Shown here in pieces: positions 1 through 64,000 of a DNA stretch of 64,000 bases. Under the pieces are notes generated by a model. The model saw only the letters and a program-made list of their open reading frames with translations, searched no databases and had not been told where the DNA came from. Origin of the DNA: Dehalococcoidia bacterium (GTDB lineage: Bacteria; Chloroflexota; Dehalococcoidia; Bin125). Where the stretch lies: contig OZ241913.1 in NCBI GenBank assembly GCA_965203775.1, forward strand, positions 2,522,366 through 2,586,365. Direction: 5' to 3'. Made by a program: the position numbers and the translations under genes. The first letter of the stretch is position 1. Every line of letters starts with the position of its first letter.

Positions 1-1143
1 GCTCCGACCGCTCAGCAGGAGCAGCAAGCCGAGCCCGCCGCCGAAGAGCCGCCCCCGCCACCACTGATCATCACCGACGCCGTCAACTTCACCGTCGAAT
101 ACATCGGCGACGCCAAGCTCGTGCACGTGCTCCAGCCCGAACCCGGCGCGCCGGGCGCCGTCTACGTCCTGGCGCAGCGCGGCGCGGCCGAGCCCGAGGG
201 CGGCTGGGCGAGCCTCGCCGACGACCTGATCGCCGCGCGCGATCTCGCCCCCGCGACCGTGATTGAAGTCCCGATCAGGTCGCTTTTCACATCCTCGACC
301 ACGCAGCTGCCGGCGCTCGACATCCTGGGCGTCGTCGACCGCCTGAGCGGCGTCGCGCAGCATGCATTCGTAACAACCGAATCGGTGCGCGCGAGGATCG
401 ACGCGGGGCAACTCGCCGAGTTCGCCCCTACGCCCGCCGTCGACGCCGAAGTCGTGCTCGCCGCCCAACCCGATGTGCTAATGACCTCCGGCTTCTGGGA
501 CGACGCCTACGACGTAATCCAAAGCGCCGGCACGGCCATCGTTCATAACGGCGATTGGGTAGAAAGCTCCCCGCTGGGGCGCGCCGAGTGGGTCAAATTC
601 GTCAGCCTCTTCTTCAACCGCGAAGCCGAGGCGGAAGCCTGGTACCAGCAGATCCGCAGCGATTACGAGGCCGCAAAAGCCGTCGCCGCCGAAGTCGCGC
701 GCCGCCCGACAGTCCATACCGGCCAGGTCTGGGACGGCGCCTGGTACGCCTCGGGCGGGCAATCCTACGTCGCGCGGCTGCTCGCCGACGCGGGCGCGGA
801 CTATGTTTGGGCGGACAACGATGCGGCGGGTTCGCTGAAGCACGACATCGAGACACAGCTTGCCCGCGCGAGCGATGCGGAGTTTTGGCTGCACGCCGCC
901 AGCTGGTGGGCCAGCGCCGCCGCCGCGCTCGCCGAAGACGCCCGCTACGGCGAGTTCGCCTCAATGCAAAACGGCAATGTCTGGAATCCCACGCTCGCCG
1001 TCAACGAGCAGGGCGGTAACGACTACTTCGAGAGCGGCAGCGTGCGCCCCGACCTCGTCCTCCGCGACCTGATCGCGATCCTGCACCCGCAGCTGATGCC
1101 CGACCACGAATTCGTCTACTACCAACGGTTGCCCGCGCAATGA
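1..1143 (+). CDS. Cobalamin/iron-siderophore ABC transporter substrate-binding protein (5' partial)
   Basis: Frame open from base 1; BtuF/FepB-type motifs (E-SPLGRAEWVKF, GGQSYVARLLADAGA, GGNDYFESG.VRPDLVLRDL); next to a FecCD permease. Confidence 0.85.
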   Translation, partial: APTAQQEQQAEPAAEEPPPPPLIITDAVNFTVEYIGDAKLVHVLQPEPGAPGAVYVLAQRGAAEPEGGWASLADDLIAARDLAPATVIEVPIRSLFTSSTTQLPALDILGVVDRLSGVAQHAFVTTESVRARIDAGQLAEFAPTPAVDAEVVLAAQPDVLMTSGFWDDAYDVIQSAGTAIVHNGDWVESSPLGRAEWVKFVSLFFNREAEAEAWYQQIRSDYEAAKAVAAEVARRPTVHTGQVWDGAWYASGGQSYVARLLADAGADYVWADNDAAGSLKHDIETQLARASDAEFWLHAASWWASAAAALAEDARYGEFASMQNGNVWNPTLAVNEQGGNDYFESGSVRPDLVLRDLIAILHPQLMPDHEFVYYQRLPAQ

Positions 1144-2273
1144 GCACGCTCGAAGCGGCGCAGACCGGCGCGCCCGACGCCGCAGCCGAATCGGCCGCGT
1201 TCGCCTCGCTCGGCCGCTTGCGCGGACGCACCGTCGTCGGCTTCGCCGTGCTGATCGTCGGCGCGCTCGCGCTCGCCCTGCTCGGCGTCGCCGTCGGCTC
1301 GATTGCAATTCCTTTCGACGCCACGCTCAACGCGCTGGCCGGCCTCTTCGGCGCATCCGAAGCCGCGGGCGGCGAACAGAGCGTCTGGACGACGGTGATC
1401 CGCCAGATTCGCATCCCGCGCACGCTCACCGCGCTATTGGCGGGCGCGGCGCTCGGCGTCGCCGGCTTGCAAATGCAGACTCTCTTCCGCAACCCGCTCG
1501 CCGACCCGTTCGTGCTCGGCATCAGCGCCGGCGCATCGTTCGGCGTCGCCGCCGTCGTACTCGTCGCCGGCACGGGACTCACGCTGTTCACCGCCGGGCT
1601 CGGCTGGCTCGGCGACCTCGGGCTCGCCGGCGCGGCATTCGTGGGCGCGGCATTCGTCATGGCGCTGGTGCTCGCGCTCTCGCTCCGCGTTCGCAGCATC
1701 GTCACCGTGCTGATCGTCGGCCTGCTCGTCGGGCAACTCGTCGGAGCGCTGATCACCATCCTGATCTCCGCCGCCGAAGAGCAGTACGTCGATCAATTTG
1801 TCCGCTGGGGCTTCGGCTCGTTCCGCGGTGTTACCTGGTCCGAGCTGGGCATCCTCGCACCCGCCGTCGCCGCGGGCGTCATAATCGCGCTGCTCAGCGT
1901 CAAGCAGCTCAACGCGCTGCTGCTCGGCGAGTCCTACGCGCGCAGCCTGGGCGTCCACGTGCGCCGCGCCCAACTGGCGGCGATGCTCGGCGCAGCGCTG
2001 CTGGCCGGTTCCGTCACCGCCTTCGCCGGGCCCATCGCCTTCCTCGGCGTCGCCATCCCCCACCTCGCGCGCGGCCTCTTCCGCACCTCCGACCACCGCA
2101 TCCTCGCGCCGGCCGTGATCCTCTGCGGCGGCATCCTGGCGCTCGCTGCCGAGATCGTCGCCCAACTGCCCGGCGTCGGCAGCGTCCTGCCGCTCAACGC
2201 CGTCACCGCGCTGATCGGCGCGCCCGTTGTGCTCAGCGTGCTGCTCCGCCGCCGCCGTCTCTCGGCGGTATGA
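1140..2273 (+). CDS. FecCD/BtuC-family ABC permease
   Basis: IRIPR, MQTLFRNPLADPFVLGISAGA, GPIAFLGVAIPHLAR motifs; ATGA overlap with upstream gene. Confidence 0.92.
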   Translation: MSTLEAAQTGAPDAAAESAAFASLGRLRGRTVVGFAVLIVGALALALLGVAVGSIAIPFDATLNALAGLFGASEAAGGEQSVWTTVIRQIRIPRTLTALLAGAALGVAGLQMQTLFRNPLADPFVLGISAGASFGVAAVVLVAGTGLTLFTAGLGWLGDLGLAGAAFVGAAFVMALVLALSLRVRSIVTVLIVGLLVGQLVGALITILISAAEEQYVDQFVRWGFGSFRGVTWSELGILAPAVAAGVIIALLSVKQLNALLLGESYARSLGVHVRRAQLAAMLGAALLAGSVTAFAGPIAFLGVAIPHLARGLFRTSDHRILAPAVILCGGILALAAEIVAQLPGVGSVLPLNAVTALIGAPVVLSVLLRRRRLSAV

Positions 2274-2292
2274 TCCGACGCAAGGAGACGCC

Positions 2293-2943
2293 ATGGTCAC
2301 CGCAGCCAGCACCACTGCCGCCGCTACAGCCGAGAAACCGCCCGTCAAAACCGAGATCTCTGCCGATCTCCCGGTGCTGCGTTTCCCCCCCGAAGCCCCG
2401 CTGACCGACGAGCTCCTCGCGCAACTCAGTTCACTCAATAGCCCCTGGCACTTTGAGCGCACGCCGGAGGGAGCGCTGCAAATCATGGCCCCAGCATCTC
2501 CCGACGCGGACGACGTAGCGGCTGATTTCGGCAGGCAGGTAGGAAATTGGGCGCACGACCTCCACATCGGCCAAACCTACGGCTCATCGCCCGGCTTCAC
2601 GACGCCCGACGGCGCGGTGCTGTCGCCCGACGCGGCCTGGATCAGCGACGAGCGCTTGGCGGCGCTGCCGCCGCGCGGGCAGCGGCCCGCATTCCCCGCA
2701 ATCATCCCCGACCTGGTGATCGAAGTCCGCTCGCCCGGCGACCGGCTCTCGCGGCAGCAGGAGAAGATGGCGCGTTGGATCGCCTACGGCGCGCGGCTCG
2801 GCTGGCTGGTCGACCCGCTCAACAGCCGCGTCTACGTCTACCGCCCCGGCGCGGAGCCGGAGGTGCTGGAGCGGCCCGACGCGATCAGCGGCGAGCCGGA
2901 GTTTCCCGGCCTCGAGATCGACTGCGTCGACATCTGGTGGTAG
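2293..2943 (+). CDS. Uma2-family (PD-(D/E)XK-like) endonuclease, copy 1
   Basis: AGGAG SD before ATG 2293; SPDAAW...PDLVIEVRSP...KM..W...G.RLGWLVDP motifs. Confidence 0.88.
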   Translation: MVTAASTTAAATAEKPPVKTEISADLPVLRFPPEAPLTDELLAQLSSLNSPWHFERTPEGALQIMAPASPDADDVAADFGRQVGNWAHDLHIGQTYGSSPGFTTPDGAVLSPDAAWISDERLAALPPRGQRPAFPAIIPDLVIEVRSPGDRLSRQQEKMARWIAYGARLGWLVDPLNSRVYVYRPGAEPEVLERPDAISGEPEFPGLEIDCVDIWW

Positions 2944-2994
2944 CGCTCAGCCGCCGTCGACTCTCGGCAGTAAGATTGGACGCGAGGAGACGCC

Positions 2995-3633
2995 ATGGCC
3001 ACCGCAGCCAGCATCACCGCCGAGAAGCCGCTCGTTGAGACCGCAGTACTCATCGATCTCCCGGTGCTGCGCTTCCCCCCCGAGTCGCCGCTGACCGACG
3101 AACTCCTCGCGCGACTCAGTTCGCTGAACAGCCCCTGGCATTTCGAGCGCACACCGGAGGGAGCGCTACAAATCATGGCTCCAGCAGCACCCGACGCCGA
3201 TCACTTCGGCTACGAAGTCATGTGGGTGGTCGGACAATGGGCGCACATGCTCGCCGGTGGCCGCACCCACGGCTCGTCGCCCGGCTTCACGATGCCGGAT
3301 GGCTCGGTCCTGTCGCCCGACGGCGCCTGGATCAGCGACGAGCGACTCGCCTCCCTCCCGCCACTCGGCCGGAGCCGCGGCTTCCCCTCGGTCGTCCCCG
3401 ACCTGATCGTCGAAGTTCGCTCTCCGAGCGACGAGCTGCCCAAGCAGCAGGAGAAAATGGAGCGCTGGATTGGCTACAGCGCGCGGTTGGGCTGGCTGTT
3501 CGATCCGGGCGAAGACCGCCTCTACGTCTACCGACCCAACAGCGCGCCGGAAGTCCTGGAGCGGCCCGACACGCTCAGCGGCGAGCCGGAGTTTCCCGGG
3601 CTCGAAATCGATCTCTCCGAAATCTGGTGGTAG
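2995..3633 (+). CDS. Uma2-family endonuclease, copy 2
   Basis: Same motifs (SPDGAW, PDLIVEVRSP) and same GAGGAGACGCCATG start context. Confidence 0.88.
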   Translation: MATAASITAEKPLVETAVLIDLPVLRFPPESPLTDELLARLSSLNSPWHFERTPEGALQIMAPAAPDADHFGYEVMWVVGQWAHMLAGGRTHGSSPGFTMPDGSVLSPDGAWISDERLASLPPLGRSRGFPSVVPDLIVEVRSPSDELPKQQEKMERWIGYSARLGWLFDPGEDRLYVYRPNSAPEVLERPDTLSGEPEFPGLEIDLSEIWW

Positions 3634-3680
3634 CCGCCGACATCGCCTCTCGGCAGTACGATTCCCCGCGAGGAGACGCC

Positions 3681-4316
3681 ATGGTCACCGCGACCGACAC
3701 CACGGCCGAAAGCCCTGTCAAAGCCGAGATCTCCGTTGAGCTCCCGGTGCTGCGCTTCCCGCCCGAGTCGCCGCTGACCGACGAGCTCCTCGCGCAACTC
3801 AGTTCGCTGAACAGCCCCTGGCACTTCGAGCGCACGCCGGAGGGAGCACTGCAAATCATGGCCCCGGCATCTCCCGACGCGGACGACATCGCTCTGGACT
3901 TCGGCAGCCAGGTCAAAGACTGGCAGCGAACGACGGCGGGCGGCCAAACCTACGGCTCCTCGCCCGGCTTCACGACGCCCGACGGCGCGGTGCTGTCGCC
4001 CGACGCAGCCTGGATCAGCGACGAACGCCTTGCGGCGCTGCCGCCGCGCGGCCAGCGTCCCGCATTCCCCGCAATCATCCCCGACCTGGTGATCGAAGTC
4101 CGCTCGCCCGGCGACCGGCTCTCGCGGCAACAGGAGAAGATGGCGCGTTGGATCGCCTACGGCGCGCGGCTCGGCTGGCTGGTCGACCCGCTCAACAGCC
4201 GCGTCTACGTCTACCGCCCCGGTGCGGAGCCGGAAGTCCTCGAGCGCCCCGACACGATCAGTGGCGAGCCGGAGTTCCCCGGCCTCGAGATCGACTGCGT
4301 CGACATCTGGTGGTAG
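3681..4316 (+). CDS. Uma2-family endonuclease, copy 3
   Basis: GAGGAGACGCC-ATG at 3681; near-identical to copy 1 outside the N-terminus and one internal segment. Confidence 0.88.
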   Translation: MVTATDTTAESPVKAEISVELPVLRFPPESPLTDELLAQLSSLNSPWHFERTPEGALQIMAPASPDADDIALDFGSQVKDWQRTTAGGQTYGSSPGFTTPDGAVLSPDAAWISDERLAALPPRGQRPAFPAIIPDLVIEVRSPGDRLSRQQEKMARWIAYGARLGWLVDPLNSRVYVYRPGAEPEVLERPDTISGEPEFPGLEIDCVDIWW

Positions 4317-4319
4317 CGC

Positions 4320-5801
4320 TCAGCTGCCGCTTGCATCCCTGCCGCGCGGCGAGATCACCAGCACCAACACACCCGCGCTGAGCAGCAGCGCCGCTCCCGC
4401 GGCCGCCACCACCACGTAGTCCCAGGGGAAGCCGCCGGACACCGAGAAGCTCGGACCGGCGCGCCGCAACGATTGCCGACGCTCGATCTCCGCCGTGCGC
4501 GCCGCGATCTCCTCCGCGCTGCGCTGATCATCCGCTTCCGCCGCCTCCCGCTCGTCGGCCGCTTCCGCGCCGCCGCTCTCCGCTGTCTCCGAATCGCCGG
4601 CGGGCTCGCTCTGCGCTTGCTGCGGCTCGGCGGCCTCCTCCGGTTCCGCCACCTCCGGCCCGGCGATCACCTCATCTTCGATCACCGTCGAGCGGTCCTC
4701 GCCGCGCACGCGCGGCGCCAGACCAACCGACGCCCGCCAGGCGTCGTCCAGACCGTCGCGCCCAAAGCCGTACACCGCCGTCAGCGCGTTCTCGATCGTC
4801 GAGCCCGACTTCATCTCCGCGAACAGCGCGGCGAACTGATCCGCGCCGTAGCTGTCAATCAGGAAGGTCACCAGCGAGGCCGACTGGCCGTAGAAAATGT
4901 CGACCTGGCCCGGGATGTTGCTGTTCGACGCCATCCCGCGCACCGGCAGCACGACGTCGTTGTCAATTGCCCGCCGCAACGCGCCGCCGCGCCGGCGCTG
5001 CCAGTCGCCTTCGGAGATCGTCGCCGTGCCCTCGTCCAGCCATGAGGGCAGATCGCCGAGTGCGCTCTCGCCCGCGATCTTCGTCAGCACGTGCGTCAGC
5101 TCATGCCGAATCACCCAGGCGTCCGGCTGGTAGATATGCACCAGGTCCGCCAGCACCCGCACGCCGCCGGTGATCACCTGCTCGTCGAAGCCTTCGCTGC
5201 GCACCCGCTGTACGCCCTGCGCATCCGCTTCGCTGCGCCAGACGTAGACCTTGAGCGGGAAATCCACCGTGATGCCCAGCAGCGCCGTCATCTCCTCGAC
5301 GGCGTTCAGTCCCTCGACGGCCAGCTCGGCGGCGACGCTTTCGCTGTCGTAGTAACGCACGACCACATCGCCGCGCGACAGCTCGTCCCACTCGTAACGT
5401 GGATCTTCGTAGCGCCAGATTTCCCGCTCAGTTTCGATCACCGTGCCGTCGCTCGAGGTCAGCTCCCAGAACCACTCGATGTCCGCGCCGACCGGAATGT
5501 AGATATCCGCGCCGCTCGTCTCCACCACCGCCGAGGCGCGCGTCACGTCGCCACGCATGACCTCGGCCGGCTGCCGCGTCAGCGCGCCCTCCGGCAAGAT
5601 CGTGTAGAAGAACACCACCTCAGCCGCCTGCGCGCCATCCGCGATCAGCGCGGTGAACGTCACCGAACTGGGAAACTCCTCGATGCGGATCGCGGTGTCC
5701 TGCACCTGCGGCGCGCCCTGCGCCTGCCCGCCGCCGGCCAGTAGCACCGACGCGAGCAATGCGACGATCAATGCGATCAGCAGCGCTCCCAGCCGCATCA
5801 T
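4320..5801 (-). CDS. Secreted/membrane-anchored peptidase MA-family (gluzincin) metalloprotease
   Basis: Signal peptide, HELTH zinc motif followed by WLDEGTA, C-terminal TM helix. Confidence 0.8.
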   Translation of the reverse strand: MMRLGALLIALIVALLASVLLAGGGQAQGAPQVQDTAIRIEEFPSSVTFTALIADGAQAAEVVFFYTILPEGALTRQPAEVMRGDVTRASAVVETSGADIYIPVGADIEWFWELTSSDGTVIETEREIWRYEDPRYEWDELSRGDVVVRYYDSESVAAELAVEGLNAVEEMTALLGITVDFPLKVYVWRSEADAQGVQRVRSEGFDEQVITGGVRVLADLVHIYQPDAWVIRHELTHVLTKIAGESALGDLPSWLDEGTATISEGDWQRRRGGALRRAIDNDVVLPVRGMASNSNIPGQVDIFYGQSASLVTFLIDSYGADQFAALFAEMKSGSTIENALTAVYGFGRDGLDDAWRASVGLAPRVRGEDRSTVIEDEVIAGPEVAEPEEAAEPQQAQSEPAGDSETAESGGAEAADEREAAEADDQRSAEEIAARTAEIERRQSLRRAGPSFSVSGGFPWDYVVVAAAGAALLLSAGVLVLVISPRGRDASGS

Positions 5802-6908
5802 GCTTCCTCCTCCGCGCCGATCCGCGTTTGCAGCCAGGCCCGCAGCAGCGGATCAATCTCGCCGTCCAGCACGCTCTCCGTGTCCGACGTTTCGTAGCCG
5901 CTGCGCAGGTCCTTGACCATCCGGTACGGCTGGAGCACGTAGCTGCGAATTTGATTGCCCCAACCGGCGTCGAGCTGCTCGCCGCGCATCTTGCGCCGCT
6001 CAGCCTCATGCTTCTCCTGGCGGATATGCAGCAGCCGCGACTTCAACACCTTCATCGCGCTGTCGCGGTTGCGCCGCAGCGACCGCTCATTCTGGCAGGA
6101 GACCACCATGTTCGTGGGCAGATGCGTAATCCGCACCGCCGTCGCGTTCTTCTGCACGTTCTGCCCGCCGTGCCCCGACGCGCGGTAAACATCCACTTTG
6201 AGTTCGTCCGGGTTCAGCTCGATGTCGTCCATCGCCTCCGCTTCCGGCAGCACGTCGACCTTGGCGAACGAGGTGTGGCGCGAGTGCTGCTGATCGAACG
6301 GCGAGATGCGCACCAGGCGATGCACCCCGTGCTCCGAGCGCAGCCAGCCATAGGCCGAGTCGCCCTTGATCTCCAGCGTCGCCGACTTAATCCCCGCCTC
6401 TTCCCCCTCTACTCGGCTGACCAGTTCGACGGCGAACTCGGAGCGCTCGCCCCAGCGCAGATACATCCGCTCCAGCATCTCCGCCCAATCCTGCGACTCC
6501 GTGCCGCCCACGCCGGGAAAAATCTCGACGATCGCGTTGCGCTCATCGTAAGGGCCCGACAGCGCCAGCTGAAACGACTGCTCCTCGAGCTGCGCGGCGA
6601 TCGCCTGCGTCTCCTGCTCCAGCTCCGCCGCCATCGCCTGATCGTCGTCCGCCGCCGCCAGCTCGACCAGCTCCACCGCCTCGTCTAGGCGGCGCTCCAG
6701 ACCGCGCCAGACCTCAAGCGTCCGCTGCCGCGCCGCCAGACGCCTCATCTTGGCCCGCGCGCGTTCGGCGTCGTCCCAAAACGCCGGGGACGCGGACTCC
6801 CGCTCCAGCGCGGCCGACTCCCGCTCCAGCGCCGGCAGGTCAAAGACGCTCCAGCGTGTCGCTCAGCCGCGCGCCCAACTCCGTCAACTCGCTCTGCAGG
6901 TCGTCCAT
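5798..6908 (-). CDS. prfB: Peptide chain release factor 2, with programmed +1 frameshift
   Basis: GGQ and SPF motifs, GWGNQIRSYV; ATG at 6908 (AGGAG SD) reads MDDLQSELTELGARLSDTLERL then CTT TGA C and continues in the +1 frame. Confidence 0.95.
6839..6852 (-). promoter_or_regulatory. prfB autoregulatory +1 frameshift site (GGAG-CGT-CTT-TGA-C)
   Basis: Canonical CTTTGAC slippery stop with SD-like GGAG 3 nt upstream. Confidence 0.9.
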
Positions 6909-6993
6909 CGTTGCCCGTCTCCTCAACGCTCATCAGAGTACCAGCGGCCTTGGGATCGTGCCCACAATTTCGCCATACCCGCGCCAGAGAGAT

Positions 6994-7327
6994 CCGTCAT
7001 TCCTGCGCAGGCAGGAAACCCAGCTGGCCTCCAGCACCGCGATGCCGCGACGACTCACCCAAGCCACTCCGCGCCGCCGCCGAGCCTCGCTTACTGCCTG
7101 CATTCCTGCGCAGGCAGGAATGACGGAGGGGGTGCAGGAATGACGGGAGAGCGCGGGTCCGACGGAGGGGGTGCAGGAATGACGGGAGAGCACGGGTCCG
7201 ACGGAGGTACGGCATGGGTGATCGGGGCGCGGTACGACGGAGGTGCGGCATGGGGTGATCGGGGCGCGGTACGACGGGCGGCGGCGGCTCGTGGCATTCC
7301 ACCCCCCACCTAACCTCCCCCCTGGAA
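6994..7327. repeat. Mosaic repeat cluster: repeat A palindromes, short tandem units, left half of a repeat-B hairpin
   Basis: CGTCATTCCTGCGCAGGCAGGAA at ~6995, CATTCCTGCGCAGGCAGGAATGACG at ~7101; CCCCCCACCTAACCTCCCCCC-TGGAA directly before the IS. Confidence 0.85.
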
Positions 7328-8515
7328 GAGACCTTTGCACAACTCTGGGGGATCGGCGATTCTTGTGGGGAACGCGGTGGGTTGGACGCGAAAGGGGTGC
7401 GGCATGGAGCGTGAGCGCAGGCAGGGGTCGTTCGGCGAGGCGCAGATACCGGAGCGTCGCGGGCGCAACGCGCAGTTGGAGGCGATCCACGCGGCGATTG
7501 ATTGGACGCGCTTCGCGCGGCTGCTGGCCGGGCTGCACGGCTCGCGGATGGGCCGCAAGGCCTACCCGGCGCTGGTCATGCTCAAAATCTGTCTGCTGCA
7601 GCAGTGGCACGACCTGTCCGATCCGGCGATGGAGGACATGCTCTGGGAGCGCGCCTCGTTCTGCCGCTTCGCGGGGCTGAGCCTCTGCGAGGAGATTCCC
7701 GATCACTCCACGATCAGCCGCTACCGCGCGCTGTTCGCGCAGCGCGGGCTGGGCGAGGCGCTGCTGCGCGAGTTGGACGAGCAGTTGGAGGCGCAGGGGC
7801 TGTTCATCGAGCCGGGCCGCGCGACGCTGATGGACGCCACGCTGATCGAGGCGCAGGCCTCGCGGCGCCGCTCCAAGTCGGCCCAGGGGCCGACCGACCC
7901 GGACGCCGCCTGGGGCGGCGCCCGCGGGAACGCCTGCTACGGCTACAAGGGCCACGTCGGGGTCGACGCCGACACCCAGTTGATCCGCCGCGGCGTCTTC
8001 ACCCCGGCCAACGTCAACGAGTCGCAGGTCGCCGAGGCGCTGCTGACCGGCGACGAGGCGGCGGTGCACGCCGACCGCGCCTACGACAAGGCCGAGCGGC
8101 GCGCACTGCTGGAGGCGATGCGGATCGACTGCCGCATCCTCAGACGGGCCGACCGCTACCACCCGCTGACGGAGGCGGAGCGCGAACTGAACGCGCTCTG
8201 GGAGCGAACCAGACGCAAGGTCGAGCCGGTCTTCGGCACGTTCAAACGCAGCTACGGCTACCGCACCACGCGCTACTACAGCCTGGAGCGCAACCGCTTC
8301 GAGTTCTACCTCAAATGCCTCGCCTTCAACCTGCGCAAACTCGTGCGGCTGCAGGCCGCGGTCTAAGCCCCGCCGCCGCCGGGCGCAGTGCGCCCCAGCC
8401 GCCCGCGCAGCCCCAAAAACACCCGCCCGAACCCCCCGCGCAAGGCCCCAACCGCGCCATCCCGCGCCCTAAAACGCCCCCAACAACCCCGCCAGCCGAC
8501 TTTTTCAAAGGTCTC
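7328..8515 (+). mobile_element. IS5-family (IS5 subgroup, IS1106-like ends) insertion sequence, copy 1, 1188 bp
   Basis: Terminal IRs GAGACCTTTG.../...CAAAGGTCTC; 5-bp direct repeat TGGAA at 7323-7327 and 8516-8520. Confidence 0.93.
7404..8366 (+). CDS. IS5-family DDE transposase
   Basis: LLQQWHDLSDP, IPDHSTISRYR, MDATLI, YGYKGH, ADRAYD, RRKVEPVFG motifs. Confidence 0.93.
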   Translation: MERERRQGSFGEAQIPERRGRNAQLEAIHAAIDWTRFARLLAGLHGSRMGRKAYPALVMLKICLLQQWHDLSDPAMEDMLWERASFCRFAGLSLCEEIPDHSTISRYRALFAQRGLGEALLRELDEQLEAQGLFIEPGRATLMDATLIEAQASRRRSKSAQGPTDPDAAWGGARGNACYGYKGHVGVDADTQLIRRGVFTPANVNESQVAEALLTGDEAAVHADRAYDKAERRALLEAMRIDCRILRRADRYHPLTEAERELNALWERTRRKVEPVFGTFKRSYGYRTTRYYSLERNRFEFYLKCLAFNLRKLVRLQAAV

Positions 8516-8840
8516 TGGAAGGGGGGAGGGATGAATTGGGGAAGGAGTGGGAGTTGGGCGGGTGGTGGGCGCGGCGGAGCGCGGGGGTGTGGAGGGTCTG
8601 GGTTCCTGCCTGCGCAGGAATGACGGAGAGGGGCGCAGGAATGACGGAGGAGTGCAGGAATGATGGAGGGGGGCGCAGGAATGACGGAGGGGGGCGCAGG
8701 AATGATGGAGGGGGGGCGCAGGAATGATGGAGGGGGGGCGCAGGAATGACGGAGAGGGGCGCAGGAATGATGGAGGGGGGCGCAGGAATGATGGAGGAGG
8801 GCGTAGGAATGACGGAGGGGGGGGCGTAGGAATGACGGAA
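8516..8840. repeat. Right half of repeat B, repeat A, and about 11 tandem ~20-nt units GCAGGAATGA(C/T)GGAGGGGGC
   Basis: Read directly from the sequence. Confidence 0.88.
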
Positions 8841-8855
8841 GTGTGAACGCGCCCG

Positions 8856-9764
8856 CTAGCGCCCGGCGGCCGACATTTGCTGCATCCGCGCGGCGCGCGT
8901 GACATTGTTCAGCAGCATCGCCACCGTCATCGGGCCTACGCCGCCCGGCACCGGCGTGATGAAGCCCGCCCGCTCGCGCACGCTCTCGAAATCCACATCG
9001 CCGACCAGCCGGTAGCCGCGCTTGCGCGACGCATCCTCCACGCGGTTCACGCCCACATCGATCACCACCGCGCCCGGTCGCACCATCTCGCCCGCCACCA
9101 CGTTCGGGCGCCCCGCGGCGACCACCAGAATGTCGGCGCTGCGCGTGTGCGAGGCCAAATCCGTCGTCGAGGTGTGGCAGAGCGTCACCGTGGCGTTCGC
9201 GCCGGTGCGCTTCTGCGCCAGCATCGCCGCCAGCGGCAGCCCGACCAGCCGCGAGCGCCCCAGAATCACCACATGCTTGCCCGCCGGATCGTTGCCGCTG
9301 CGCACCAACAACTGCTGCACGCCGTGCGGCGTCGCCGGCGGAAACCGCTCGCGCCCCTGCAATACCCGCCCCTGATTCTCCGGATGTAGGCCGTCCACAT
9401 CCTTGAGCGGCGAAATCCGTTCGAGCAGCCCGTCGGCGTGCACCCCTTCGGGCAGCGGCAGCTGGACGATGATCCCGTGTATGTCCGGGTTGGCGTTGAG
9501 CGCGTCGATCTGCTCGGCCGCCCGCGCCTCGATCTCGGCTGCGTCGCCCTCCGCGGCAATGCGCGCGATCTGCACGCCGATGCCCGTCTCCGCGCCCGCC
9601 TGCTCCTTGCCCCGCACATAGGAGGCCGAAGCCGGATTGTCGCCCACCAGCAGTACGCCCAACCGCGGCATCAGTCCGTCGGCCAGCATCCGCTGCGTCT
9701 GCTCGGCCAGCGAGCCGCGAATCCCCGCCGCAATCTGCGCCCCGTCGATGATCTGCGCCGCCAT
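8856..9764 (-). CDS. folD: Bifunctional methylene-THF dehydrogenase/cyclohydrolase
   Basis: KDVDGLHP, GRSRLVGLP, DVGVNR, TPVPGGVGPMTVAML. Confidence 0.96.
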   Translation of the reverse strand: MAAQIIDGAQIAAGIRGSLAEQTQRMLADGLMPRLGVLLVGDNPASASYVRGKEQAGAETGIGVQIARIAAEGDAAEIEARAAEQIDALNANPDIHGIIVQLPLPEGVHADGLLERISPLKDVDGLHPENQGRVLQGRERFPPATPHGVQQLLVRSGNDPAGKHVVILGRSRLVGLPLAAMLAQKRTGANATVTLCHTSTTDLASHTRSADILVVAAGRPNVVAGEMVRPGAVVIDVGVNRVEDASRKRGYRLVGDVDFESVRERAGFITPVPGGVGPMTVAMLLNNVTRAARMQQMSAAGR

Positions 9765-9854
9765 CCCCCAAGCCTACGCCCACCCCCCAATCCACGCAGC
9801 CAACCCGCTCGCTCTGGTCCCTCCAAGTCATCCCTCCCCCTTGCCAGTGGGGAG

Positions 9855-10120
9855 TCTGCGAGTGGGCGGCGACGATGTTCGGGTTTTATTTTTTCTGGGC
9901 GTTCGGGGGTGATTCTGGGGGTGTCCCTATCTGGTCGGGGTGTTCGGCGGCGTTCGGGTTTGTTCAGGTTTGTTCGGATTTGTTCAGGGTTGTTCAGGGT
10001 GTGTTCGGGGTGGACGGTCGCGCCTGTGGTGCGGGGTTGGTTGGAGGGTGGGGAGGTGGGCATTTCTCGCACTTTCGTTCTTCTAGGGGTATGGTAGCAC
10101 GGTCGGGGGGAGTTGGGGTT
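9855..10120 (-). repeat. Dispersed GAAC-array element, copy X (homologous to 43474-43850)
   Basis: Minus strand reads GTGCTACCAT..AGAAGAACGAAAGTGCGAG..ATGCCC..CCCTGAACAACCCTGAACAAATCCGAACAAACCTGAACA..AAACCCGAACA..CGCCCACTCGCAGA. Confidence 0.8.
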
Positions 10121-10125
10121 GGGTG

Positions 10126-10225
10126 GTTCCTGCCTGCGCAGGAATGACGGGGAGGGGCGCAGGAATGACGGGGAGGGGCGCAGGTGTGACGGGGAGGGGC
10201 GCAGGCGTGACGAGGAGGGGGAGGG
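10126..10225. repeat. Repeat A plus degenerate 21-nt tandem units
   Basis: GGTTCCTGCCTGCGCAGGAATGACGGGGAGGGGC followed by three decaying copies of the tail. Confidence 0.8.
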
Positions 10226-10318
10226 CGTGGGGCTGCGGAGCCGGCTATCTGCTGCGTTGCTGCTTGCTGCGTTCTTGCGCTGTTCGGCGAAAGCGAGGAG
10301 TTGTATCCCCCCCCCCCC

Positions 10319-12573
<2,255 letters not shown>

Positions 12574-12577
<4 letters not shown>

Positions 12578-14544
12578 TGCCGGCTCCCTTTTGCGGCTGG
12601 CCGAACCAGCTCGTCGTCGCGCGCGCCGCCGTTTGGCTCGGCGGCGCGCTCCTGTCGTTCCTGTCGCCCATGTTGCTCTGGGCGATGGTGCAGCGAGAGC
12701 GCATCGTTGCGCGCCTGAACGACGCGCGCGGCCGCCTCGCTGATCTCCTCGTTGAGTTCGTCCGCCCTGCCCGCAATGTAGGTCGCCGCCGCCTCCGCCA
12801 CCGTCGTGCGTCCGTAGGCCTCTTCGTCGCGGGCCAGATTTTGCGCTTGCAGGCGGACTGATTCCCGTGTGCGCCGCCGGTCGAGTCGGCCGCAAACCTC
12901 GCGCGCCGCGGCGCGCGCTTCCTCGATCGTCAGCGGCGGCAGCTGCTCCGCGCCGCTGCGCAACTCTGCGATCCGTTCCTGCGTTTCATCGGGCAGCGTT
13001 TCGGCCCAGTCGGTGTTGTTCGGTTGCTCAAGCCGCGCGACCAGGATCGTTTGATCTTCCGCGTCGTCGATCAGCGCCGCCGGGTCGCCGGCGAGCGCGG
13101 CGAGTTCGGAGGCTGCTTCGCTGCGGCTGACGGCGATCCGCAGGAGGTACTCCTGCGCCGCGTCGCCCACGCGCCGTCGGCGGCGCTCCGGCGGCGGCTC
13201 GGCGCTGCGGGGCTCGCGCGGGCGATCGGCGCCGCGCGGCAGCGCGCCCACTTCGACTCGCCCGTAGGCCGCCAGGCGTTGCAGATACTCGCCCCGCACG
13301 ACGGGGTCGGCGATGGCCTGCACGAGCGGGGCGAGTTCGCGGACGAAATTCGAGCGTCCCCGCGCGTCGTCGAGATCGTGCGTTTCCCGTCCGCGCTCGA
13401 AGAGCCAATCGAGGAACGGCGGCGCGTCATCAACGAGTTGCGTCCAGACATGCGGGTCGCTGCGGATCAGGTCGTCGGGGTCGCGCCCTTCGGGCAGCTC
13501 GATGATGCGGATGTCGGCGGCGAGTTCGTCCTGCTGGCGGATGAGGCCGCGCGGGTCGATCGCGACGCGCGGTTCCGCGCCCATGCCGGCGCGGGCGGTT
13601 TCGATGCCGCGCCGCGTGGCGGCCTGGCCTGCCGTGTCGGCGTCGAGCGCGAAGCGGATGTCGCGCGTGAGCGGCTTGAGCAGCCGCACCTGAGCGTCGG
13701 TCAGCGAGGTGCCCATTGAGGCGACGGTCTGGGGCGTGCCGTGCTCGTGCGCGCTGATCACGTCGGTGTAGCCCTCGACGACGATCACGTGGCCGGCGCT
13801 GCGGATGGCGTCGCGGGCGAGGTTGAGGCCGTAGAGCAGCGAGCGCTTTTCGAAGAGCGGCGACTCGGGGGTGTTGACGTATTTGGCGGGCTCGTCGATC
13901 AGGGTGCGCCCGCCGAAGCCGACGCAGTCGCCGCGGGTGCTGCGGATGGGGAACATGAGGCGGTCGCGGAAGCGGTCGCGCGGGCCCTGCTCGGTCATCA
14001 CGACCAACCCTGCCTGCTCGAGGTCTTCGCTGCGGAAGCCGCGCGCGCCCAGGTGGCGAATGAGGCCGTCGGGTTCCGAGGGGGCGACGCCGATGCCGAA
14101 CCGTTCAATGCTGTCCGAGCCGAGTCCGCGCTGGGCGAGGTGCTCGCGGGCGGTTTGGCCCTCCTGGGCGTTGAGCAGTTGCCGCCACCAGATGAGGGCG
14201 GCTTCGTTGGCGTTGAGCAGCCGCTTGCGGGCCTCGTCGCGCGCTTCGGCTTCGGGCGAGCGGGGTTGCAATCGGATGCCGGCGCGCTGGGCGAGGCGCG
14301 AAAGGGCTTCGCGGAACTCGACGCTCTCGCGCTTCATGACCCAGCTGAAGATGTCGCCGCCCTCGGCGCAGGCGCCGAAGCAGCGCCAGGTCTGGCGGCG
14401 CGGATCGACGACGAAGGAGGGGGTTTTTTCGGCGTGGAAGGGGCAGCGGGCTTTGAAGGTCTGCCCGCTGCGCTGTAGCGCGACGGATTCAGCGATCAGA
14501 TCGACGATGTCGATCTGCGCCTTGATGTCGTCGGTCGCCGTCAC
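12574..14544 (-). CDS. dnaG: DNA primase
   Basis: CPFH..TPSF zinc finger, [35 protein letters not shown]. Confidence 0.96.
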
Positions 14545-14629
14545 CGGCTATGTCCGCACGTGTGAGAGGGCAGTGGGCACAGGGACATTCTACCACGTGT
14601 TTTACTTTTTGGGGGATGTGGGCGGCTTG

Positions 14630-15162
14630 GGTTCCTGCCTGCGCAGGAATGACGGAGGGGGCGCAGGAATGACGGAGGGGGCGCAGGAGTGGCGGAGGGG
14701 GCGTAGGAGTGACGGTGGGGGAGAGGTGGGGTGATCGGTGTGCGGCAAGACCGGCGGCTGGGTGGACGACTGGAGGTTGGCCGCAACAGCCTTTGTGCGC
14801 ACTCGCGGGCTTCCACCCCCCACCTAACCTCCCCCCTGAGAGGGGGGAGGGATGAATTGGGGAAGGGGGGAGGTGATGTGAGTGGTTCCTGCCTGCGCAG
14901 GAATGACGGAAGGGGGCGCAGGAATGGCGGAGGGGGAGTGGTGGGGTGATCGGTGTGCGGCAAGACCGGCGGCTGGGTGGACGACTGGAGGTTGGCCGCA
15001 ACAGCCTTTGTGCGCACTCGCGGGCTTCCACCCCCCACCTAACCTCCCCCCTGAGAGGGGGGAGGGATGAATTGGGGAGGGGTTGGGTGGTGGGTGGCGG
15101 GCGCGCGCGTGGTTCCTGCCTGCGCAGGAATGACGGAGGGGGGGCGCAGGAATGACGGAGGA
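14630..15162. repeat. Mosaic repeat A/B cluster with a 215-bp tandem duplication
   Basis: GTGATCGGTGTGCGGCAAGACC... at 14731 and 14946, each followed by repeat B (loop TGAGA) and repeat A. Confidence 0.88.
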
Positions 15163-15210
15163 AGGAGTGTGAGGGGGTGTTGCGTGGGGGTGTGCGATGG
15201 CGGGGCGGCT

Positions 15211-16908
15211 TTATTCGGGGGCGGCTTGGAGTTGGACACGGTTGTTTTGCTCGTTGGATTCCGGGGTTGTGTTGTCGGGGTCGAGGATCACCACCACCTG
15301 GCCGCTGTGGGGGACTGCGCCGGCGAGGATTTCGCTGTCGAGCGGTTGGAGCGGCGCGGCGGCGGCGCCGCGGCCGATGATCTCCAGCACTCTTCCATCT
15401 TCGGCGGTGATCTGGATGGTGAAGTCGCCCGAGGGTCCTGCGCCCTCGTTGATCACGGTGAGCAGGGCGTAGCCGTCGTCGGTGAAGCGCGCTTCGAGGA
15501 AGCGCAGGTCGGCGAGATCCTCGGGCGGCGGTTCCGGCTCGTCCGGTTCGTCATCGCCTGCTCCGTCGTCGGTCGGCTCGTCGTCGAGCGCGTCGTCGCC
15601 TGCGTCTGGGGCGGTGGATTCGGCGAGCACGAGTTGGAATGTGTTGTTGCCCGCGTCGGCGTCGGATGAGGCTTCGAGCACCACGAAGGCGTCGGTTTGT
15701 TCGTCGGGGCGAACTTCGAGCGGGACGCTGACGCGCTGATCGGGCTCGAGCGTCACCGTCGCCCTGGTCGAGGCCAGCACGCTGCCGTCCGCGATCCGAA
15801 TGAGCGAGAGCTCGATCGCGGCGCGCTCGGCGGGCGCGTCGCCGGTGTTGATGATCGCGACGCTGATGCCGTCTTCGTCTTGCCGCACCGTGAGGATCGC
15901 CAGGTCCGGCTCAGCGCTTTCCGCCTGCGCCTGATCGTCGCCGCCCGCCTGGTCTTGCGACTCTTCTTCGTCTGTTGAGTCGCCTTCTTGCTGGTCGCCG
16001 CCGACGCCGCCCAGGACGGTGATGCGGATCAGCGCTTCGTAGCGCTGCCGATCGGGCTCAGGTGTGAGCGCGACGAGTTGCAGGTCGTAAGCGCCGGGCC
16101 GGACCAGCCAGGCGTCGATGTTGCCGGCGGTGCCGCGGAAGACGCCGCCGGTCTCGCTCACGTCGGGCGTGGCGGAGTAGGCGAGTTGGGACTCGCCGAA
16201 GGAGCCGTCGGGGAGCACGGGGGTGACATAAAAGAGGACGCTCGCCAGCGGTCCGGTGCCGGAGGTCTCGATGGTCACGTCGAGCCGCTGATTCGAGTCG
16301 AGGTAGTAGAGCGCGCCGTCTTCGGGGCTGATGATTCGCGCGAGGCCGCCGCGGGCGGCGCTGGAGGACTGTCCGTCCTGCCCGCTCTGGGTTTGCGGCG
16401 GGGCGGCGACCGCTTCGGTTTCTTCCGCTTGCTCGTCGGTTTCGCCCGTGTCCAACGCGGCGGCGGCGTTCTCGGCTTGCCGCGCGGCGGCGGCCTGCGC
16501 GACCCGCTCTTCGTCGTCGGTCACATCTACGCGCACGGCCAACTCGGTCTGGATGCCGGCGGTGTCGGTCGCGACGACCCGGAGATTGGCGAGGCCGAGC
16601 GTTTGCGGGGTCCAGAAGAGGGTGGCGTTGTAGATGCCCTGGTCGGCGTTGTCGAGCGCCAGCGCCTGGCGGACGAGTGCGCCCTCGACGAACAGGGCGA
16701 AGGTGGAGATCGGCTCGCCGCTGCGGGCACGCACCTCGACGGCAAGCGGAGCGTTGATCAGCACCGGCTGATCGTCGGTCAGGGAGATGACCATGACGGG
16801 CGGGGCGGTTTCGGAGTCGCCGGAAAAGCGGAGCACGAGGATGACGGCGACGGCGACGATTCCGCCGAGCGCCAGCAGCACGATCAGGCTTCCGATGCGG
16901 CTTCCCAT
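15211..16908 (-). CDS. Membrane-anchored surface protein with Ig-like/CARDB-like domains
   Basis: N-terminal TM; DL..L, INTG/INEG, DPDNTTPESNEQNN CARDB-type motifs; acidic linkers. Confidence 0.65.
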   Translation of the reverse strand: MGSRIGSLIVLLALGGIVAVAVILVLRFSGDSETAPPVMVISLTDDQPVLINAPLAVEVRARSGEPISTFALFVEGALVRQALALDNADQGIYNATLFWTPQTLGLANLRVVATDTAGIQTELAVRVDVTDDEERVAQAAAARQAENAAAALDTGETDEQAEETEAVAAPPQTQSGQDGQSSSAARGGLARIISPEDGALYYLDSNQRLDVTIETSGTGPLASVLFYVTPVLPDGSFGESQLAYSATPDVSETGGVFRGTAGNIDAWLVRPGAYDLQLVALTPEPDRQRYEALIRITVLGGVGGDQQEGDSTDEEESQDQAGGDDQAQAESAEPDLAILTVRQDEDGISVAIINTGDAPAERAAIELSLIRIADGSVLASTRATVTLEPDQRVSVPLEVRPDEQTDAFVVLEASSDADAGNNTFQLVLAESTAPDAGDDALDDEPTDDGAGDDEPDEPEPPPEDLADLRFLEARFTDDGYALLTVINEGAGPSGDFTIQITAEDGRVLEIIGRGAAAAPLQPLDSEILAGAVPHSGQVVVILDPDNTTPESNEQNNRVQLQAAPE

Positions 16909-16964
16909 GCCTGCTCCCGCTCTCGCCGCGGCACTCGGCGAGTGTCAGGCGCCGGGCGCCGCCA

Positions 16965-19259
16965 CTAGCCGAGCACCCGGGCTTCTGCGTCCGCCACAAG
17001 CTGTCGGGTCCGCTCGATCACATCGGGCGTGACGGAGATCGAGGTGATCCCCCACTCGACGAGACGCTCGGCGAGGTCTGGATGTTCCGACGGGCCCTGC
17101 CCGCAGACGGAGACGGTCACGCCGCAGCGGGCGGCGGTTTCGATCACGCTGCGGATCGCCTTCAGCACGGCCGGGTTGCGCTCGTCGAAGGTGTCGGCGA
17201 AGCGCTCCGAATCGCGGTCGATGCCGAGCGTCAGCTGGGTGAGGTCGTTGGAGCCGATCGAGACGCCATCGACGCCCTGGGCGATGAACTCGTCGAGCAG
17301 CCAGACATTGGCGGGCACCTCGACCATGATCCAGATTTTGAAGCCGTCGGCGCGGCGCAGTCCGAAGCCTTCGACCAGCTCGATCACCCGGCGCAGTTCG
17401 TCGGTGGTGCGCACGAAGGGGATCATCAGGTGCAAGCCGGGGTAGCGCTCGCGGACCTGTTGCAGGGCGCGCAGCTCGAGCTCGAAGAGGTCCGGCTCGC
17501 GTACGTAGCGGGCCGCGCCGCGATAGCCGATCATCGGGTTCTCTTCGTCGGGCTCGTATTCCGCGCCGCCTTTGAGGTTGGCGTACTCGTTGGTCTTGAA
17601 GTCGGTCGCGCGGTAGACGACGGGGCGTGGGTGGAATGCGCCGGCGATCGTCTCCAGCCCCTCGGCGAGGCGGGCGACGTATTCGTCGCCGCGCCCGCTG
17701 TCGAGGAAGGAGCGGGGGTGCTCGCCGATTCGGGCGATGATGAATTCGGCGCGCAGCAGCCCGACGCCGTCAACGGCGCGTTCGGCGACGCGCTCGGCGA
17801 TCTCCGGGTCGGCCAGGTTCACATAAATCTTGGTGCGGGTTTCCGGCGCTTCGGCGAGGCTGCGCTGCTGCTGACGCCGCCACCAGTCGATCAGCTCGGG
17901 ATGCTCGCCCTCGTAGACCTGGCCGGAGGCGGCGTCAACGGTGATCAGCAGCCCGTCGGCGAGTTCGCGCGCGCCGGCGGCGCCGACGATGCAGGGCACG
18001 CCGAGTTCGCGGCTGATGATCGCCGCGTGGCAGGTGCGCCCGCCCTTTTCGGTGATGATCGCCGCGGCGCGCTTCATCGCGGGCACGAAATCGGGCGTGG
18101 TCATCTCCGCGACCAGCACATCGCCCTCGGCGATCAGGTTGGTCTGGGCGGGATCGGCGACGACGCGCACGCGCCCGGCGGCGACGCCGGGGCTAGCGGC
18201 GGAGCCGCTGAGCAGCGGTTCGGACTGAGGCGTTGGCGCGTCGTCGAGGTCGCCGGTCGGCTGCGCCAGCGTCGTGATCGGGCGGGTCTGGAGCAGATAG
18301 AAGCGCCCCTCGGCCCAGCCCCACTCGATGTCCTGCGGGCTGCCGTAGTGGCGCTCGATTCGCTTGCCGATGCGGGTCAGCTCGAGCACCTGCGCGTCGC
18401 TCAGCTTCTCCCGCCCGCCGTCCGCCTCGCTCAACTCCCGCCAGATGTTCGCCTCGCCGCCGCCCGCTCCGCTGCCTGTTCCGTTGGGATTGCGCACCAG
18501 CATCCGATCCTGGACAAACGTCTGGCGCTGCAAAATCGATTCTTCGGACTTCCCTACCTCATAGTGATCGGGGCTGACCAGGCCCGAAACGACGGCCTCG
18601 CCGAGCCCGAAGGCGGCCTCGATCACGACCCGATCCGGGTCGTTGGAGATCGGGTCGATCGTGAACATCACGCCCGACGCCTGCGATTGCACCATGCGCT
18701 GCACGGGCACGGCGAGGTCGACCTCGGTGTGGCCCCAGCCGGCGTTCTCGCGGTAGAAGATCGCGCGGGCCTCGAAGAGCGAGGCCCAGCAGCGCTGCAC
18801 GGCGTCGACGACTTCGGCCGCGCCCTCGATGTTGAGGTAGGTGGACTGCTGCCCGGCGAATGAGGCTTCGGCGAGGTCTTCGGCGGTGGCGGAGGAGCGC
18901 ACCGCGACCGGCCCCTCGCCCAGCTCGCGGTAGGCCGCTTCGATTTGCTCGCGCAGGTCGGCCGGCATCGGCGCTTCCTCGATCGCCGCCCGCACCTGGC
19001 AGGCGATGTCCTGCAGCGCTTCGTCGTCCTCAACGTTCAGGCCCTCGACCAGTTCGGCGATGCGGCGATCGAGGCCGGTGTCCAGCAGGAAGGCGCGGTA
19101 GGCGGAGGTGGTGACGACGAATCCGGGCGGGACGGGGATTTGGGCCTGGGTCAGTTCGCCCAGGTTCGCGCCCTTGCCGCCGACGAGCGGCGTCGCGTCG
19201 CGCCCGACCTGGTCGAACCAGACGATCGAGGCGCGTTCGAGGGCGGAGTTCAGCGGCAT
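16965..19259 (-). CDS. ppsA: Phosphoenolpyruvate synthase
   Basis: GGKGANLGE, AVRSSATAED, GGRTCHAAIISRE (phospho-His), EENPMIGYRG, SIGSNDLTQ. Confidence 0.95.
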   Translation of the reverse strand: MPLNSALERASIVWFDQVGRDATPLVGGKGANLGELTQAQIPVPPGFVVTTSAYRAFLLDTGLDRRIAELVEGLNVEDDEALQDIACQVRAAIEEAPMPADLREQIEAAYRELGEGPVAVRSSATAEDLAEASFAGQQSTYLNIEGAAEVVDAVQRCWASLFEARAIFYRENAGWGHTEVDLAVPVQRMVQSQASGVMFTIDPISNDPDRVVIEAAFGLGEAVVSGLVSPDHYEVGKSEESILQRQTFVQDRMLVRNPNGTGSGAGGGEANIWRELSEADGGREKLSDAQVLELTRIGKRIERHYGSPQDIEWGWAEGRFYLLQTRPITTLAQPTGDLDDAPTPQSEPLLSGSAASPGVAAGRVRVVADPAQTNLIAEGDVLVAEMTTPDFVPAMKRAAAIITEKGGRTCHAAIISRELGVPCIVGAAGARELADGLLITVDAASGQVYEGEHPELIDWWRRQQQRSLAEAPETRTKIYVNLADPEIAERVAERAVDGVGLLRAEFIIARIGEHPRSFLDSGRGDEYVARLAEGLETIAGAFHPRPVVYRATDFKTNEYANLKGGAEYEPDEENPMIGYRGAARYVREPDLFELELRALQQVRERYPGLHLMIPFVRTTDELRRVIELVEGFGLRRADGFKIWIMVEVPANVWLLDEFIAQGVDGVSIGSNDLTQLTLGIDRDSERFADTFDERNPAVLKAIRSVIETAARCGVTVSVCGQGPSEHPDLAERLVEWGITSISVTPDVIERTRQLVADAEARVLG

Positions 19260-19335
19260 GCGGCGTCCCGTCTCGGAGTGGATGGCAGGATATCACCGCA
19301 TGGACACAGCGCACCCCGCCGGCGGCGTCGGGCGT

Positions 19336-21180
<1,845 letters not shown>

Positions 21181-21211
21181 GATGTTCCCCGCGCCCCGCC
21201 CGCCGCGCCGC

Positions 21212-22633
21212 TCAGCCGGCGCTGGTCCAGGACCGCCCGTTGCTGCGGGCCGGGATTGCGCTGGACGAGCCGACTTCGGCGTTCGCGATCCACTCTACGA
21301 TCTCGGAGAGGGTGTAGACAAATGAGACGGGGCGCTCGAGCTGCGCCTCCAGATCGGCGGGCGTCATGTCGTCAAGGAAGCGCTTGCCGAAGTAGTCGAG
21401 GCTGGCGCGCGGCAGAAAGACGCGCTCGCCTGGATCGCGGCCTTCGAGCGCCGCCACGAAGTCCGCGCCGGGCAGCAGGCCCGAGACGTTGACCCGCGCG
21501 CCGAAGAGCGAGTTGGCGACGGGAACGACATCGATCTCCAAATCGATCCATTCGGACATTTCGGCGGCGAGCGTTTGCAGGATGGGTGCGATCAGCGCGC
21601 CGCAGGCCAGCGTGATCCGCTGCGGCCGCTTCGGCGGCAGCGAAATTCGGCCTTCGCGCAGCCGGCGGCGCGCCCGCCGCCAGTCGTCGAGCAGCGTGCG
21701 CACCATCCCCACGCCGTTCTCCCACTGGGGGAAGCCGTCGTAGCGGGCGGCCGCGGGGATGCGCGCGCCGGCGGTGAGATAGATCTCGTCGGTCGGGAAG
21801 ACGATCGACGCGCCGCGCTCGTCGCGGGCGCGGCGCTGCCAGCGCCCCAGCTGGCGCACGGCGCGGCGCGCTTCCGCGGGCGTGCAGGCGCGCATTCCAT
21901 CGTCGCCGATTCGTTCTTCGCCCTGGATGCTCGAACCGACCGGCGCGACGCCGATCGAGAGCACATTCTCGTGCTGGAGCAGCTCGCTCACGGTCCGGTC
22001 GAGCGCGTCGCCGTCGTTCACGCCGGGGCAGAGCACGACCTGGGTGTGCGCCTCGATTCGCATCGCCGCCAGACGGCGCAGCTGTTCGCGGATGTCGGGC
22101 GCGCGGCGGTTGCCGAGCATTCGCCGGCGCAGCTCGAGCTCGGTCGCGTGGACCGAGATGTGCAGCGGGCTGAGCCGTTGCTCTTCGAGCCGCTGCCAGT
22201 CGTCCTCGCTGAGGTTGGTCAGCGTGACGAAATTGCCGTGCAGGAAGGAGAGCCGGTAGTCGTCGTCCTTCAGATAGAGCGGGCGGCGCAGGCCCTTGGG
22301 CAGCCCTTTGAGGAAGCAGAAGAAGCAGGTGTTGTTGCAGATGCGCGTGCCGTCGAAGGCGTCGTCCGCGAACTCGATGCCAAGCGGCTCGTCGATCGGT
22401 TTCTCAAACTCGACGATGCCCGGCTCGCCGTCGTGGATCACATCCAGCGAGACGAAGCTGTCGGTGGTTTGGAAGCGGTAGTCGAGCTGGTCGCGCGGCG
22501 CTTCGCCGTTCACGCGCAGCACGCGGTCGCCGGGTTGCAGGCCTGCCTCTTGCGCGAGCGAGTCGGGCTCGATCGAGGCGATGGCGCCGCTGCGGCCCCT
22601 GGAGCGGGCTGTTGGGCGAGTTGAGCGGGACAT
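21212..22633 (-). CDS. PDZ + radical-SAM-like DUF512 protein
   Basis: PDZ N-terminus, CxxxCxxC (CNNTCFFC), KDDDYRLSF, ENGVGM. Confidence 0.85.
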   Translation of the reverse strand: MSRSTRPTARSRGRSGAIASIEPDSLAQEAGLQPGDRVLRVNGEAPRDQLDYRFQTTDSFVSLDVIHDGEPGIVEFEKPIDEPLGIEFADDAFDGTRICNNTCFFCFLKGLPKGLRRPLYLKDDDYRLSFLHGNFVTLTNLSEDDWQRLEEQRLSPLHISVHATELELRRRMLGNRRAPDIREQLRRLAAMRIEAHTQVVLCPGVNDGDALDRTVSELLQHENVLSIGVAPVGSSIQGEERIGDDGMRACTPAEARRAVRQLGRWQRRARDERGASIVFPTDEIYLTAGARIPAAARYDGFPQWENGVGMVRTLLDDWRRARRRLREGRISLPPKRPQRITLACGALIAPILQTLAAEMSEWIDLEIDVVPVANSLFGARVNVSGLLPGADFVAALEGRDPGERVFLPRASLDYFGKRFLDDMTPADLEAQLERPVSFVYTLSEIVEWIANAEVGSSSAIPARSNGRSWTSAG

Positions 22634-22668
22634 CGTGGCCGAGTTCCGATCGATCCTGTCGGTCCCGC

Positions 22669-23547
22669 TCAGGTTCCCGCCGCGGCGAGCTGGCGGCCGA
22701 TTTCCTCAACCCGATTGGCGACGGCGTCGATCGAGAAATCCGGCGTCGATGCGCCCGCGGTGACGCCGACATCCTCGTGGCCCTCGAACCATTCGTCGCA
22801 CAGCTCGTCGGCCGTCTCGACGTGGTAGGTTTCGACGCCGTTGGCGCGGGAGAGGTCAGCGAGGTGGCGGGTATTGGCGCTGTTGTGCCCGCCGACGACG
22901 ATCATCAGATCCACCTCTTCGGCCAGGTCGCGCGTGGCGGCCTGCTGCGAGGTGGTCGCGTTGCAGAGCACGTTGACGACGCGGATTTCAGTGATCTGGT
23001 CGACCCGCTTGGCCATCAGGTTGGCGACGAACTGGGCGAAGCGCTCCGGGGTGTGGGTGGTCTGCGAGATCACCCCGATCTTGCTGGGCAGATAGTCGGG
23101 CAGGCCGTCGAGCGACTCGTCGGGGATGACCAGCCCGCGCCCGCGGCACCAGCCGAGCACGCCCTTGACCTCGGGGTGGGTGGGGTCGCCGAAGATGATC
23201 ACGGTGAAGCCGCGCTCGGCCAGATTGCGCGCCGCCCGCTGCGAGCGGGCGACGAACTGGCAGGTGGTGTCGATTACGTCGAAACCCCGCTCTTCGATGT
23301 CGCGCACCACCGTCTCGCCGACGCCGTGCGCGGTGATCGCCACCGTTGAGGTGTCGACGCCGTTGACCGTGCGCGACTCGTTGACCGCGATGCCGGTCTC
23401 TTCGAGCTGGGCGACGACCTGCGGATTGTGTACGACCTGGCCGAGCGTGGTGACGCGCCGTCCTTCGGAGGCCGCTTCCTGCATCATGTCCACGGCGCGG
23501 CGGACGCCGAAGCAGAAACCCATATCCCGCGCTCGGTGAATTCGCAT
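22669..23547 (-). CDS. ispH: 4-hydroxy-3-methylbut-2-enyl diphosphate reductase
   Basis: GFCFGVRRA, AHGV, DTTC, CNAT..Q, SANT, TAGASTPD. Confidence 0.95.
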   Translation of the reverse strand: MRIHRARDMGFCFGVRRAVDMMQEAASEGRRVTTLGQVVHNPQVVAQLEETGIAVNESRTVNGVDTSTVAITAHGVGETVVRDIEERGFDVIDTTCQFVARSQRAARNLAERGFTVIIFGDPTHPEVKGVLGWCRGRGLVIPDESLDGLPDYLPSKIGVISQTTHTPERFAQFVANLMAKRVDQITEIRVVNVLCNATTSQQAATRDLAEEVDLMIVVGGHNSANTRHLADLSRANGVETYHVETADELCDEWFEGHEDVGVTAGASTPDFSIDAVANRVEEIGRQLAAAGT

Positions 23548-24365
23548 TAGCGGGTCCCTTCTTCGCGGGCGGCGTCGAGCTCGGCGCGACGCTCCGCCTC
23601 CAGATCGAGGTCGGCGTATACGCCACGATACGACTCAGGCAGCTGAGCGGCAATCTCCGCCATCAGCCGGCGATGCGCGCGGGCGACATCGTCGCGCCGA
23701 ATTCGCGCGCCGCGGCGCAGCACGAACGGCTCGCCGGCGGTGAGTTGGACGGGTTTCTGGCTGATGATCGAGCGCCAGCCGCCGCGCAGATGCTCGCTAC
23801 CCCAGATGCCGACCGGCACGACGGGCGCGCCGGAGCGCAGCGCCAGCAGGGCGGTGCCGGTGTGCGCCTCGATCAACGCGCCGCTGTCGGAGCGGTGGCC
23901 TTCGGGGAACATCCCGAGCACTTCGCCCGCCGAGAGCAGCCGCTCGGCCTCGCGCAGCGCCGCCCGATCGCCCTTGCCGCGGCGCACCGGAAAGCCGCCC
24001 GAAAGCGCGAACAGGTAGCCGATCACCGGCTCCTTCTGGAACAGCTCGATTTTGGACATGTAGCGCGGCGAACGGGGGTAGATGGCGGAGGCGATCATGG
24101 CCGGATCGGCGGAGGAGAGGTGGTTGGAGGCGATGATCACGCCGCCTTTGGGGATGCGGTCGAAGTGGCGCCACTCGCAGCGGATAATGCGCAGGAAGGC
24201 GAAGCGGGCGAAGAAGCCGGCGACGATGAACCAGGCCCGCGAGGCGTTGGGCATGCCGGGCAGCCCGACCTGGCGCAGCGCTTCGGACTCGCCGAAGATC
24301 GCGCGGGTCAGCTGGCGCGTGACCCAGCGGTAGATTCGTTTGCCCGTGCTCAGCTCTGCGGCCAT
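23547..24365 (-). CDS. plsC: Lysophospholipid acyltransferase (PlsC family)
   Basis: NHLSSAD and FPEGHRS motifs; lies between cmk and ispH. Confidence 0.85.
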   Translation of the reverse strand: MAAELSTGKRIYRWVTRQLTRAIFGESEALRQVGLPGMPNASRAWFIVAGFFARFAFLRIIRCEWRHFDRIPKGGVIIASNHLSSADPAMIASAIYPRSPRYMSKIELFQKEPVIGYLFALSGGFPVRRGKGDRAALREAERLLSAGEVLGMFPEGHRSDSGALIEAHTGTALLALRSGAPVVPVGIWGSEHLRGGWRSIISQKPVQLTAGEPFVLRRGARIRRDDVARAHRRLMAEIAAQLPESYRGVYADLDLEAERRAELDAAREEGTR

Positions 24366-24384
24366 CGCGCGCGCCGTCCGGATC

Positions 24385-25101
24385 TCAGCTCGGCGCCGCT
24401 GCGTGCGGCAGCGCCCGCTCGACAATCTTGAAGGCGGCATCGATTGCCTGCTCAAGCGTCATCTCGCTGGTGTCGAGAGTGACGGCGTCGCGGGCGGCGA
24501 CGAGCGGCGAGGCTTCGCGGTTCTGGTCGTGCGCGTCGCGCCGCCGCGTCGCCTCGAGGACTTGCTCGTGGTCGTCATCGGAAGAGTGCCCGGCCTGCAC
24601 GGAGCGTCGCAGCGCGCGCACCTCATCGGAGGCGGTCAGGAAGATTTTGACCGGGGCGTCGGGCAGCACCACGGTGCCGATGTCGCGGCCCACGACTACC
24701 AACCGACCATCGGCAGCCGCCTCGCTCTGCAAGTTCACCAGCAGTCGCCGCACCTCCGCCACCGCTGCCACGATCGGCACGGCCGACTCCACCGGCGATT
24801 CGCGCAAGTGCGGGGTTGCGTTCACTCCGTTGATTGCAATCTCCACATCCGGAGACTTCGGGTCGCCGCTTGAAGTGACGGAGACTTTCGCGGACTTCGC
24901 CAACCTGGTCAGCGCCACATCATCGTCCAACGAGATGCCGTGCTCGAGGGCGAGCCAGGTGACTGCGCGGTACATGATGCCGGTGTCGAAGAGGGACCAG
25001 CCGAGCCGCACGGCCAGCGCGCGGCCGACCTCTGTCTTGCCGGAGGCTACGGGGCCGTCGATCGCTACCAGTGCGGGTTGCGGGGCGGGGTGCTCAGTCA
25101 T
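24385..25101 (-). CDS. cmk: Cytidylate kinase
   Basis: AIDGPVASGKT, DTGIMYRA, GRDIGTVVLPDA; start at 25101 or 25113. Confidence 0.93.
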   Translation of the reverse strand: MTEHPAPQPALVAIDGPVASGKTEVGRALAVRLGWSLFDTGIMYRAVTWLALEHGISLDDDVALTRLAKSAKVSVTSSGDPKSPDVEIAINGVNATPHLRESPVESAVPIVAAVAEVRRLLVNLQSEAAADGRLVVVGRDIGTVVLPDAPVKIFLTASDEVRALRRSVQAGHSSDDDHEQVLEATRRRDAHDQNREASPLVAARDAVTLDTSEMTLEQAIDAAFKIVERALPHAAAPS

Positions 25102-25882
25102 TCTGCGAATCATAGTCGCCGCCTCGTTCTGCGCTGTCTTCTGCGAGTCCCGCCGCGCGGCGCAGCAGGCGGACTTCGCGGCGCGAGAGCGGGCGGATCC
25201 GGCCGGGCTGTAGGTCGCGCAGCAGGATCGGCCCGAAGCCGGTGCGCCGCAGTCGGACGACCGGATGGCCGAGCGCCTCGCAGAGCCGCCGCACCTCGCG
25301 CTTGCGGCCGGTGTGCAAGGTGAGCCGCAGCCAGGCGGTCTCGCCCTGCGGCAGCGAGCGCCCGGGGCGCTTTGAGCGGCGCGGCTTGGCCCGCAGCAGG
25401 CCGTCCTCCGCTTCGACGCCCTCATACATCGCGTCAAGCGTCGCGTCGCTGGGCTGCCCGATCAGCTCCGCCAGATAGGTGCGCGGCAACTCGTTGCGTG
25501 GATGCAGCAGTCCGTCGATCAGCGGTCCGTCGTTGGTCAGCAGCAGCAGCCCTTCGCTCTCGCGATCAAGCCGCCCGACCGGCACGCAGCGGCCGGCGTC
25601 GGGCGGCAGAAAGTCGACCACGCTGCGCCGTCCGCGCTCGTCGGCGGCGCTGGAGATGATTCCGCGCGGCTTGTTCAGCGCGAAGTAGCGCGGCACCTCG
25701 GGAGCGGGCAGCGGCCGGCCGTCGAACTCAATCTGGGCGACGGCGGGGTCTACGCGAGTGGCCGGACCGCGCACGACTGCGCCGTCGACGCGCACGCGGC
25801 CGGCCGCGATCAGCGCGTCGCAGGCGCGCCGCGAGCCGATCCCCGCGCGGGCCAGCGCCACCGCCAGACGCACGGCGCTCAT
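25094..25882 (-). CDS. rRNA pseudouridine synthase (RluB/RsuA family)
   Basis: S4 domain SRR, NKPRG, GRLDRESEGLLLLTNDG. Confidence 0.9.
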   Translation of the reverse strand: MSAVRLAVALARAGIGSRRACDALIAAGRVRVDGAVVRGPATRVDPAVAQIEFDGRPLPAPEVPRYFALNKPRGIISSAADERGRRSVVDFLPPDAGRCVPVGRLDRESEGLLLLTNDGPLIDGLLHPRNELPRTYLAELIGQPSDATLDAMYEGVEAEDGLLRAKPRRSKRPGRSLPQGETAWLRLTLHTGRKREVRRLCEALGHPVVRLRRTGFGPILLRDLQPGRIRPLSRREVRLLRRAAGLAEDSAERGGDYDSQND

Positions 25883-27528
25883 TGCTCGTCCTCGTTGTCC
25901 TCGGACCAGGGATGCGACCGTGTCGGGGCCGCGTCGAGGTCGTCGGGCCGCGGCTCGTCGGCGAGCTGGTGTTCGGGCAGATCGAGGTGATAGGGCGGCG
26001 GTTCGTCGGGTGGCGGCGGCTCTTCCTGCTCGGCCTGATTCGGCAGCCAGCGGCGCAGCAGCAGCGCGACCAACAAGCCGCCGAGACTGGCCGAGACGAC
26101 CATCCAGGGATTAATTCCTTCGCTCGCTTGCAGTTCGCCGATCGGCGCGGGAGGCGCAGACGAGCGCTCGATCGGCTGTAGGGCCGGCGCGGCCGCTTCC
26201 AGCGCGGGAGCCACAGCCGCGCCGCCCGGCGACGGCGAGCTGTTGACGACCCAGACGCGCGGCGTGAGCGCGAGCGACGCGCCGGCAGCAGGCACCGGCA
26301 GCTCGGGGCCGCCGTATTCGACCGAAACGGCGACCGTGCCGTCGGGCGCGATTAGTCGCAGGATGTCGCCGTCGTTGTTGAGGCCGTTGCCGATTCGCCC
26401 GTCGAGCAGCCGAATTTCGCCTTCGGCGGCGGGCAGCTGCCCCGCGGCGAAGACGACGCGCTGTCCCGGCTCGATTGCGCCCCACAGCTCGCGGCTGGAT
26501 CGCGCGTCGCCGATTTGCCAGTCGCTCAGGTCGACGCGCTCCGCGCCGTCGTTGATCAGCTCGACCCACTCCGGCTGGTCGGGCAGCGGGCGCGGCATGA
26601 ACTCGGTGATTCGGATTGGAGGTCGGATCGTAGGCGCGGGAGCATCGGGGGCGGTCTGAGCGGTTGTCGCCGTCGCCTCTTCTTTGTCAGATTGCGCATC
26701 CGCGGATTCGGTTGGCGACCAGTCGGCGGCGTTGACCACCTGGCCATCAGGCGAGCGCAGCTCGATTCGGGCTGCGGCGGCTGGCGGCTGGACCGGCGCG
26801 GCGAGCGTCCCGTTGGGCGGCGCGTTCAGACCCGCCAGGTCCGTCCGCTGATCGCCGACTGTGATCGACCAGTCGTCCAGCGGCTGCTGCCATTCGCAGG
26901 CGTTGACCAACTCAACTATGCGGCCGCCATCTTCAGCATCGGCGATTTGGAGGCTGAGCAGGACAGGGTTGCCGCCCGCCCGCGGCAAGGGGATGGGGGC
27001 GTCGCCAAAGCGCAGCGGCTCGCCCGCGTCGGGCGCGGCGCGCTGCCCGTGGGCGTCCACGTTGCCCCAGGACACCGCGTCAACGAGGCCGCCGGCGGCG
27101 TTGCGCAGCTCGAGCAGGTCGCCGCGATTGCTAAGGCCGCGGCCAATTGCGGCGTCGGCGAGCACCAGATCGGCGTCGGCGTCGGGCGCTTCGATCAGCG
27201 CCGCGCAGGCGGCGGCGATCAGCAGCGAGGCCCGCGGCGGAAGCACGATGTTGCCGACATCGCCGAGCGGGTCGCTGCCCGCGTTGTCGGTCAGAGTCCA
27301 GCCGCTCAGATCGACTGCGTCGTCGCCCAGATTGGTGAGCAGCACCCACTCGTGCGAAGCGTCGCTGCGCCCTTGCCCGGCGTTGATCAGCGCGGCGGTG
27401 ATTTCAATATCGCCGTCGTCGGCGTGAGCGGGCGGGAGATGCGCTGCGCCGACCAGCAGGACTGCGCCCAAGACTGCGCCAAGCAAGCCGGGCAAGAGGA
27501 AGCGGCGGACGATGCTAGGAACGCACAC
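25879..27528 (-). CDS. Secreted lamin-tail-domain protein with C-terminal TM anchor
   Basis: Signal peptide; repeated EWV.L.N....VDLS(G/D)W motifs, GL.N.GD. Confidence 0.75.
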   Translation of the reverse strand: MCVPSIVRRFLLPGLLGAVLGAVLLVGAAHLPPAHADDGDIEITAALINAGQGRSDASHEWVLLTNLGDDAVDLSGWTLTDNAGSDPLGDVGNIVLPPRASLLIAAACAALIEAPDADADLVLADAAIGRGLSNRGDLLELRNAAGGLVDAVSWGNVDAHGQRAAPDAGEPLRFGDAPIPLPRAGGNPVLLSLQIADAEDGGRIVELVNACEWQQPLDDWSITVGDQRTDLAGLNAPPNGTLAAPVQPPAAAARIELRSPDGQVVNAADWSPTESADAQSDKEEATATTAQTAPDAPAPTIRPPIRITEFMPRPLPDQPEWVELINDGAERVDLSDWQIGDARSSRELWGAIEPGQRVVFAAGQLPAAEGEIRLLDGRIGNGLNNDGDILRLIAPDGTVAVSVEYGGPELPVPAAGASLALTPRVWVVNSSPSPGGAAVAPALEAAAPALQPIERSSAPPAPIGELQASEGINPWMVVSASLGGLLVALLLRRWLPNQAEQEEPPPPDEPPPYHLDLPEHQLADEPRPDDLDAAPTRSHPWSEDNEDEQ

Positions 27529-27901
27529 TGACCCACTGACGCACCGTGACCTGCCGTTCGATCATCACCGTCTGCGTGACCTGCGGCTGCTGGGGCTTGC
27601 CCTGCACGATTTCGCGCGTCTTGCGGGCCAGCGCGGGCGCGCCGCGGCGGGCCGCCCAGTCGGTCAGCGCGGCGGTCGCCAGCACCGCCGCGGCGCTGCG
27701 CACCACCGGCGCGAGCGGAGCGAGGTCGGCGCGCACGGCGGGCAGCAGCGACATTCCCGCCGACTCGCTGCGCACCGCGTCGGGCACAAGCGCACGGGCC
27801 GGCGTGTCGTCTCTGGCGTCGTCGAGCGCCCAGCCGCAGGCGTGGCAAAAGTTGTCGGCGGCGCCGACAGGGTCGCAGCATCGCGGGCAGGTCATAGCCA
27901 T
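27515..27901 (-). CDS. Small zinc-ribbon protein
   Basis: CPRC...FCHACG N-terminus. Confidence 0.6.
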   Translation of the reverse strand: MAMTCPRCCDPVGAADNFCHACGWALDDARDDTPARALVPDAVRSESAGMSLLPAVRADLAPLAPVVRSAAAVLATAALTDWAARRGAPALARKTREIVQGKPQQPQVTQTVMIERQVTVRQWVSVRS

Positions 27902-28049
27902 AGCGCGTCCGATTCTACGTCGCCTGGGCAAGCCGCGTCGCGACAATCGCCCGATCTGGCGACGTAAAGCGCGGCTACGGTCATGTCGGGCAGGGTTCCA
28001 AGCCGTGAGCGGGGCGGGTCAGGTATGACGGAATGCCATGGTCGCGGAG

Positions 28050-28382
28050 CTAGGCAGAGACCGCCTCAGGTGGCAAGTTGACCTCGACCATTGCGACGGT
28101 GGTCTCGACCTCCATCTGCTCCTCCGATGCGTCGACTTCGATTTCGCTGTGGTAGCGCATCGCCTCTGAGACGCTCATCATCGCCTGCGGCAACGGGTCG
28201 CCGTCCGCCGCCATCGTCTCGATGTGAAACTCCAGCGCTTCTCGGATCATCGCCTGAATTTCATCCCAATCGTCCGCAGCTGCCACACAGCCGGGCACAT
28301 CGGGGCAATAGGCGCTGTAGTTGTTCGGGCCACGCTCGAAAACGACGGAGTAGGTGCGTTCCGCAGCGTCAGTCACCGACAT
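28050..28382 (-). CDS. HicB-like antitoxin 3
   Basis: YSVVFERGPNNYSAYCPDVPGCVAA...IREALEFHIE. Confidence 0.8.
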   Translation of the reverse strand: MSVTDAAERTYSVVFERGPNNYSAYCPDVPGCVAAADDWDEIQAMIREALEFHIETMAADGDPLPQAMMSVSEAMRYHSEIEVDASEEQMEVETTVAMVEVNLPPEAVSA

Positions 28383-28707
28383 TTGCGGTTTCAGCCTCGA
28401 GTCGGGACGGCAGTGCGGCGTCGATCTCAATCATCGCCACCGTCGTCTCCAGCGGCGGACCGGGATCCTCCAACCCCGCGAGCACCTCGCTGTGATGCGC
28501 CATCGCTTCTGCGACCGTCATGCGCGGCTCAGGGATTGGCTCGCCGTAATCGGCTGCTGCTTCCAGGTAGACCTCGATCGCCTCGCGGATCAGCGATCGG
28601 ATTTCCTCCCAGTCGTCCGCGGCCGCCACGCAGCCCGGCACATCGGGCGCATACGCGGCGTAGTTGCTCGGCGCTCGCTCGAAGACGACGGCGTAGGTGC
28701 GCTTCAC
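28369..28707 (-). CDS. HicB-like antitoxin 2
   Basis: YAVVFERAPSNYAAYAPDVPGCVAA...IREAIEVYLE..GEPIPEP. Confidence 0.82.
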   Translation of the reverse strand: MKRTYAVVFERAPSNYAAYAPDVPGCVAAADDWEEIRSLIREAIEVYLEAAADYGEPIPEPRMTVAEAMAHHSEVLAGLEDPGPPLETTVAMIEIDAALPSRLEAETANVGD

Positions 28708-28711
28708 AGGG

Positions 28712-29074
28712 TCAGTCTCCGACGCCCGCCGGCTCTTTCAGAGCGGCCGATGTCGGGACCTTGATTTCCACCTCGACCAGTGTGAAGGTGACCTCGGTTG
28801 ACGGGCAGTCCTCAACCTCGTCGAGCAGATCGTAGCCCGGCTCATCAATCAGATCGAGGTGATAGCGCATCGCGTCGTAGATGGTCATCGTCGGTTCGGG
28901 GAATTCCTCACCGTGTTCGAGCATCGCCTCGATGTGGAAGCCCAGCCCTTCGCGGATCATCGCCAGCATCTCCGGCCAATCGGTGCCTGTGCTGACGCAG
29001 CCCAGCACATCGGGCGCGTAGGCGGCGTAGTTGTTCGGCGCGCGCTCGACGACCACTGCGTAGGTGCGTTTCAT
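28712..29074 (-). CDS. hicB: HicB-like antitoxin 1
   Basis: YAVVVERAPNNYAAYAPDVLGCVSTG; ATGA overlap with hicA. Confidence 0.85.
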   Translation of the reverse strand: MKRTYAVVVERAPNNYAAYAPDVLGCVSTGTDWPEMLAMIREGLGFHIEAMLEHGEEFPEPTMTIYDAMRYHLDLIDEPGYDLLDEVEDCPSTEVTFTLVEVEIKVPTSAALKEPAGVGD

Positions 29075-29271
29075 CGATGCCGCCTCCCCAATCCTGCTTG
29101 CCTCAGGATACTCTTCCAGAGCCACTGCGGGAGTTCCTCATTTGGGTGGCCCGGAATGGTAACCGTCCCTGGTTTCACAGGATGATGAAAGTGCCGGTGG
29201 CTGCCGCGCTGGCGGACGAAGAACCAGCCGTCCCTTTCTACGATCCGAATCGCCTCTCGCGCTTTGGTCAC
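29071..29271 (-). CDS. hicA: HicA mRNA interferase toxin
   Basis: GTG start with GGAGGGAG SD; DGWFFVRQRGSHRHFHHP..PGTVTIPGHP...SILRQAGL. Confidence 0.9.
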   Translation of the reverse strand: MTKAREAIRIVERDGWFFVRQRGSHRHFHHPVKPGTVTIPGHPNEELPQWLWKSILRQAGLGRRHR

Positions 29272-30041
29272 GAACTCCCTCCGACTGCCGACTCTACGTC
29301 GGCGGTGAGATCCAGCGGCCCGCCTTGGCCGGCCAGATCGATCCGGCCGTCGGCGATGGCGCGCAGGGTTTCGACTACAAAGATTGGCTCCCGCGCTACG
29401 CCGGCGGCGCGGATTGCCTGGAACAGGACCGACTCCCCGTCGCTCTGCCGGGGCGGCGCGGTCCACAGTTCGTCAAATCCTTGGCCGCGGATTGGATAGC
29501 GGCAGAGGCTTACTACTGCTCCGCGATCCAGCTCCGTTGTGACGCGCTGGAGCATCATCCCGCTCTCGTCCGCGCCCGCTGCGATCAGCTCGTGGATCAC
29601 CGTCTGCCAGACGCCGATTGGGCCGTCGGGCAGCGCGGGGTGCAGATTGAGCATCGGCAACGCGCCGCAGAGCGCGTCCGTCACGACCAGCATGTAGCCG
29701 GCCAGCATCGCGGCGTCGGGTTCGTATTCGCTGATGGCCTTCAGCGCGTCGACGTCGTAGTCGCGCCGCCAGGGAGCCAAATCGCCCTGCGGATCGGAGA
29801 TTTCGCCGCCCACCCGCCGCCGCCAGGCAAGCGAGCTGCTGGCGATCAGCGGGATGCCCGCCGCCGCTGCGTCGTCGAGGAAGGCGTCCGTGTTGGCTGA
29901 CTGGCCGCGCTCGCGGTTGCAGAAGACGCAGACGATTTCGGCGTCGAGTCGCCCCTCGGCGATTGCCCGCAGCGTTTCGCGCAGCAGCAGGCGCGAGCTG
30001 GTCCCGTGCGCCGAGGCGAACCAGGCGATGCGCAGCGTCAC
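29268..30041 (-). CDS. purN: Phosphoribosylglycinamide formyltransferase-like protein
   Basis: LAGYM, LNLHPALP, VTTELDRG formyltransferase motifs. Confidence 0.75.
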   Translation of the reverse strand: MTLRIAWFASAHGTSSRLLLRETLRAIAEGRLDAEIVCVFCNRERGQSANTDAFLDDAAAAGIPLIASSSLAWRRRVGGEISDPQGDLAPWRRDYDVDALKAISEYEPDAAMLAGYMLVVTDALCGALPMLNLHPALPDGPIGVWQTVIHELIAAGADESGMMLQRVTTELDRGAVVSLCRYPIRGQGFDELWTAPPRQSDGESVLFQAIRAAGVAREPIFVVETLRAIADGRIDLAGQGGPLDLTADVESAVGGSS

Positions 30042-30046
30042 ATCGC

Positions 30047-30280
30047 CTACTCGTCGGCTGTCGCTTGCAACTGCTCGATTCGCAGCTGCGCCTGATCGAG
30101 CAGGTCCTGCGCCCGCGCGCCCAATGCCACGCCCTGCCCGTAGGCCTCCAGCATCTGGTCGAGCGAGAGTCCGCCGCTCTCTAGGCGGTCGATCACCAGC
30201 TCGAGCTGCGACACGACCTCCTCAAAAGGCAGTTCCGGATCGACGCCCGGTTTCCCATCCACCTGATCAGCTTCGCTCAT
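30047..30280 (-). CDS. xseB: Exodeoxyribonuclease VII small subunit
   Basis: FEE....LE..I..LESG.LSLD; follows xseA. Confidence 0.9.
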   Translation of the reverse strand: MSEADQVDGKPGVDPELPFEEVVSQLELVIDRLESGGLSLDQMLEAYGQGVALGARAQDLLDQAQLRIEQLQATADE

Positions 30281-31601
30281 CTGCGCCGCCTCCCAACTCA
30301 GCCGACTCGATCAGCGCGCCCAGCGAGCCGTCGCGCAGGCGCACGCGCAGGCGGTCGCCAGCTTTTGCATCTCCGACCGACGCGATCGTTGCGCCGTCCG
30401 CGCTTGTGAGCATCGCATACCCGCGCTCCAGCGTCGCCAGTGGATTGAGCGCCTCCAGTTGGGCGCGCGAGGCGGCCAGCGCGGCGGCGCGCTGGCTCAT
30501 CGCGGCGGCGGCGCGGCGCTCGATGCCTTGCAGCTGACGATGCAGCTCGACGCGCAGCGCGCCGGGGTCGGGCGCGGCGACCGCCAGCCGCGTCTGGGAC
30601 TCGCTGAGTCGCTGCTGCATTCGCGCCAGTCGGCTTTGCGCGATCTGCCCGCCCGCGGCGACCAGCCCGCGCACCCGCGCCGACTCTTCGGCGCGATCCG
30701 GCGCGACGATTTCGGCGGCGGCCGATGGCGTGGGCACGCGCCGATCGGCGACGAAGTCGGCGATCGTGAAATCCGTCTCGTGCCCCACCGCCGAAACGAC
30801 GGGGATCGGGCTGGCGTAGATCGCGCGCGCGACCGGCTCCTCGTTGTAGGCCCAGAGGTCTTCGGGCGAGCCGCCGCCGCGGGCGACGATGATCACGTCT
30901 GGCTGGTTGCTTACTTCCAGCGCTGCGAACGCGCGGATCGCCTCGGCGATCGATTGCGCCGCGCCCTCGCCCTGGGTCAGGCAAGGGCTGAGCAGCAGGT
31001 CGGCCAGCGGCCAGCGGCGTCCGAGCACCTGCTGCACATCGTGCCAGACGGCGCCCGCGGAGGAGGTCGCCACGCCGATGCGACGCGGGTAGCGCGGCAG
31101 CGGGCGCTTGCGCTCAGGCGCGAACAGGCCTTCCGCTTCGAGCAGCGCGTGCAGCCGCTCGAATTCGGCCTGCAGCACGCCGGCGCCGCGCGGACGCACA
31201 TCGTCGACGATCAGCTGCAGGTCGCCGCGGGCGCGGTAGATCTCGACCTGGCCGTGCGCCAACACCTCGTCGCCCTGCTCGAATTTCGCGCCGCGGTTGC
31301 GCCCGCGAAAGAGCACGCACGCGAGCGCGCCGTCATCGTCGGCGAGGCGGAAGTAGATGTGGCCGGCGCCGGAGCGGCTGTAGTTGCGCACCTCGCCCTC
31401 GACCCAGACATCCTGCAGCAGATCGTCGGCGCGGAGCAGGACGACGATCCGCGAGATGACCGCGCCGACCGGATGCGACTGCGGCGCGGCGCCGGGCTGG
31501 CGCGCGCTCTCAAGGTCCATGCGCGGCTGATCGGGCTGAGTGCGCTCGCCGCCCGCCGCCGCGCGCCGCGCGTAGAAGCCGGGAGGCGGTCGCCGCGCCA
31601 T
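30267..31601 (-). CDS. xseA: Exodeoxyribonuclease VII large subunit
   Basis: GHIYF, ARGGGSPEDLW, SAVGHETD, TPSAAAE, LERGYA. Confidence 0.95.
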   Translation of the reverse strand: MARRPPPGFYARRAAAGGERTQPDQPRMDLESARQPGAAPQSHPVGAVISRIVVLLRADDLLQDVWVEGEVRNYSRSGAGHIYFRLADDDGALACVLFRGRNRGAKFEQGDEVLAHGQVEIYRARGDLQLIVDDVRPRGAGVLQAEFERLHALLEAEGLFAPERKRPLPRYPRRIGVATSSAGAVWHDVQQVLGRRWPLADLLLSPCLTQGEGAAQSIAEAIRAFAALEVSNQPDVIIVARGGGSPEDLWAYNEEPVARAIYASPIPVVSAVGHETDFTIADFVADRRVPTPSAAAEIVAPDRAEESARVRGLVAAGGQIAQSRLARMQQRLSESQTRLAVAAPDPGALRVELHRQLQGIERRAAAAMSQRAAALAASRAQLEALNPLATLERGYAMLTSADGATIASVGDAKAGDRLRVRLRDGSLGALIESAELGGGADERS

Positions 31602-31622
31602 GATCAGCCCGCGCCCGCCCGC

Positions 31623-32189
31623 CTAGGCCGACTCCGCTCGCTCGAGGTATTGCCCGCTGCGCGTGTCCACCTTGACCATGTCGCCCGGTCCGATGAACAG
31701 CGGCACATTGACGGTCAGCCCTGTCTCCAGCGTGGCCGGCTTGGTCGCGCCCGTCGCGGTGTCGCCCTTCACGCCCGGATCGCTCTGATCCACGCGCAGC
31801 GCGACCGATGCCGGCAGCTCGACCGAGATCGGCTCCTCGCCCACCACCAGCACCGCCACCTCCGAGTTCTCCGGCATGTAGTGAACCGCGTCGCCCACCA
31901 CCTCGGCCGACAACGGCTGCTGCTCGTAGGACTCGGTGTCCATAAAGTAGAAGAGATCGCCGTCGCGGTAGAGATATTGCATCGTCTGGTGCTCGGTGCG
32001 CACGCGGCGGAATTTGGTGCCGGCCTGAAAGGTGCGCTCAACAGTGTGCCCGGCGCGCACATCGCGCAGCTTGATCCGCGCCTGCGCCGAGCCGCGCCCC
32101 ACCTTGATGTGCTCCCAGTCCACGATCTGGTACTGCGCTCCGTCGAGCTCGATCACGAAGCCGCGCTTCAGGTCGCCGGTCGAAATCAT
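31623..32189 (-). CDS. efp: Translation elongation factor P
   Basis: QYLYRDG, PGVKGDTA, KPATLETG, VPLFI, VDTRSGQY; start MISTGDL. Confidence 0.95.
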   Translation of the reverse strand: MISTGDLKRGFVIELDGAQYQIVDWEHIKVGRGSAQARIKLRDVRAGHTVERTFQAGTKFRRVRTEHQTMQYLYRDGDLFYFMDTESYEQQPLSAEVVGDAVHYMPENSEVAVLVVGEEPISVELPASVALRVDQSDPGVKGDTATGATKPATLETGLTVNVPLFIGPGDMVKVDTRSGQYLERAESA

Positions 32190-32361
32190 CGTGGGTCGTC
32201 CTTCTCTGTGGCTCTGTCCGAAAGCCCGCGCCGCTCCCCGGCAAGCGCGCAACGCCGCCCCAATCCCCCCGCAGCCTACTCCACTCCCCTTTCGGCCCCT
32301 CCACTCTGGTAGGGGGATGGCTGAATTGAGGGAGCGACCGGGAGCAGGCGCAGGCGCGGGG

Positions 32362-32775
32362 CTATTCGCGGCGGAGGTTGATGTTGCTGCCGCTGACTTG
32401 GTCCAGAGTGATAATCAGCGCGGTTCCCTTGCGCTCGGGGTCGCGGTCCTTCTCCAGCGGGTGTTGGGCTTCCCAGATGGCGTCGCGGTCGCTGGGGTCC
32501 TCGCTGACGCGGGCGCGGCCGCGGAAGACGTAGAACTTGCGATCGGGCATGTTGGTGTAGATCATCGCGACCTGCGGGTTGGCGGCGATCGCGCTGAGAG
32601 TGGTGGAAGGGGTGGCGCGCACCCAGACGGCGAGCGCGTCGTCGCCGAAGGTCTGGGCGCTGCCGCGGAAGCTGACCAGCGGCTCGGCCTCGGGCGAGAC
32701 GGCGACCAGCGAGAGCGGGTAGCCGTCGTTGAGGGCGTTGTTGACCCGCGCTTTGACATCTTCAGGCAGTTGCAT
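32362..32775 (-). CDS. Pyridoxamine 5'-phosphate oxidase-like (split-barrel flavin/F420-binding) protein
   Basis: P.VSFRGS, I.ANPQV, FRGRA pattern; start MQLPEDV. Confidence 0.7.
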   Translation of the reverse strand: MQLPEDVKARVNNALNDGYPLSLVAVSPEAEPLVSFRGSAQTFGDDALAVWVRATPSTTLSAIAANPQVAMIYTNMPDRKFYVFRGRARVSEDPSDRDAIWEAQHPLEKDRDPERKGTALIITLDQVSGSNINLRRE

Positions 32776-32807
32776 TGCGGAGCCTCTCGGTGAGCGCCGG
32801 CGAACGG

Positions 32808-33371
32808 TCAGGCACGACTCAGCGGGCGGCGCATCCAGACCGCGTCGGGCGCGACGCCGGGCGGGAGTTCCGCTTCGTCGAGCGCGCCATCCAGCGCCGG
32901 CGCGCGCTGGGGGACGTAACCCAAGCGTAGCCAGAAGTAGAGCGCGACTCCATTGTCGCGCGGCAGCGGGGCGAGCGCCTGGGTTGCGCCGAGCCGCCGG
33001 GCGGCGCGCTCGAAGAGGGGTACGGCGGCCCCGCCGAACCCGTAGTGGCGCCACTCGGCGGCGACGGCGAGCCAGGTCCAGACGGCCTGGGCGCCGACGA
33101 TTTGGCCGCTCAGCGCGCCGACGATTCGGCGCTCACCGTCGAGCTCGGCGCGAATCCACCAGGCGGAATGCGCAGCGTGGGCGGCAGCGCCGCCGGCAGC
33201 GAGCCGCGCGTTGAGCGGGCAGGGCGCGCCGCGCCCGGCGATCGCCTGGGCGGCCTCGGCGAGCCAGGGAGCGTCGACGGCCTCGCCGCGGATGCGGGTC
33301 AGCGAGACGCGCCCGTCGCTCGCGCGGTCCGGCCAGTCGCTCATGATCAACCGCTCAGCCTTGCCGCTCAT
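32808..33371 (-). CDS. GNAT-family N-acetyltransferase-like protein
   Basis: LAVAAEWRHYGFG and NGVALYFWLRLGY motifs; alternative start 33344. Confidence 0.65.
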   Translation of the reverse strand: MSGKAERLIMSDWPDRASDGRVSLTRIRGEAVDAPWLAEAAQAIAGRGAPCPLNARLAAGGAAAHAAHSAWWIRAELDGERRIVGALSGQIVGAQAVWTWLAVAAEWRHYGFGGAAVPLFERAARRLGATQALAPLPRDNGVALYFWLRLGYVPQRAPALDGALDEAELPPGVAPDAVWMRRPLSRA

Positions 33372-36279
33372 CGGGAGGCAGCGGGGGCAGGAAGGCCTGC
33401 ACTTCGGCGGCGATCCGCTGGATTGGCAGCTCCTGATAGGGCGCGGGCGGCAGAGCGTCGCGGAAGCGCTTGCCGTAGCGCTTGGTCGCCACGCGGTTGT
33501 CGAGGATCACGATCACGCCGCGGTCCTCGCTCGTGCGGATTAGCCGCCCGACGCCCTGGCGCAACTTGAGGATCGCGGTGGGCACCTGCAAATCGGCGAA
33601 TGCGTTGTCGTACTGCTCGGCGCGGGCCGACTGGATCGGATCGTTCGGGCGGTCGAAGGGCAGGCGGCAGACGATCACCTGGGAGAGCGTCTCGCCCGGC
33701 ACATCGACGCCGGTCCAGAGCGCGGCGACGCCGAAGACGACGGTGCGCGGGTTGGAGCGCAGGTCGTCGACGACTTGCGCGGGGCTGCCGTCGGGTCCCT
33801 GCACGGCGAGCGCGATGCCGGAGTTTTGCAAGGCGGGGCGGAGTCGGTCGGCGGCGCGGCGCATCGTGCCGTGCGCCGTGAACAGCGCCAGCGTGCGCCC
33901 GCCGGCCGCTCGCGCGAGCGGCAGAATTGCGTCCGCCAGCGCCTCGACCACCACATCGGTGGGGCCCTGGATTGAGGGCATGTCGTCGGCCACGTAGATG
34001 CGCCCGTTGCGCTCGTAGTCGAAGGGCGAGTCATACTGCGATTCGAGCGTCTCGGGCAGTCCGAGCCGTCTGCGCAGGAAATCCCATTTGTTGTCGACGG
34101 TGAGCGTGGCGCCGGTCAGGACGACTCGCGGGCAGCGGCTCCAGAGCAGCGCGTCAAGCATCTTCCCGATGTCGATCGGCGCGGCGTCGAGCGCGACGAC
34201 GTCCTGGGCGCGGCGCTGGCGGGAGCGCTGTTGTGGGCGGCGGCGTTCGAGCCAGACGACGGTCTGCGCGGGGTCGGCGCTGATCGCCAGGCTGAGCGCC
34301 TCGGCGGCTTCGTCGCAGGCGTCGGCCGCGTTGCGGGCGTCTTCGGCGATTTCGCCGCGGTCGGTCTGGTTGGAGCGCGCGTTGGCCTCGATCGCCCGCG
34401 CCAGCTCGCGCAGCTGCCTGCTCAGGTCGGCGAGCGACATGCCCGCCGACTCGGCCAGCTGCTCGATGTTGTGCCAATCGGGCTGGCTGCGCATCCCCGC
34501 GCTGAACACGACCGCGTCGCCCTGGGCGAACTGATTGAGAAATTGGGTAAACCCGAACCAGGCGGACTCGACTGCGTCGCGGGCCGCCGTCGCGGCGTCG
34601 GCGAGGTTATCAGCGGAGGCGGGCAGGGCGTCTTCGGCGCGCCGCGCCAGCGTGCCGCTGCGCCGGCGATCGGTCGAGCTGATCGCGTCGAATGTGGCGT
34701 CCAGCGTGTTTTCGTTGACCGAGGTGCGCAGAGCGTTGGTGGCGGCGTCTTCGAGGAAGTGCGCTTCGTCGATGATCACCGCGTCGGATTCGGAGAGGTG
34801 CGCGAAATCGGCGTCGTCGGGGGCCTCCAGGCGCGCCTGTCGGGCGGCTTCGAGGTTGCTGATTAGCCAGGCGTGATTGACGACGGTGAGGTGCGCCGAG
34901 GCGGCGTCGTCGAAGGCGCGGGCCAGGAAGCAGGCGCCCGTCGCCACGTGCTGCGTGCCGTCGTTGAGACAGGCGGTGCGGTCGGCCGAGAGCCGCGCCC
35001 AGTGGTCGTCGAGCTCGCGCGAGAGGCGCAACTGCTCGCGGTCGCCGCTGCAGTCGGACAGCTCCGACCAGACGGCGGCGCGGGCCAATAGCAGCCCCTC
35101 GCCGACTTCGAGCGCCGCCTCGCGCCCGGGCGCCGCGCTGCGCGCCAGCGCGGTGTCCAGCGCGCGGCGGCAGAGGTAGTTGCCCCGCCCCTTGAGCACC
35201 GTCGCGCGCAAGGCCGCGCCGAGGCCGGGCTGCGCGTAGTCGAGCATGCGGCGCAGCAGCGCGAAATCGTCTTCGGAAAGCTGCGCCTGCAAATTGCGCG
35301 TGTAGGTGCTGACGATCACGCGCCTGCCCTCGCGCATCGCCCAGAGCGCGGCGGGCACGAGATAGGCGAGCGATTTGCCCACGCCGGTGCCGGCCTCAAC
35401 CAGCGCGTGCTGGCCGCCGTCCAGGCCGGCCTCGGTCTCGGCTTCAACCAGCGTAAGTTGGCTGCCGTCGAGGGCTTTCGCGACATCGAGCGCCATATCC
35501 CGCTGCTGGGAGCGGCGCTCCATACCGGAAGAGCTGCGATGGTCGGCGGCCGTATCAAAGATGGCGGCGGTCAGCTTGGCGAGCGATTGGGCGGGCAGCT
35601 CGACGCGCGGCGGCGGTTGGGGCGCGTCGGGGCGCTGCGCGGGCGCGGCGGATCGCTCGGGCGCGCGCCGGCTCGCGCCGGGCGCGCTGGACGAGGTGAG
35701 CGCGATGAACGTGCGGAGCGGCGAATCCAGCGCCATCGCGCGGTCGGCGAGCGCAATCTGCTCGCGCTGCGACGCGCTGAGCCCGCCCCAAAGACGCAGC
35801 AGCGCGACCAGCAACTCGCGGCTCGCCTCCGCGTCCGTCGGCGCGCGGTGCGCTCTCGCCATCGCGATGCCGTGCCGCGCGCAGAGGTCGCCGAGCCGGT
35901 GCGAAGGCGCGGTCGGATCGAGCACCTGCGCGATCGGCAGCGTGTCGACGTACTGCCGCGAGGCGTCGATCCCCGCCGCGCCGAGGTGGTCGAGGTCGAA
36001 CTTCACGTTGTGGCCGATCGGCGTGGCGTCGGCGAGCAGCTCGCGCAGCGTTGCGGCGAGGTCATCGAGCAGCGGCGCGTCGCGCAGCTGTTCGGGGCGA
36101 ATGCCGGTGAGCCGCTGGATGCGCAGGTCGGGCATGCTGTAGGGGCGCACGAGGCTGTTCCAGCGCTCAAGCACGCGCTCCGGCGTGCAGCGCACGACGC
36201 CGATCTCAATGATCTCAGCGTCGCCCACCTTGAGCCCGGTGAGTTCAAGGTCAATGGCGGCGTAGATGGGGTTGGTCAT
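33355..36279 (-). CDS. dinG: DinG-family helicase with N-terminal DEDDh 3'-5' exonuclease
   Basis: DLELTG, HNVKFD, HRAPTDA; EAGTGVGKS, KGRGNYLC, DEAH, LRQGVGRLIR. Confidence 0.9.
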   Translation of the reverse strand: MTNPIYAAIDLELTGLKVGDAEIIEIGVVRCTPERVLERWNSLVRPYSMPDLRIQRLTGIRPEQLRDAPLLDDLAATLRELLADATPIGHNVKFDLDHLGAAGIDASRQYVDTLPIAQVLDPTAPSHRLGDLCARHGIAMARAHRAPTDAEASRELLVALLRLWGGLSASQREQIALADRAMALDSPLRTFIALTSSSAPGASRRAPERSAAPAQRPDAPQPPPRVELPAQSLAKLTAAIFDTAADHRSSSGMERRSQQRDMALDVAKALDGSQLTLVEAETEAGLDGGQHALVEAGTGVGKSLAYLVPAALWAMREGRRVIVSTYTRNLQAQLSEDDFALLRRMLDYAQPGLGAALRATVLKGRGNYLCRRALDTALARSAAPGREAALEVGEGLLLARAAVWSELSDCSGDREQLRLSRELDDHWARLSADRTACLNDGTQHVATGACFLARAFDDAASAHLTVVNHAWLISNLEAARQARLEAPDDADFAHLSESDAVIIDEAHFLEDAATNALRTSVNENTLDATFDAISSTDRRRSGTLARRAEDALPASADNLADAATAARDAVESAWFGFTQFLNQFAQGDAVVFSAGMRSQPDWHNIEQLAESAGMSLADLSRQLRELARAIEANARSNQTDRGEIAEDARNAADACDEAAEALSLAISADPAQTVVWLERRRPQQRSRQRRAQDVVALDAAPIDIGKMLDALLWSRCPRVVLTGATLTVDNKWDFLRRRLGLPETLESQYDSPFDYERNGRIYVADDMPSIQGPTDVVVEALADAILPLARAAGGRTLALFTAHGTMRRAADRLRPALQNSGIALAVQGPDGSPAQVVDDLRSNPRTVVFGVAALWTGVDVPGETLSQVIVCRLPFDRPNDPIQSARAEQYDNAFADLQVPTAILKLRQGVGRLIRTSEDRGVIVILDNRVATKRYGKRFRDALPPAPYQELPIQRIAAEVQAFLPPLPPDERQG

Positions 36280-36306
36280 CGCAATCAGTCTAGAGCGCAA
36301 GCCTCT

Positions 36307-36516
36307 CCGTCATTCCTGCGCAGGCAGGAACCTGCCGCGCGCACCAATCCCCCCCAATCCCTCCCCTCATTCCCCAATTCATCCCTCCCCCCTCTCAGGG
36401 GGGAGGTTAGGTGGGGGGTGGAATGCCACGAGCCAGCGCCAGCCGCCCTCCAACACCCCGATCGCCTCCCCCCTCATCCCTCCCCTCATTCCCCAATTCA
36501 TCCCTCCCCCCTTTTA
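36307..36516. repeat. Repeat A plus ~119-bp repeat-B tandem units (left of IS copy 2)
   Basis: Unit start at 36411; next unit is interrupted by the IS. Confidence 0.88.
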
Positions 36517-37704
36517 GAGACCTTTGCACAACTCTGGGGGATCGGCGATTCTTGTGGGGAACGCGGTGGGTTGGACGCGAAAGGGGTGCGGCATGGAGCG
36601 TGAGCGCAGGCAGGGGTCGTTCGGCGAGGCGCAGATACCGGAGCGGCGCGGGCGCAACGCGCAGTTGGAGGCGATCCACGCGGCGATTGATTGGACGCGC
36701 TTCGCGCGGCTGCTGGCCGGGCTGCACGGCTCGCGGATGGGCCGCAAGGCCTACCCGGCGCTGGTCATGCTCAAAATCTGTCTGCTGCAGCAGTGGCACG
36801 ACCTGTCCGATCCGGCGATGGAGGACATGCTCTGGGAGCGCGCCTCGTTCTGCCGCTTCGCGGGGCTGAGCCTCTGCGAGGAGATTCCCGATCACTCCAC
36901 GATCAGCCGCTACCGCGCGCTGTTCGCGCAGCGCGGGCTGGGCGAGGCGCTGCTGCGCGAGTTGGACGAGCAGTTGGAGGCGCAGGGGCTGTTCATCGAG
37001 CCGGGCCGCGCGACGCTGATGGACGCCACGCTGATCGAGGCGCAGGCCTCGCGGCGCCGCTCCAAGTCGGCCCAGGGGCCGACCGACCCGGACGCCGCCT
37101 GGGGCGGCGCCCGCGGGAACGCCTGCTACGGCTACAAGGGCCACGTCGGGGTCGACGCCGACACCCAGTTGATCCGCCGCGGCGTCTTCACCCCGGCCAA
37201 CGTCAACGAGTCGCAGGTCGCCGAGGCGCTGCTGACCGGCGACGAGGCGGCGGTGCACGCCGACCGCGCCTACGACAAGGCCGAGCGGCGCGCACTGCTG
37301 GAGGCGATGCGGATCGACTGCCGCATCCTCAGACGGGCCGACCGCTACCACCCGCTGACGGAGGCGGAGCGCGAACTGAACGCGCTCTGGGAGCGAACCA
37401 GACGCAAGGTCGAGCCGGTCTTCGGCACGTTCAAACGCAGCTACGGCTACCGCACCACGCGCTACTACAGCCTGGAGCGCAACCGCTTCGAGTTCTACCT
37501 CGAATGCCTCGCCTTCAACCTGCGCAAACTCGTGCGGCTGCAGGCCGCGGTCTAAGCCCCGCCGCCGCCGGGCGCAGTGCGCCCCAGCCGCCCGCGCAGC
37601 CCCAAAAACACCCGCCCGAACCCCCCGCGCAAGGCCCCAACCGCGCCATCCCGCGCCCTAAAACGCCCCCAACAACCCCGCCAGCCGACTTTTTCAAAGG
37701 TCTC
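36517..37704 (+). mobile_element. IS5-family insertion sequence, copy 2, 1188 bp
   Basis: Same IRs as copy 1; 5-bp direct repeat TTTTA at 36512-36516 and 37705-37709; only two substitutions noticed versus copy 1. Confidence 0.93.
36593..37555 (+). CDS. IS5-family DDE transposase
   Basis: Protein identical to copy 1 except K>E near the C-terminus. Confidence 0.93.
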   Translation: MERERRQGSFGEAQIPERRGRNAQLEAIHAAIDWTRFARLLAGLHGSRMGRKAYPALVMLKICLLQQWHDLSDPAMEDMLWERASFCRFAGLSLCEEIPDHSTISRYRALFAQRGLGEALLRELDEQLEAQGLFIEPGRATLMDATLIEAQASRRRSKSAQGPTDPDAAWGGARGNACYGYKGHVGVDADTQLIRRGVFTPANVNESQVAEALLTGDEAAVHADRAYDKAERRALLEAMRIDCRILRRADRYHPLTEAERELNALWERTRRKVEPVFGTFKRSYGYRTTRYYSLERNRFEFYLECLAFNLRKLVRLQAAV

Positions 37705-38228
37705 TTTTAGGGGGGAGCTTAGGTGGGGGGTGGAATGCCACGAGCCAGCGCCAGCCGCCCTCCTACGCCCCGATCGCCCCCCTCCCCCCCATCCCTACCT
37801 ACCTGCCCTCATCCCTGCCCCACCTTCCGTCATTCCTGCGCAGGCAGGAACCCGCTGCGCGCACCAATCCCCCCCAATCCCTCCCCTCATTCCCCAATTC
37901 ATCCCTCCCCCCTTTCAGGGGGGAGGTTAGGTGGGGGGTGAGATGCCGCGAGCCAGCGCCAGCCGCCCTCCAACACCCCGATCGCCTCCCCCCTCATCCC
38001 TCCCCTCATTCCCCAATTCATCCCTCCCCCCTCTCAGGGGGGAGGTTAGGTGGGGGGTGGAATGCCGCGAGCCAGCGCCAGCCGCCCCCCAAACCCCGAT
38101 CGCCTCCCCCCTCATCCCTCCCCTCATTCCCCAATTCATCCCTCCCCCCTTTCAGGGGGGAGGTTAGGTGGGGGGTGGAATGCCACGAGCCAGCGCCAGC
38201 CACTCTCCAAACCCCGATCGCCTCCTCC
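37705..38228. repeat. Repeat A/B mosaic with ~119-bp tandem units
   Basis: GTGGGGGGTG unit starts at 37723, 37931, 38050, 38168. Confidence 0.88.
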
Positions 38229-38276
38229 GCTGTTCGCTCAGTTGGCGCTTGACGCGCAACGAATATTGGCGCCGAA

Positions 38277-39866
38277 TCAGGCGCCCCAGCCGCCGCCGCC
38301 GGGCGTCTCGATGCGCACCGCGTCGCCCGCCTTGACCGACAGCACGATCTTGCCCGGCAGCGCGCGCAGCTCCGGTTCGCCGTCCGCGCCCCGCGTCTCC
38401 AGCCAGTTTTGGCCCGCCTCGCCATCGCCGCCGCCGTTTGCGCCCCACGCTTGCCCCACCCGGCGCTCCGTGATCAGCGTCACCCGCGCGTCGCCGAGAA
38501 ACTCGGTGCGCCGCACCAGGCCGTTGCCGCCGCGCTGGCGGCCTGCGCCGCCGCTGTTGCGGCGGATGCTGTTCTCCAGCACCCGCAGGGGGTAGGCCAG
38601 CTCCAGCGCCTCCGCGGGCGTATTGAGCGTGTTCGTCATATGGCTGTGCGTCGCGTTGAGCCCGGCGCTCTGCGGGCCGCCGCCCAGACCACCGCCGCTC
38701 GTCTCGTAGTACGCCCACGGGCCGCCGCTGCGCGGGTCGATCCCGCCCGCCGTCAGATTGTTCATCGTGCCGCTCGACGCCGCCGGCATTCGCTCTGGCA
38801 GAATCTGGGCGAACGCGCCCCAGACCGTATCCACGATCCGCTGGCTCGTCTCCACATTGCCCGCCGCCACCGCCACCGGCGGGCGCGCCGCCACGACGCT
38901 CCCCTCGGGCAGCGTGAACGAGATCGGGCGAAACAGCCCGGCATTGGTCGGCGTCTCGGGCGGCAGCAGGCAGCGGATCACGTAGTAGCAAGCCGAGCGC
39001 GTGACGGGCGCGACGGCGTTGATCGAGGCCGCCCGCTGCGCCGCGCTGCCGCTGAAATCGAAATGCGCCCCGCCCCCCGCCAGCGTCAGCGCCACCCGAA
39101 TCGGCACCGGCTCGTCTCGGTGTCCGTCGTCATCCAGCGCGTCCTCGAACATCCAGCGCCCCTCGGGCAGATCGCCCAGCGCCGCCCGCGCGGCGCGCTC
39201 GCCGTGATCCAGCAGCGCCGCCGTGTGGCGCGGCCAGGCCGACGCGCCCAGGTCTTCGTGCAGCGCCGCGACTCGGCGCTCGCCCAGCCGCTGCGCCGCG
39301 ATCTGCGCCGCGAAATCGCCCCGCCGCTCCTCCGGCGTGCGCACATTGCGCAGGATCAACTCCAGCGCCTCCGAGACCAGCTCGCCCGCGCGGTACAGCC
39401 GCAGCGGCGGAATCACCAGCCCCTCCTGAATCAGCTCTTCAGCGACCGGCATCGAGCCCGGCGCCATCCCCCCGATGTCCGCCTGATGCGCCCGGCTGGC
39501 GACATAACCGATCGGCTCTCCAATGCCTTCCGCGAAGACGGGCGAGACCATCGTCACATCCGGCAGATGCGTCCCGCCCAGAAACGGATCGTTCAGAATC
39601 GCCAGGTCGCCCGGCCGCCAGGGCGCGAGATTGGCCACCGCCCGCACCGACTCCGGCATCGCGCCCAGATGCACCGGGATGTGCGCGGCCTGCGCCAGCA
39701 GCTGCCCCTCCGCGTCGAACACCGCGCAAGAGAAATCCGCCCGCTCCTTGATGTTCGGCGACAGCGCGGTGTGGCGCAGCGTCGCGCCCATCTCGTCGGC
39801 AATCGACGAGACCAGCGAGTCGAAAATCGCCAGCCGCGCCGGATCGGGCATCTCATTCTGTGTCAT
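38277..39866 (-). CDS. Hydantoinase B / 5-oxoprolinase subunit B
   Basis: SPNIKERADFSCA, HIPVHLGAM, NDPFLGGTHLPD, TPGGGGWG. Confidence 0.92.
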   Translation of the reverse strand: MTQNEMPDPARLAIFDSLVSSIADEMGATLRHTALSPNIKERADFSCAVFDAEGQLLAQAAHIPVHLGAMPESVRAVANLAPWRPGDLAILNDPFLGGTHLPDVTMVSPVFAEGIGEPIGYVASRAHQADIGGMAPGSMPVAEELIQEGLVIPPLRLYRAGELVSEALELILRNVRTPEERRGDFAAQIAAQRLGERRVAALHEDLGASAWPRHTAALLDHGERAARAALGDLPEGRWMFEDALDDDGHRDEPVPIRVALTLAGGGAHFDFSGSAAQRAASINAVAPVTRSACYYVIRCLLPPETPTNAGLFRPISFTLPEGSVVAARPPVAVAAGNVETSQRIVDTVWGAFAQILPERMPAASSGTMNNLTAGGIDPRSGGPWAYYETSGGGLGGGPQSAGLNATHSHMTNTLNTPAEALELAYPLRVLENSIRRNSGGAGRQRGGNGLVRRTEFLGDARVTLITERRVGQAWGANGGGDGEAGQNWLETRGADGEPELRALPGKIVLSVKAGDAVRIETPGGGGWGA

Positions 39867-41860
39867 CAGACTCGCTCCAACAACAGCGCGCCGCTTTCGA
39901 TCGGCCGCGCCGCCCAGCCCGGCGGCACCAGCGTCGTCGCATCGACCTGCGTGATCACCGCCGGGCCTGCCACGCGCTCCCGCACCGCGGCGCGATTGAG
40001 GAACCGCGTCGCGCGGTTCCGATCCCACAGCACATCGTGCTCCGCTTCGGCTGCCGCCGCAGCCGCGTCGTCCAGCTGGCGCGGCTGATCATGCCCCGGC
40101 GCGCGCGCCTTGACCCGCGCCGTGACCAACTCAACGCCGCGGGCGTCGTCGCGGAACCCGAAGCGCTCCACGTGCGCCGCCTGAAACGCCTCGCGGATCT
40201 GCGCCGTCGAGCCGTAGTCGGTCAGCCCGACCGTCAGCTCGTGCGATTGCCCTTGATAGCGCAGGTCCGCCGCGTACTCGATCCGCACATTCCCGCCGTA
40301 GCCGTCCGCCCCAATCGCGTCCGACACTTGCTCGCGCAGCGCGGCGTAGACGCCCGCCAGCGCCGCGCCATCGGCCTCGCCCGCGGCGGGAATCGCCAGA
40401 TGCGCGCCCTGCTCCGCGTCGCGCGTCACGTCCGCGCTCAGCATCCCGCTCGCGCTGAGCACGCCGGGCGAGGGCGGAATCAGCGCGGCCGGAATGCCCA
40501 GCGCGTCGGCCAGATCGCAGGCGTGCAGCGGCCCCGCGCCGCCGAACGCGACCAGCGTGAAGCGCGCCGGATCGTGCCCGCGCTCCACCGAAATCACCCG
40601 CAGCGCCCGCGCCATATTCGCGTTCACCACATCGATCACCGCCGCCGCCGCGCGGCGCGGATCGCCGCCGAACGGCTCCGCCACGCTGCGCAGCGCCCGC
40701 TCGGCGCGCGCCGGATCCAGCGCGATCGTCCCGCCCAACCGCTGCTCGGGGCGCAGACGCCCCAACACCGCGTGCGCGTCGGTCACCGTCGGCGTCTCCC
40801 CGCGCCCGTAGGCCGCCGGCCCCGGATCCGCGCCCGCGCTCTGCGGCCCCACCCGCAGCGCGCCGCCCGCGTCGAACCAGGCGATCGAGCCCCCGCCCGC
40901 GCCCACCGTGTGCAGGTCCACCGCCGGCGTGCGGATCGGCATCCCGTCGATCATCAGGTCCGTGCGCTCCAGCAGCCGCCCCGGGCAAAGCGACACATCG
41001 GCCGAGGTGCCGCCCATATCGAACGTGATCGCCTGCTCGTGCTCCGCCGCAACCGCCGCCGCGAACGCTCCAGCTACGCCGCCCGCCGGTCCGGAGAGCA
41101 CCGTCCGCACCGCCTGCTCGCCCGCCCCCGCCGCGCTCAGACTGCCCCCGTTGGACTGCATAATCCGCAGCCCGATCGCTCCCCCGTCCGCGGCCTGCTC
41201 GGAGAGCGATCGCTCCAGGCGGCTGAGATAGCTCGACATCACCGGCGCGAGGTAGGCGTTGGCGACCGTTGTGCTCATCCGCTCGTACTCGCGGTGCTGC
41301 GGCAGCACTTCGTGCGACGCCGAGACCGAGAAGCCGCGCTCCCGCGCCAGCGCCGCCGCCCTCCGCTCATGCGTCGGGTTGATGAACGAAAAGAGGAAGC
41401 AGATCGCCACCGAGCGCACGCCCGACGCCTCAATCTCGTCCAACACCTCCGCCAGCCCCGCCTCGTCCAGCGGCTCGACCAGCGCGCCGTCCGCCGCAAT
41501 CCGCTCCCCGACCTCGAAGCGCAGCGCCTCGCCGACCAGCGGCTTCGGCCGCGTCGGATGCAGCGCGTACAGATCCGGCCGCGCCTGCCGCCCGATCTCC
41601 AGCGTGTCGCGGAAGCCCCGCGTCGTAATCAGCGCCGTCGCCGCGCCGCTGCGCGTCAGCAGCGTATTCGTCGCCACCGTCGAGCCGTGCGCCACCTCGC
41701 TCGGCCGCCAGCCCAGCTCGCGCAGCCCCTCCACAATCGCCCGCCCCGGATCCGCAGGCGTCGAAGGCCGCTTCGCAATCCGCGTGCGCCCATCCTCCAC
41801 GTACACGAAGTCCGTGAACGTCCCCCCCACATCAACCCCAAGCAACCGTCGCGCCGCCAT
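39866..41860 (-). CDS. Hydantoinase A / 5-oxoprolinase subunit A
   Basis: DVGGTFTD, HGSTVATN, SGPAGG, DMGGTSAD, GAGGGSIA, FGGAGPLHA. Confidence 0.92.
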   Translation of the reverse strand: MAARRLLGVDVGGTFTDFVYVEDGRTRIAKRPSTPADPGRAIVEGLRELGWRPSEVAHGSTVATNTLLTRSGAATALITTRGFRDTLEIGRQARPDLYALHPTRPKPLVGEALRFEVGERIAADGALVEPLDEAGLAEVLDEIEASGVRSVAICFLFSFINPTHERRAAALARERGFSVSASHEVLPQHREYERMSTTVANAYLAPVMSSYLSRLERSLSEQAADGGAIGLRIMQSNGGSLSAAGAGEQAVRTVLSGPAGGVAGAFAAAVAAEHEQAITFDMGGTSADVSLCPGRLLERTDLMIDGMPIRTPAVDLHTVGAGGGSIAWFDAGGALRVGPQSAGADPGPAAYGRGETPTVTDAHAVLGRLRPEQRLGGTIALDPARAERALRSVAEPFGGDPRRAAAAVIDVVNANMARALRVISVERGHDPARFTLVAFGGAGPLHACDLADALGIPAALIPPSPGVLSASGMLSADVTRDAEQGAHLAIPAAGEADGAALAGVYAALREQVSDAIGADGYGGNVRIEYAADLRYQGQSHELTVGLTDYGSTAQIREAFQAAHVERFGFRDDARGVELVTARVKARAPGHDQPRQLDDAAAAAAEAEHDVLWDRNRATRFLNRAAVRERVAGPAVITQVDATTLVPPGWAARPIESGALLLERV

Positions 41861-41928
41861 GCCGGCAGTCTAGGCCGTGTTCACGCTAACCGCGCACCAC
41901 CCAGCAACCCGGCAACATTCCACCTCTT

Positions 41929-42190
41929 CCCCAATTCATCCCCCCCCCCTTCCAGGGAGGAGGTTAGGTAGGGCCTCACCCTGATCGGCCCGCACGGCTG
42001 GAAATTTATCCCTCCCCCCTTCCAGGAGGAGGTTAGATGGGGCCTCACCCTGATCGGCCCGCACGGCTGGAAATTTATCCCTCCCCCCTTCCAGGAGGAG
42101 GTTAGGTGGGGCTTCACCCTGATCGGCCCGCACGGGCTGGAAATTCATCCCTCCCCCCTTCCAGGGGGGAGGTTAGGTGGGGGGTGGGAC
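41929..42190. repeat. Four repeat-B copies in a 69-70-bp tandem array with near-identical linkers
   Basis: AATT(C/T)ATCCC at 41933, 42003, 42072, 42142; linker CACCCTGATCGGCCCGCACGG repeated three times. Confidence 0.9.
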
Positions 42191-42211
42191 GCCACGCGCG
42201 CAAACCGCCTC

Positions 42212-43387
42212 TTACAACGCCTCGACGCCGGCTGCGCGGATTTGGCGCGCGACGCTGAGCCGCAGGATCTCGGTCGGCCCCTCGGCGATGCGCAGCGAGC
42301 GGGCGACGCGCAGCAGGCGTTCGAGCGGGTGCCCGCGCAGCAGCGCCTGCGCGCCGTGCAGCTGAATCGCCCGATCGACCACCCGACCGAGCGTCTCGGT
42401 CGCTGCGGCCTTGGCGATCGCGACCTCGGTCGCCGCGCTGGGCTCGCCCTGTTCGAGCGCCTCGGCGGCGCGGTAGAGCGCCGCCCGCGCCTGATACGTC
42501 TCGAAGACGCAATCGGCGAAGATCGCCTGCACCTGCTCACGCTCCGCCAGCGGCGCGCCGGAGCGGTGCGGCGCCTCGATCCGTTCCAGCGTGGCGCGAT
42601 TAACCCAGCGCGCCAGACCCACCGCTTCGGCGGCGACCCGCAGCCGCATCTGGTCGATGTTGGCCAGCGCGCGGGGCAGGCCGTCGCCGATCTTGCCCAG
42701 CAGCCGCGACTCCGGCACGGGCGTCTCCGTGAACGTAAACGAGCAGTGCGTCGCGCCGTCGATGCTCGCGCCGACCGGGCCCTGCTCGACGCCCGGCGCG
42801 TCGCGGTCCACGACCAGCAGCGCGGTGCCGCCCTCTGGCGCGTCGGGATGGCTGTCCGGCGGCACGTTGGCCACGACCACGATCCAGTCGGCGCGGTCCC
42901 CGCCGGTGACGAACGCTTTCTTGCCGGTCACGAGAAAGCCGGGCTGGCCGCCGTCGAGCATGGCCGGGGCGGCCTGGGTACGCTGCGCGCCCTGCTTGCC
43001 CGGCGCTTCGGTGAAGCCGAACGCGGCGCTGCGCTGTCCCGCCAGCACGGGCGCGTAGAGCGCGTCGCGCTGCGCGGCGTTGTCGGCCAGCCGCATAATC
43101 CCCGGCCCGCGCGCCAGCGCCAGCGAAGCGAACGGATTGCCCGAGCAAGCCAGCGCCTCCCGCGCCGCCGTAATCCGCAGCGGCCCCGCGCCCAGCCCGC
43201 CGTCCGCCGCGGGCACGGAGAGCCGGTAGAACCCGGCCGCCTCGCTGCGCCGCGCAATCTCGCGCCGCAAATCAGCCGGCGGATCCTCCGGATCCACGCC
43301 GCGCGTGAGCGGATCCAGCTGCTCCGCCGCAAAGCGCAGCAAGTCGCGCTGCAAGTCCGCAAGGTCGTCGGGCAGTTGGCTGTTCAT
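42212..43387 (-). CDS. Acyl-CoA dehydrogenase family protein
   Basis: FGFTEAP, GKKAFVT, VVDRAIQLHG, RIAEGPTEI. Confidence 0.9.
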   Translation of the reverse strand: MNSQLPDDLADLQRDLLRFAAEQLDPLTRGVDPEDPPADLRREIARRSEAAGFYRLSVPAADGGLGAGPLRITAAREALACSGNPFASLALARGPGIMRLADNAAQRDALYAPVLAGQRSAAFGFTEAPGKQGAQRTQAAPAMLDGGQPGFLVTGKKAFVTGGDRADWIVVVANVPPDSHPDAPEGGTALLVVDRDAPGVEQGPVGASIDGATHCSFTFTETPVPESRLLGKIGDGLPRALANIDQMRLRVAAEAVGLARWVNRATLERIEAPHRSGAPLAEREQVQAIFADCVFETYQARAALYRAAEALEQGEPSAATEVAIAKAAATETLGRVVDRAIQLHGAQALLRGHPLERLLRVARSLRIAEGPTEILRLSVARQIRAAGVEAL

Positions 43388-43473
43388 CGGCAAATCCGTC
43401 CTGGCACCGCTTGCGCTGTTGGGTGAGATGTTACGCCGGGCCGCGCCGCCCGCCGATCGCCTCCGCCAGATCC

Positions 43474-43850
43474 GCCCCAATCTTCCCCAATCGTGCTAAC
43501 CTATTCAGAAGAACGAAAGTGCGAGCGATGCCCAACCCCCCGAATCTCGACCAGATCTGCGCCCCGAACACAGCCGTCCGCCCCGCAACGCTGCCCCGGC
43601 GATCCCCGAACACCCTGAACAACCCTGAACAAATCCGAACAACCCTGAACACCGCCGAACGCCCCGACCAGACGGGCGCGCCGCCCGGATCGCCTCCGAA
43701 CACACCCCGAACAAACCTGAACAAACCTGAACAAATCCGAACAAACCTGAACACGTCCGAGCGCCCCGACCAGATAGGACCTCAGCCCCGGTCGCCCCCG
43801 ATCAGCCCGAAAAAAAACAAACCCGAACACCGCCGTCGCCCACTCGCAGA
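43474..43850 (+). repeat. Dispersed GAAC-array element, copy Y (with an internal ~100-bp duplication)
   Basis: GTGCTAACCT..AGAAGAACGAAAGTGCGAG..ATGCCC, two (C/T)GAACA arrays, ends CGCCCACTCGCAGA as in copy X. Confidence 0.8.
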
Positions 43851-43943
43851 GGCCTCCTTCAAAGAGGGAGGACCGGAATTCCCGGAGAGGAGCAGAACGA
43901 GGAGTAGGATGGGCAGGAGCCGGTTCGATGAGGGGAGCGCGTC

Positions 43944-44414
43944 ATGGCGGTTGAAGTGGGACAACAGGTGCCGGACTTTGCGCTGCTGGCGGGCGACCGC
44001 CAGGAACACCGGCTGAGCGACTACCGCGGCCAGCCCGTCGTGGTCGCCTGGTACGTGCTCGCCTTCACCGGCGGTTGAACGAACGAGTTGAGCCGCTTCC
44101 AGGAGCTCTACGACGAGTTCCAGGCGGCCGGAGCCCAGGTGCTGGGCCTGAGCGTCGATTCACCGTTCGCGGCCGGAGCCTACGCGCAGGAGCTGGGCCT
44201 GAGCTTCCCCCTGCTGGGCGACTTCCCCTACGGCAAGACGGGCAAGGTCTGGGGCATCCTCAACGAGGAGCGGGGCGTCACGGCGCGGATGACCTACGTG
44301 ATCGACCGCGAGGGAATCGTGCGTCAGATCATCGACGCGCCGCGCGACTTCGCGCTCCACGCCGAGCAGTCGCTCGAGCAGGTCAAGGCGCTCGCCGCAG
44401 AGTCGGCCGATTAG
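43944..44414 (+). CDS. Peroxiredoxin (AhpE/BCP-like), probable selenoprotein with in-frame TGA at 44076-44078
   Basis: GAGGGGAG SD; MAVEVGQQVPDFAL...VVAWYVLAFTGG-TGA-TNEL...GLSVDS...FPLLGD...R.TYVIDREG; TGA sits at the peroxidatic Cys. Confidence 0.85.
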
Positions 44415-44648
44415 CGCAAGCCGGCGGCGGCTCGACGGAGCCGGGCGGCGCTGTAGCCGTGTACAACGGGGGCAGTGCGGGGCATAGTGGGCATAACGGT
44501 GTAAAGCGGGGGCAAACGACTCGCGCGGCGCTTGCGGTTTCGCCGCGAGTGTTCAACGATAAGACTGTCAGCCGTTGTTCCGCCGAGTAGGGCTTACACG
44601 CGGTTGACTTCCCCAATGTGGCGGGGGGCGGCTCAAGGGAGTCGTCGA

Positions 44649-44921
44649 ATGGTCACCGAAATCGCACCGCAGACCTGCGTCCACAGTTGGGTGCTCGCTT
44701 CGCCCGACGGATCCACCAGCCCGGGGCAATGCGTCAAGTGCGGCGAGCGCCGCCGCTTCGCCAACTCGTTCCCCGACATGGAGCGCACCAACAACTCCGA
44801 CCTCTTCGGAGAGCGCAAGCGCGGCGGGTCGCGCGGCTACGACGGCTACGTCGAGAGCACCGACATGGACATCGAGCTGGCGCTCAACTCGATGCGCGGC
44901 TACCGCCCGCGCTTCGCCTAG
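44649..44921 (+). CDS. Small Cys/His metal-binding hypothetical protein
   Basis: AGGGAG SD; CVHSW...GQCVKCG. Confidence 0.6.
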   Translation: MVTEIAPQTCVHSWVLASPDGSTSPGQCVKCGERRRFANSFPDMERTNNSDLFGERKRGGSRGYDGYVESTDMDIELALNSMRGYRPRFA

Positions 44922-44967
44922 GGCCTGATCGGCAGGCCCCGGGCCACGGCTCGGCTACACTGCCCGC

Positions 44968-45243
44968 GTGAGCGCATCACCGGGCGGCGACGCCAACCTG
45001 GCCAGCTATCGGGTCCGCACCCTCCCCTTCGAGGAGTGGCTGGACGTCGACACCCTGCTGCACCGCAGCTCGGTCACCAGCGGCGAGTTCGACTACGTCC
45101 TGCGCCCGCTCTGCCCGGAGTGCGGCAAAGAGTGCGAGCTCGAGTACGACGTGACGGAGGAAGGCGCGGAGGTAATCTCCGCGCTGGTCTGCCACGCCTG
45201 TAGCGAGCTCTGGGAAGCCGACGAGCCGGCCGAACAGGGCTGA
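44968..45243 (+). CDS. Small acidic zinc-ribbon hypothetical protein
   Basis: CPECG...CHACS; high-GC3 codon pattern. Confidence 0.55.
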   Translation: MSASPGGDANLASYRVRTLPFEEWLDVDTLLHRSSVTSGEFDYVLRPLCPECGKECELEYDVTEEGAEVISALVCHACSELWEADEPAEQG

Positions 45244-45305
45244 GCGGGCCGGTCAAGGTAGGCTGAGCGCAGCAGAACCGCAGCAGAGAGAGCGAAGCAG
45301 GGCCG

Positions 45306-45581
45306 ATGAGCATCGTTGTGCGGATACCCACGCCCTTGCGCGGGCTGACCGGCGACCTGGATGTGGTCGACGGCGCCGGCGCGTCGCTGACCGAACTGGT
45401 CGCCGATCTCGAACAGCGCTACCCGGGCATCGCCGAGCGCGTGGTCGACGAAGGCGGCGAAATGCGCCGCTTCGTCAACATCTTCGTCAACGGCGAAGAT
45501 GTCCGCTTCCTTGACGGCATGGCCACGGCGATCAGTGAGGGCGACGAGGTCAGCATCGTCCCCGCCGTGGCCGGCGGCTGA
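45306..45581 (+). CDS. MoaD/ThiS/CysO-family ubiquitin-like sulfur carrier
   Basis: VRIPTPLR, RRFVNIFVNGEDVR, C-terminal PAVAGG. Confidence 0.9.
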   Translation: MSIVVRIPTPLRGLTGDLDVVDGAGASLTELVADLEQRYPGIAERVVDEGGEMRRFVNIFVNGEDVRFLDGMATAISEGDEVSIVPAVAGG

Positions 45582-45588
45582 GCGCCTC

Positions 45589-46374
45589 ATGACGCTGCGC
45601 ATCGAACGCGACGGCAAAATCGCCACCGTCACGCTCGACCGCCCCGAGCGGATGAACGCCATCTCGCCCGAAATGGGCCGCGAGCTGGACGCCTTCTGGC
45701 GCGAATTCGACGCGGACGACGCGCTGCACATCGCGATCCTGACCGGCGCGGGCCGCGCCTTCTGCGCCGGACGCGACCTCGTGCGCGACTCCGCCCACGA
45801 CGACGAGCGCGCCCGCGCGCGCCGCAGCGCGGACGACGCCGACGGCCTCGGCTCCTGGGGTCCGACCTCGACCAACAAGCCGGTCATCGCCGCAATCAAC
45901 GGCTGGTGTCTGGCGGGCGGCTTCGCGCTGGCGCTCTCCTGCGACATTCGGATCATGGCCGAGGGCGCGCGGATCGGCAGCATGGCCCCCAAACGCGGCC
46001 TGGTCCCCGGCGGCGGCCAGGTGCAGCGCCTCGCCCGCTACGTCCCCTTCGGCGTCGCACTCGAAATCCTCCTCCGAGCTAACCACGTAGACGCCCAGGA
46101 AGCCCGCCGAATCGGCCTCGCCAACGCCGTGACAACCCCCGAAGAACTGCTGCCGACGGCGCAAGCCTGGGCCGAAGAGATCGCCGCCAACGCCCCGCTC
46201 GCCGTGCGCGCCGTAAAGCAGGCCGCCTACGAGGGCGTCCTCACCCCCTCAGGCTTCGCCGAAGGCATGGCCATCGAAAGCCGCCTCTACTCCCAAATCA
46301 TGGAAACCGAAGACGCCAGAGAAGGCACCACCGCCTTCGCCGAAAAGCGCAACGCCCACTTCCAAGGCCGCTAG
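45589..46374 (+). CDS. Enoyl-CoA hydratase/isomerase family protein
   Basis: RPERMNA, AFCAGRD, KPVIAAING..LAGG, DAREG..AFAEKR. Confidence 0.9.
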   Translation: MTLRIERDGKIATVTLDRPERMNAISPEMGRELDAFWREFDADDALHIAILTGAGRAFCAGRDLVRDSAHDDERARARRSADDADGLGSWGPTSTNKPVIAAINGWCLAGGFALALSCDIRIMAEGARIGSMAPKRGLVPGGGQVQRLARYVPFGVALEILLRANHVDAQEARRIGLANAVTTPEELLPTAQAWAEEIAANAPLAVRAVKQAAYEGVLTPSGFAEGMAIESRLYSQIMETEDAREGTTAFAEKRNAHFQGR

Positions 46375-47088
46375 CCGTCATTCCCGCGCAGGCCGCTAGC
46401 CGTCATTCCCGCGCAGGCAGGAACGCACGCGCACTCCCAACCCCCGCATCCCCCTCCCCCAATTCATCCCTCCCCCCTTCCAGGGGGGAGGTTAGGTGGG
46501 GGGTGGAACGCCGCGCCACCACCCCTGCCCATGCGTGCCCCGATCACCCCACGCCGCTCCCTCTCCTCCAGCCCTGCGCCTCCTCCGTCATTCCTGCTCC
46601 CGCGCCCCCCACCCGTCATTCCTGCGCAGGCAGGAACGCACGCGCACTCCCAACCCCCGCCTCCCCCCTCCCCCAATTCATCCCTCCCCCCTTCCAGGGG
46701 GGAGGTTAGGTGGGGGGTGGAATGCCGCGAGCCACCCCCGCCCGTGCGCGCCCCGATCACCTCACCCCCCTCCCCCACCCGTCACTCCTGCCCCCCCCCC
46801 CGTCATTCCTGCTCCCGCGCGTCATTCCTCCCCCCTCCGTCATTCCTGCTCCCGCGCCCCCCTCCGTCATTCCTGCGCAGGCAGGAACCGGCAGTAGAAC
46901 CGCACGCGCCCTCCCCTCCCCAATTCATCCCTCCCCCTCCCAGGGGGGAGGTTAGGTGGGGGGTGGAAAGCCGCGCCACCACCGCCCATGCGTGCCCCGA
47001 TCACCCCACCCCCCTCCCTCACCCGTCATTCCTACCCCCACCCGTCATTCCCGCGCCCCCCTCCGTCATTCCTGCGCAGGCAGGAACC
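46375..47088. repeat. Repeat A/B mosaic cluster between convergent genes
   Basis: Three repeat-B copies (~46458, ~46672, ~46918), several repeat A copies, many GTCATTCC half units. Confidence 0.88.
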
Positions 47089-47713
47089 CAGGCAGCGCCT
47101 CCCCAACCCACTCCGTCAGGATCCCCCAAACCACATCACGCCGCTGCCGCAGCGAGTGCGTCGCCTCCGGCAAAACATGCAACGCCTTCGGCTCCGCGGC
47201 CTGCGCGTAGACCCACTCCGAGAGACGCGGCGGCAGCCGCCAGTCGGCCGCGCCGTGAACCAGCAGCAGCGAGCGCGGCGGCAGACGCTCAAGATCGCCA
47301 ATCTCGATCCCCGCCGTCTGCGTAGCCAGCGCCGCCGCCCCGACCGCCAGCGGCGACCGCGCCGCCGCGCGAATCACGATCGCCCCGCCGTAGGAGTGCC
47401 CAATCAGCGCAACCCGCTGGAGCCCGCTCTCGCCCAACCATGCCAGCCCGGCGAGCACATCCTCCGTGCCCGCCTCGATCGGGCCGGGCGAGGTCTTGAT
47501 CCGAAAATCGAGCCGCAGCACACCGACGCCCAGCGGCGGCAGATCGGCGGCCAGGTCCGCATAGATGCCGTTGGCCGGACCGTCAAACCCGCCGTCGAAC
47601 CCGCCCACGCAGAGGATCGCCCCGCGCGCCGCCGCGAGCGGTCCGCTCGGCGGATGCCAGAGCGCGTCGAGCGGGTCGCCCGGCGAGGCAATGCGGACTG
47701 CGTTACAACTCAT
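47066..47713 (-). CDS. Alpha/beta hydrolase
   Basis: GHSYGG nucleophile elbow, HGAAD, ATH; last codons (FLPAQE-stop) lie in a repeat A copy. Confidence 0.8.
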   Translation of the reverse strand: MSCNAVRIASPGDPLDALWHPPSGPLAAARGAILCVGGFDGGFDGPANGIYADLAADLPPLGVGVLRLDFRIKTSPGPIEAGTEDVLAGLAWLGESGLQRVALIGHSYGGAIVIRAAARSPLAVGAAALATQTAGIEIGDLERLPPRSLLLVHGAADWRLPPRLSEWVYAQAAEPKALHVLPEATHSLRQRRDVVWGILTEWVGEALPGFLPAQE

Positions 47714-47751
47714 CGGCGGCAGCGTAGCGGCGCGCGGGATACCCTTGCGAA

Positions 47752-49140
47752 ATGAACGATCTCATCTGGCGATCGGCCTCCTGGATGGCCCGCGCGGTGC
47801 GCGAGCGCGAGGTCTCCGCGCGTGAGCTGGTCGACGCGCACCTCGAGCGGATCGCGGCGGTCAACCCGTCGCTCAACGCCGTGGTCGGGCTCTGCGCCGA
47901 GCGGGCGCGCTCCGAGGCCGACGCCGCCGATCGGGCGCTGTCCGGCGAAACAGTGGGCCCGCTGCACGGAGTCCCGATCACGCTCAAGGATTCGCACGAC
48001 ACCGCGGGCGTCGTAACGACCGGCGGCACGCTGGGGCGGCGCGGCTATCTGCCCGACGCCGACTCCACCGTGGCCGCGCGGCTGCGCGCCGCAGGCGCAA
48101 TTCTGCTCGGCAAAACCAACACGCCCGAACTCACGCTGTCCGGCGAGACGGACAATCTGGTCTACGGGCGCGCGAACAATCCCTGGAATCCTGAGCGCAC
48201 GCCGGGCGGTTCGAGCGGCGGCGCGGCGGCGATCATCGCCGCCGGCGGTTCGCCCCTGGACATGGGCAGCGACACCGGCGGCAGCATCCGGCTGCCCGCC
48301 CACTTCAGCGGCATCGCCGGCCTCAAGCCCACCTCCGGCCGCGTCCCCCGCACCGGCCACATCGTCCCCTGGGGAATGGGAGCGCTCGACGCCTGGACGA
48401 CGATCGGCCCGATGGCGCGCTACGTGGAAGACCTCGCGCTCACGCTGCCGATCATCAGCGGCCCGGACGGAATCGATCCGGCGATCGCGCCCGTGCCGCT
48501 GCGCGATCCGGCGGATGTCGCTCTCGGCAGTCTGCGGCTGGCCTGTTACACAGAAGTCGACGGCTTTCAACCGCCCAACGACGATGTGCGCGCTGCCGCG
48601 CAGGCGGCGGTCTCGGCGCTGGCGGAGGTCGTCGCCTCGGTGGAAGAGGACGCCCCGCCGGCATTAAGCCGCTTCAACGACCTCTCGCGCGGCGTGATGA
48701 TGGGCGACGGGCGGGCCTGGGTCATGCGAATGCTCGAGCGCTGGGGAACGGAGCGGATGTCGCCGTTCCTGGAGCAGAGCTTCGGCGAAGCCGAGCCCGT
48801 ATCGTCCGCCGAGTACAGCGAAACGCTTGAACAACAAGACCAATTCCGCAGCGAGATGCTGGGCTTCATCCAGAATTACGACGCGATCGTCGCGCCCGTC
48901 GCCTCAATCCCCGCGCCGACGCACGGCGCGACCTACGCGCCCGAAAATCGCGCCATGTTCTACACCGGCCCCTACAACCTCGCCGGCTGGCCCGGCGCAG
49001 TCGTGCGCTGCGGAACATCCGCCGACGGCCTGCCAATCGGCGTCCAGGTGCTGGCCGCGCCCTGGCGCGAAGACGTCGCGCTGGCGCTGGCAGCCGCGCT
49101 CGAGTCGGCGCTCGGCGGCTACGTCCGACCGCCGCTGTGA
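47752..49140 (+). CDS. Amidase signature family protein 1
   Basis: GVPITLKD, GKTNTPE, GGSSGG, GSDTGGSIR. Confidence 0.92.
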   Translation: MNDLIWRSASWMARAVREREVSARELVDAHLERIAAVNPSLNAVVGLCAERARSEADAADRALSGETVGPLHGVPITLKDSHDTAGVVTTGGTLGRRGYLPDADSTVAARLRAAGAILLGKTNTPELTLSGETDNLVYGRANNPWNPERTPGGSSGGAAAIIAAGGSPLDMGSDTGGSIRLPAHFSGIAGLKPTSGRVPRTGHIVPWGMGALDAWTTIGPMARYVEDLALTLPIISGPDGIDPAIAPVPLRDPADVALGSLRLACYTEVDGFQPPNDDVRAAAQAAVSALAEVVASVEEDAPPALSRFNDLSRGVMMGDGRAWVMRMLERWGTERMSPFLEQSFGEAEPVSSAEYSETLEQQDQFRSEMLGFIQNYDAIVAPVASIPAPTHGATYAPENRAMFYTGPYNLAGWPGAVVRCGTSADGLPIGVQVLAAPWREDVALALAAALESALGGYVRPPL

Positions 49141-50531
49141 GGCAGCTGCTCCAGCGATCGGCCTCCTGGATGGCGCGCGCGGTGCGCGAGCGCGAGGTCT
49201 CCGCGCGCGAACTGGTCGACGCGCACCTCGAACGAATCGCGGCGGTCAATCCATCGCTCAACGCCGTGGTCGAGCTATGCGCCGAACGGGCGCGCGCGGA
49301 GGCCGACGCCGCCGATCGCGCGCTGTCCGGCGAAACTGTGGGACCGCTGCACGGAGTGCCGTTCACGCTCAAGGACTCGCACGACACTGCCGGCGTGGTC
49401 TCCACCGGCGGCACGCTGGGGCGCAAGGGCTACGTGCCCGCGGCGGACTCAACAGTGGCCGCGCGGCTGCGCGCGGCCGGCGCGATTCTGCTGGGCAAGA
49501 CCGCCTGCCCCGAGCTGACCCAGGCGCACAACGGCAACGCGATGCACCCGCCCGCCAACAACCCCTACGACCTCTCGCGCACCCCGGGCGGTTCCAGCGG
49601 CGCATGCGCCGCCTTGGTGGCGGCCGGCGGCTCCCCGCTCGATTTCGGCAGCGACACCGGCGGCAGCATCCGCGGGCCCGCCCACTGCTGCGGCATCGCC
49701 GGACTCAAGCCCACCTCCGGCCGCGTCCCGCGCACAGGCCACATCATCGCCTGGGGCTTGGGCGCAATGGACGCCCTCACCCAAATCGGCCCGATGGCGC
49801 GCTACGTCGAAGACCTCGCGCTCACGCTGCCAATCATCAGCGGCCCCGACGGCGTAGACCCGGCAATCGCCCCCGTGCCGCTGGGCGATCCCAACGCGGT
49901 CGATCTGCGCAGCCTGCGCATCGCCTGGTACGCCGAGGCAGACGGCCACGCCGCAGTGGACGCCGATGTGCAGCAAGTAGTCCGCGACGCGGCGGACGCG
50001 CTGCGCGACATAACCGCATCAGTCGCCGAAGACGCCCCGCCAATGCTGGCCGACTACTTCAATCTGCGCGAGCGCGTCGACGGAGCCGACGATTTCAACT
50101 GGGTGCGGCGTCTGCTCAGCCAGCACGGCACAGCCGAAACCGAGCTATCGCCCCAGCTGCGCGGCCTCTGGGCGGAGTCGCGCTCATCGACGCTGGCCGA
50201 TTTCACGCTCGCGCTCGAAGAGCAGGACCAATTCCGCAGCAAAATGCTCGGCTGGATGCGCAACTACGACGCAGTGCTCGCCCCAGGCGCAGTCTCAGCC
50301 GCCGCCAAGCACGACGGGTCAGACGACGGCGGGATCCGCTCAGTGCGCGCCAACTACTGGGGCGCATACAACCTCGCCGGCTGGCCCGGCGCCACCGTCC
50401 GCTGCGGCACCTCAACGGACGGCCTCCCAATCGGCGTGCAAGTCCTGGCCGCCCCCTGGCGCGAAGACATCGCCCTGGCAGTAGCCGCCCACCTAGAACA
50501 AACCCAAGGCGGCTGGCGCCCCCCGCCGTAG
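49137..50531 (+). CDS. Amidase signature family protein 2 (tandem paralog)
   Basis: Same catalytic motifs; N-terminal half nearly identical to paralog 1. Confidence 0.92.
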   Translation: MRQLLQRSASWMARAVREREVSARELVDAHLERIAAVNPSLNAVVELCAERARAEADAADRALSGETVGPLHGVPFTLKDSHDTAGVVSTGGTLGRKGYVPAADSTVAARLRAAGAILLGKTACPELTQAHNGNAMHPPANNPYDLSRTPGGSSGACAALVAAGGSPLDFGSDTGGSIRGPAHCCGIAGLKPTSGRVPRTGHIIAWGLGAMDALTQIGPMARYVEDLALTLPIISGPDGVDPAIAPVPLGDPNAVDLRSLRIAWYAEADGHAAVDADVQQVVRDAADALRDITASVAEDAPPMLADYFNLRERVDGADDFNWVRRLLSQHGTAETELSPQLRGLWAESRSSTLADFTLALEEQDQFRSKMLGWMRNYDAVLAPGAVSAAAKHDGSDDGGIRSVRANYWGAYNLAGWPGATVRCGTSTDGLPIGVQVLAAPWREDIALAVAAHLEQTQGGWRPPP

Positions 50532-50545
50532 TGCGAACAGCCCTA

Positions 50546-51392
50546 GGGCCTGTTCACACTACGGGGGAGAGCGGCTAATCTGGTGGCGGCGACGGGGCGG
50601 CGAGGGCCGCCATGTGCAAAGCACTGACCGAGGCGCAGTACGCGCGGATCGCGCACGTGTTCCCCGTGCAGCGGGGCAATGTCGCGATCCCCAACCTGCA
50701 AGTGCTCAACGCGCTGCTCTACATCGCCGAGCAGGCCTGCAAGTGGCGCGCGCTGCCGGAGCGCTTCGGGCGCTGGCACACGATCTATACGCGGCTCAAC
50801 CGCTGGACCAAGCAGGGCGTGCTGCAGCGGGTCTGGGCGGAACTGCTGCGCGAGCGGCTGGCGGAGGGGGAGTTTCCCGCGGCCGCCTTGGACAGCACGA
50901 TTATCGGCGTGCACCAGCAAGGCGCGGGGGCGCCGAAAAAAGGGGGCCTCAAGCGATTGGGCGCTCGCGCGGCGGGCTGACCACCAAGCTGCACGTCGTC
51001 GCGATCGACGACTACACCCCGCTGGCGCTCTCGCTCACCCCGGGCCAGTGGGGCGACGCGCCCGAAGGCCGCCAACTGCTGGAGCAGTTGGGCGAACAAC
51101 AGGGCGCGCCGGCGCTGCTGATGGATCGCGCCTACGAGGGCGACCCGACCCGCGAGCTCGCCGCCGCGCTGCGCTGGCTCACCGTCGTCCCGCCGATGCC
51201 GCAGCGCAGCGAACCCTGGGAGTACGACCGCGAACTCTACAAAGAACGCAACATCGTCGAGCGGCTGTTCAGCCGGCTCAAGCGCTTCCGACACCTCGCC
51301 ACCCGCTACGACAAGCTCGACGCCCTCTTCCTCGGCTTCATCCACCTCGTCCTGATCTTCGACAACCTCTCCCGCGTAGTGTGAACAGGCCC
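50546..51392 (+). mobile_element. IS5-family (IS427-like subgroup) element, 847 bp
   Basis: 25-bp IRs GGGCCTGTTCACACTACG(G/C)GGGAGA (24/25 match), flanked by TA on both sides; two overlapping ORFs. Confidence 0.9.
50612..51384 (+). CDS. IS5-family transposase, OrfA/OrfB joined by -1 frameshift at AAAAAAGGGGG (50936-50946)
   Basis: OrfA WRALPERFGRWHTIY.R..RW, LDST; OrfB IGRSRGGLTTKLH, DRAY, RNIVERLF..LKRFR..ATRYDK. Confidence 0.88.
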
Positions 51393-51405
51393 TAAGGCCA
51401 GCCCC

Positions 51406-52320
51406 TCAGACGCGCCGCCGCCGCACCGGATCCAGCCGCTCGGTGAGCACATCGCTGAGGAAGTTCAGCGAGGTCAACATCAGCGCCAGAATCACCACCG
51501 GCCCGATCACGAAGTGCGGCGCATCGCGCATGAACGGGCGGCCCTCCTGCATGATCGCGCCGAGCGTGGGATCGGGCAGCTCCGCGCCGAGCCCGAGGAA
51601 ATTGAGCGCGGCCATAATCAGCACCGAGGCGACGATCGCCAGCGGCACCTGCACCGTGAACGCGCCGAACGTGTTGGGCGCGACATGTCGGAAGAGAATG
51701 CGCGACCCGGAGAGCCCCAGGCAGCGCCCCGCCAGCACATAGTCGCGCTCGCGCTCGCGCAATACGCCCGCCCGCGCCAGGCGCGCCGAGCCGGGGATGT
51801 TGAAGAACGCGATCGCCACCGCCACGCTGAAAATGCCCGAGCCCATGATCGTGATCAGCAGGATCGCGAAGATGATCCCGGGGAAGGCGAGCAGCACGTC
51901 GACGCCGCGCATGATCAGCGTGTCCGTGTTGCCTCCTCTCCAACCGGCCGTGTAGCCGATCACGATGCCAACCAGCCAGCCGGCCAGCACGGCGGCGAAG
52001 CCGTGCTTGATCGTGCGCCCCAGACCGATCGAGTTGCGCGCCAGCAGGTCGCGCGAGAGATGATCGGTGCCCATCGGACTGTCCCAACTGATCGGCCCGT
52101 TCTTCGGTCCGTCGCCGGGCCGGTTGGGGTCGGTCGGATCGAGCACGGGGAAGATGAAGGCGAAAAAGAGCAGCAGCAGCAGCACCGAGACGGCCAGCGC
52201 GCCGCGCGGCTCGCGCATGATCGCGCGCAGCTCTGCCCAGGCGACATGCAGGAAGTGGAAGCGCTCGACATCGCCCAGCTGCGGCGCCTCGACCTCGCCG
52301 GCCGGCGATGAGCGGCTCAT
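51406..52320 (-). CDS. Peptide/nickel ABC permease (DppC/OppC-like)
   Basis: MGTDHLSRD, LLAFPG, RHVAPN, FLGLG. Confidence 0.9.
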   Translation of the reverse strand: MSRSSPAGEVEAPQLGDVERFHFLHVAWAELRAIMREPRGALAVSVLLLLLFFAFIFPVLDPTDPNRPGDGPKNGPISWDSPMGTDHLSRDLLARNSIGLGRTIKHGFAAVLAGWLVGIVIGYTAGWRGGNTDTLIMRGVDVLLAFPGIIFAILLITIMGSGIFSVAVAIAFFNIPGSARLARAGVLRERERDYVLAGRCLGLSGSRILFRHVAPNTFGAFTVQVPLAIVASVLIMAALNFLGLGAELPDPTLGAIMQEGRPFMRDAPHFVIGPVVILALMLTSLNFLSDVLTERLDPVRRRRV

Positions 52321-53288
52321 CAGCGCGCCTCCGCGCTGCCGCCGATGCGGATGCGCGGGTCGAGCCCCACGTAGGCCAGATCGACCAGCAGGTTGACCAC
52401 CACGAAGACGAACACCAGCAGCAGCGTGGTGGCCTGGATCACGGTGTAGTCGCGATTGTTGACCGCGTTAATCAGCGCGCGCCCGAGGCCGGGCCAGGTG
52501 AACACGGTTTCAATCACCAGCGTGCCGCTGAGGATCGAGGCCAACTCGAGACCCATGATCGTGACGACCGGTATCATGCTGGGGCGCAGCGCGTGGCGGG
52601 CGATCACCGCGCGCGAGGTCAGCCCTTTGGCCCGCGCGGTGCGGATGTAGTCCTCGGTCAGCGTATCGAGCAGCGACTGCCGGGTGAAGCGGCTGATGTT
52701 GGCCGCCACGATCCCGCCCAGCGCCAAGCCCGGCAGCGCAAGGTGTTTGAGCGCTTCGGCCGGATCCTCCGTCAGCGGCACGCGGCCGGAAACTGGAAAG
52801 AGATCAAGCCAGACGGCGAAGACGATCAGGTAGACCAACCCCGCGATGAACGAGGGCACCCCGATGTTCCAGCCCGTCCAGCCCGCCGCGAACCAGTCGA
52901 GCGGTCCGCCGCGGTTGACCGCCGCCGCGATGCCCAGCAGCAGCCCCAGCGTGAAGCCGATGATGATCGCCACCCCGGCCAACTCCACCGAAGCGGGAAT
53001 CGCGTTCCAGAGAATCTCCGTGACCGGCAGCCCGGTCAGCGAGTCGCCGAACTCAAGCGTGAGCACATCGCCAAGCCAGATCCAGTACTGCTCGTAGATC
53101 GGGCGGGTCAGGCCGAGCTCTTCGCGCAGCCGCTCGTAGGTCTCCGCGTCGACGCCGCCCATCGCGTCGCCGATCGCCGCGGCGACCGGGTCGCCGGGAA
53201 TCAGCCGCACGGAGACGAAGATCAGGATCGAGGCGACAAAGAGGACCGGGATCAGTTGGGTGATCAACCGCCGCAGAACGTAAGCCAT
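52320..53288 (-). CDS. Peptide/nickel ABC permease (DppB/OppB-like)
   Basis: PGDP, DYIRTARAKGL, ETVFTWPGLG, LDPRI. Confidence 0.92.
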   Translation of the reverse strand: MAYVLRRLITQLIPVLFVASILIFVSVRLIPGDPVAAAIGDAMGGVDAETYERLREELGLTRPIYEQYWIWLGDVLTLEFGDSLTGLPVTEILWNAIPASVELAGVAIIIGFTLGLLLGIAAAVNRGGPLDWFAAGWTGWNIGVPSFIAGLVYLIVFAVWLDLFPVSGRVPLTEDPAEALKHLALPGLALGGIVAANISRFTRQSLLDTLTEDYIRTARAKGLTSRAVIARHALRPSMIPVVTIMGLELASILSGTLVIETVFTWPGLGRALINAVNNRDYTVIQATTLLLVFVFVVVNLLVDLAYVGLDPRIRIGGSAEAR

Positions 53289-53346
53289 GACCGTTCAACG
53301 CCTCTAGCTGCGCGGCCTCAGTTCCAGCTCCCCAGATACGGGCGGG

Positions 53347-53378
53347 CCGGAGGAGCGCGCCGCGGCGCGCTCCTCCGG
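53347..53378. terminator. Perfect 32-nt palindrome between binding-protein and permease genes (attenuating or stabilising hairpin)
   Basis: CCGGAGGAGCGCGCCGCGGCGCGCTCCTCCGG is its own reverse complement; no U-tract. Confidence 0.6.
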
Positions 53379-53383
53379 CGGCG

Positions 53384-55258
53384 CTACGCGTTCTCGAGCC
53401 AGATCGTCTGCGGATTGGGCGTGGTCGGCCCCGGATCGGGCACATGTACCCGGTTCGTGTAGAACTCCGCGCCGCGTTGGCGGGCGATCGCCTGGGCGAA
53501 CATCACCTCGTGGAAGGTCTCGTTGAACGAGCGCCAGTAGGCCTCGGTGTCGTCGTGGTTGCCCGTCTGGACATCCGCGATCATGTCCAGCCAGTGGAAG
53601 TAGTTGTCCATGTAGGGCCGCTCGCGCACCGGGATCGGAGTGCTGGCGTCGCCGCCGCGCTTCGCGTTCCCTTCGCCGTGCAGCGCGTCCTGCATGACCA
53701 TCGCCAGCGCCGCGCTCTCCGGCCGAATCCAGTTGCCGAAGCCGATCAGGAAGTTGCCGAAGTCGCCCGCCTGCTGCTTCTCGATCATCACGTTGTACTC
53801 GGTCGGGTCCAGCTCCAGCTCGATCTCGCGCGCCGAGAGCTCGGCCTGCAGCAGCTGCGCCAGAGCCGGCGCGTAGGGGCGGATCGGCAGCGTGCTGGCG
53901 GTCAACACGGTGCCCGGTCCCAGCCCCGCCGCATCGAGCAGCATGTTGCCCTCGGCCGGGTCGTAGTTGGGCCGGTCCAGATCCTCGATGTAGCCCTGCG
54001 AGCCGCGCTGGAAGAACAGCCGCCCCGCGTCGTCGTAGGGACCGAAGTAGTCGCGCACGACCCGCTCCTGGTCGACGAACCGCCAGACGCCCTGGCGGGC
54101 GCGCGGGTCGGTAGTCGGCTCGACATCGATCGCGAAGCGGAAAATCTGCCCGCCCAGACTGGTGCCCGCCCAGCCCCAGTGCTCGTCGCTGGCGATCAGC
54201 CGGTCGATCGTCTCCGGGTTGTTGAACGGAATGCCGTTGTGCGAGTCGATATCGCCCGCTTCCAGCGCGATCCCGATCGCGTCCGCGTCGGAGAAGATCG
54301 TGTAGTTGATCTCGTCCATGTTCGGCGCGCCCATGTGGCCGTCGGTGAAGGGCAGCAGCCGCCAGCCCGTGTTCGGGTCGTAGCTGTCGGTGTCGAAGCG
54401 CCAGGGGCCGGTGCCGATTAGCACCGCCTCTTCGTTGCGCGCGATGCCCTTCGCCGGCGCCGTCACTGAACCGGTCGTGTCCGGGTCGCCCATCCGCACG
54501 TAGGCGGTCAGCGCGCCCACGAAGCCGCGCGGCTCGGCGAGGTTGAGCCGGAACGAGAGGTCGTCGATCGCCTCGGTGCCGGAGATCACCTTGCCCAGGT
54601 TGTAGGCCGGCGAGCCGCCGCCCGAGACGCCCTGGTCGCGGATCGCCTCGTAGCTGTGCGCCGCGTGCTCGGCGATGAAATCCTTGCCGTCGTGGAACTT
54701 CACGTCGGGGCGGATGTTGAACACCCAGGTCAGGTTGTCCGGCGTTTCCCATGTGTCGGCGACATCGGAGCGGATTTCCCACTGCGGGTTGGCGTACTCC
54801 CAGAAGTTGTTGGCGAGCTCGTTGAGCGAGACGCCGCCGTACTGGGTGAGGCAGTTGTACATGTAGCCGCTGGGGTCGATCGTGCCGTTGTTGCCGGCGC
54901 TGTTCCAAGGGAAGCGGATCAGCGTCAGCTGCGAAGCGGCGGCGCGCTCGAAGACGCCGCCCTTCTGGATCGCGTTGCCCTGGCTGTCGCGCTCCACATC
55001 GTCGGCTGCGCTCACGGCGGCCTGCTGCTGTTGGTCTTGCTGCTGCGCGTCGGGGGGGGGGGGGGTACTCTGCTGCTCCTGCTGCTGCGCGGTCGCGTCG
55101 GCCGCCGCGGGCGTCTGCTGCTGGGCGTCGTCATCGTCGTCGCCGCAGCCGACCAAGGCCAGGCCGGCGGCGCCGACGCCCGCGCGGGCGCTCGCCGTCA
55201 GCATCGTGCGCCGCGAAATCCGACGGCTGCGCATCCGCGTCCAGTAGTTGCTCTCCAT
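53384..55258 (-). CDS. ABC transporter family-5 substrate-binding lipoprotein with Tat signal
   Basis: GGAGGA SD; ISRRTML twin-arginine, LVGC lipobox, VKFHDG, IGTGPW. Confidence 0.85.
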   Translation of the reverse strand: MESNYWTRMRSRRISRRTMLTASARAGVGAAGLALVGCGDDDDDAQQQTPAAADATAQQQEQQSTPPPPDAQQQDQQQQAAVSAADDVERDSQGNAIQKGGVFERAAASQLTLIRFPWNSAGNNGTIDPSGYMYNCLTQYGGVSLNELANNFWEYANPQWEIRSDVADTWETPDNLTWVFNIRPDVKFHDGKDFIAEHAAHSYEAIRDQGVSGGGSPAYNLGKVISGTEAIDDLSFRLNLAEPRGFVGALTAYVRMGDPDTTGSVTAPAKGIARNEEAVLIGTGPWRFDTDSYDPNTGWRLLPFTDGHMGAPNMDEINYTIFSDADAIGIALEAGDIDSHNGIPFNNPETIDRLIASDEHWGWAGTSLGGQIFRFAIDVEPTTDPRARQGVWRFVDQERVVRDYFGPYDDAGRLFFQRGSQGYIEDLDRPNYDPAEGNMLLDAAGLGPGTVLTASTLPIRPYAPALAQLLQAELSAREIELELDPTEYNVMIEKQQAGDFGNFLIGFGNWIRPESAALAMVMQDALHGEGNAKRGGDASTPIPVRERPYMDNYFHWLDMIADVQTGNHDDTEAYWRSFNETFHEVMFAQAIARQRGAEFYTNRVHVPDPGPTTPNPQTIWLENA

Positions 55259-55432
55259 CAATGCTTCCTCCTGTGCTCGCTCGCTCACGAAACGCCGGCG
55301 CACGCCAAGACGACGGGCCGCCCGGTTCGTCTGGTGCTCAGCCTAGCAGCAACGGCCGTTGCGCGCGCGCCCGCCGCACGCGGCTAACCCCTGCGCAACA
55401 CAGCGATGAGCGGCAGCGCGCCGCCCGCCGGG

Positions 55433-56218
55433 TTACTGCGCGTGGATCAGCGCGACCGCCGCCTCGGCCTCGGCAAGCGTCCACACCCCGCCGCGGCCCC
55501 GCCCGCTCCAGAACGTGATCTCGCCGCAGTCGCCCTGCGGCGTGCGGCTGTGCCGCAGCACGCACTCCTGACTGGGCAGAAATTGGAACGGCTCCGCCCG
55601 ATCCGGGTCCTGCGCGGCGCTGAGGAAGACGTAGCAGCGCGTCTCCGGCACGAACGCGACCGCATCCACCCGCCCGCGCTGGTTGAACGACTCGGCGTTC
55701 ACCACCAGGGAAAGCGAATCAATCCCCTGGCAGCCAAGACTGGCCGACGGGCTCATCGAGCCCAGCGTCGCGATGTCGTGCTTGCCGACCCAGCCGCATT
55801 CCCCGTGCAGATCGGAGCCCAAGCTGAGTTCGCCTCGCAGCACCCCGACGATCGAGTGCGCGGGCTGGATCAGCGCGCAATTGCCGCCCGAGGCAGCGCC
55901 GTCCTCCGGCCTCAGCGTGACCGTCGTCGTGCATGCCCCCGACGGCGCGATCAGCACGCGCACCAGGCGCTCATCGACCTCAAACGATGCGGGCGTGACC
56001 ACGACCACCTGGGTCGGCAACCCCGCGCAGAATTCGGACGCGCCGCGCGCGCCGCGCAGCACCCGCTCGCTCGGCGCCGGGTCCACGGATTGCCGCACAC
56101 TCGGCGAGGAGTCGGAGACCGCCTGCGGCGCGGCCGGCAGCGCGTCGGAACAGGCAATCGCCAGCAGCGCGCAGAACGCGGCCAACACCATCATTCCCCA
56201 CTGTCGCAGCGGCCTCAT
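55433..56218 (-). CDS. Cys-rich hypothetical lipoprotein
   Basis: Hydrophobic signal ending LAIAC; start uncertain. Confidence 0.45.
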   Translation of the reverse strand: MRPLRQWGMMVLAAFCALLAIACSDALPAAPQAVSDSSPSVRQSVDPAPSERVLRGARGASEFCAGLPTQVVVVTPASFEVDERLVRVLIAPSGACTTTVTLRPEDGAASGGNCALIQPAHSIVGVLRGELSLGSDLHGECGWVGKHDIATLGSMSPSASLGCQGIDSLSLVVNAESFNQRGRVDAVAFVPETRCYVFLSAAQDPDRAEPFQFLPSQECVLRHSRTPQGDCGEITFWSGRGRGGVWTLAEAEAAVALIHAQ

Positions 56219-56397
56219 GATCAGCCTCCCATCAGGCATCCCCATTGGTTTCAATTGTACCCCTCCGACGGGCAAATGCGGCAAGCGCAGGGGTGCGACA
56301 AAGTTGGTGCGCCGGCGCGCGCGCGGAATCGCGGCTAAGCCGCGCCGGCGGGTAGGCTGCGATGGCGCGTGGATGCGCCTTGGAGTGAGGGGTACCC

Positions 56398-57849
56398 GTG
56401 ACCGAACAAACCGAGCGGCAGCGCGACGCGCAGGATGCGCTGCGCGTCGCCTTTGCCCCGCGCTCCGCCGCCATCGCCGGCGTCTCCGCCTCCAACGCCG
56501 GCTGGGGCGGCGGGCAATCCTTCCTGCGCGGCATTCGCAACCTCGACCGCCTCGAGCGCGTCTACTGCGTCAACCCCAAAGGCGGCCAACTCGACGACGG
56601 CACCCCGCTCCACCGCTCGCTCGCCGAAATTCCGGGCGACGTCGACTACCTGATCTCCGCCGTGCCCGCCTCCGCGATCCTCGGCCTGATCGACGACGCC
56701 GTCGCCAAGGGCGTGCGCGCGATCCACCTCTTCACCGCCGGCTTCTCCGAGACCGGCAGCGCCGAGCGCGCCGACCTCGAGCGCGAAGCCCTGCGCCGCC
56801 TGCGCGACGGCGGCGTGCGCCTGATCGGCCCCAACTGCATGGGCATCCACTCCACCCGCGGCGGCGTCTCCTTCATGGAATCCGCCTCGCCCGAACCCGG
56901 CCGCGTGGCGATGCTCTCGCAGAGCGGAATGAACGCCAGCGAGGCGCTCAGCCGCGGACAGCCGCGCGGCGTCCGCTTCTCCAACGTCGCTTCGTTCGGC
57001 AACGCCGCCGACCTCAACGAGGCCGACTTCCTCCAGTTCCTGGCCGACGATCCGGACACCGACATCGTGCTGGCCTACCTCGAGGGCCTCCGCGACGGAC
57101 GCCGCTTCCTGCAAATCGCCCGCTCGATGGCCGAGCGGCGGCGTCCCCTCGCCGTGCTCAAGGGCGGGCTGACCGAAGCCGGCGGGCGCGCCGCCAACTC
57201 GCACACCGGCTCGCTGGCCGGCTCCGCCCAAATCTGGCGCGCCGTGCAACGCCAGGGCGGCTTCATGCCCGCCAACAGCGTCGACGAACTGCTCGACATC
57301 GCAGTCACGATCGAGCGCATGCCTCAGCTGGCCGGCCCCCGCGCCGCCGTGCTGGGCGGCGGCGGCGGCGTCTCCGTGCTCGCCGCCGACATCTGCGACC
57401 GCGCCGGCATTCCCGTGCCCTGGTTCGGCGAGCGCACGCAAGAACGGCTGCGCAGCTTCACGCCCGTCGCCGGCACCTCCGTCCGCAACCCGCTCGACGC
57501 CGGCTTCATGTTCGAGGGCGACCAGCTCGAAGCCGCCATGAGCGCCGTCGCCGAAGACGAATCCATCGACTGGCTGATGGTGCATACCGGCACCGACTCC
57601 GGCTTCCGTAGCGACCGGCGCGGCTTCGAGGAGCGCTTCGCCTCCCAACTGGGCGAGCTCGCGCCCAAGCTGGGCCGACCCCTCGCGGTCGTGATCCGCC
57701 CGCCCTCCAGCGCCGACGGATTCCGCAGCGGCCTCGAACTGCAACGCCGCCTCAACGACGCCGGCATCGCCTGCTACGGCTCGCTCGAAGCCTGCGTCAC
57801 CGCCGTGCGGCGCTATCTTGACTGGCAAGCCCGCCCGACGGGCGGCTGA
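56398..57849 (+). CDS. CoA-binding acetate/acyl-CoA ligase (ADP-forming) alpha-like subunit
   Basis: VNPKG, FTAGFSE, LIGPNCMG, SQSG, SHTGSLAG (phospho-His), NPLD. Confidence 0.88.
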   Translation: MTEQTERQRDAQDALRVAFAPRSAAIAGVSASNAGWGGGQSFLRGIRNLDRLERVYCVNPKGGQLDDGTPLHRSLAEIPGDVDYLISAVPASAILGLIDDAVAKGVRAIHLFTAGFSETGSAERADLEREALRRLRDGGVRLIGPNCMGIHSTRGGVSFMESASPEPGRVAMLSQSGMNASEALSRGQPRGVRFSNVASFGNAADLNEADFLQFLADDPDTDIVLAYLEGLRDGRRFLQIARSMAERRRPLAVLKGGLTEAGGRAANSHTGSLAGSAQIWRAVQRQGGFMPANSVDELLDIAVTIERMPQLAGPRAAVLGGGGGVSVLAADICDRAGIPVPWFGERTQERLRSFTPVAGTSVRNPLDAGFMFEGDQLEAAMSAVAEDESIDWLMVHTGTDSGFRSDRRGFEERFASQLGELAPKLGRPLAVVIRPPSSADGFRSGLELQRRLNDAGIACYGSLEACVTAVRRYLDWQARPTGG

Positions 57850-57895
57850 CCGGCGAGCCGGAGCGGCAACAGGAGCGACCAACAGGAGCGGCGGC

Positions 57896-58204
57896 GTGCG
57901 ACTGCGCCTCGAAAACTTGCCAATCACTCCTCGCGCGCGCCTGCTCAGCGCGTCCGAGGACGAGCTGCGCCTGGCCGTCGACGGACTGGTCTGCGGCGTC
58001 TGCGCCGGGCGCGTGCAAGCCGCGCTGGCCCAACTGCCCGGCGTCGCCTCGGCCGAGTGCTCGCTCGAGACCGGCGAGGCCCGCGTGCGGCTGGAGCATG
58101 CCGACGCCGAAACCGATTGGATCGGCGCAGTCGAGTCGACCGTCATCCTGCCCCGCGCGCGCCGCTGGCTCACGCGGCTCTGGCAAGGCGCGCAGCGTGG
58201 CTAA
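57896..58204 (+). CDS. Heavy-metal-associated (HMA) domain protein
   Basis: AGGAG SD; L.VDGLVCGVCA.RV..AL..LPGV. Confidence 0.7.
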   Translation: MRLRLENLPITPRARLLSASEDELRLAVDGLVCGVCAGRVQAALAQLPGVASAECSLETGEARVRLEHADAETDWIGAVESTVILPRARRWLTRLWQGAQRG

Positions 58205-59105
58205 GGCGGCGAAGACAGCCAAGCGAACCCGCGCGCCCGCCGTCGGCGCGCACGTCTCCGCCGCCGGCGGCCTCTACAAGGCGGTCGGACGCGCCGAGGA
58301 GATCGGCGCGGAGGCGATCCAGATCTTCGGCGCAGCCCCCCAGATGTGGCGGCGCAAGCAGCACAGCGAGGAAGAAATCGCCCGCTTCCGCGCCGCCGCG
58401 TCCGACGCCAGGCTGGGCCCGACCTTCATCCACGCCGTCTACCTGATCAACCTGGCCAGCCCCGACCCGCAGCTGCTCGAAAAGAGCGTCGCCGCGCTGA
58501 CCGCCGAACTGCGCCTGGGCTCCGCGCTCGGCGCCGCCGGCGTGATCGTCCACGTCGGCAGCCACATGGGCGCGGGCTTTGACGCCCAACTGCCGCAGAT
58601 CGTCCAGGCCATCCGCCGCGCGCTCGACGACTCGCCCGACGACATCCCGCTCTGCCTCGAAAACAACGCCGGCGCGGGCCGCAGCGTCGGCTCGACCTTC
58701 GAGGAGTTGGCCGCGATGGTCGAAGGCGCGGCCAGCGAGCGCGTGCGACTCTGCCTCGACACCTGCCACCTGCACGCCGCCGGCTACGACATCGCCGCCG
58801 AGCGCGGCCTGCGCGACACCGTCGCCGCCTACCGCGCCGAATTCGCCGACGACCAGCTCGCCGCCGTCCACGCCAACGACTCCAAAACCGAGCTAGGCTC
58901 CGGCAAAGACCGCCACGAGAACCTGGGCCAGGGCACAATCGGCATGCCCGCCTTCCGCCGCATGGTGCGCAACCGCCTACTCCGCAAAGCCCCCTGGCTC
59001 CTAGAGGTCCCCGGCTACAACACAGACGGCCCCGGCGAGCAAGACCTAGCCATCCTACGCGCCCTACGCGACGCCCCAACCCTCCCCAAAACCCCCACCC
59101 CCTAG
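58197..59105 (+). CDS. nfo: Endonuclease IV
   Basis: GAHVSAAGG, HAVYLINLAS, LENNAG, CLDTCH, HANDSK, DRHENLG. Confidence 0.93.
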   Translation: MAKAAKTAKRTRAPAVGAHVSAAGGLYKAVGRAEEIGAEAIQIFGAAPQMWRRKQHSEEEIARFRAAASDARLGPTFIHAVYLINLASPDPQLLEKSVAALTAELRLGSALGAAGVIVHVGSHMGAGFDAQLPQIVQAIRRALDDSPDDIPLCLENNAGAGRSVGSTFEELAAMVEGAASERVRLCLDTCHLHAAGYDIAAERGLRDTVAAYRAEFADDQLAAVHANDSKTELGSGKDRHENLGQGTIGMPAFRRMVRNRLLRKAPWLLEVPGYNTDGPGEQDLAILRALRDAPTLPKTPTP

Positions 59106-59116
59106 CCGCCATCCCC

Positions 59117-60600
59117 CCGTCATTCCTGCGCCCTCATTCCGTCATTCCTGCGCAGGCAGGAACCCGCGCGACCACCCATCGTCGCCACCCCCCCGTCATT
59201 CCTGCACCCCCTTATCCGTCATTCCTACCCCCCTCCCCGTCATTCCTGCGCAGGCAGGAACCCGCGCGACCCCCCACCCCACTTCCCCAACGCACCAGGC
59301 AACTCCCCAAGAAAATTCATCCCTCCCCCCTTTTAGGGGGGAGGCTAGGTGGGGGGTGGGAGGCACCGAGCGACCCACCAGCCGTCTTCCGTCACCCCCC
59401 CTCCCCCCCCGTTCCTGCCTGCGCAGGAATGACGGGGGAGGAGCCCGCCATTCCTGCACCCCCCTACCGTCATTCCTGCGCAGGCAGGAACCCGCGCACC
59501 CAATCCGTCATTCCTGCGCCCCTTTTCCGTCGTTCCTGCGCAGGCAGGAACCTACGCACCCCCCCACCCCACTTCCCCAACGCACCAAGCAACTCCCCCA
59601 AGAAAATTCATCCCTCCCCCCTTTTAGGGGGGAGGCTAGGTGGGGGGTGGGAGGCGCCGAGCGTCCACCAGCCGCCCTCCGTCACCCCCCACCGCCACCC
59701 CGCCGTTCCTGCCTGCGCAGGAATGACGGGGGAGGAGCCCGTCATTCCTGCGCCCCTCATCGTCATTCCTGCGCAGGCAGGAACCCGCGCGACCCCCCAC
59801 CCCACTTCCCCAACACACCAAACAACTCCCCCAAGAAAATTCATCCCTCCCCCCTTCCAGGGGGGAGGCTAGGTGGGGGGTGGGAGGCACCGAGCGTCCA
59901 CCAGCCGTCTTCCGTCACCCCCCCCCTCCCCCCGTTCCTGCCTACGCAGGAATGACGGAGAGGGGACGCAGGAATGGGGAGGCGAGATGCGCTGCCGCGG
60001 CTGGCGGCAGCGCGTAGGCGATTGAGGCGCGAACGATCGCTGGCAGTCGCTCGGGGCACCGCACCCCCCACCTAGCCTCCCCCCTAAAAGGGGGGAGGGA
60101 TGAATTGGGGAAAGGGGTAGGGGGGATGGGATATTGCGAATGGGCGCACTGATTGCGCCGTGCTCCGCCGACCTCCCAAGGCGTGTTCACAACTCCGTTG
60201 TTCCCACCCCCCCTCTCTCCCCGCCATTCCTGCGCCCCCTTATCCGTCATTCCTGCGTAGGCAGGAACCCGCGCGACCTCCACCGTCGCCACCCCCTCCC
60301 CCGTCATTCCTGCGCCCCCTTATCCGTCATTCCTGCGCAGGCAGGAACCCGCGCACCCAATCCGCCTTTCCTGCACCCCCTTATCCGTCATTCCTGCGCA
60401 GGCAGGAACCCGCGCACCCCCCCACCCCACTTCCCCAACGCACCAAGCAACTCCCCCAAGAAAATTCATCCCTCCCCCCTTTTAGGGGGGAGGCTAGGTG
60501 GGGGGTGGGAGGCGCCGAGCGTCCACCAGCCGCCCTCCGTCACCCCCCCGTTCCTGCCTGCGCAGGAATGACGGAACGCGCCGCAGGTTCCTGCCTGCGC
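59117..60600. repeat. 1.5-kb mosaic array with four A>-B-<A composite units and one inverted B
   Basis: Composites at ~59238-59434, 59528-59728, 59761-59957, 60386-60573; inverted B at ~60064-60110. Confidence 0.9.
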
Positions 60601-60604
60601 CCGC

Positions 60605-63600
60605 CTATTCCCCCAGCCACAGAATCGCGCCCGGCTTGATCCGGAAATTGATCGAGCCCGGAATCTCCTCGCCGCCCGACTCCCCGTAGCGGATCCATTC
60701 GCCGTTGAGCCAGAGCAGCACGCTGCCGACCTCGGGCAGGCCCGCGAGCAACTCGGCGGCGCTGACCCGCTCCGCGCCGAGGTAGCTGGCCAGACCGCCG
60801 GGCTCGCGCGTGGTCAGCCCCTCGGCCGGGCTGCTCGCCGCCGCCTCGGTGGGCTGAATTTGCACCAGCCGCACCCCGCGCACCACGCACTGGATTACGG
60901 CCGTCCCCGCCGACGTGAGCTGCTCCGCGCAGTCCGCCCCCGCCGTCACCGCCACGCCGCCCGCGCCGACCGCCTGGAAGCTCGCCGTCGCCTGCCCGTC
61001 CCTCGTGCGCGTCTGCTTGCTCGTCTGCACCACCCGCGGGCCGCCCCCGCCCGCCGCCACAATCTCCGGCCAGTCCACCACCGTGCCGTTGGGCACCGCG
61101 ACCCCGCTCGCGTCGTTGAACGTCGCGGTCACGCTGAACGTCTCGCCCACCCGGACCGCGCCCGGATCGCTCAGGCTGATCTCCGCCGCGCCCCCGCTCA
61201 CGCTGAACGTCCGCACCGCCTTCTGCTGGCCGGCCCAGAGCTCCAGCGTGTACTCGCCCGAAGCGAGCGGATTCGCCGCCGGGCGGTTCACGTCGATCTT
61301 CACCTGCGCCTGGCTCTTGGCATTGAGGATGGGCGGGTTCTCGCCGCCGCTCCTCGTGAAGGGCTTGGTCGGATCGCCGCGGTGCGGCCAAGTCACCCGC
61401 ACGCTCTCCGCCGCCACGGGCTGGCCGTCGGGGCCCAGCAGCCGGGTGCGCCGCGCGCCGCTCGGCAGCGCCACATTGTTGCCCGCGCTGTCCGCCGCCG
61501 TCACCGCCAGCAACAGCTCGTCGCGCGTGGCCGCCCCGTCGCTGATCAGACCGTCGGCGTCCAGGTCGGCCGCGTCGACATTGGTCACCCCCGTCGTCGG
61601 CGCCGACACCGCGATGCTCTCGGCCGCGCCCGCCAGCGCAATGCGCACCGGCGGCGTCTCGAATGTGTCGCCCGTCGTGCTGAACACCGTCGCCCGCACC
61701 TCCGCCGCGGCCGCCTTGCCCGCGTGCGACAGCGTGACGAGCAGCTCGTCGGCGTTGCTCGCGTTGATATTCGCGGCATTCAGAGTGCAGGAGATGCCCG
61801 CGCAGGAGTCGCCCTCGAGCGTCGCGTCGACCACGGCCAGACTGCCCGCGGTGCTGGTCAGCTGCGCCGCGGCGATGCTGCCCGCGTGCGACGGCGCGCC
61901 GCTCTCGCTGAGAATCGTAAGCCGCAGCCGCGTGCTGTCGCCCTGCCGGCGCAGCGCCGACGGATACGGCGTATCGTCCGACGTCGACGTCGTCCCCTTC
62001 TTGTCCACCGCCAGATCGAGCTTGACCTCCGCCACCTCCCGCACCTCGCCGATGCGCAGCTCGAGCGTGTTCCGCAGCGTCACTTTGCTGGCCGGCGCTT
62101 CCTGCATCTGCACCGTCACCTGCCCGGAGAGCGTGACCACGCCGTCGGCCGTGCCCTCGGGCACCACCACCGTCGAGCTGGGCAGCGTAATCGGGCAGGT
62201 CGTCGTGCTGATCTCGTCGACCACCTCGATCGTGCAGCCCGCGTCGCTGGTGGTGATTGTCGCGTCATGGCCGAACACCACCTGGGCGCCGTTGTGGGCG
62301 TCTTTCAGGACAAAGTGGATCCCGGACCGTTGCTCCACATCGTCGTCGCCTCCATCGGCGTCTTTCCAGATGCCGTCCGCCGGCCGGCGGAACACGGTGA
62401 GCTGGCCGCTATTACCATTATTGATTGAAAGCTCGCTGCTGTCGCCGCTGAACGCCATGTTGCCGTACGAGGGGAAATCGCCGAGCGCTCCGGTAAACGT
62501 GGCCGTGTGCAGGATGTAGCCACCGTCCAGCGCCCGCCAGGCTTCCGGCGAAGCCTGCTGGAAGACGAAACCGCTGCCGCCGGCCCCGCCGGTGTCGGCG
62601 TCCGCGATGACGGTGGTGCCGTCCGGTGAGATCGCCAGGCCCTCGCCAAACCAACCGCCGTTTCTGCCGGCTTCAGTCCAGAGGCGGGAGACCAGGATGG
62701 CGTCGGGCTCGGTGATGCGCCGCAGCGGGCCGGGCGAGTAGTGCGTCTCCGGGTCGAAGTCGCGCGCGTCGGCCTGGGCCGCGATCAGCGTCTTGGAGTT
62801 GCCGTCCGCGTCCAGATCCGCGCGCGGCGCGGCATTCCAGCCGCCCTCCGGCGCGACAAAGACATAGGCTTCGCCTTTGTCTTCGCGGCGGTACGCATTG
62901 TTGAAGCTTCCGCCGGGCGTTTCGAAGGAGAACCGCTTCTCGCTCACTGGCACCGCCAGCACCCGCCCGTCGGCTGAGAGCCCGATGTAGCGGATTCCCA
63001 GCTCGGTGAACTGCTCGAACATCGAATAGGCCCGGGAGCAGTAGGCGTCGCAGTCGGTGGAGAAACCCGTGCGTCCCGTCGAGCTGGGGGTGAACGGCGC
63101 GTTCGCCCACGATGAGCCGTGGCTGGGAATGGCGACCGGGGTCACTTTCACCCCGTCCTCATAGCGGATGTCGCCCCAGTTCCGGCCTGGCCCGTCGGGG
63201 CGGGTGTAGACGTAGACCGCGCCCATCGCGTTTATATTCGACGAGGCGACGGCCAGGGTGCTGCCGTCGCGCGAGACCGCGAGCGATGTGCTGTAGTAGG
63301 CCGTGACGCCTCCATGGCGATTGGACGCTTCCGACAGCGGCGGCGTCAGCGTCGTCTCCAGCGTGGCTTCCACCGAGGAGGCGAATTCGGCCCACTCCAG
63401 GCGGTAGATGTAGACCCGGCCGACGTTGTTGTTTTGCCTGGGGGAAGAGACGAACATCCAGGCGGTCGAGTCGGTCTCATGCCAGACGCCGACAGAGTCG
63501 GAAAATTTCCCTTCGTCGAGCGTGACGGCGCCAAAGCCGAAGTAGGAGTTTTCCGCGTCGTCCGGCCTGGTGATGGTGGCCGCCAGCTGCTTGCTCCAAG

Positions 63601-64000
63601 CGTCGACGATGTACAGCGTGGCGACGCCTCCGACATGGCCGCGCACGACGATGGTGCGTTCGTCGAAGGCCCTGAGGTTGCCGTTGGGCACCGGCAGGCT
63701 CTCGAAGCCGACCAGGTTCTGCTCGGCGATGGTGAGCTTGCGGCTGACGCCGCTTTCCCAGTCGAGCGGGCCGGCGAGGTAGAGGAAGGAGGGGCCGACG
63801 GAGGCGGCGGGGATGACCCAGCGTCGGTAGGGGTCGTAGGGCTCTTCGAAGCGGTGCGCGGAGAAGCGCAGGGAGGCGTTGATGGTGAGTTCGTCGCCGG
63901 GCTGGACGATGTTGTCGGAGTCGTTTGCGACTTCGAGCAGCAGTTCGAGGTTGTCGGGGAACTGGTTGAGGTGGTCGAGGTGGCCATCGGCGGCGGCGGG
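60605..64000 (-). CDS. Large secreted/surface protein with FG-GAP-like propeller repeats and Ig-like domains (5' partial)
   Basis: Frame stays open from 63691 to the window end; repeated G.VY(I/V)Y / SLAVSRDGSTLAV / LAISPDGTTVI motifs. Confidence 0.65.
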   Translation of the reverse strand, partial: PAAADGHLDHLNQFPDNLELLLEVANDSDNIVQPGDELTINASLRFSAHRFEEPYDPYRRWVIPAASVGPSFLYLAGPLDWESGVSRKLTIAEQNLVGFESLPVPNGNLRAFDERTIVVRGHVGGVATLYIVDAWSKQLAATITRPDDAENSYFGFGAVTLDEGKFSDSVGVWHETDSTAWMFVSSPRQNNNVGRVYIYRLEWAEFASSVEATLETTLTPPLSEASNRHGGVTAYYSTSLAVSRDGSTLAVASSNINAMGAVYVYTRPDGPGRNWGDIRYEDGVKVTPVAIPSHGSSWANAPFTPSSTGRTGFSTDCDAYCSRAYSMFEQFTELGIRYIGLSADGRVLAVPVSEKRFSFETPGGSFNNAYRREDKGEAYVFVAPEGGWNAAPRADLDADGNSKTLIAAQADARDFDPETHYSPGPLRRITEPDAILVSRLWTEAGRNGGWFGEGLAISPDGTTVIADADTGGAGGSGFVFQQASPEAWRALDGGYILHTATFTGALGDFPSYGNMAFSGDSSELSINNGNSGQLTVFRRPADGIWKDADGGDDDVEQRSGIHFVLKDAHNGAQVVFGHDATITTSDAGCTIEVVDEISTTTCPITLPSSTVVVPEGTADGVVTLSGQVTVQMQEAPASKVTLRNTLELRIGEVREVAEVKLDLAVDKKGTTSTSDDTPYPSALRRQGDSTRLRLTILSESGAPSHAGSIAAAQLTSTAGSLAVVDATLEGDSCAGISCTLNAANINASNADELLVTLSHAGKAAAAEVRATVFSTTGDTFETPPVRIALAGAAESIAVSAPTTGVTNVDAADLDADGLISDGAATRDELLLAVTAADSAGNNVALPSGARRTRLLGPDGQPVAAESVRVTWPHRGDPTKPFTRSGGENPPILNAKSQAQVKIDVNRPAANPLASGEYTLELWAGQQKAVRTFSVSGGAAEISLSDPGAVRVGETFSVTATFNDASGVAVPNGTVVDWPEIVAAGGGGPRVVQTSKQTRTRDGQATASFQAVGAGGVAVTAGADCAEQLTSAGTAVIQCVVRGVRLVQIQPTEAAASSPAEGLTTREPGGLASYLGAERVSAAELLAGLPEVGSVLLWLNGEWIRYGESGGEEIPGSINFRIKPGAILWLGE

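Follow-up and report, generated by a model that had tools for sequence, protein, structure and literature searches.

Three lineages of IS5-family insertion sequences, with three families of MITEs, occupy the dyad axis of a dispersed palindromic repeat in a Chloroflexota genome

Two nearly identical insertion sequences of 1188 bp (IS-1) lie within the 64,000-nucleotide stretch of DNA analysed here (the window), and each interrupts the loop of a dispersed palindrome, repeat B, raising the question of whether the transposase selects this palindrome and, if so, what it reads there. The first-pass annotation had placed both copies inside repeat B with the loops TGGAA and TTTTA duplicated and with the repeat arms oppositely oriented relative to the IS; its coordinates proved exact and the opposite orientation was confirmed by reading, but its figure of about 20 repeat-B copies in the window has to be revised to 14 exact empty copies and two occupied ones (Table 1). 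From static genomes, we consider IS-1 likely to be an active IS5-family element whose DDE transposase would insert near-absolutely at the repeat-B dyad axis, by a targeting that would depend on sequence and be shared across its clade.

IS-1 and repeat B

The 3.42-Mb genome contains ten full copies and one truncated copy of IS-1, at 98.1–100% identity. The terminal inverted repeats, GAGACCTTTG and CAAAGGTCTC, match at 10 of 10 bases and continue partially further in. The transposase matches the Pfam families PF01609 (5.4e-26) and PF05598 (8.7e-20) and scores 251.2 bits against the NCBIfam model NF033581 (transpos_IS5_4; cut-off 140), and its scores under the IS1182, IS982 and IS4 models lie below each model's cut-off. 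Specifically, the catalytic residues D144, D224 and E274, together with R270 and K281, are invariant across seven aligned relatives. With a single DDE transposase, this family-model score, short inverted repeats and a length in the range of about 1–1.5 kb, IS-1 is an IS5-family insertion sequence, and no ISfinder name is attached to the best 120 of 979 homologues. The IS5 subgroup is defined by a 4-bp duplication at a YTAR-like target; IS-1 falls outside this definition, its duplication being 5 bp (possibly 7) and lying at the centre of a 21-bp palindrome.

Repeat B is a REP-like sequence of about 60 bp with the core CTCCCCCC-TNNNA-GGGGGGAG and asymmetric outer arms (ccaccccccacctaac-stem...stem-ggatgaattgggg). 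Our census of the 3.42 Mb counted 524 exact empty copies plus 165 with 1–3 stem mismatches, and as a short GC-rich imperfect palindrome present in hundreds of copies it resembles a REP/REPIN. Neighbouring copies no more than 600 bp apart (203 pairs) are arranged as AA in 86 cases, BB in 52, BA in 50 and AB in 15, the arrays being mostly same-orientation. Repeat B is also abundant in two genomes, G001 (209 copies) and G005 (84 copies), in which the IS-1 clade was found as fragments only and not as intact ISs, and it is therefore not IS-made.

Table 1. Features of the two occupied repeat-B sites and the exact empty repeat-B copies in the window
Feature	Position	Strand	Details
IS-1 copy 1, IS5-family insertion sequence, 1188 bp	7328..8515	+	ends GAGACCTTTG...CAAAGGTCTC
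IS-1 copy 2 (partner)	36517..37704	+	2 differences from copy 1 over 1188 bases
Transposase gene, 320 aa, DUF772 + DDE_Tnp_1	7404..8366	+	Pfam, NCBIfam, conserved catalytic residues
Repeat B left outer arm ccaccccccacctaac, copy 1 site	7299..7314	+	conserved in genome-wide census of 524 copies
5' stem CTCCCCCC of split repeat B, copy 1 site	7315..7322	+	
Left duplicated loop TGGAA (target-site duplication), copy 1 site	7323..7327	+	
Right duplicated loop TGGAA, copy 1 site	8516..8520	+	
3' stem GGGGGGAG of split repeat B, copy 1 site	8521..8528	+	
Repeat B right outer arm ggatgaattgggg, copy 1 site	8529..8541	+	direct reading and census
Partner site, left: stem CTCCCCCC 36504-36511, TTTTA 36512-36516	36504..36516	+	arms opposite in orientation
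Partner site, right: TTTTA 37705-37709, stem GGGGGGAG 37710-37717	37705..37717	+	
Empty repeat B, loop TGAGA	14829..14849		
Empty repeat B, loop TGAGA	15044..15064		
Empty repeat B, loop TCTCA	36385..36405		about 100 bp upstream of partner IS
Empty repeat B, loop TTTCA	37905..37925		
Empty repeat B, loop TCTCA	38024..38044		
Empty repeat B, loop TTTCA	38142..38162		
Empty repeat B, loop TTCCA	42151..42171		
Empty repeat B, loop TTCCA	46470..46490		
Empty repeat B, loop TTCCA	46684..46704		
Empty repeat B, loop TTTTA	59323..59343		
Empty repeat B, loop TTTTA	59614..59634		
Empty repeat B, loop TTCCA	59847..59867		
Empty repeat B, loop TAAAA	60077..60097		
Empty repeat B, loop TTTTA	60472..60492		

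Occupation of repeat B by insertion sequences and MITEs

All 11 genomic copies of IS-1 have the arrangement CTCCCCCC-N5, IS, N5-GGGGGGAG, against a random-insertion expectation of about 1.5e-4 per position (524 exact sites in 3.42 Mb), and this placement is far above chance. The annotation had proposed tabulating the GAGACCTTTG-ended copies genome-wide and had argued from two sites that the stems are the shared feature; both points hold for the 11 copies, which occupy the same position of repeat B in both orientations relative to its arms (5 vs 6), the loop sequence varying among them. Two further IS5 lineages, IS-2 (54–56% amino acid identity; 7/7 copies) and IS-3 (41% identity; 2/2 copies), occupy exactly the same repeat-B position, and the presence of 20 out of 20 copies of three lineages in repeat B constitutes a ‘type 1 association’ in the sense of Tobes and Pareja.

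A paired half-site census found these 20 ISs and 25 inserts of 102–107 bp between repeat-B halves, the latter being MITEs by their lack of coding capacity, their IS-type terminal inverted repeats and their duplication of the same length. They form three families, two of which share their ends with IS-1 (GAGACCTTTG) and IS-2 (GCAGACCTT); a parent IS for the third, which has GGAGTCTCCT ends, was searched for and not found. When MITEs were instead collected by a flank-blind BLAST census, 24 of 35 copies of at least 60 bp had exact C6/G6 flanks, and the remainder, judged by eye, comprised about eight in degenerate palindromes and about three elsewhere; repeat-B sites with one stem mismatch were also occupied in this census. 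One off-target MITE has a TGGTT duplication at a non-palindromic site, and a 5-bp stagger on ordinary duplex is therefore intrinsic. All six element families, the three IS lineages being diverged from one another, share a single landing pad, whose roughly 500 free sites may explain how they coexist in 3.4 Mb.

As controls we used three other repeated-element families found through Pfam genome searches (a clustering of repeats of at least 500 bp was dropped, the families having merged through common flanking repeats), and all of them lie outside repeat B: an rve-family IS with seven full copies and two elements with two copies each, one of them with a DDE_Tnp_1 domain. The palindrome of repeat A, TTCCTGC-N4-GCAGGAA, is present in 1542 copies and is used by 0/20 ISs and 0/35 MITEs, so recognition needs sequence and hairpin shape alone is insufficient. 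The genome contains two instances of the reverse polarity, GGGGGG-N5-CCCCCC. The earlier proposal that the transposase recognises the stem is thus supported by the use of the site by two more IS5 lineages and three MITE families and by the neglect of repeat A.

Insertion could instead have been random or weakly biased, only the copies in harmless repeats having survived. The genome is compact, and copy 1 and a crude open-frame test place repeat B in spacers between genes, in which an insertion would be expected to be neutral. Copy 1 is intergenic because in G007, G008, G004, G002 and G003 just 47–58 bp separate the same flanking genes (in G005 the locus holds 517 bp of unrelated repeats), and to this extent the view of repeat B as an intergenic landing pad stands; genome-wide, the open-frame test has little power, since stop-free frames of at least 300 codons cover 87% of the GC-rich sequence. 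Longest-ORF calling is unreliable at the genome's GC content of 68.6%. However, survival cannot account for 45 independent insertions that all split the 21-bp core at one and the same phosphodiester and duplicate a stretch the size of the loop. The exact repeat-B cores sum to about 11 kb, or 0.3% of the genome, other repeats and spacers are far larger, repeat A is unused, and the other IS families lack the pattern; we regard selection as a very improbable explanation.

The annotation had suggested comparing related genomes for empty repeat-B sites; no such site in orthologous position was found at the three IS-1 loci compared. Besides the copy 1 locus, these were the locus at 1959690, where the relatives' spacers are unrelated, and that at 1719320, for which an orthologue was found for the left flank alone and none for the right. 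IS-skipping joints in contigs of four sequencing runs (X12, X13, X1 and X3; window 6900–9800) were considered as an empty allele and rejected, because their shorter side of 18–28 letters matches any empty repeat B.

Duplicated and flipped loops

The two 5-mers that flank an insert are identical in 22/25 MITEs and 11/20 ISs, against an expected proportion of 0.177 (binomial p of 4e-14 and 2e-4, respectively), and rare loops are among the duplicated ones (for example ATCTA/ATCTA). This identity above chance means that the loop is duplicated on insertion, a 5-bp and a 7-bp (C-N5-G) duplication being indistinguishable by sequence because the IS ends are G...C and the stems C...G. The same observation bears on whether the half palindromes are simply extended inverted repeats of the element, with the 524 empty repeats as solo remnants or minimal derivatives. 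CTCCCCCC and GGGGGGAG are indeed mutually inverted and lengthen the IS termini, and in four G000 copies the 5-mers extend the inverted repeat as well. Yet the loops are variable as well as duplicated. In empty copies the asymmetric arms run straight on from the stems, and at occupied sites they face either way relative to the IS; the six element families, whose ends differ, have identical flanks; and repeat B is abundant in genomes where the clade was found as fragments only. All of this makes an origin from the element itself scarcely credible.

Unequal 5-mers are found in 9/20 ISs vs 3/25 MITEs. Each of these nine ISs has one of its 5-mers flipped with respect to the adjoining arm (eight clear cases and one with the left arm unclassified), which counts against the favoured reading and is not predicted by simple crossing-over between copies; reverse-complement flanks occur in 0/25 MITEs. 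Equal 5-mers are normally oriented with respect to the local arms in 10 of the 11 ISs and 20 of the 22 MITEs concerned, one more MITE (ATCTA loop) being unclassifiable. Many copies might have spread as a cassette of the IS and its 5-mers, repeat-B copies having exchanged sequence through homologous recombination or gene conversion; this would fit the pair tggaa/tttta common to two IS-1 copies at different loci, the pair tttta/ttcca common to two IS-2 copies at different loci, and the copy at 2040937, whose right flank duplicates an empty site upstream; the difference between ISs and MITEs in unequal 5-mers also fits a dependence on length. Nevertheless, the normal orientation of equal 5-mers and the in-place duplication of rare loops fit a duplication generated on the spot from the target, and internal homology within the three MITE families is too slight for such exchange. 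We consider this route improbable as the source of many copies.

A 240-kb inversion between the copies at 1719320 and 1959690, which have reverse-complement flanks, was rejected by synteny, both flanks of the copy at 1959690 being collinear in G005, G001 and G007. GC skew was too noisy to inform on the proposed inversion.

Relatives in other genomes and the putative mode of recognition

A scan with the single IS-1 protein found no relative, whereas a scan by alignment, in which the best 80 of at least 461 relatives were analysed, provided 79 copies that could be measured in 25 other Chloroflexota genomes (L064 was left out for its short flank, and the right end of L091–L093 is probably mis-set). 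Counting perfect stems that abut the IS, with control positions, we observed a stem of at least 6 bp at 45/79 copies vs 64/3950 control positions, the other 34/79 copies having no such stem. The flanks are C-rich at −11..−6 and G-rich at +6..+12, and in 8/79 copies they are mutually reverse-complementary over at least 7 bases. Copies lie in palindromes in G003 (4/4), G002 (1/1), G016 (3/3) and G029 (3/3), and in the three related hosts checked the target palindrome is multi-copy (55/117, 23 and 87 copies). Relatives on Rhizobium and Azospirillum plasmids are located at the dyad of other C-rich/G-rich palindromes, that of Rhizobium being inserted within TTCTCCCC-GAC-GGGGAGAA. The stem sequences vary by host (CTCCCCCC, CCCTCTCCC, CCCCCG and TTCCCGC), so that one fixed sequence preference does not explain them.

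In the phylogenetic tree, all hairpin-flanked elements fall in one clade, split 100/100 from the 4-bp-duplication IS5 elements, the labels being biased in that each genome is represented by one row, mostly its clearest-stem copy (L048 was left out and L076 stands in place of L077). Judging from these flanks, palindrome targeting appears to be a property of the whole IS5 transposase clade, heritable across Chloroflexota and with relatives on alphaproteobacterial plasmids. The clade would thereby offer a natural experiment on the evolution of DDE target choice, in which one fold spans a 4-bp YTAR site and a 21-bp palindrome with host-varying stems, and split palindromes may provide a quick annotation marker for such elements.

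We propose that a transposase dimer reads repeat B as a two-fold symmetric duplex site, which may be an extension of the YTAR target of classical IS5, itself symmetric and short. The flanking sequences show that the two target strands are severed at the junctions of stem and loop with a symmetric five-base stagger, so that the 5-nt loop is duplicated and one palindrome half is left beside each IS end. The IS enters either way round and tolerates any loop sequence, which indicates that the symmetric pair of C-run and G-run is what is read, and insertions would land in intergenic repeats and seldom in genes. Duplex reading by a dimer seems to us reasonably likely, and reading of a hairpin or cruciform form unlikely but worth weighing. 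If the specificity resides in the transposase alone, the system could serve as a simple tool, made of protein only, for inserting DNA at a short defined site.

Recognition of structure would mean that the transposase binds the palindrome in an extruded form (hairpin or cruciform) or as a bubble that deforms easily, the C/G stems mattering for stability only. Consistent with this, the targets in different hosts share their palindromic form and dyad insertion point and not their stem sequence, and the loop sequence is irrelevant; moreover, gap filling of 5 nt while the stems pair intra-strand could yield flips such as those in 9/9 unequal-flank ISs and the reverse-complement flanks among the relatives. 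It is countered by the 1542 unused palindromes of repeat A, by the use of stems with one mismatch, by the normal 5-bp duplication in a non-palindromic site, and by the MITEs, which are moved by the same enzymes and have no reverse-complement flanks. With its 3-nt loop, a stem of 9 bp is also short for cruciform extrusion. We therefore view structure recognition as fairly unlikely, and as more doubtful still the specific version in which the clade integrates into an intra-strand-paired palindrome, the flips are gap-filling footprints on the wrong template and the stem preference drifts with the host repeat; if true, it would present a DDE transposase with DNA structure as its target.

Whichever form is read, REP-targeting itself is already known (in IS3, IS110 and, with ISRm22, IS4; more loosely in IS5). 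The IS3-family elements IS1397 and ISKpn1 reportedly insert into the loop with a 3–4 bp duplication; they have a two-ORF frameshifted transposase, unlike the one-ORF IS-1, and target RAYT-associated REPs, whereas a search of this genome (95.8% complete) for a cognate RAYT, a Y1 transposase, gave 0 matches to PF01797. Experiments credit the transposase with their specific REP/PU insertion (cited in PMC1525189). In the IS110 family, IS621, ISPpu9, ISPpu10 and ISPa11 occupy, in every copy, a single fixed point within a REP (PMC1525189, PMC12288879), and the enzyme is a DEDD recombinase guided by bridge or seek RNA (PMC11208160, PMC11187229), unlike the duplication-making DDE transposase of IS-1. 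The annotation had named these two families, which was incomplete, since Tobes and Pareja had in 2006 extended the REP association to IS4 (ISRm22), IS256 and, loosely, IS5, where for ISNm1106 they describe adjacency to REPs only, in 4/7 and 7/14 copies (PMC1525189).

All copies of ISRm22 from Sinorhizobium meliloti lie in REPs (9/9 and 1/1 in Table 1, 10/10 in Table 2 of that paper), inserted at the palindrome axis with short direct repeats that are imperfect in 3/9 copies, which the authors ascribed to inter-copy recombination (PMC1525189); the element belongs to subgroup IS4Sa of the IS4 family, and its conserved target arms have been noted (PMC2266710). ISRm22 therefore resembles IS-1 in its DDE_Tnp_1-type transposase, its insertion at the palindrome axis and the location of all copies in REPs, but differs in its family and in its 6-bp duplication (5 bp in IS-1); it is also one lineage in one species, whereas here three lineages and MITEs use one site and the pattern is clade-wide across many genomes. 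With the Rhizobium relative as tblastn query (E ≤ 1e-60), no record from Sinorhizobium was recovered, so no close kinship with ISRm22 is seen. Our literature search, with few subscription journals and no ISfinder in its coverage, found no account of IS5-family elements in palindromic-repeat loops, and none of palindrome-loop IS5 elements in Chloroflexota. Strict, position-exact targeting of a repeated palindrome would then have arisen in IS5, among the largest IS families, where it was previously not clearly documented.

Classical IS5-group elements share with IS-1 the DUF772 and DDE_Tnp_1 domains, one ORF of about 320 aa, inverted repeats that start with G and a two-fold symmetric target. Those of the same genus (G004/G002) have 4-bp duplications of TTAG, CTAG, CAAG or CTAA and no flanking palindrome in 5/5 copies, and with 35–37% identity they form a separate branch.

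Insertion of IS-1 at the dyad of repeat B

The 1188-bp element IS-1 encodes a transposase with DUF772 and DDE_Tnp_1 domains that scores 251 bits against the NCBIfam IS5-family model NF033581 (cut-off 140), and its catalytic residues D144, D224 and E274 are invariant across seven relatives. Both copies in the window, which differ at 2 of 1188 bases, sit inside repeat B, a dispersed palindrome with a C-run stem, a 5-nt loop and a G-run stem. Beyond the stems the repeat arms are asymmetric, with ccaccccccacctaac on one side and ggatgaattgggg on the other, and relative to these arms the two insertions lie in opposite orientations. The first-pass annotation had described this arrangement correctly in every detail except the number of repeats, as the window contains 14 exact empty copies of repeat B and not about 20. 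Its prediction that the element targets repeat B was borne out genome-wide: in the source genome, where the window is part of a single 3.42-Mb contig (68.6% G+C), BLAST recovered 10 full-length copies at 98.1–100% identity and one truncated at base 1018, and all 11 lie at the repeat-B loop, between CTCCCCCC-N5 and N5-GGGGGGAG, with 5 and 6 copies in the two orientations relative to the arms. In the truncated copy, bases 1019–1188 are gone and the 5-mer and G stem follow immediately, so that the deletion end coincides with the exact former IS terminus. Elsewhere, a repeat-rich, tandemly duplicated stretch (locus L031) contains two IS-1 copies of like orientation, separated by 221 bp; more than 90 bp on the right of the first copy repeat an empty TTTTA site that lies upstream.

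Coordinates of IS-1, its flanks and the other elements discussed (G000:C1, contig of the source genome)
Feature	Location	Strand	Details
IS-1 copy 1	window 7328-8515	+	1188 bp; terminal inverted repeats GAGACCTTTG/CAAAGGTCTC
IS-1 transposase gene	window 7404-8366	+	single gene, 320 codons
Copy 1, left flank	window 7315-7322, 7323-7327		stem CTCCCCCC, then TGGAA
Copy 1, right flank	window 8516-8520, 8521-8528		TGGAA, then stem GGGGGGAG
IS-1 partner	window 36517-37704		flanks CTCCCCCC-TTTTA and TTTTA-GGGGGGAG
Truncated IS-1 copy	G000:C1 2919069-2920086		
L031	G000:C1 2040600-2043600		
Example MITEs (outside window)	G000:C1 579367-579468, 1500948-1501050, 363561-363664		
Control element, DDE_Tnp_1 domain	window 50543-51398; second copy G000 2247055-2247910		856 bp; ends CTAGGGCCTGTTCAC...
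ISs with unequal 5-mers	G000:C1 1719320, 1959690, 2040937, 2042345, 1867655, 1925527, 537046, 1066878, 746130		nine ISs

Repeat B and the elements that share it

Exact empty copies of repeat B with a 5-nt loop number 524 in the source genome, with 165 more carrying 1–3 stem mismatches and only 20 having other loop lengths. The loops take the form T-NNN-A, so that the hairpin has in effect a 9-bp stem and a 3-nt loop. Exact copies were also found in relatives (209 in G001, 84 in G005, 22 in G015, 20 in G007, 8 in G014 and 1 in G002) and in none of the remaining 34 searched, and a reversed control pattern gave no match in any relative searched. G001 and G005 contain this IS clade as fragments only, one of which, in G005, is joined to CTCCCCCC-ttcca, and repeat B is independent of the IS. 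The source genome yielded no Y1/RAYT transposase, and adjacent repeat-B copies mostly share an orientation, so that the repeat resembles a REP without being a typical RAYT-linked one. Empty loops strongly favour one orientation relative to the arms and read TGGAA at 248 sites vs TTCCA at 17, TAAAA at 118 vs TTTTA at 7, and TGAGA at 46 vs TCTCA at 2. About 6% of empty loops are flipped in the manner of small hairpin-loop inversions (for example at window 42151–42171), and the ratio of repeat-B orientations A:B is 182:59 in one arc of the genome and 113:170 in the other, the arcs being set by cumulative GC-skew extremes.

The same position in repeat B is occupied by a second IS5 lineage, IS-2 (ends GCAGACCTTTGCGCAAC, 54–56% protein identity, 7 copies), and a third, IS-3 (ends GGAGACTGTTGCGAAAG, 41% identity, 2 copies). 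A scan of the source genome for split repeat-B half-sites also recovered short inserts (MITEs), and the 55 half-site pairs comprise 20 ISs, 25 MITEs and 10 unrelated or complex cases. These MITEs measure 102–107 bp and form three families with ends GAGACCTTTG, GCAGACCTTC and GGAGTCTCCT, the third having no full-length parent in this genome. Flank-blind BLAST returned 35 MITE copies of at least 60 bp. Exact C6/G6 flanks surround 24; reading the other flanks by eye placed about 8 in degenerate repeat-B palindromes and about 3 elsewhere. One outlier has a clean TGGTT/TGGTT duplication at a non-palindromic site. The flanking 5-mers are identical at 22 of 25 MITEs (p = 4e-14) and 11 of 20 ISs (p = 2e-4), where two random empty repeat-B loops match with a chance of 0.177, and the rare loops ATCTA, TCTCA and TGAGA are duplicated in place. 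The 5-mers represent a genuine target duplication.

Three other repeated elements of the genome, an rve-family IS (7 full copies), the 856-bp control element and a 1223-bp repeat (2 copies each), do not lie in repeat B. Another palindrome, repeat A, with the sequence TTCCTGC-N4-GCAGGAA, is three times commoner (1542 copies), but neither the 20 ISs nor the 35 MITEs use it. Repeat B is thus no general sink, and hairpin shape alone is insufficient as a target. The reverse polarity, GGGGGG-N5-CCCCCC, occurs just twice. Repeat A lies within ggttcctgcctgcgcaggaatgacgg, often in arrays, and is found in the window at about 7100–7260 and 8590–8700; the left ends of the rve-family copies abut repeat-A units ccgtcattcctgcgc.

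The spacer at copy 1 (window 7009–8824) spans 1816 bp of repeats and IS in the source genome, 47–58 bp between the same two conserved genes in G007, G008, G004, G002 and G003, and 517 bp with different repeats in G005; intergenic repeat content turns over fast. No orthologous empty repeat-B site was found in the relatives' flanks compared, and sequencing-run contigs over window 6900–9800 yielded no usable empty allele. Contigs at least 99% alike to that stretch came from public runs whose labels read sponge or marine metagenome (X1, X3) and from two more runs, X12 and X13, a weak indication of where the organism occurs.

Palindrome targeting in related elements

When one genome per species was scanned with a profile, at least 461 relatives were recovered, the best 80 all in Chloroflexota or Dehalococcoidia assemblies. 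Within the genus, the G003 relative (47% identity) occupies CTCCCCC(C)-NNN-GGGGGAG at 4/4 copies and the G002 relative a similar site at 1/1, and further relatives lie in CCCTCTCCC-TCT-GGGAGAGGG (G016, 3/3) and TTCCCGC-GAAA-GCGGGAA (G029, 3/3). These palindromes are multi-copy in their own hosts (55 and 117, 23, and 87 copies). Among 79 analysable copies in 25 genomes, taken from the best 80 of at least 461 relatives, a perfect stem of at least 6 bp abuts the IS in 45, vs 64 of 3950 random control positions, and one of at least 9 bp in 28, vs 3 of 3950. Their flanks are C-rich from −11 to −6 and G-rich from +6 to +12, and with core ends set at GAGACC/GGTCTC, direct repeats of 5 bp are the most frequent (20 copies) and those of 6 bp come next (16), with none in 28 copies. 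An IS5-family element at 41% identity on a Rhizobium sp. Kim5 plasmid (NZ_CP021126.1, 27801–29030; L113), located between two ABC-transporter genes, lies in the palindrome TTCTCCCC-GAC-GGGGAGAA, so the habit reaches past Chloroflexota; an Azospirillum plasmid relative occupies CAGCC-ATTCC-GGCTG, and a Mesorhizobium plasmid relative has no palindrome at its insertion site.

IS5-subgroup elements usually generate 4-bp duplications at a YTAR-like target. Unlike the palindrome-targeting relatives, same-genus IS5 elements at 35–37% identity show plain 4-bp duplications (TTAG, CTAG, CAAG, CTAG, CTAA). In a tree with author-chosen rows, one per genome, these split with 100/100 support from a clade of 34 rows that includes every hairpin-flanked element, and palindrome targeting is a property of a clade.

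The kind of system is already known, and IS1397 inserts in a loop. REP-targeting is a known property of IS1397 and ISKpn1 in the IS3 family and of IS621, ISPpu9, ISPpu10 and ISPa11 in the IS110 family, and was extended by Tobes and Pareja (2006) to ISRm22 (PMC1525189). As described there, every copy of ISRm22 sits on the axis of the palindrome and has 6-bp repeats, whereas ISRm5 (IS256 family) and ISNm1106 (IS5 family) show a looser, adjacency-only association (PMC1525189); ISRm22 was later assigned to the IS4 subgroup IS4Sa (PMC2266710). In the literature searched, strict dyad-axis targeting was not reported for any IS5-family element or for Chloroflexota, and none of the best 120 of 979 homologues carries an ISfinder name. 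What is new is its occurrence in the IS5 family, its spread across a clade, the diversity of target palindromes among hosts, and one site common to three IS lineages and three MITE families.

Target recognition and unequal 5-mers

As read from the flanks, insertion occurs at the dyad in either orientation and duplicates the loop, which implies symmetric cuts on the two strands where stem meets loop; by the same reading, loop sequence and arm orientation are irrelevant and stem sequence matters. We propose that a transposase dimer would recognise the C-run and G-run together as a site with two-fold symmetry, which may be an extended version of the short symmetric target that classical IS5 uses. 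The target is probably read as duplex. Recognition of a hairpin or cruciform seems unlikely: it would accommodate the change of stem sequence from host to host and the flipped 5-mers at ISs with unequal flanks, but an obligate structure sits poorly with the disuse of repeat A, the use of sites with stem mismatches, the off-target insertion in duplex and the shortness of the stem. Explanations other than these two make up the remainder.

Among ISs with equal 5-mers, 10/11 have them in the normal orientation relative to the arms, and all nine whose 5-mers differ carry one in the normal and one in the flipped orientation (the left arm of one being unclassifiable), the two being exact reverse complements in four. 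The pair tggaa/tttta is common to two IS-1 copies and tttta/ttcca to two IS-2 copies. As a source of the flips, crossing-over between copies is ruled out because it keeps every 5-mer with its own arm, and synteny rules out inversion between two IS copies. The flips are explained with least strain by gene conversion between oppositely inserted copies, with a tract that ends within the stem, whose sequence is the same in both directions. Under this model some unequal pairs should have two normal 5-mers, and 0/9 were seen (p roughly 0.05 by our estimate). An unlikely alternative is that gaps are filled on an intra-strand template as the element integrates; it is weakened by the MITEs, 0/25 of which have such flanks. 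For ISRm22, hybrid duplications were described at 3/9 and put down by its authors to recombination.
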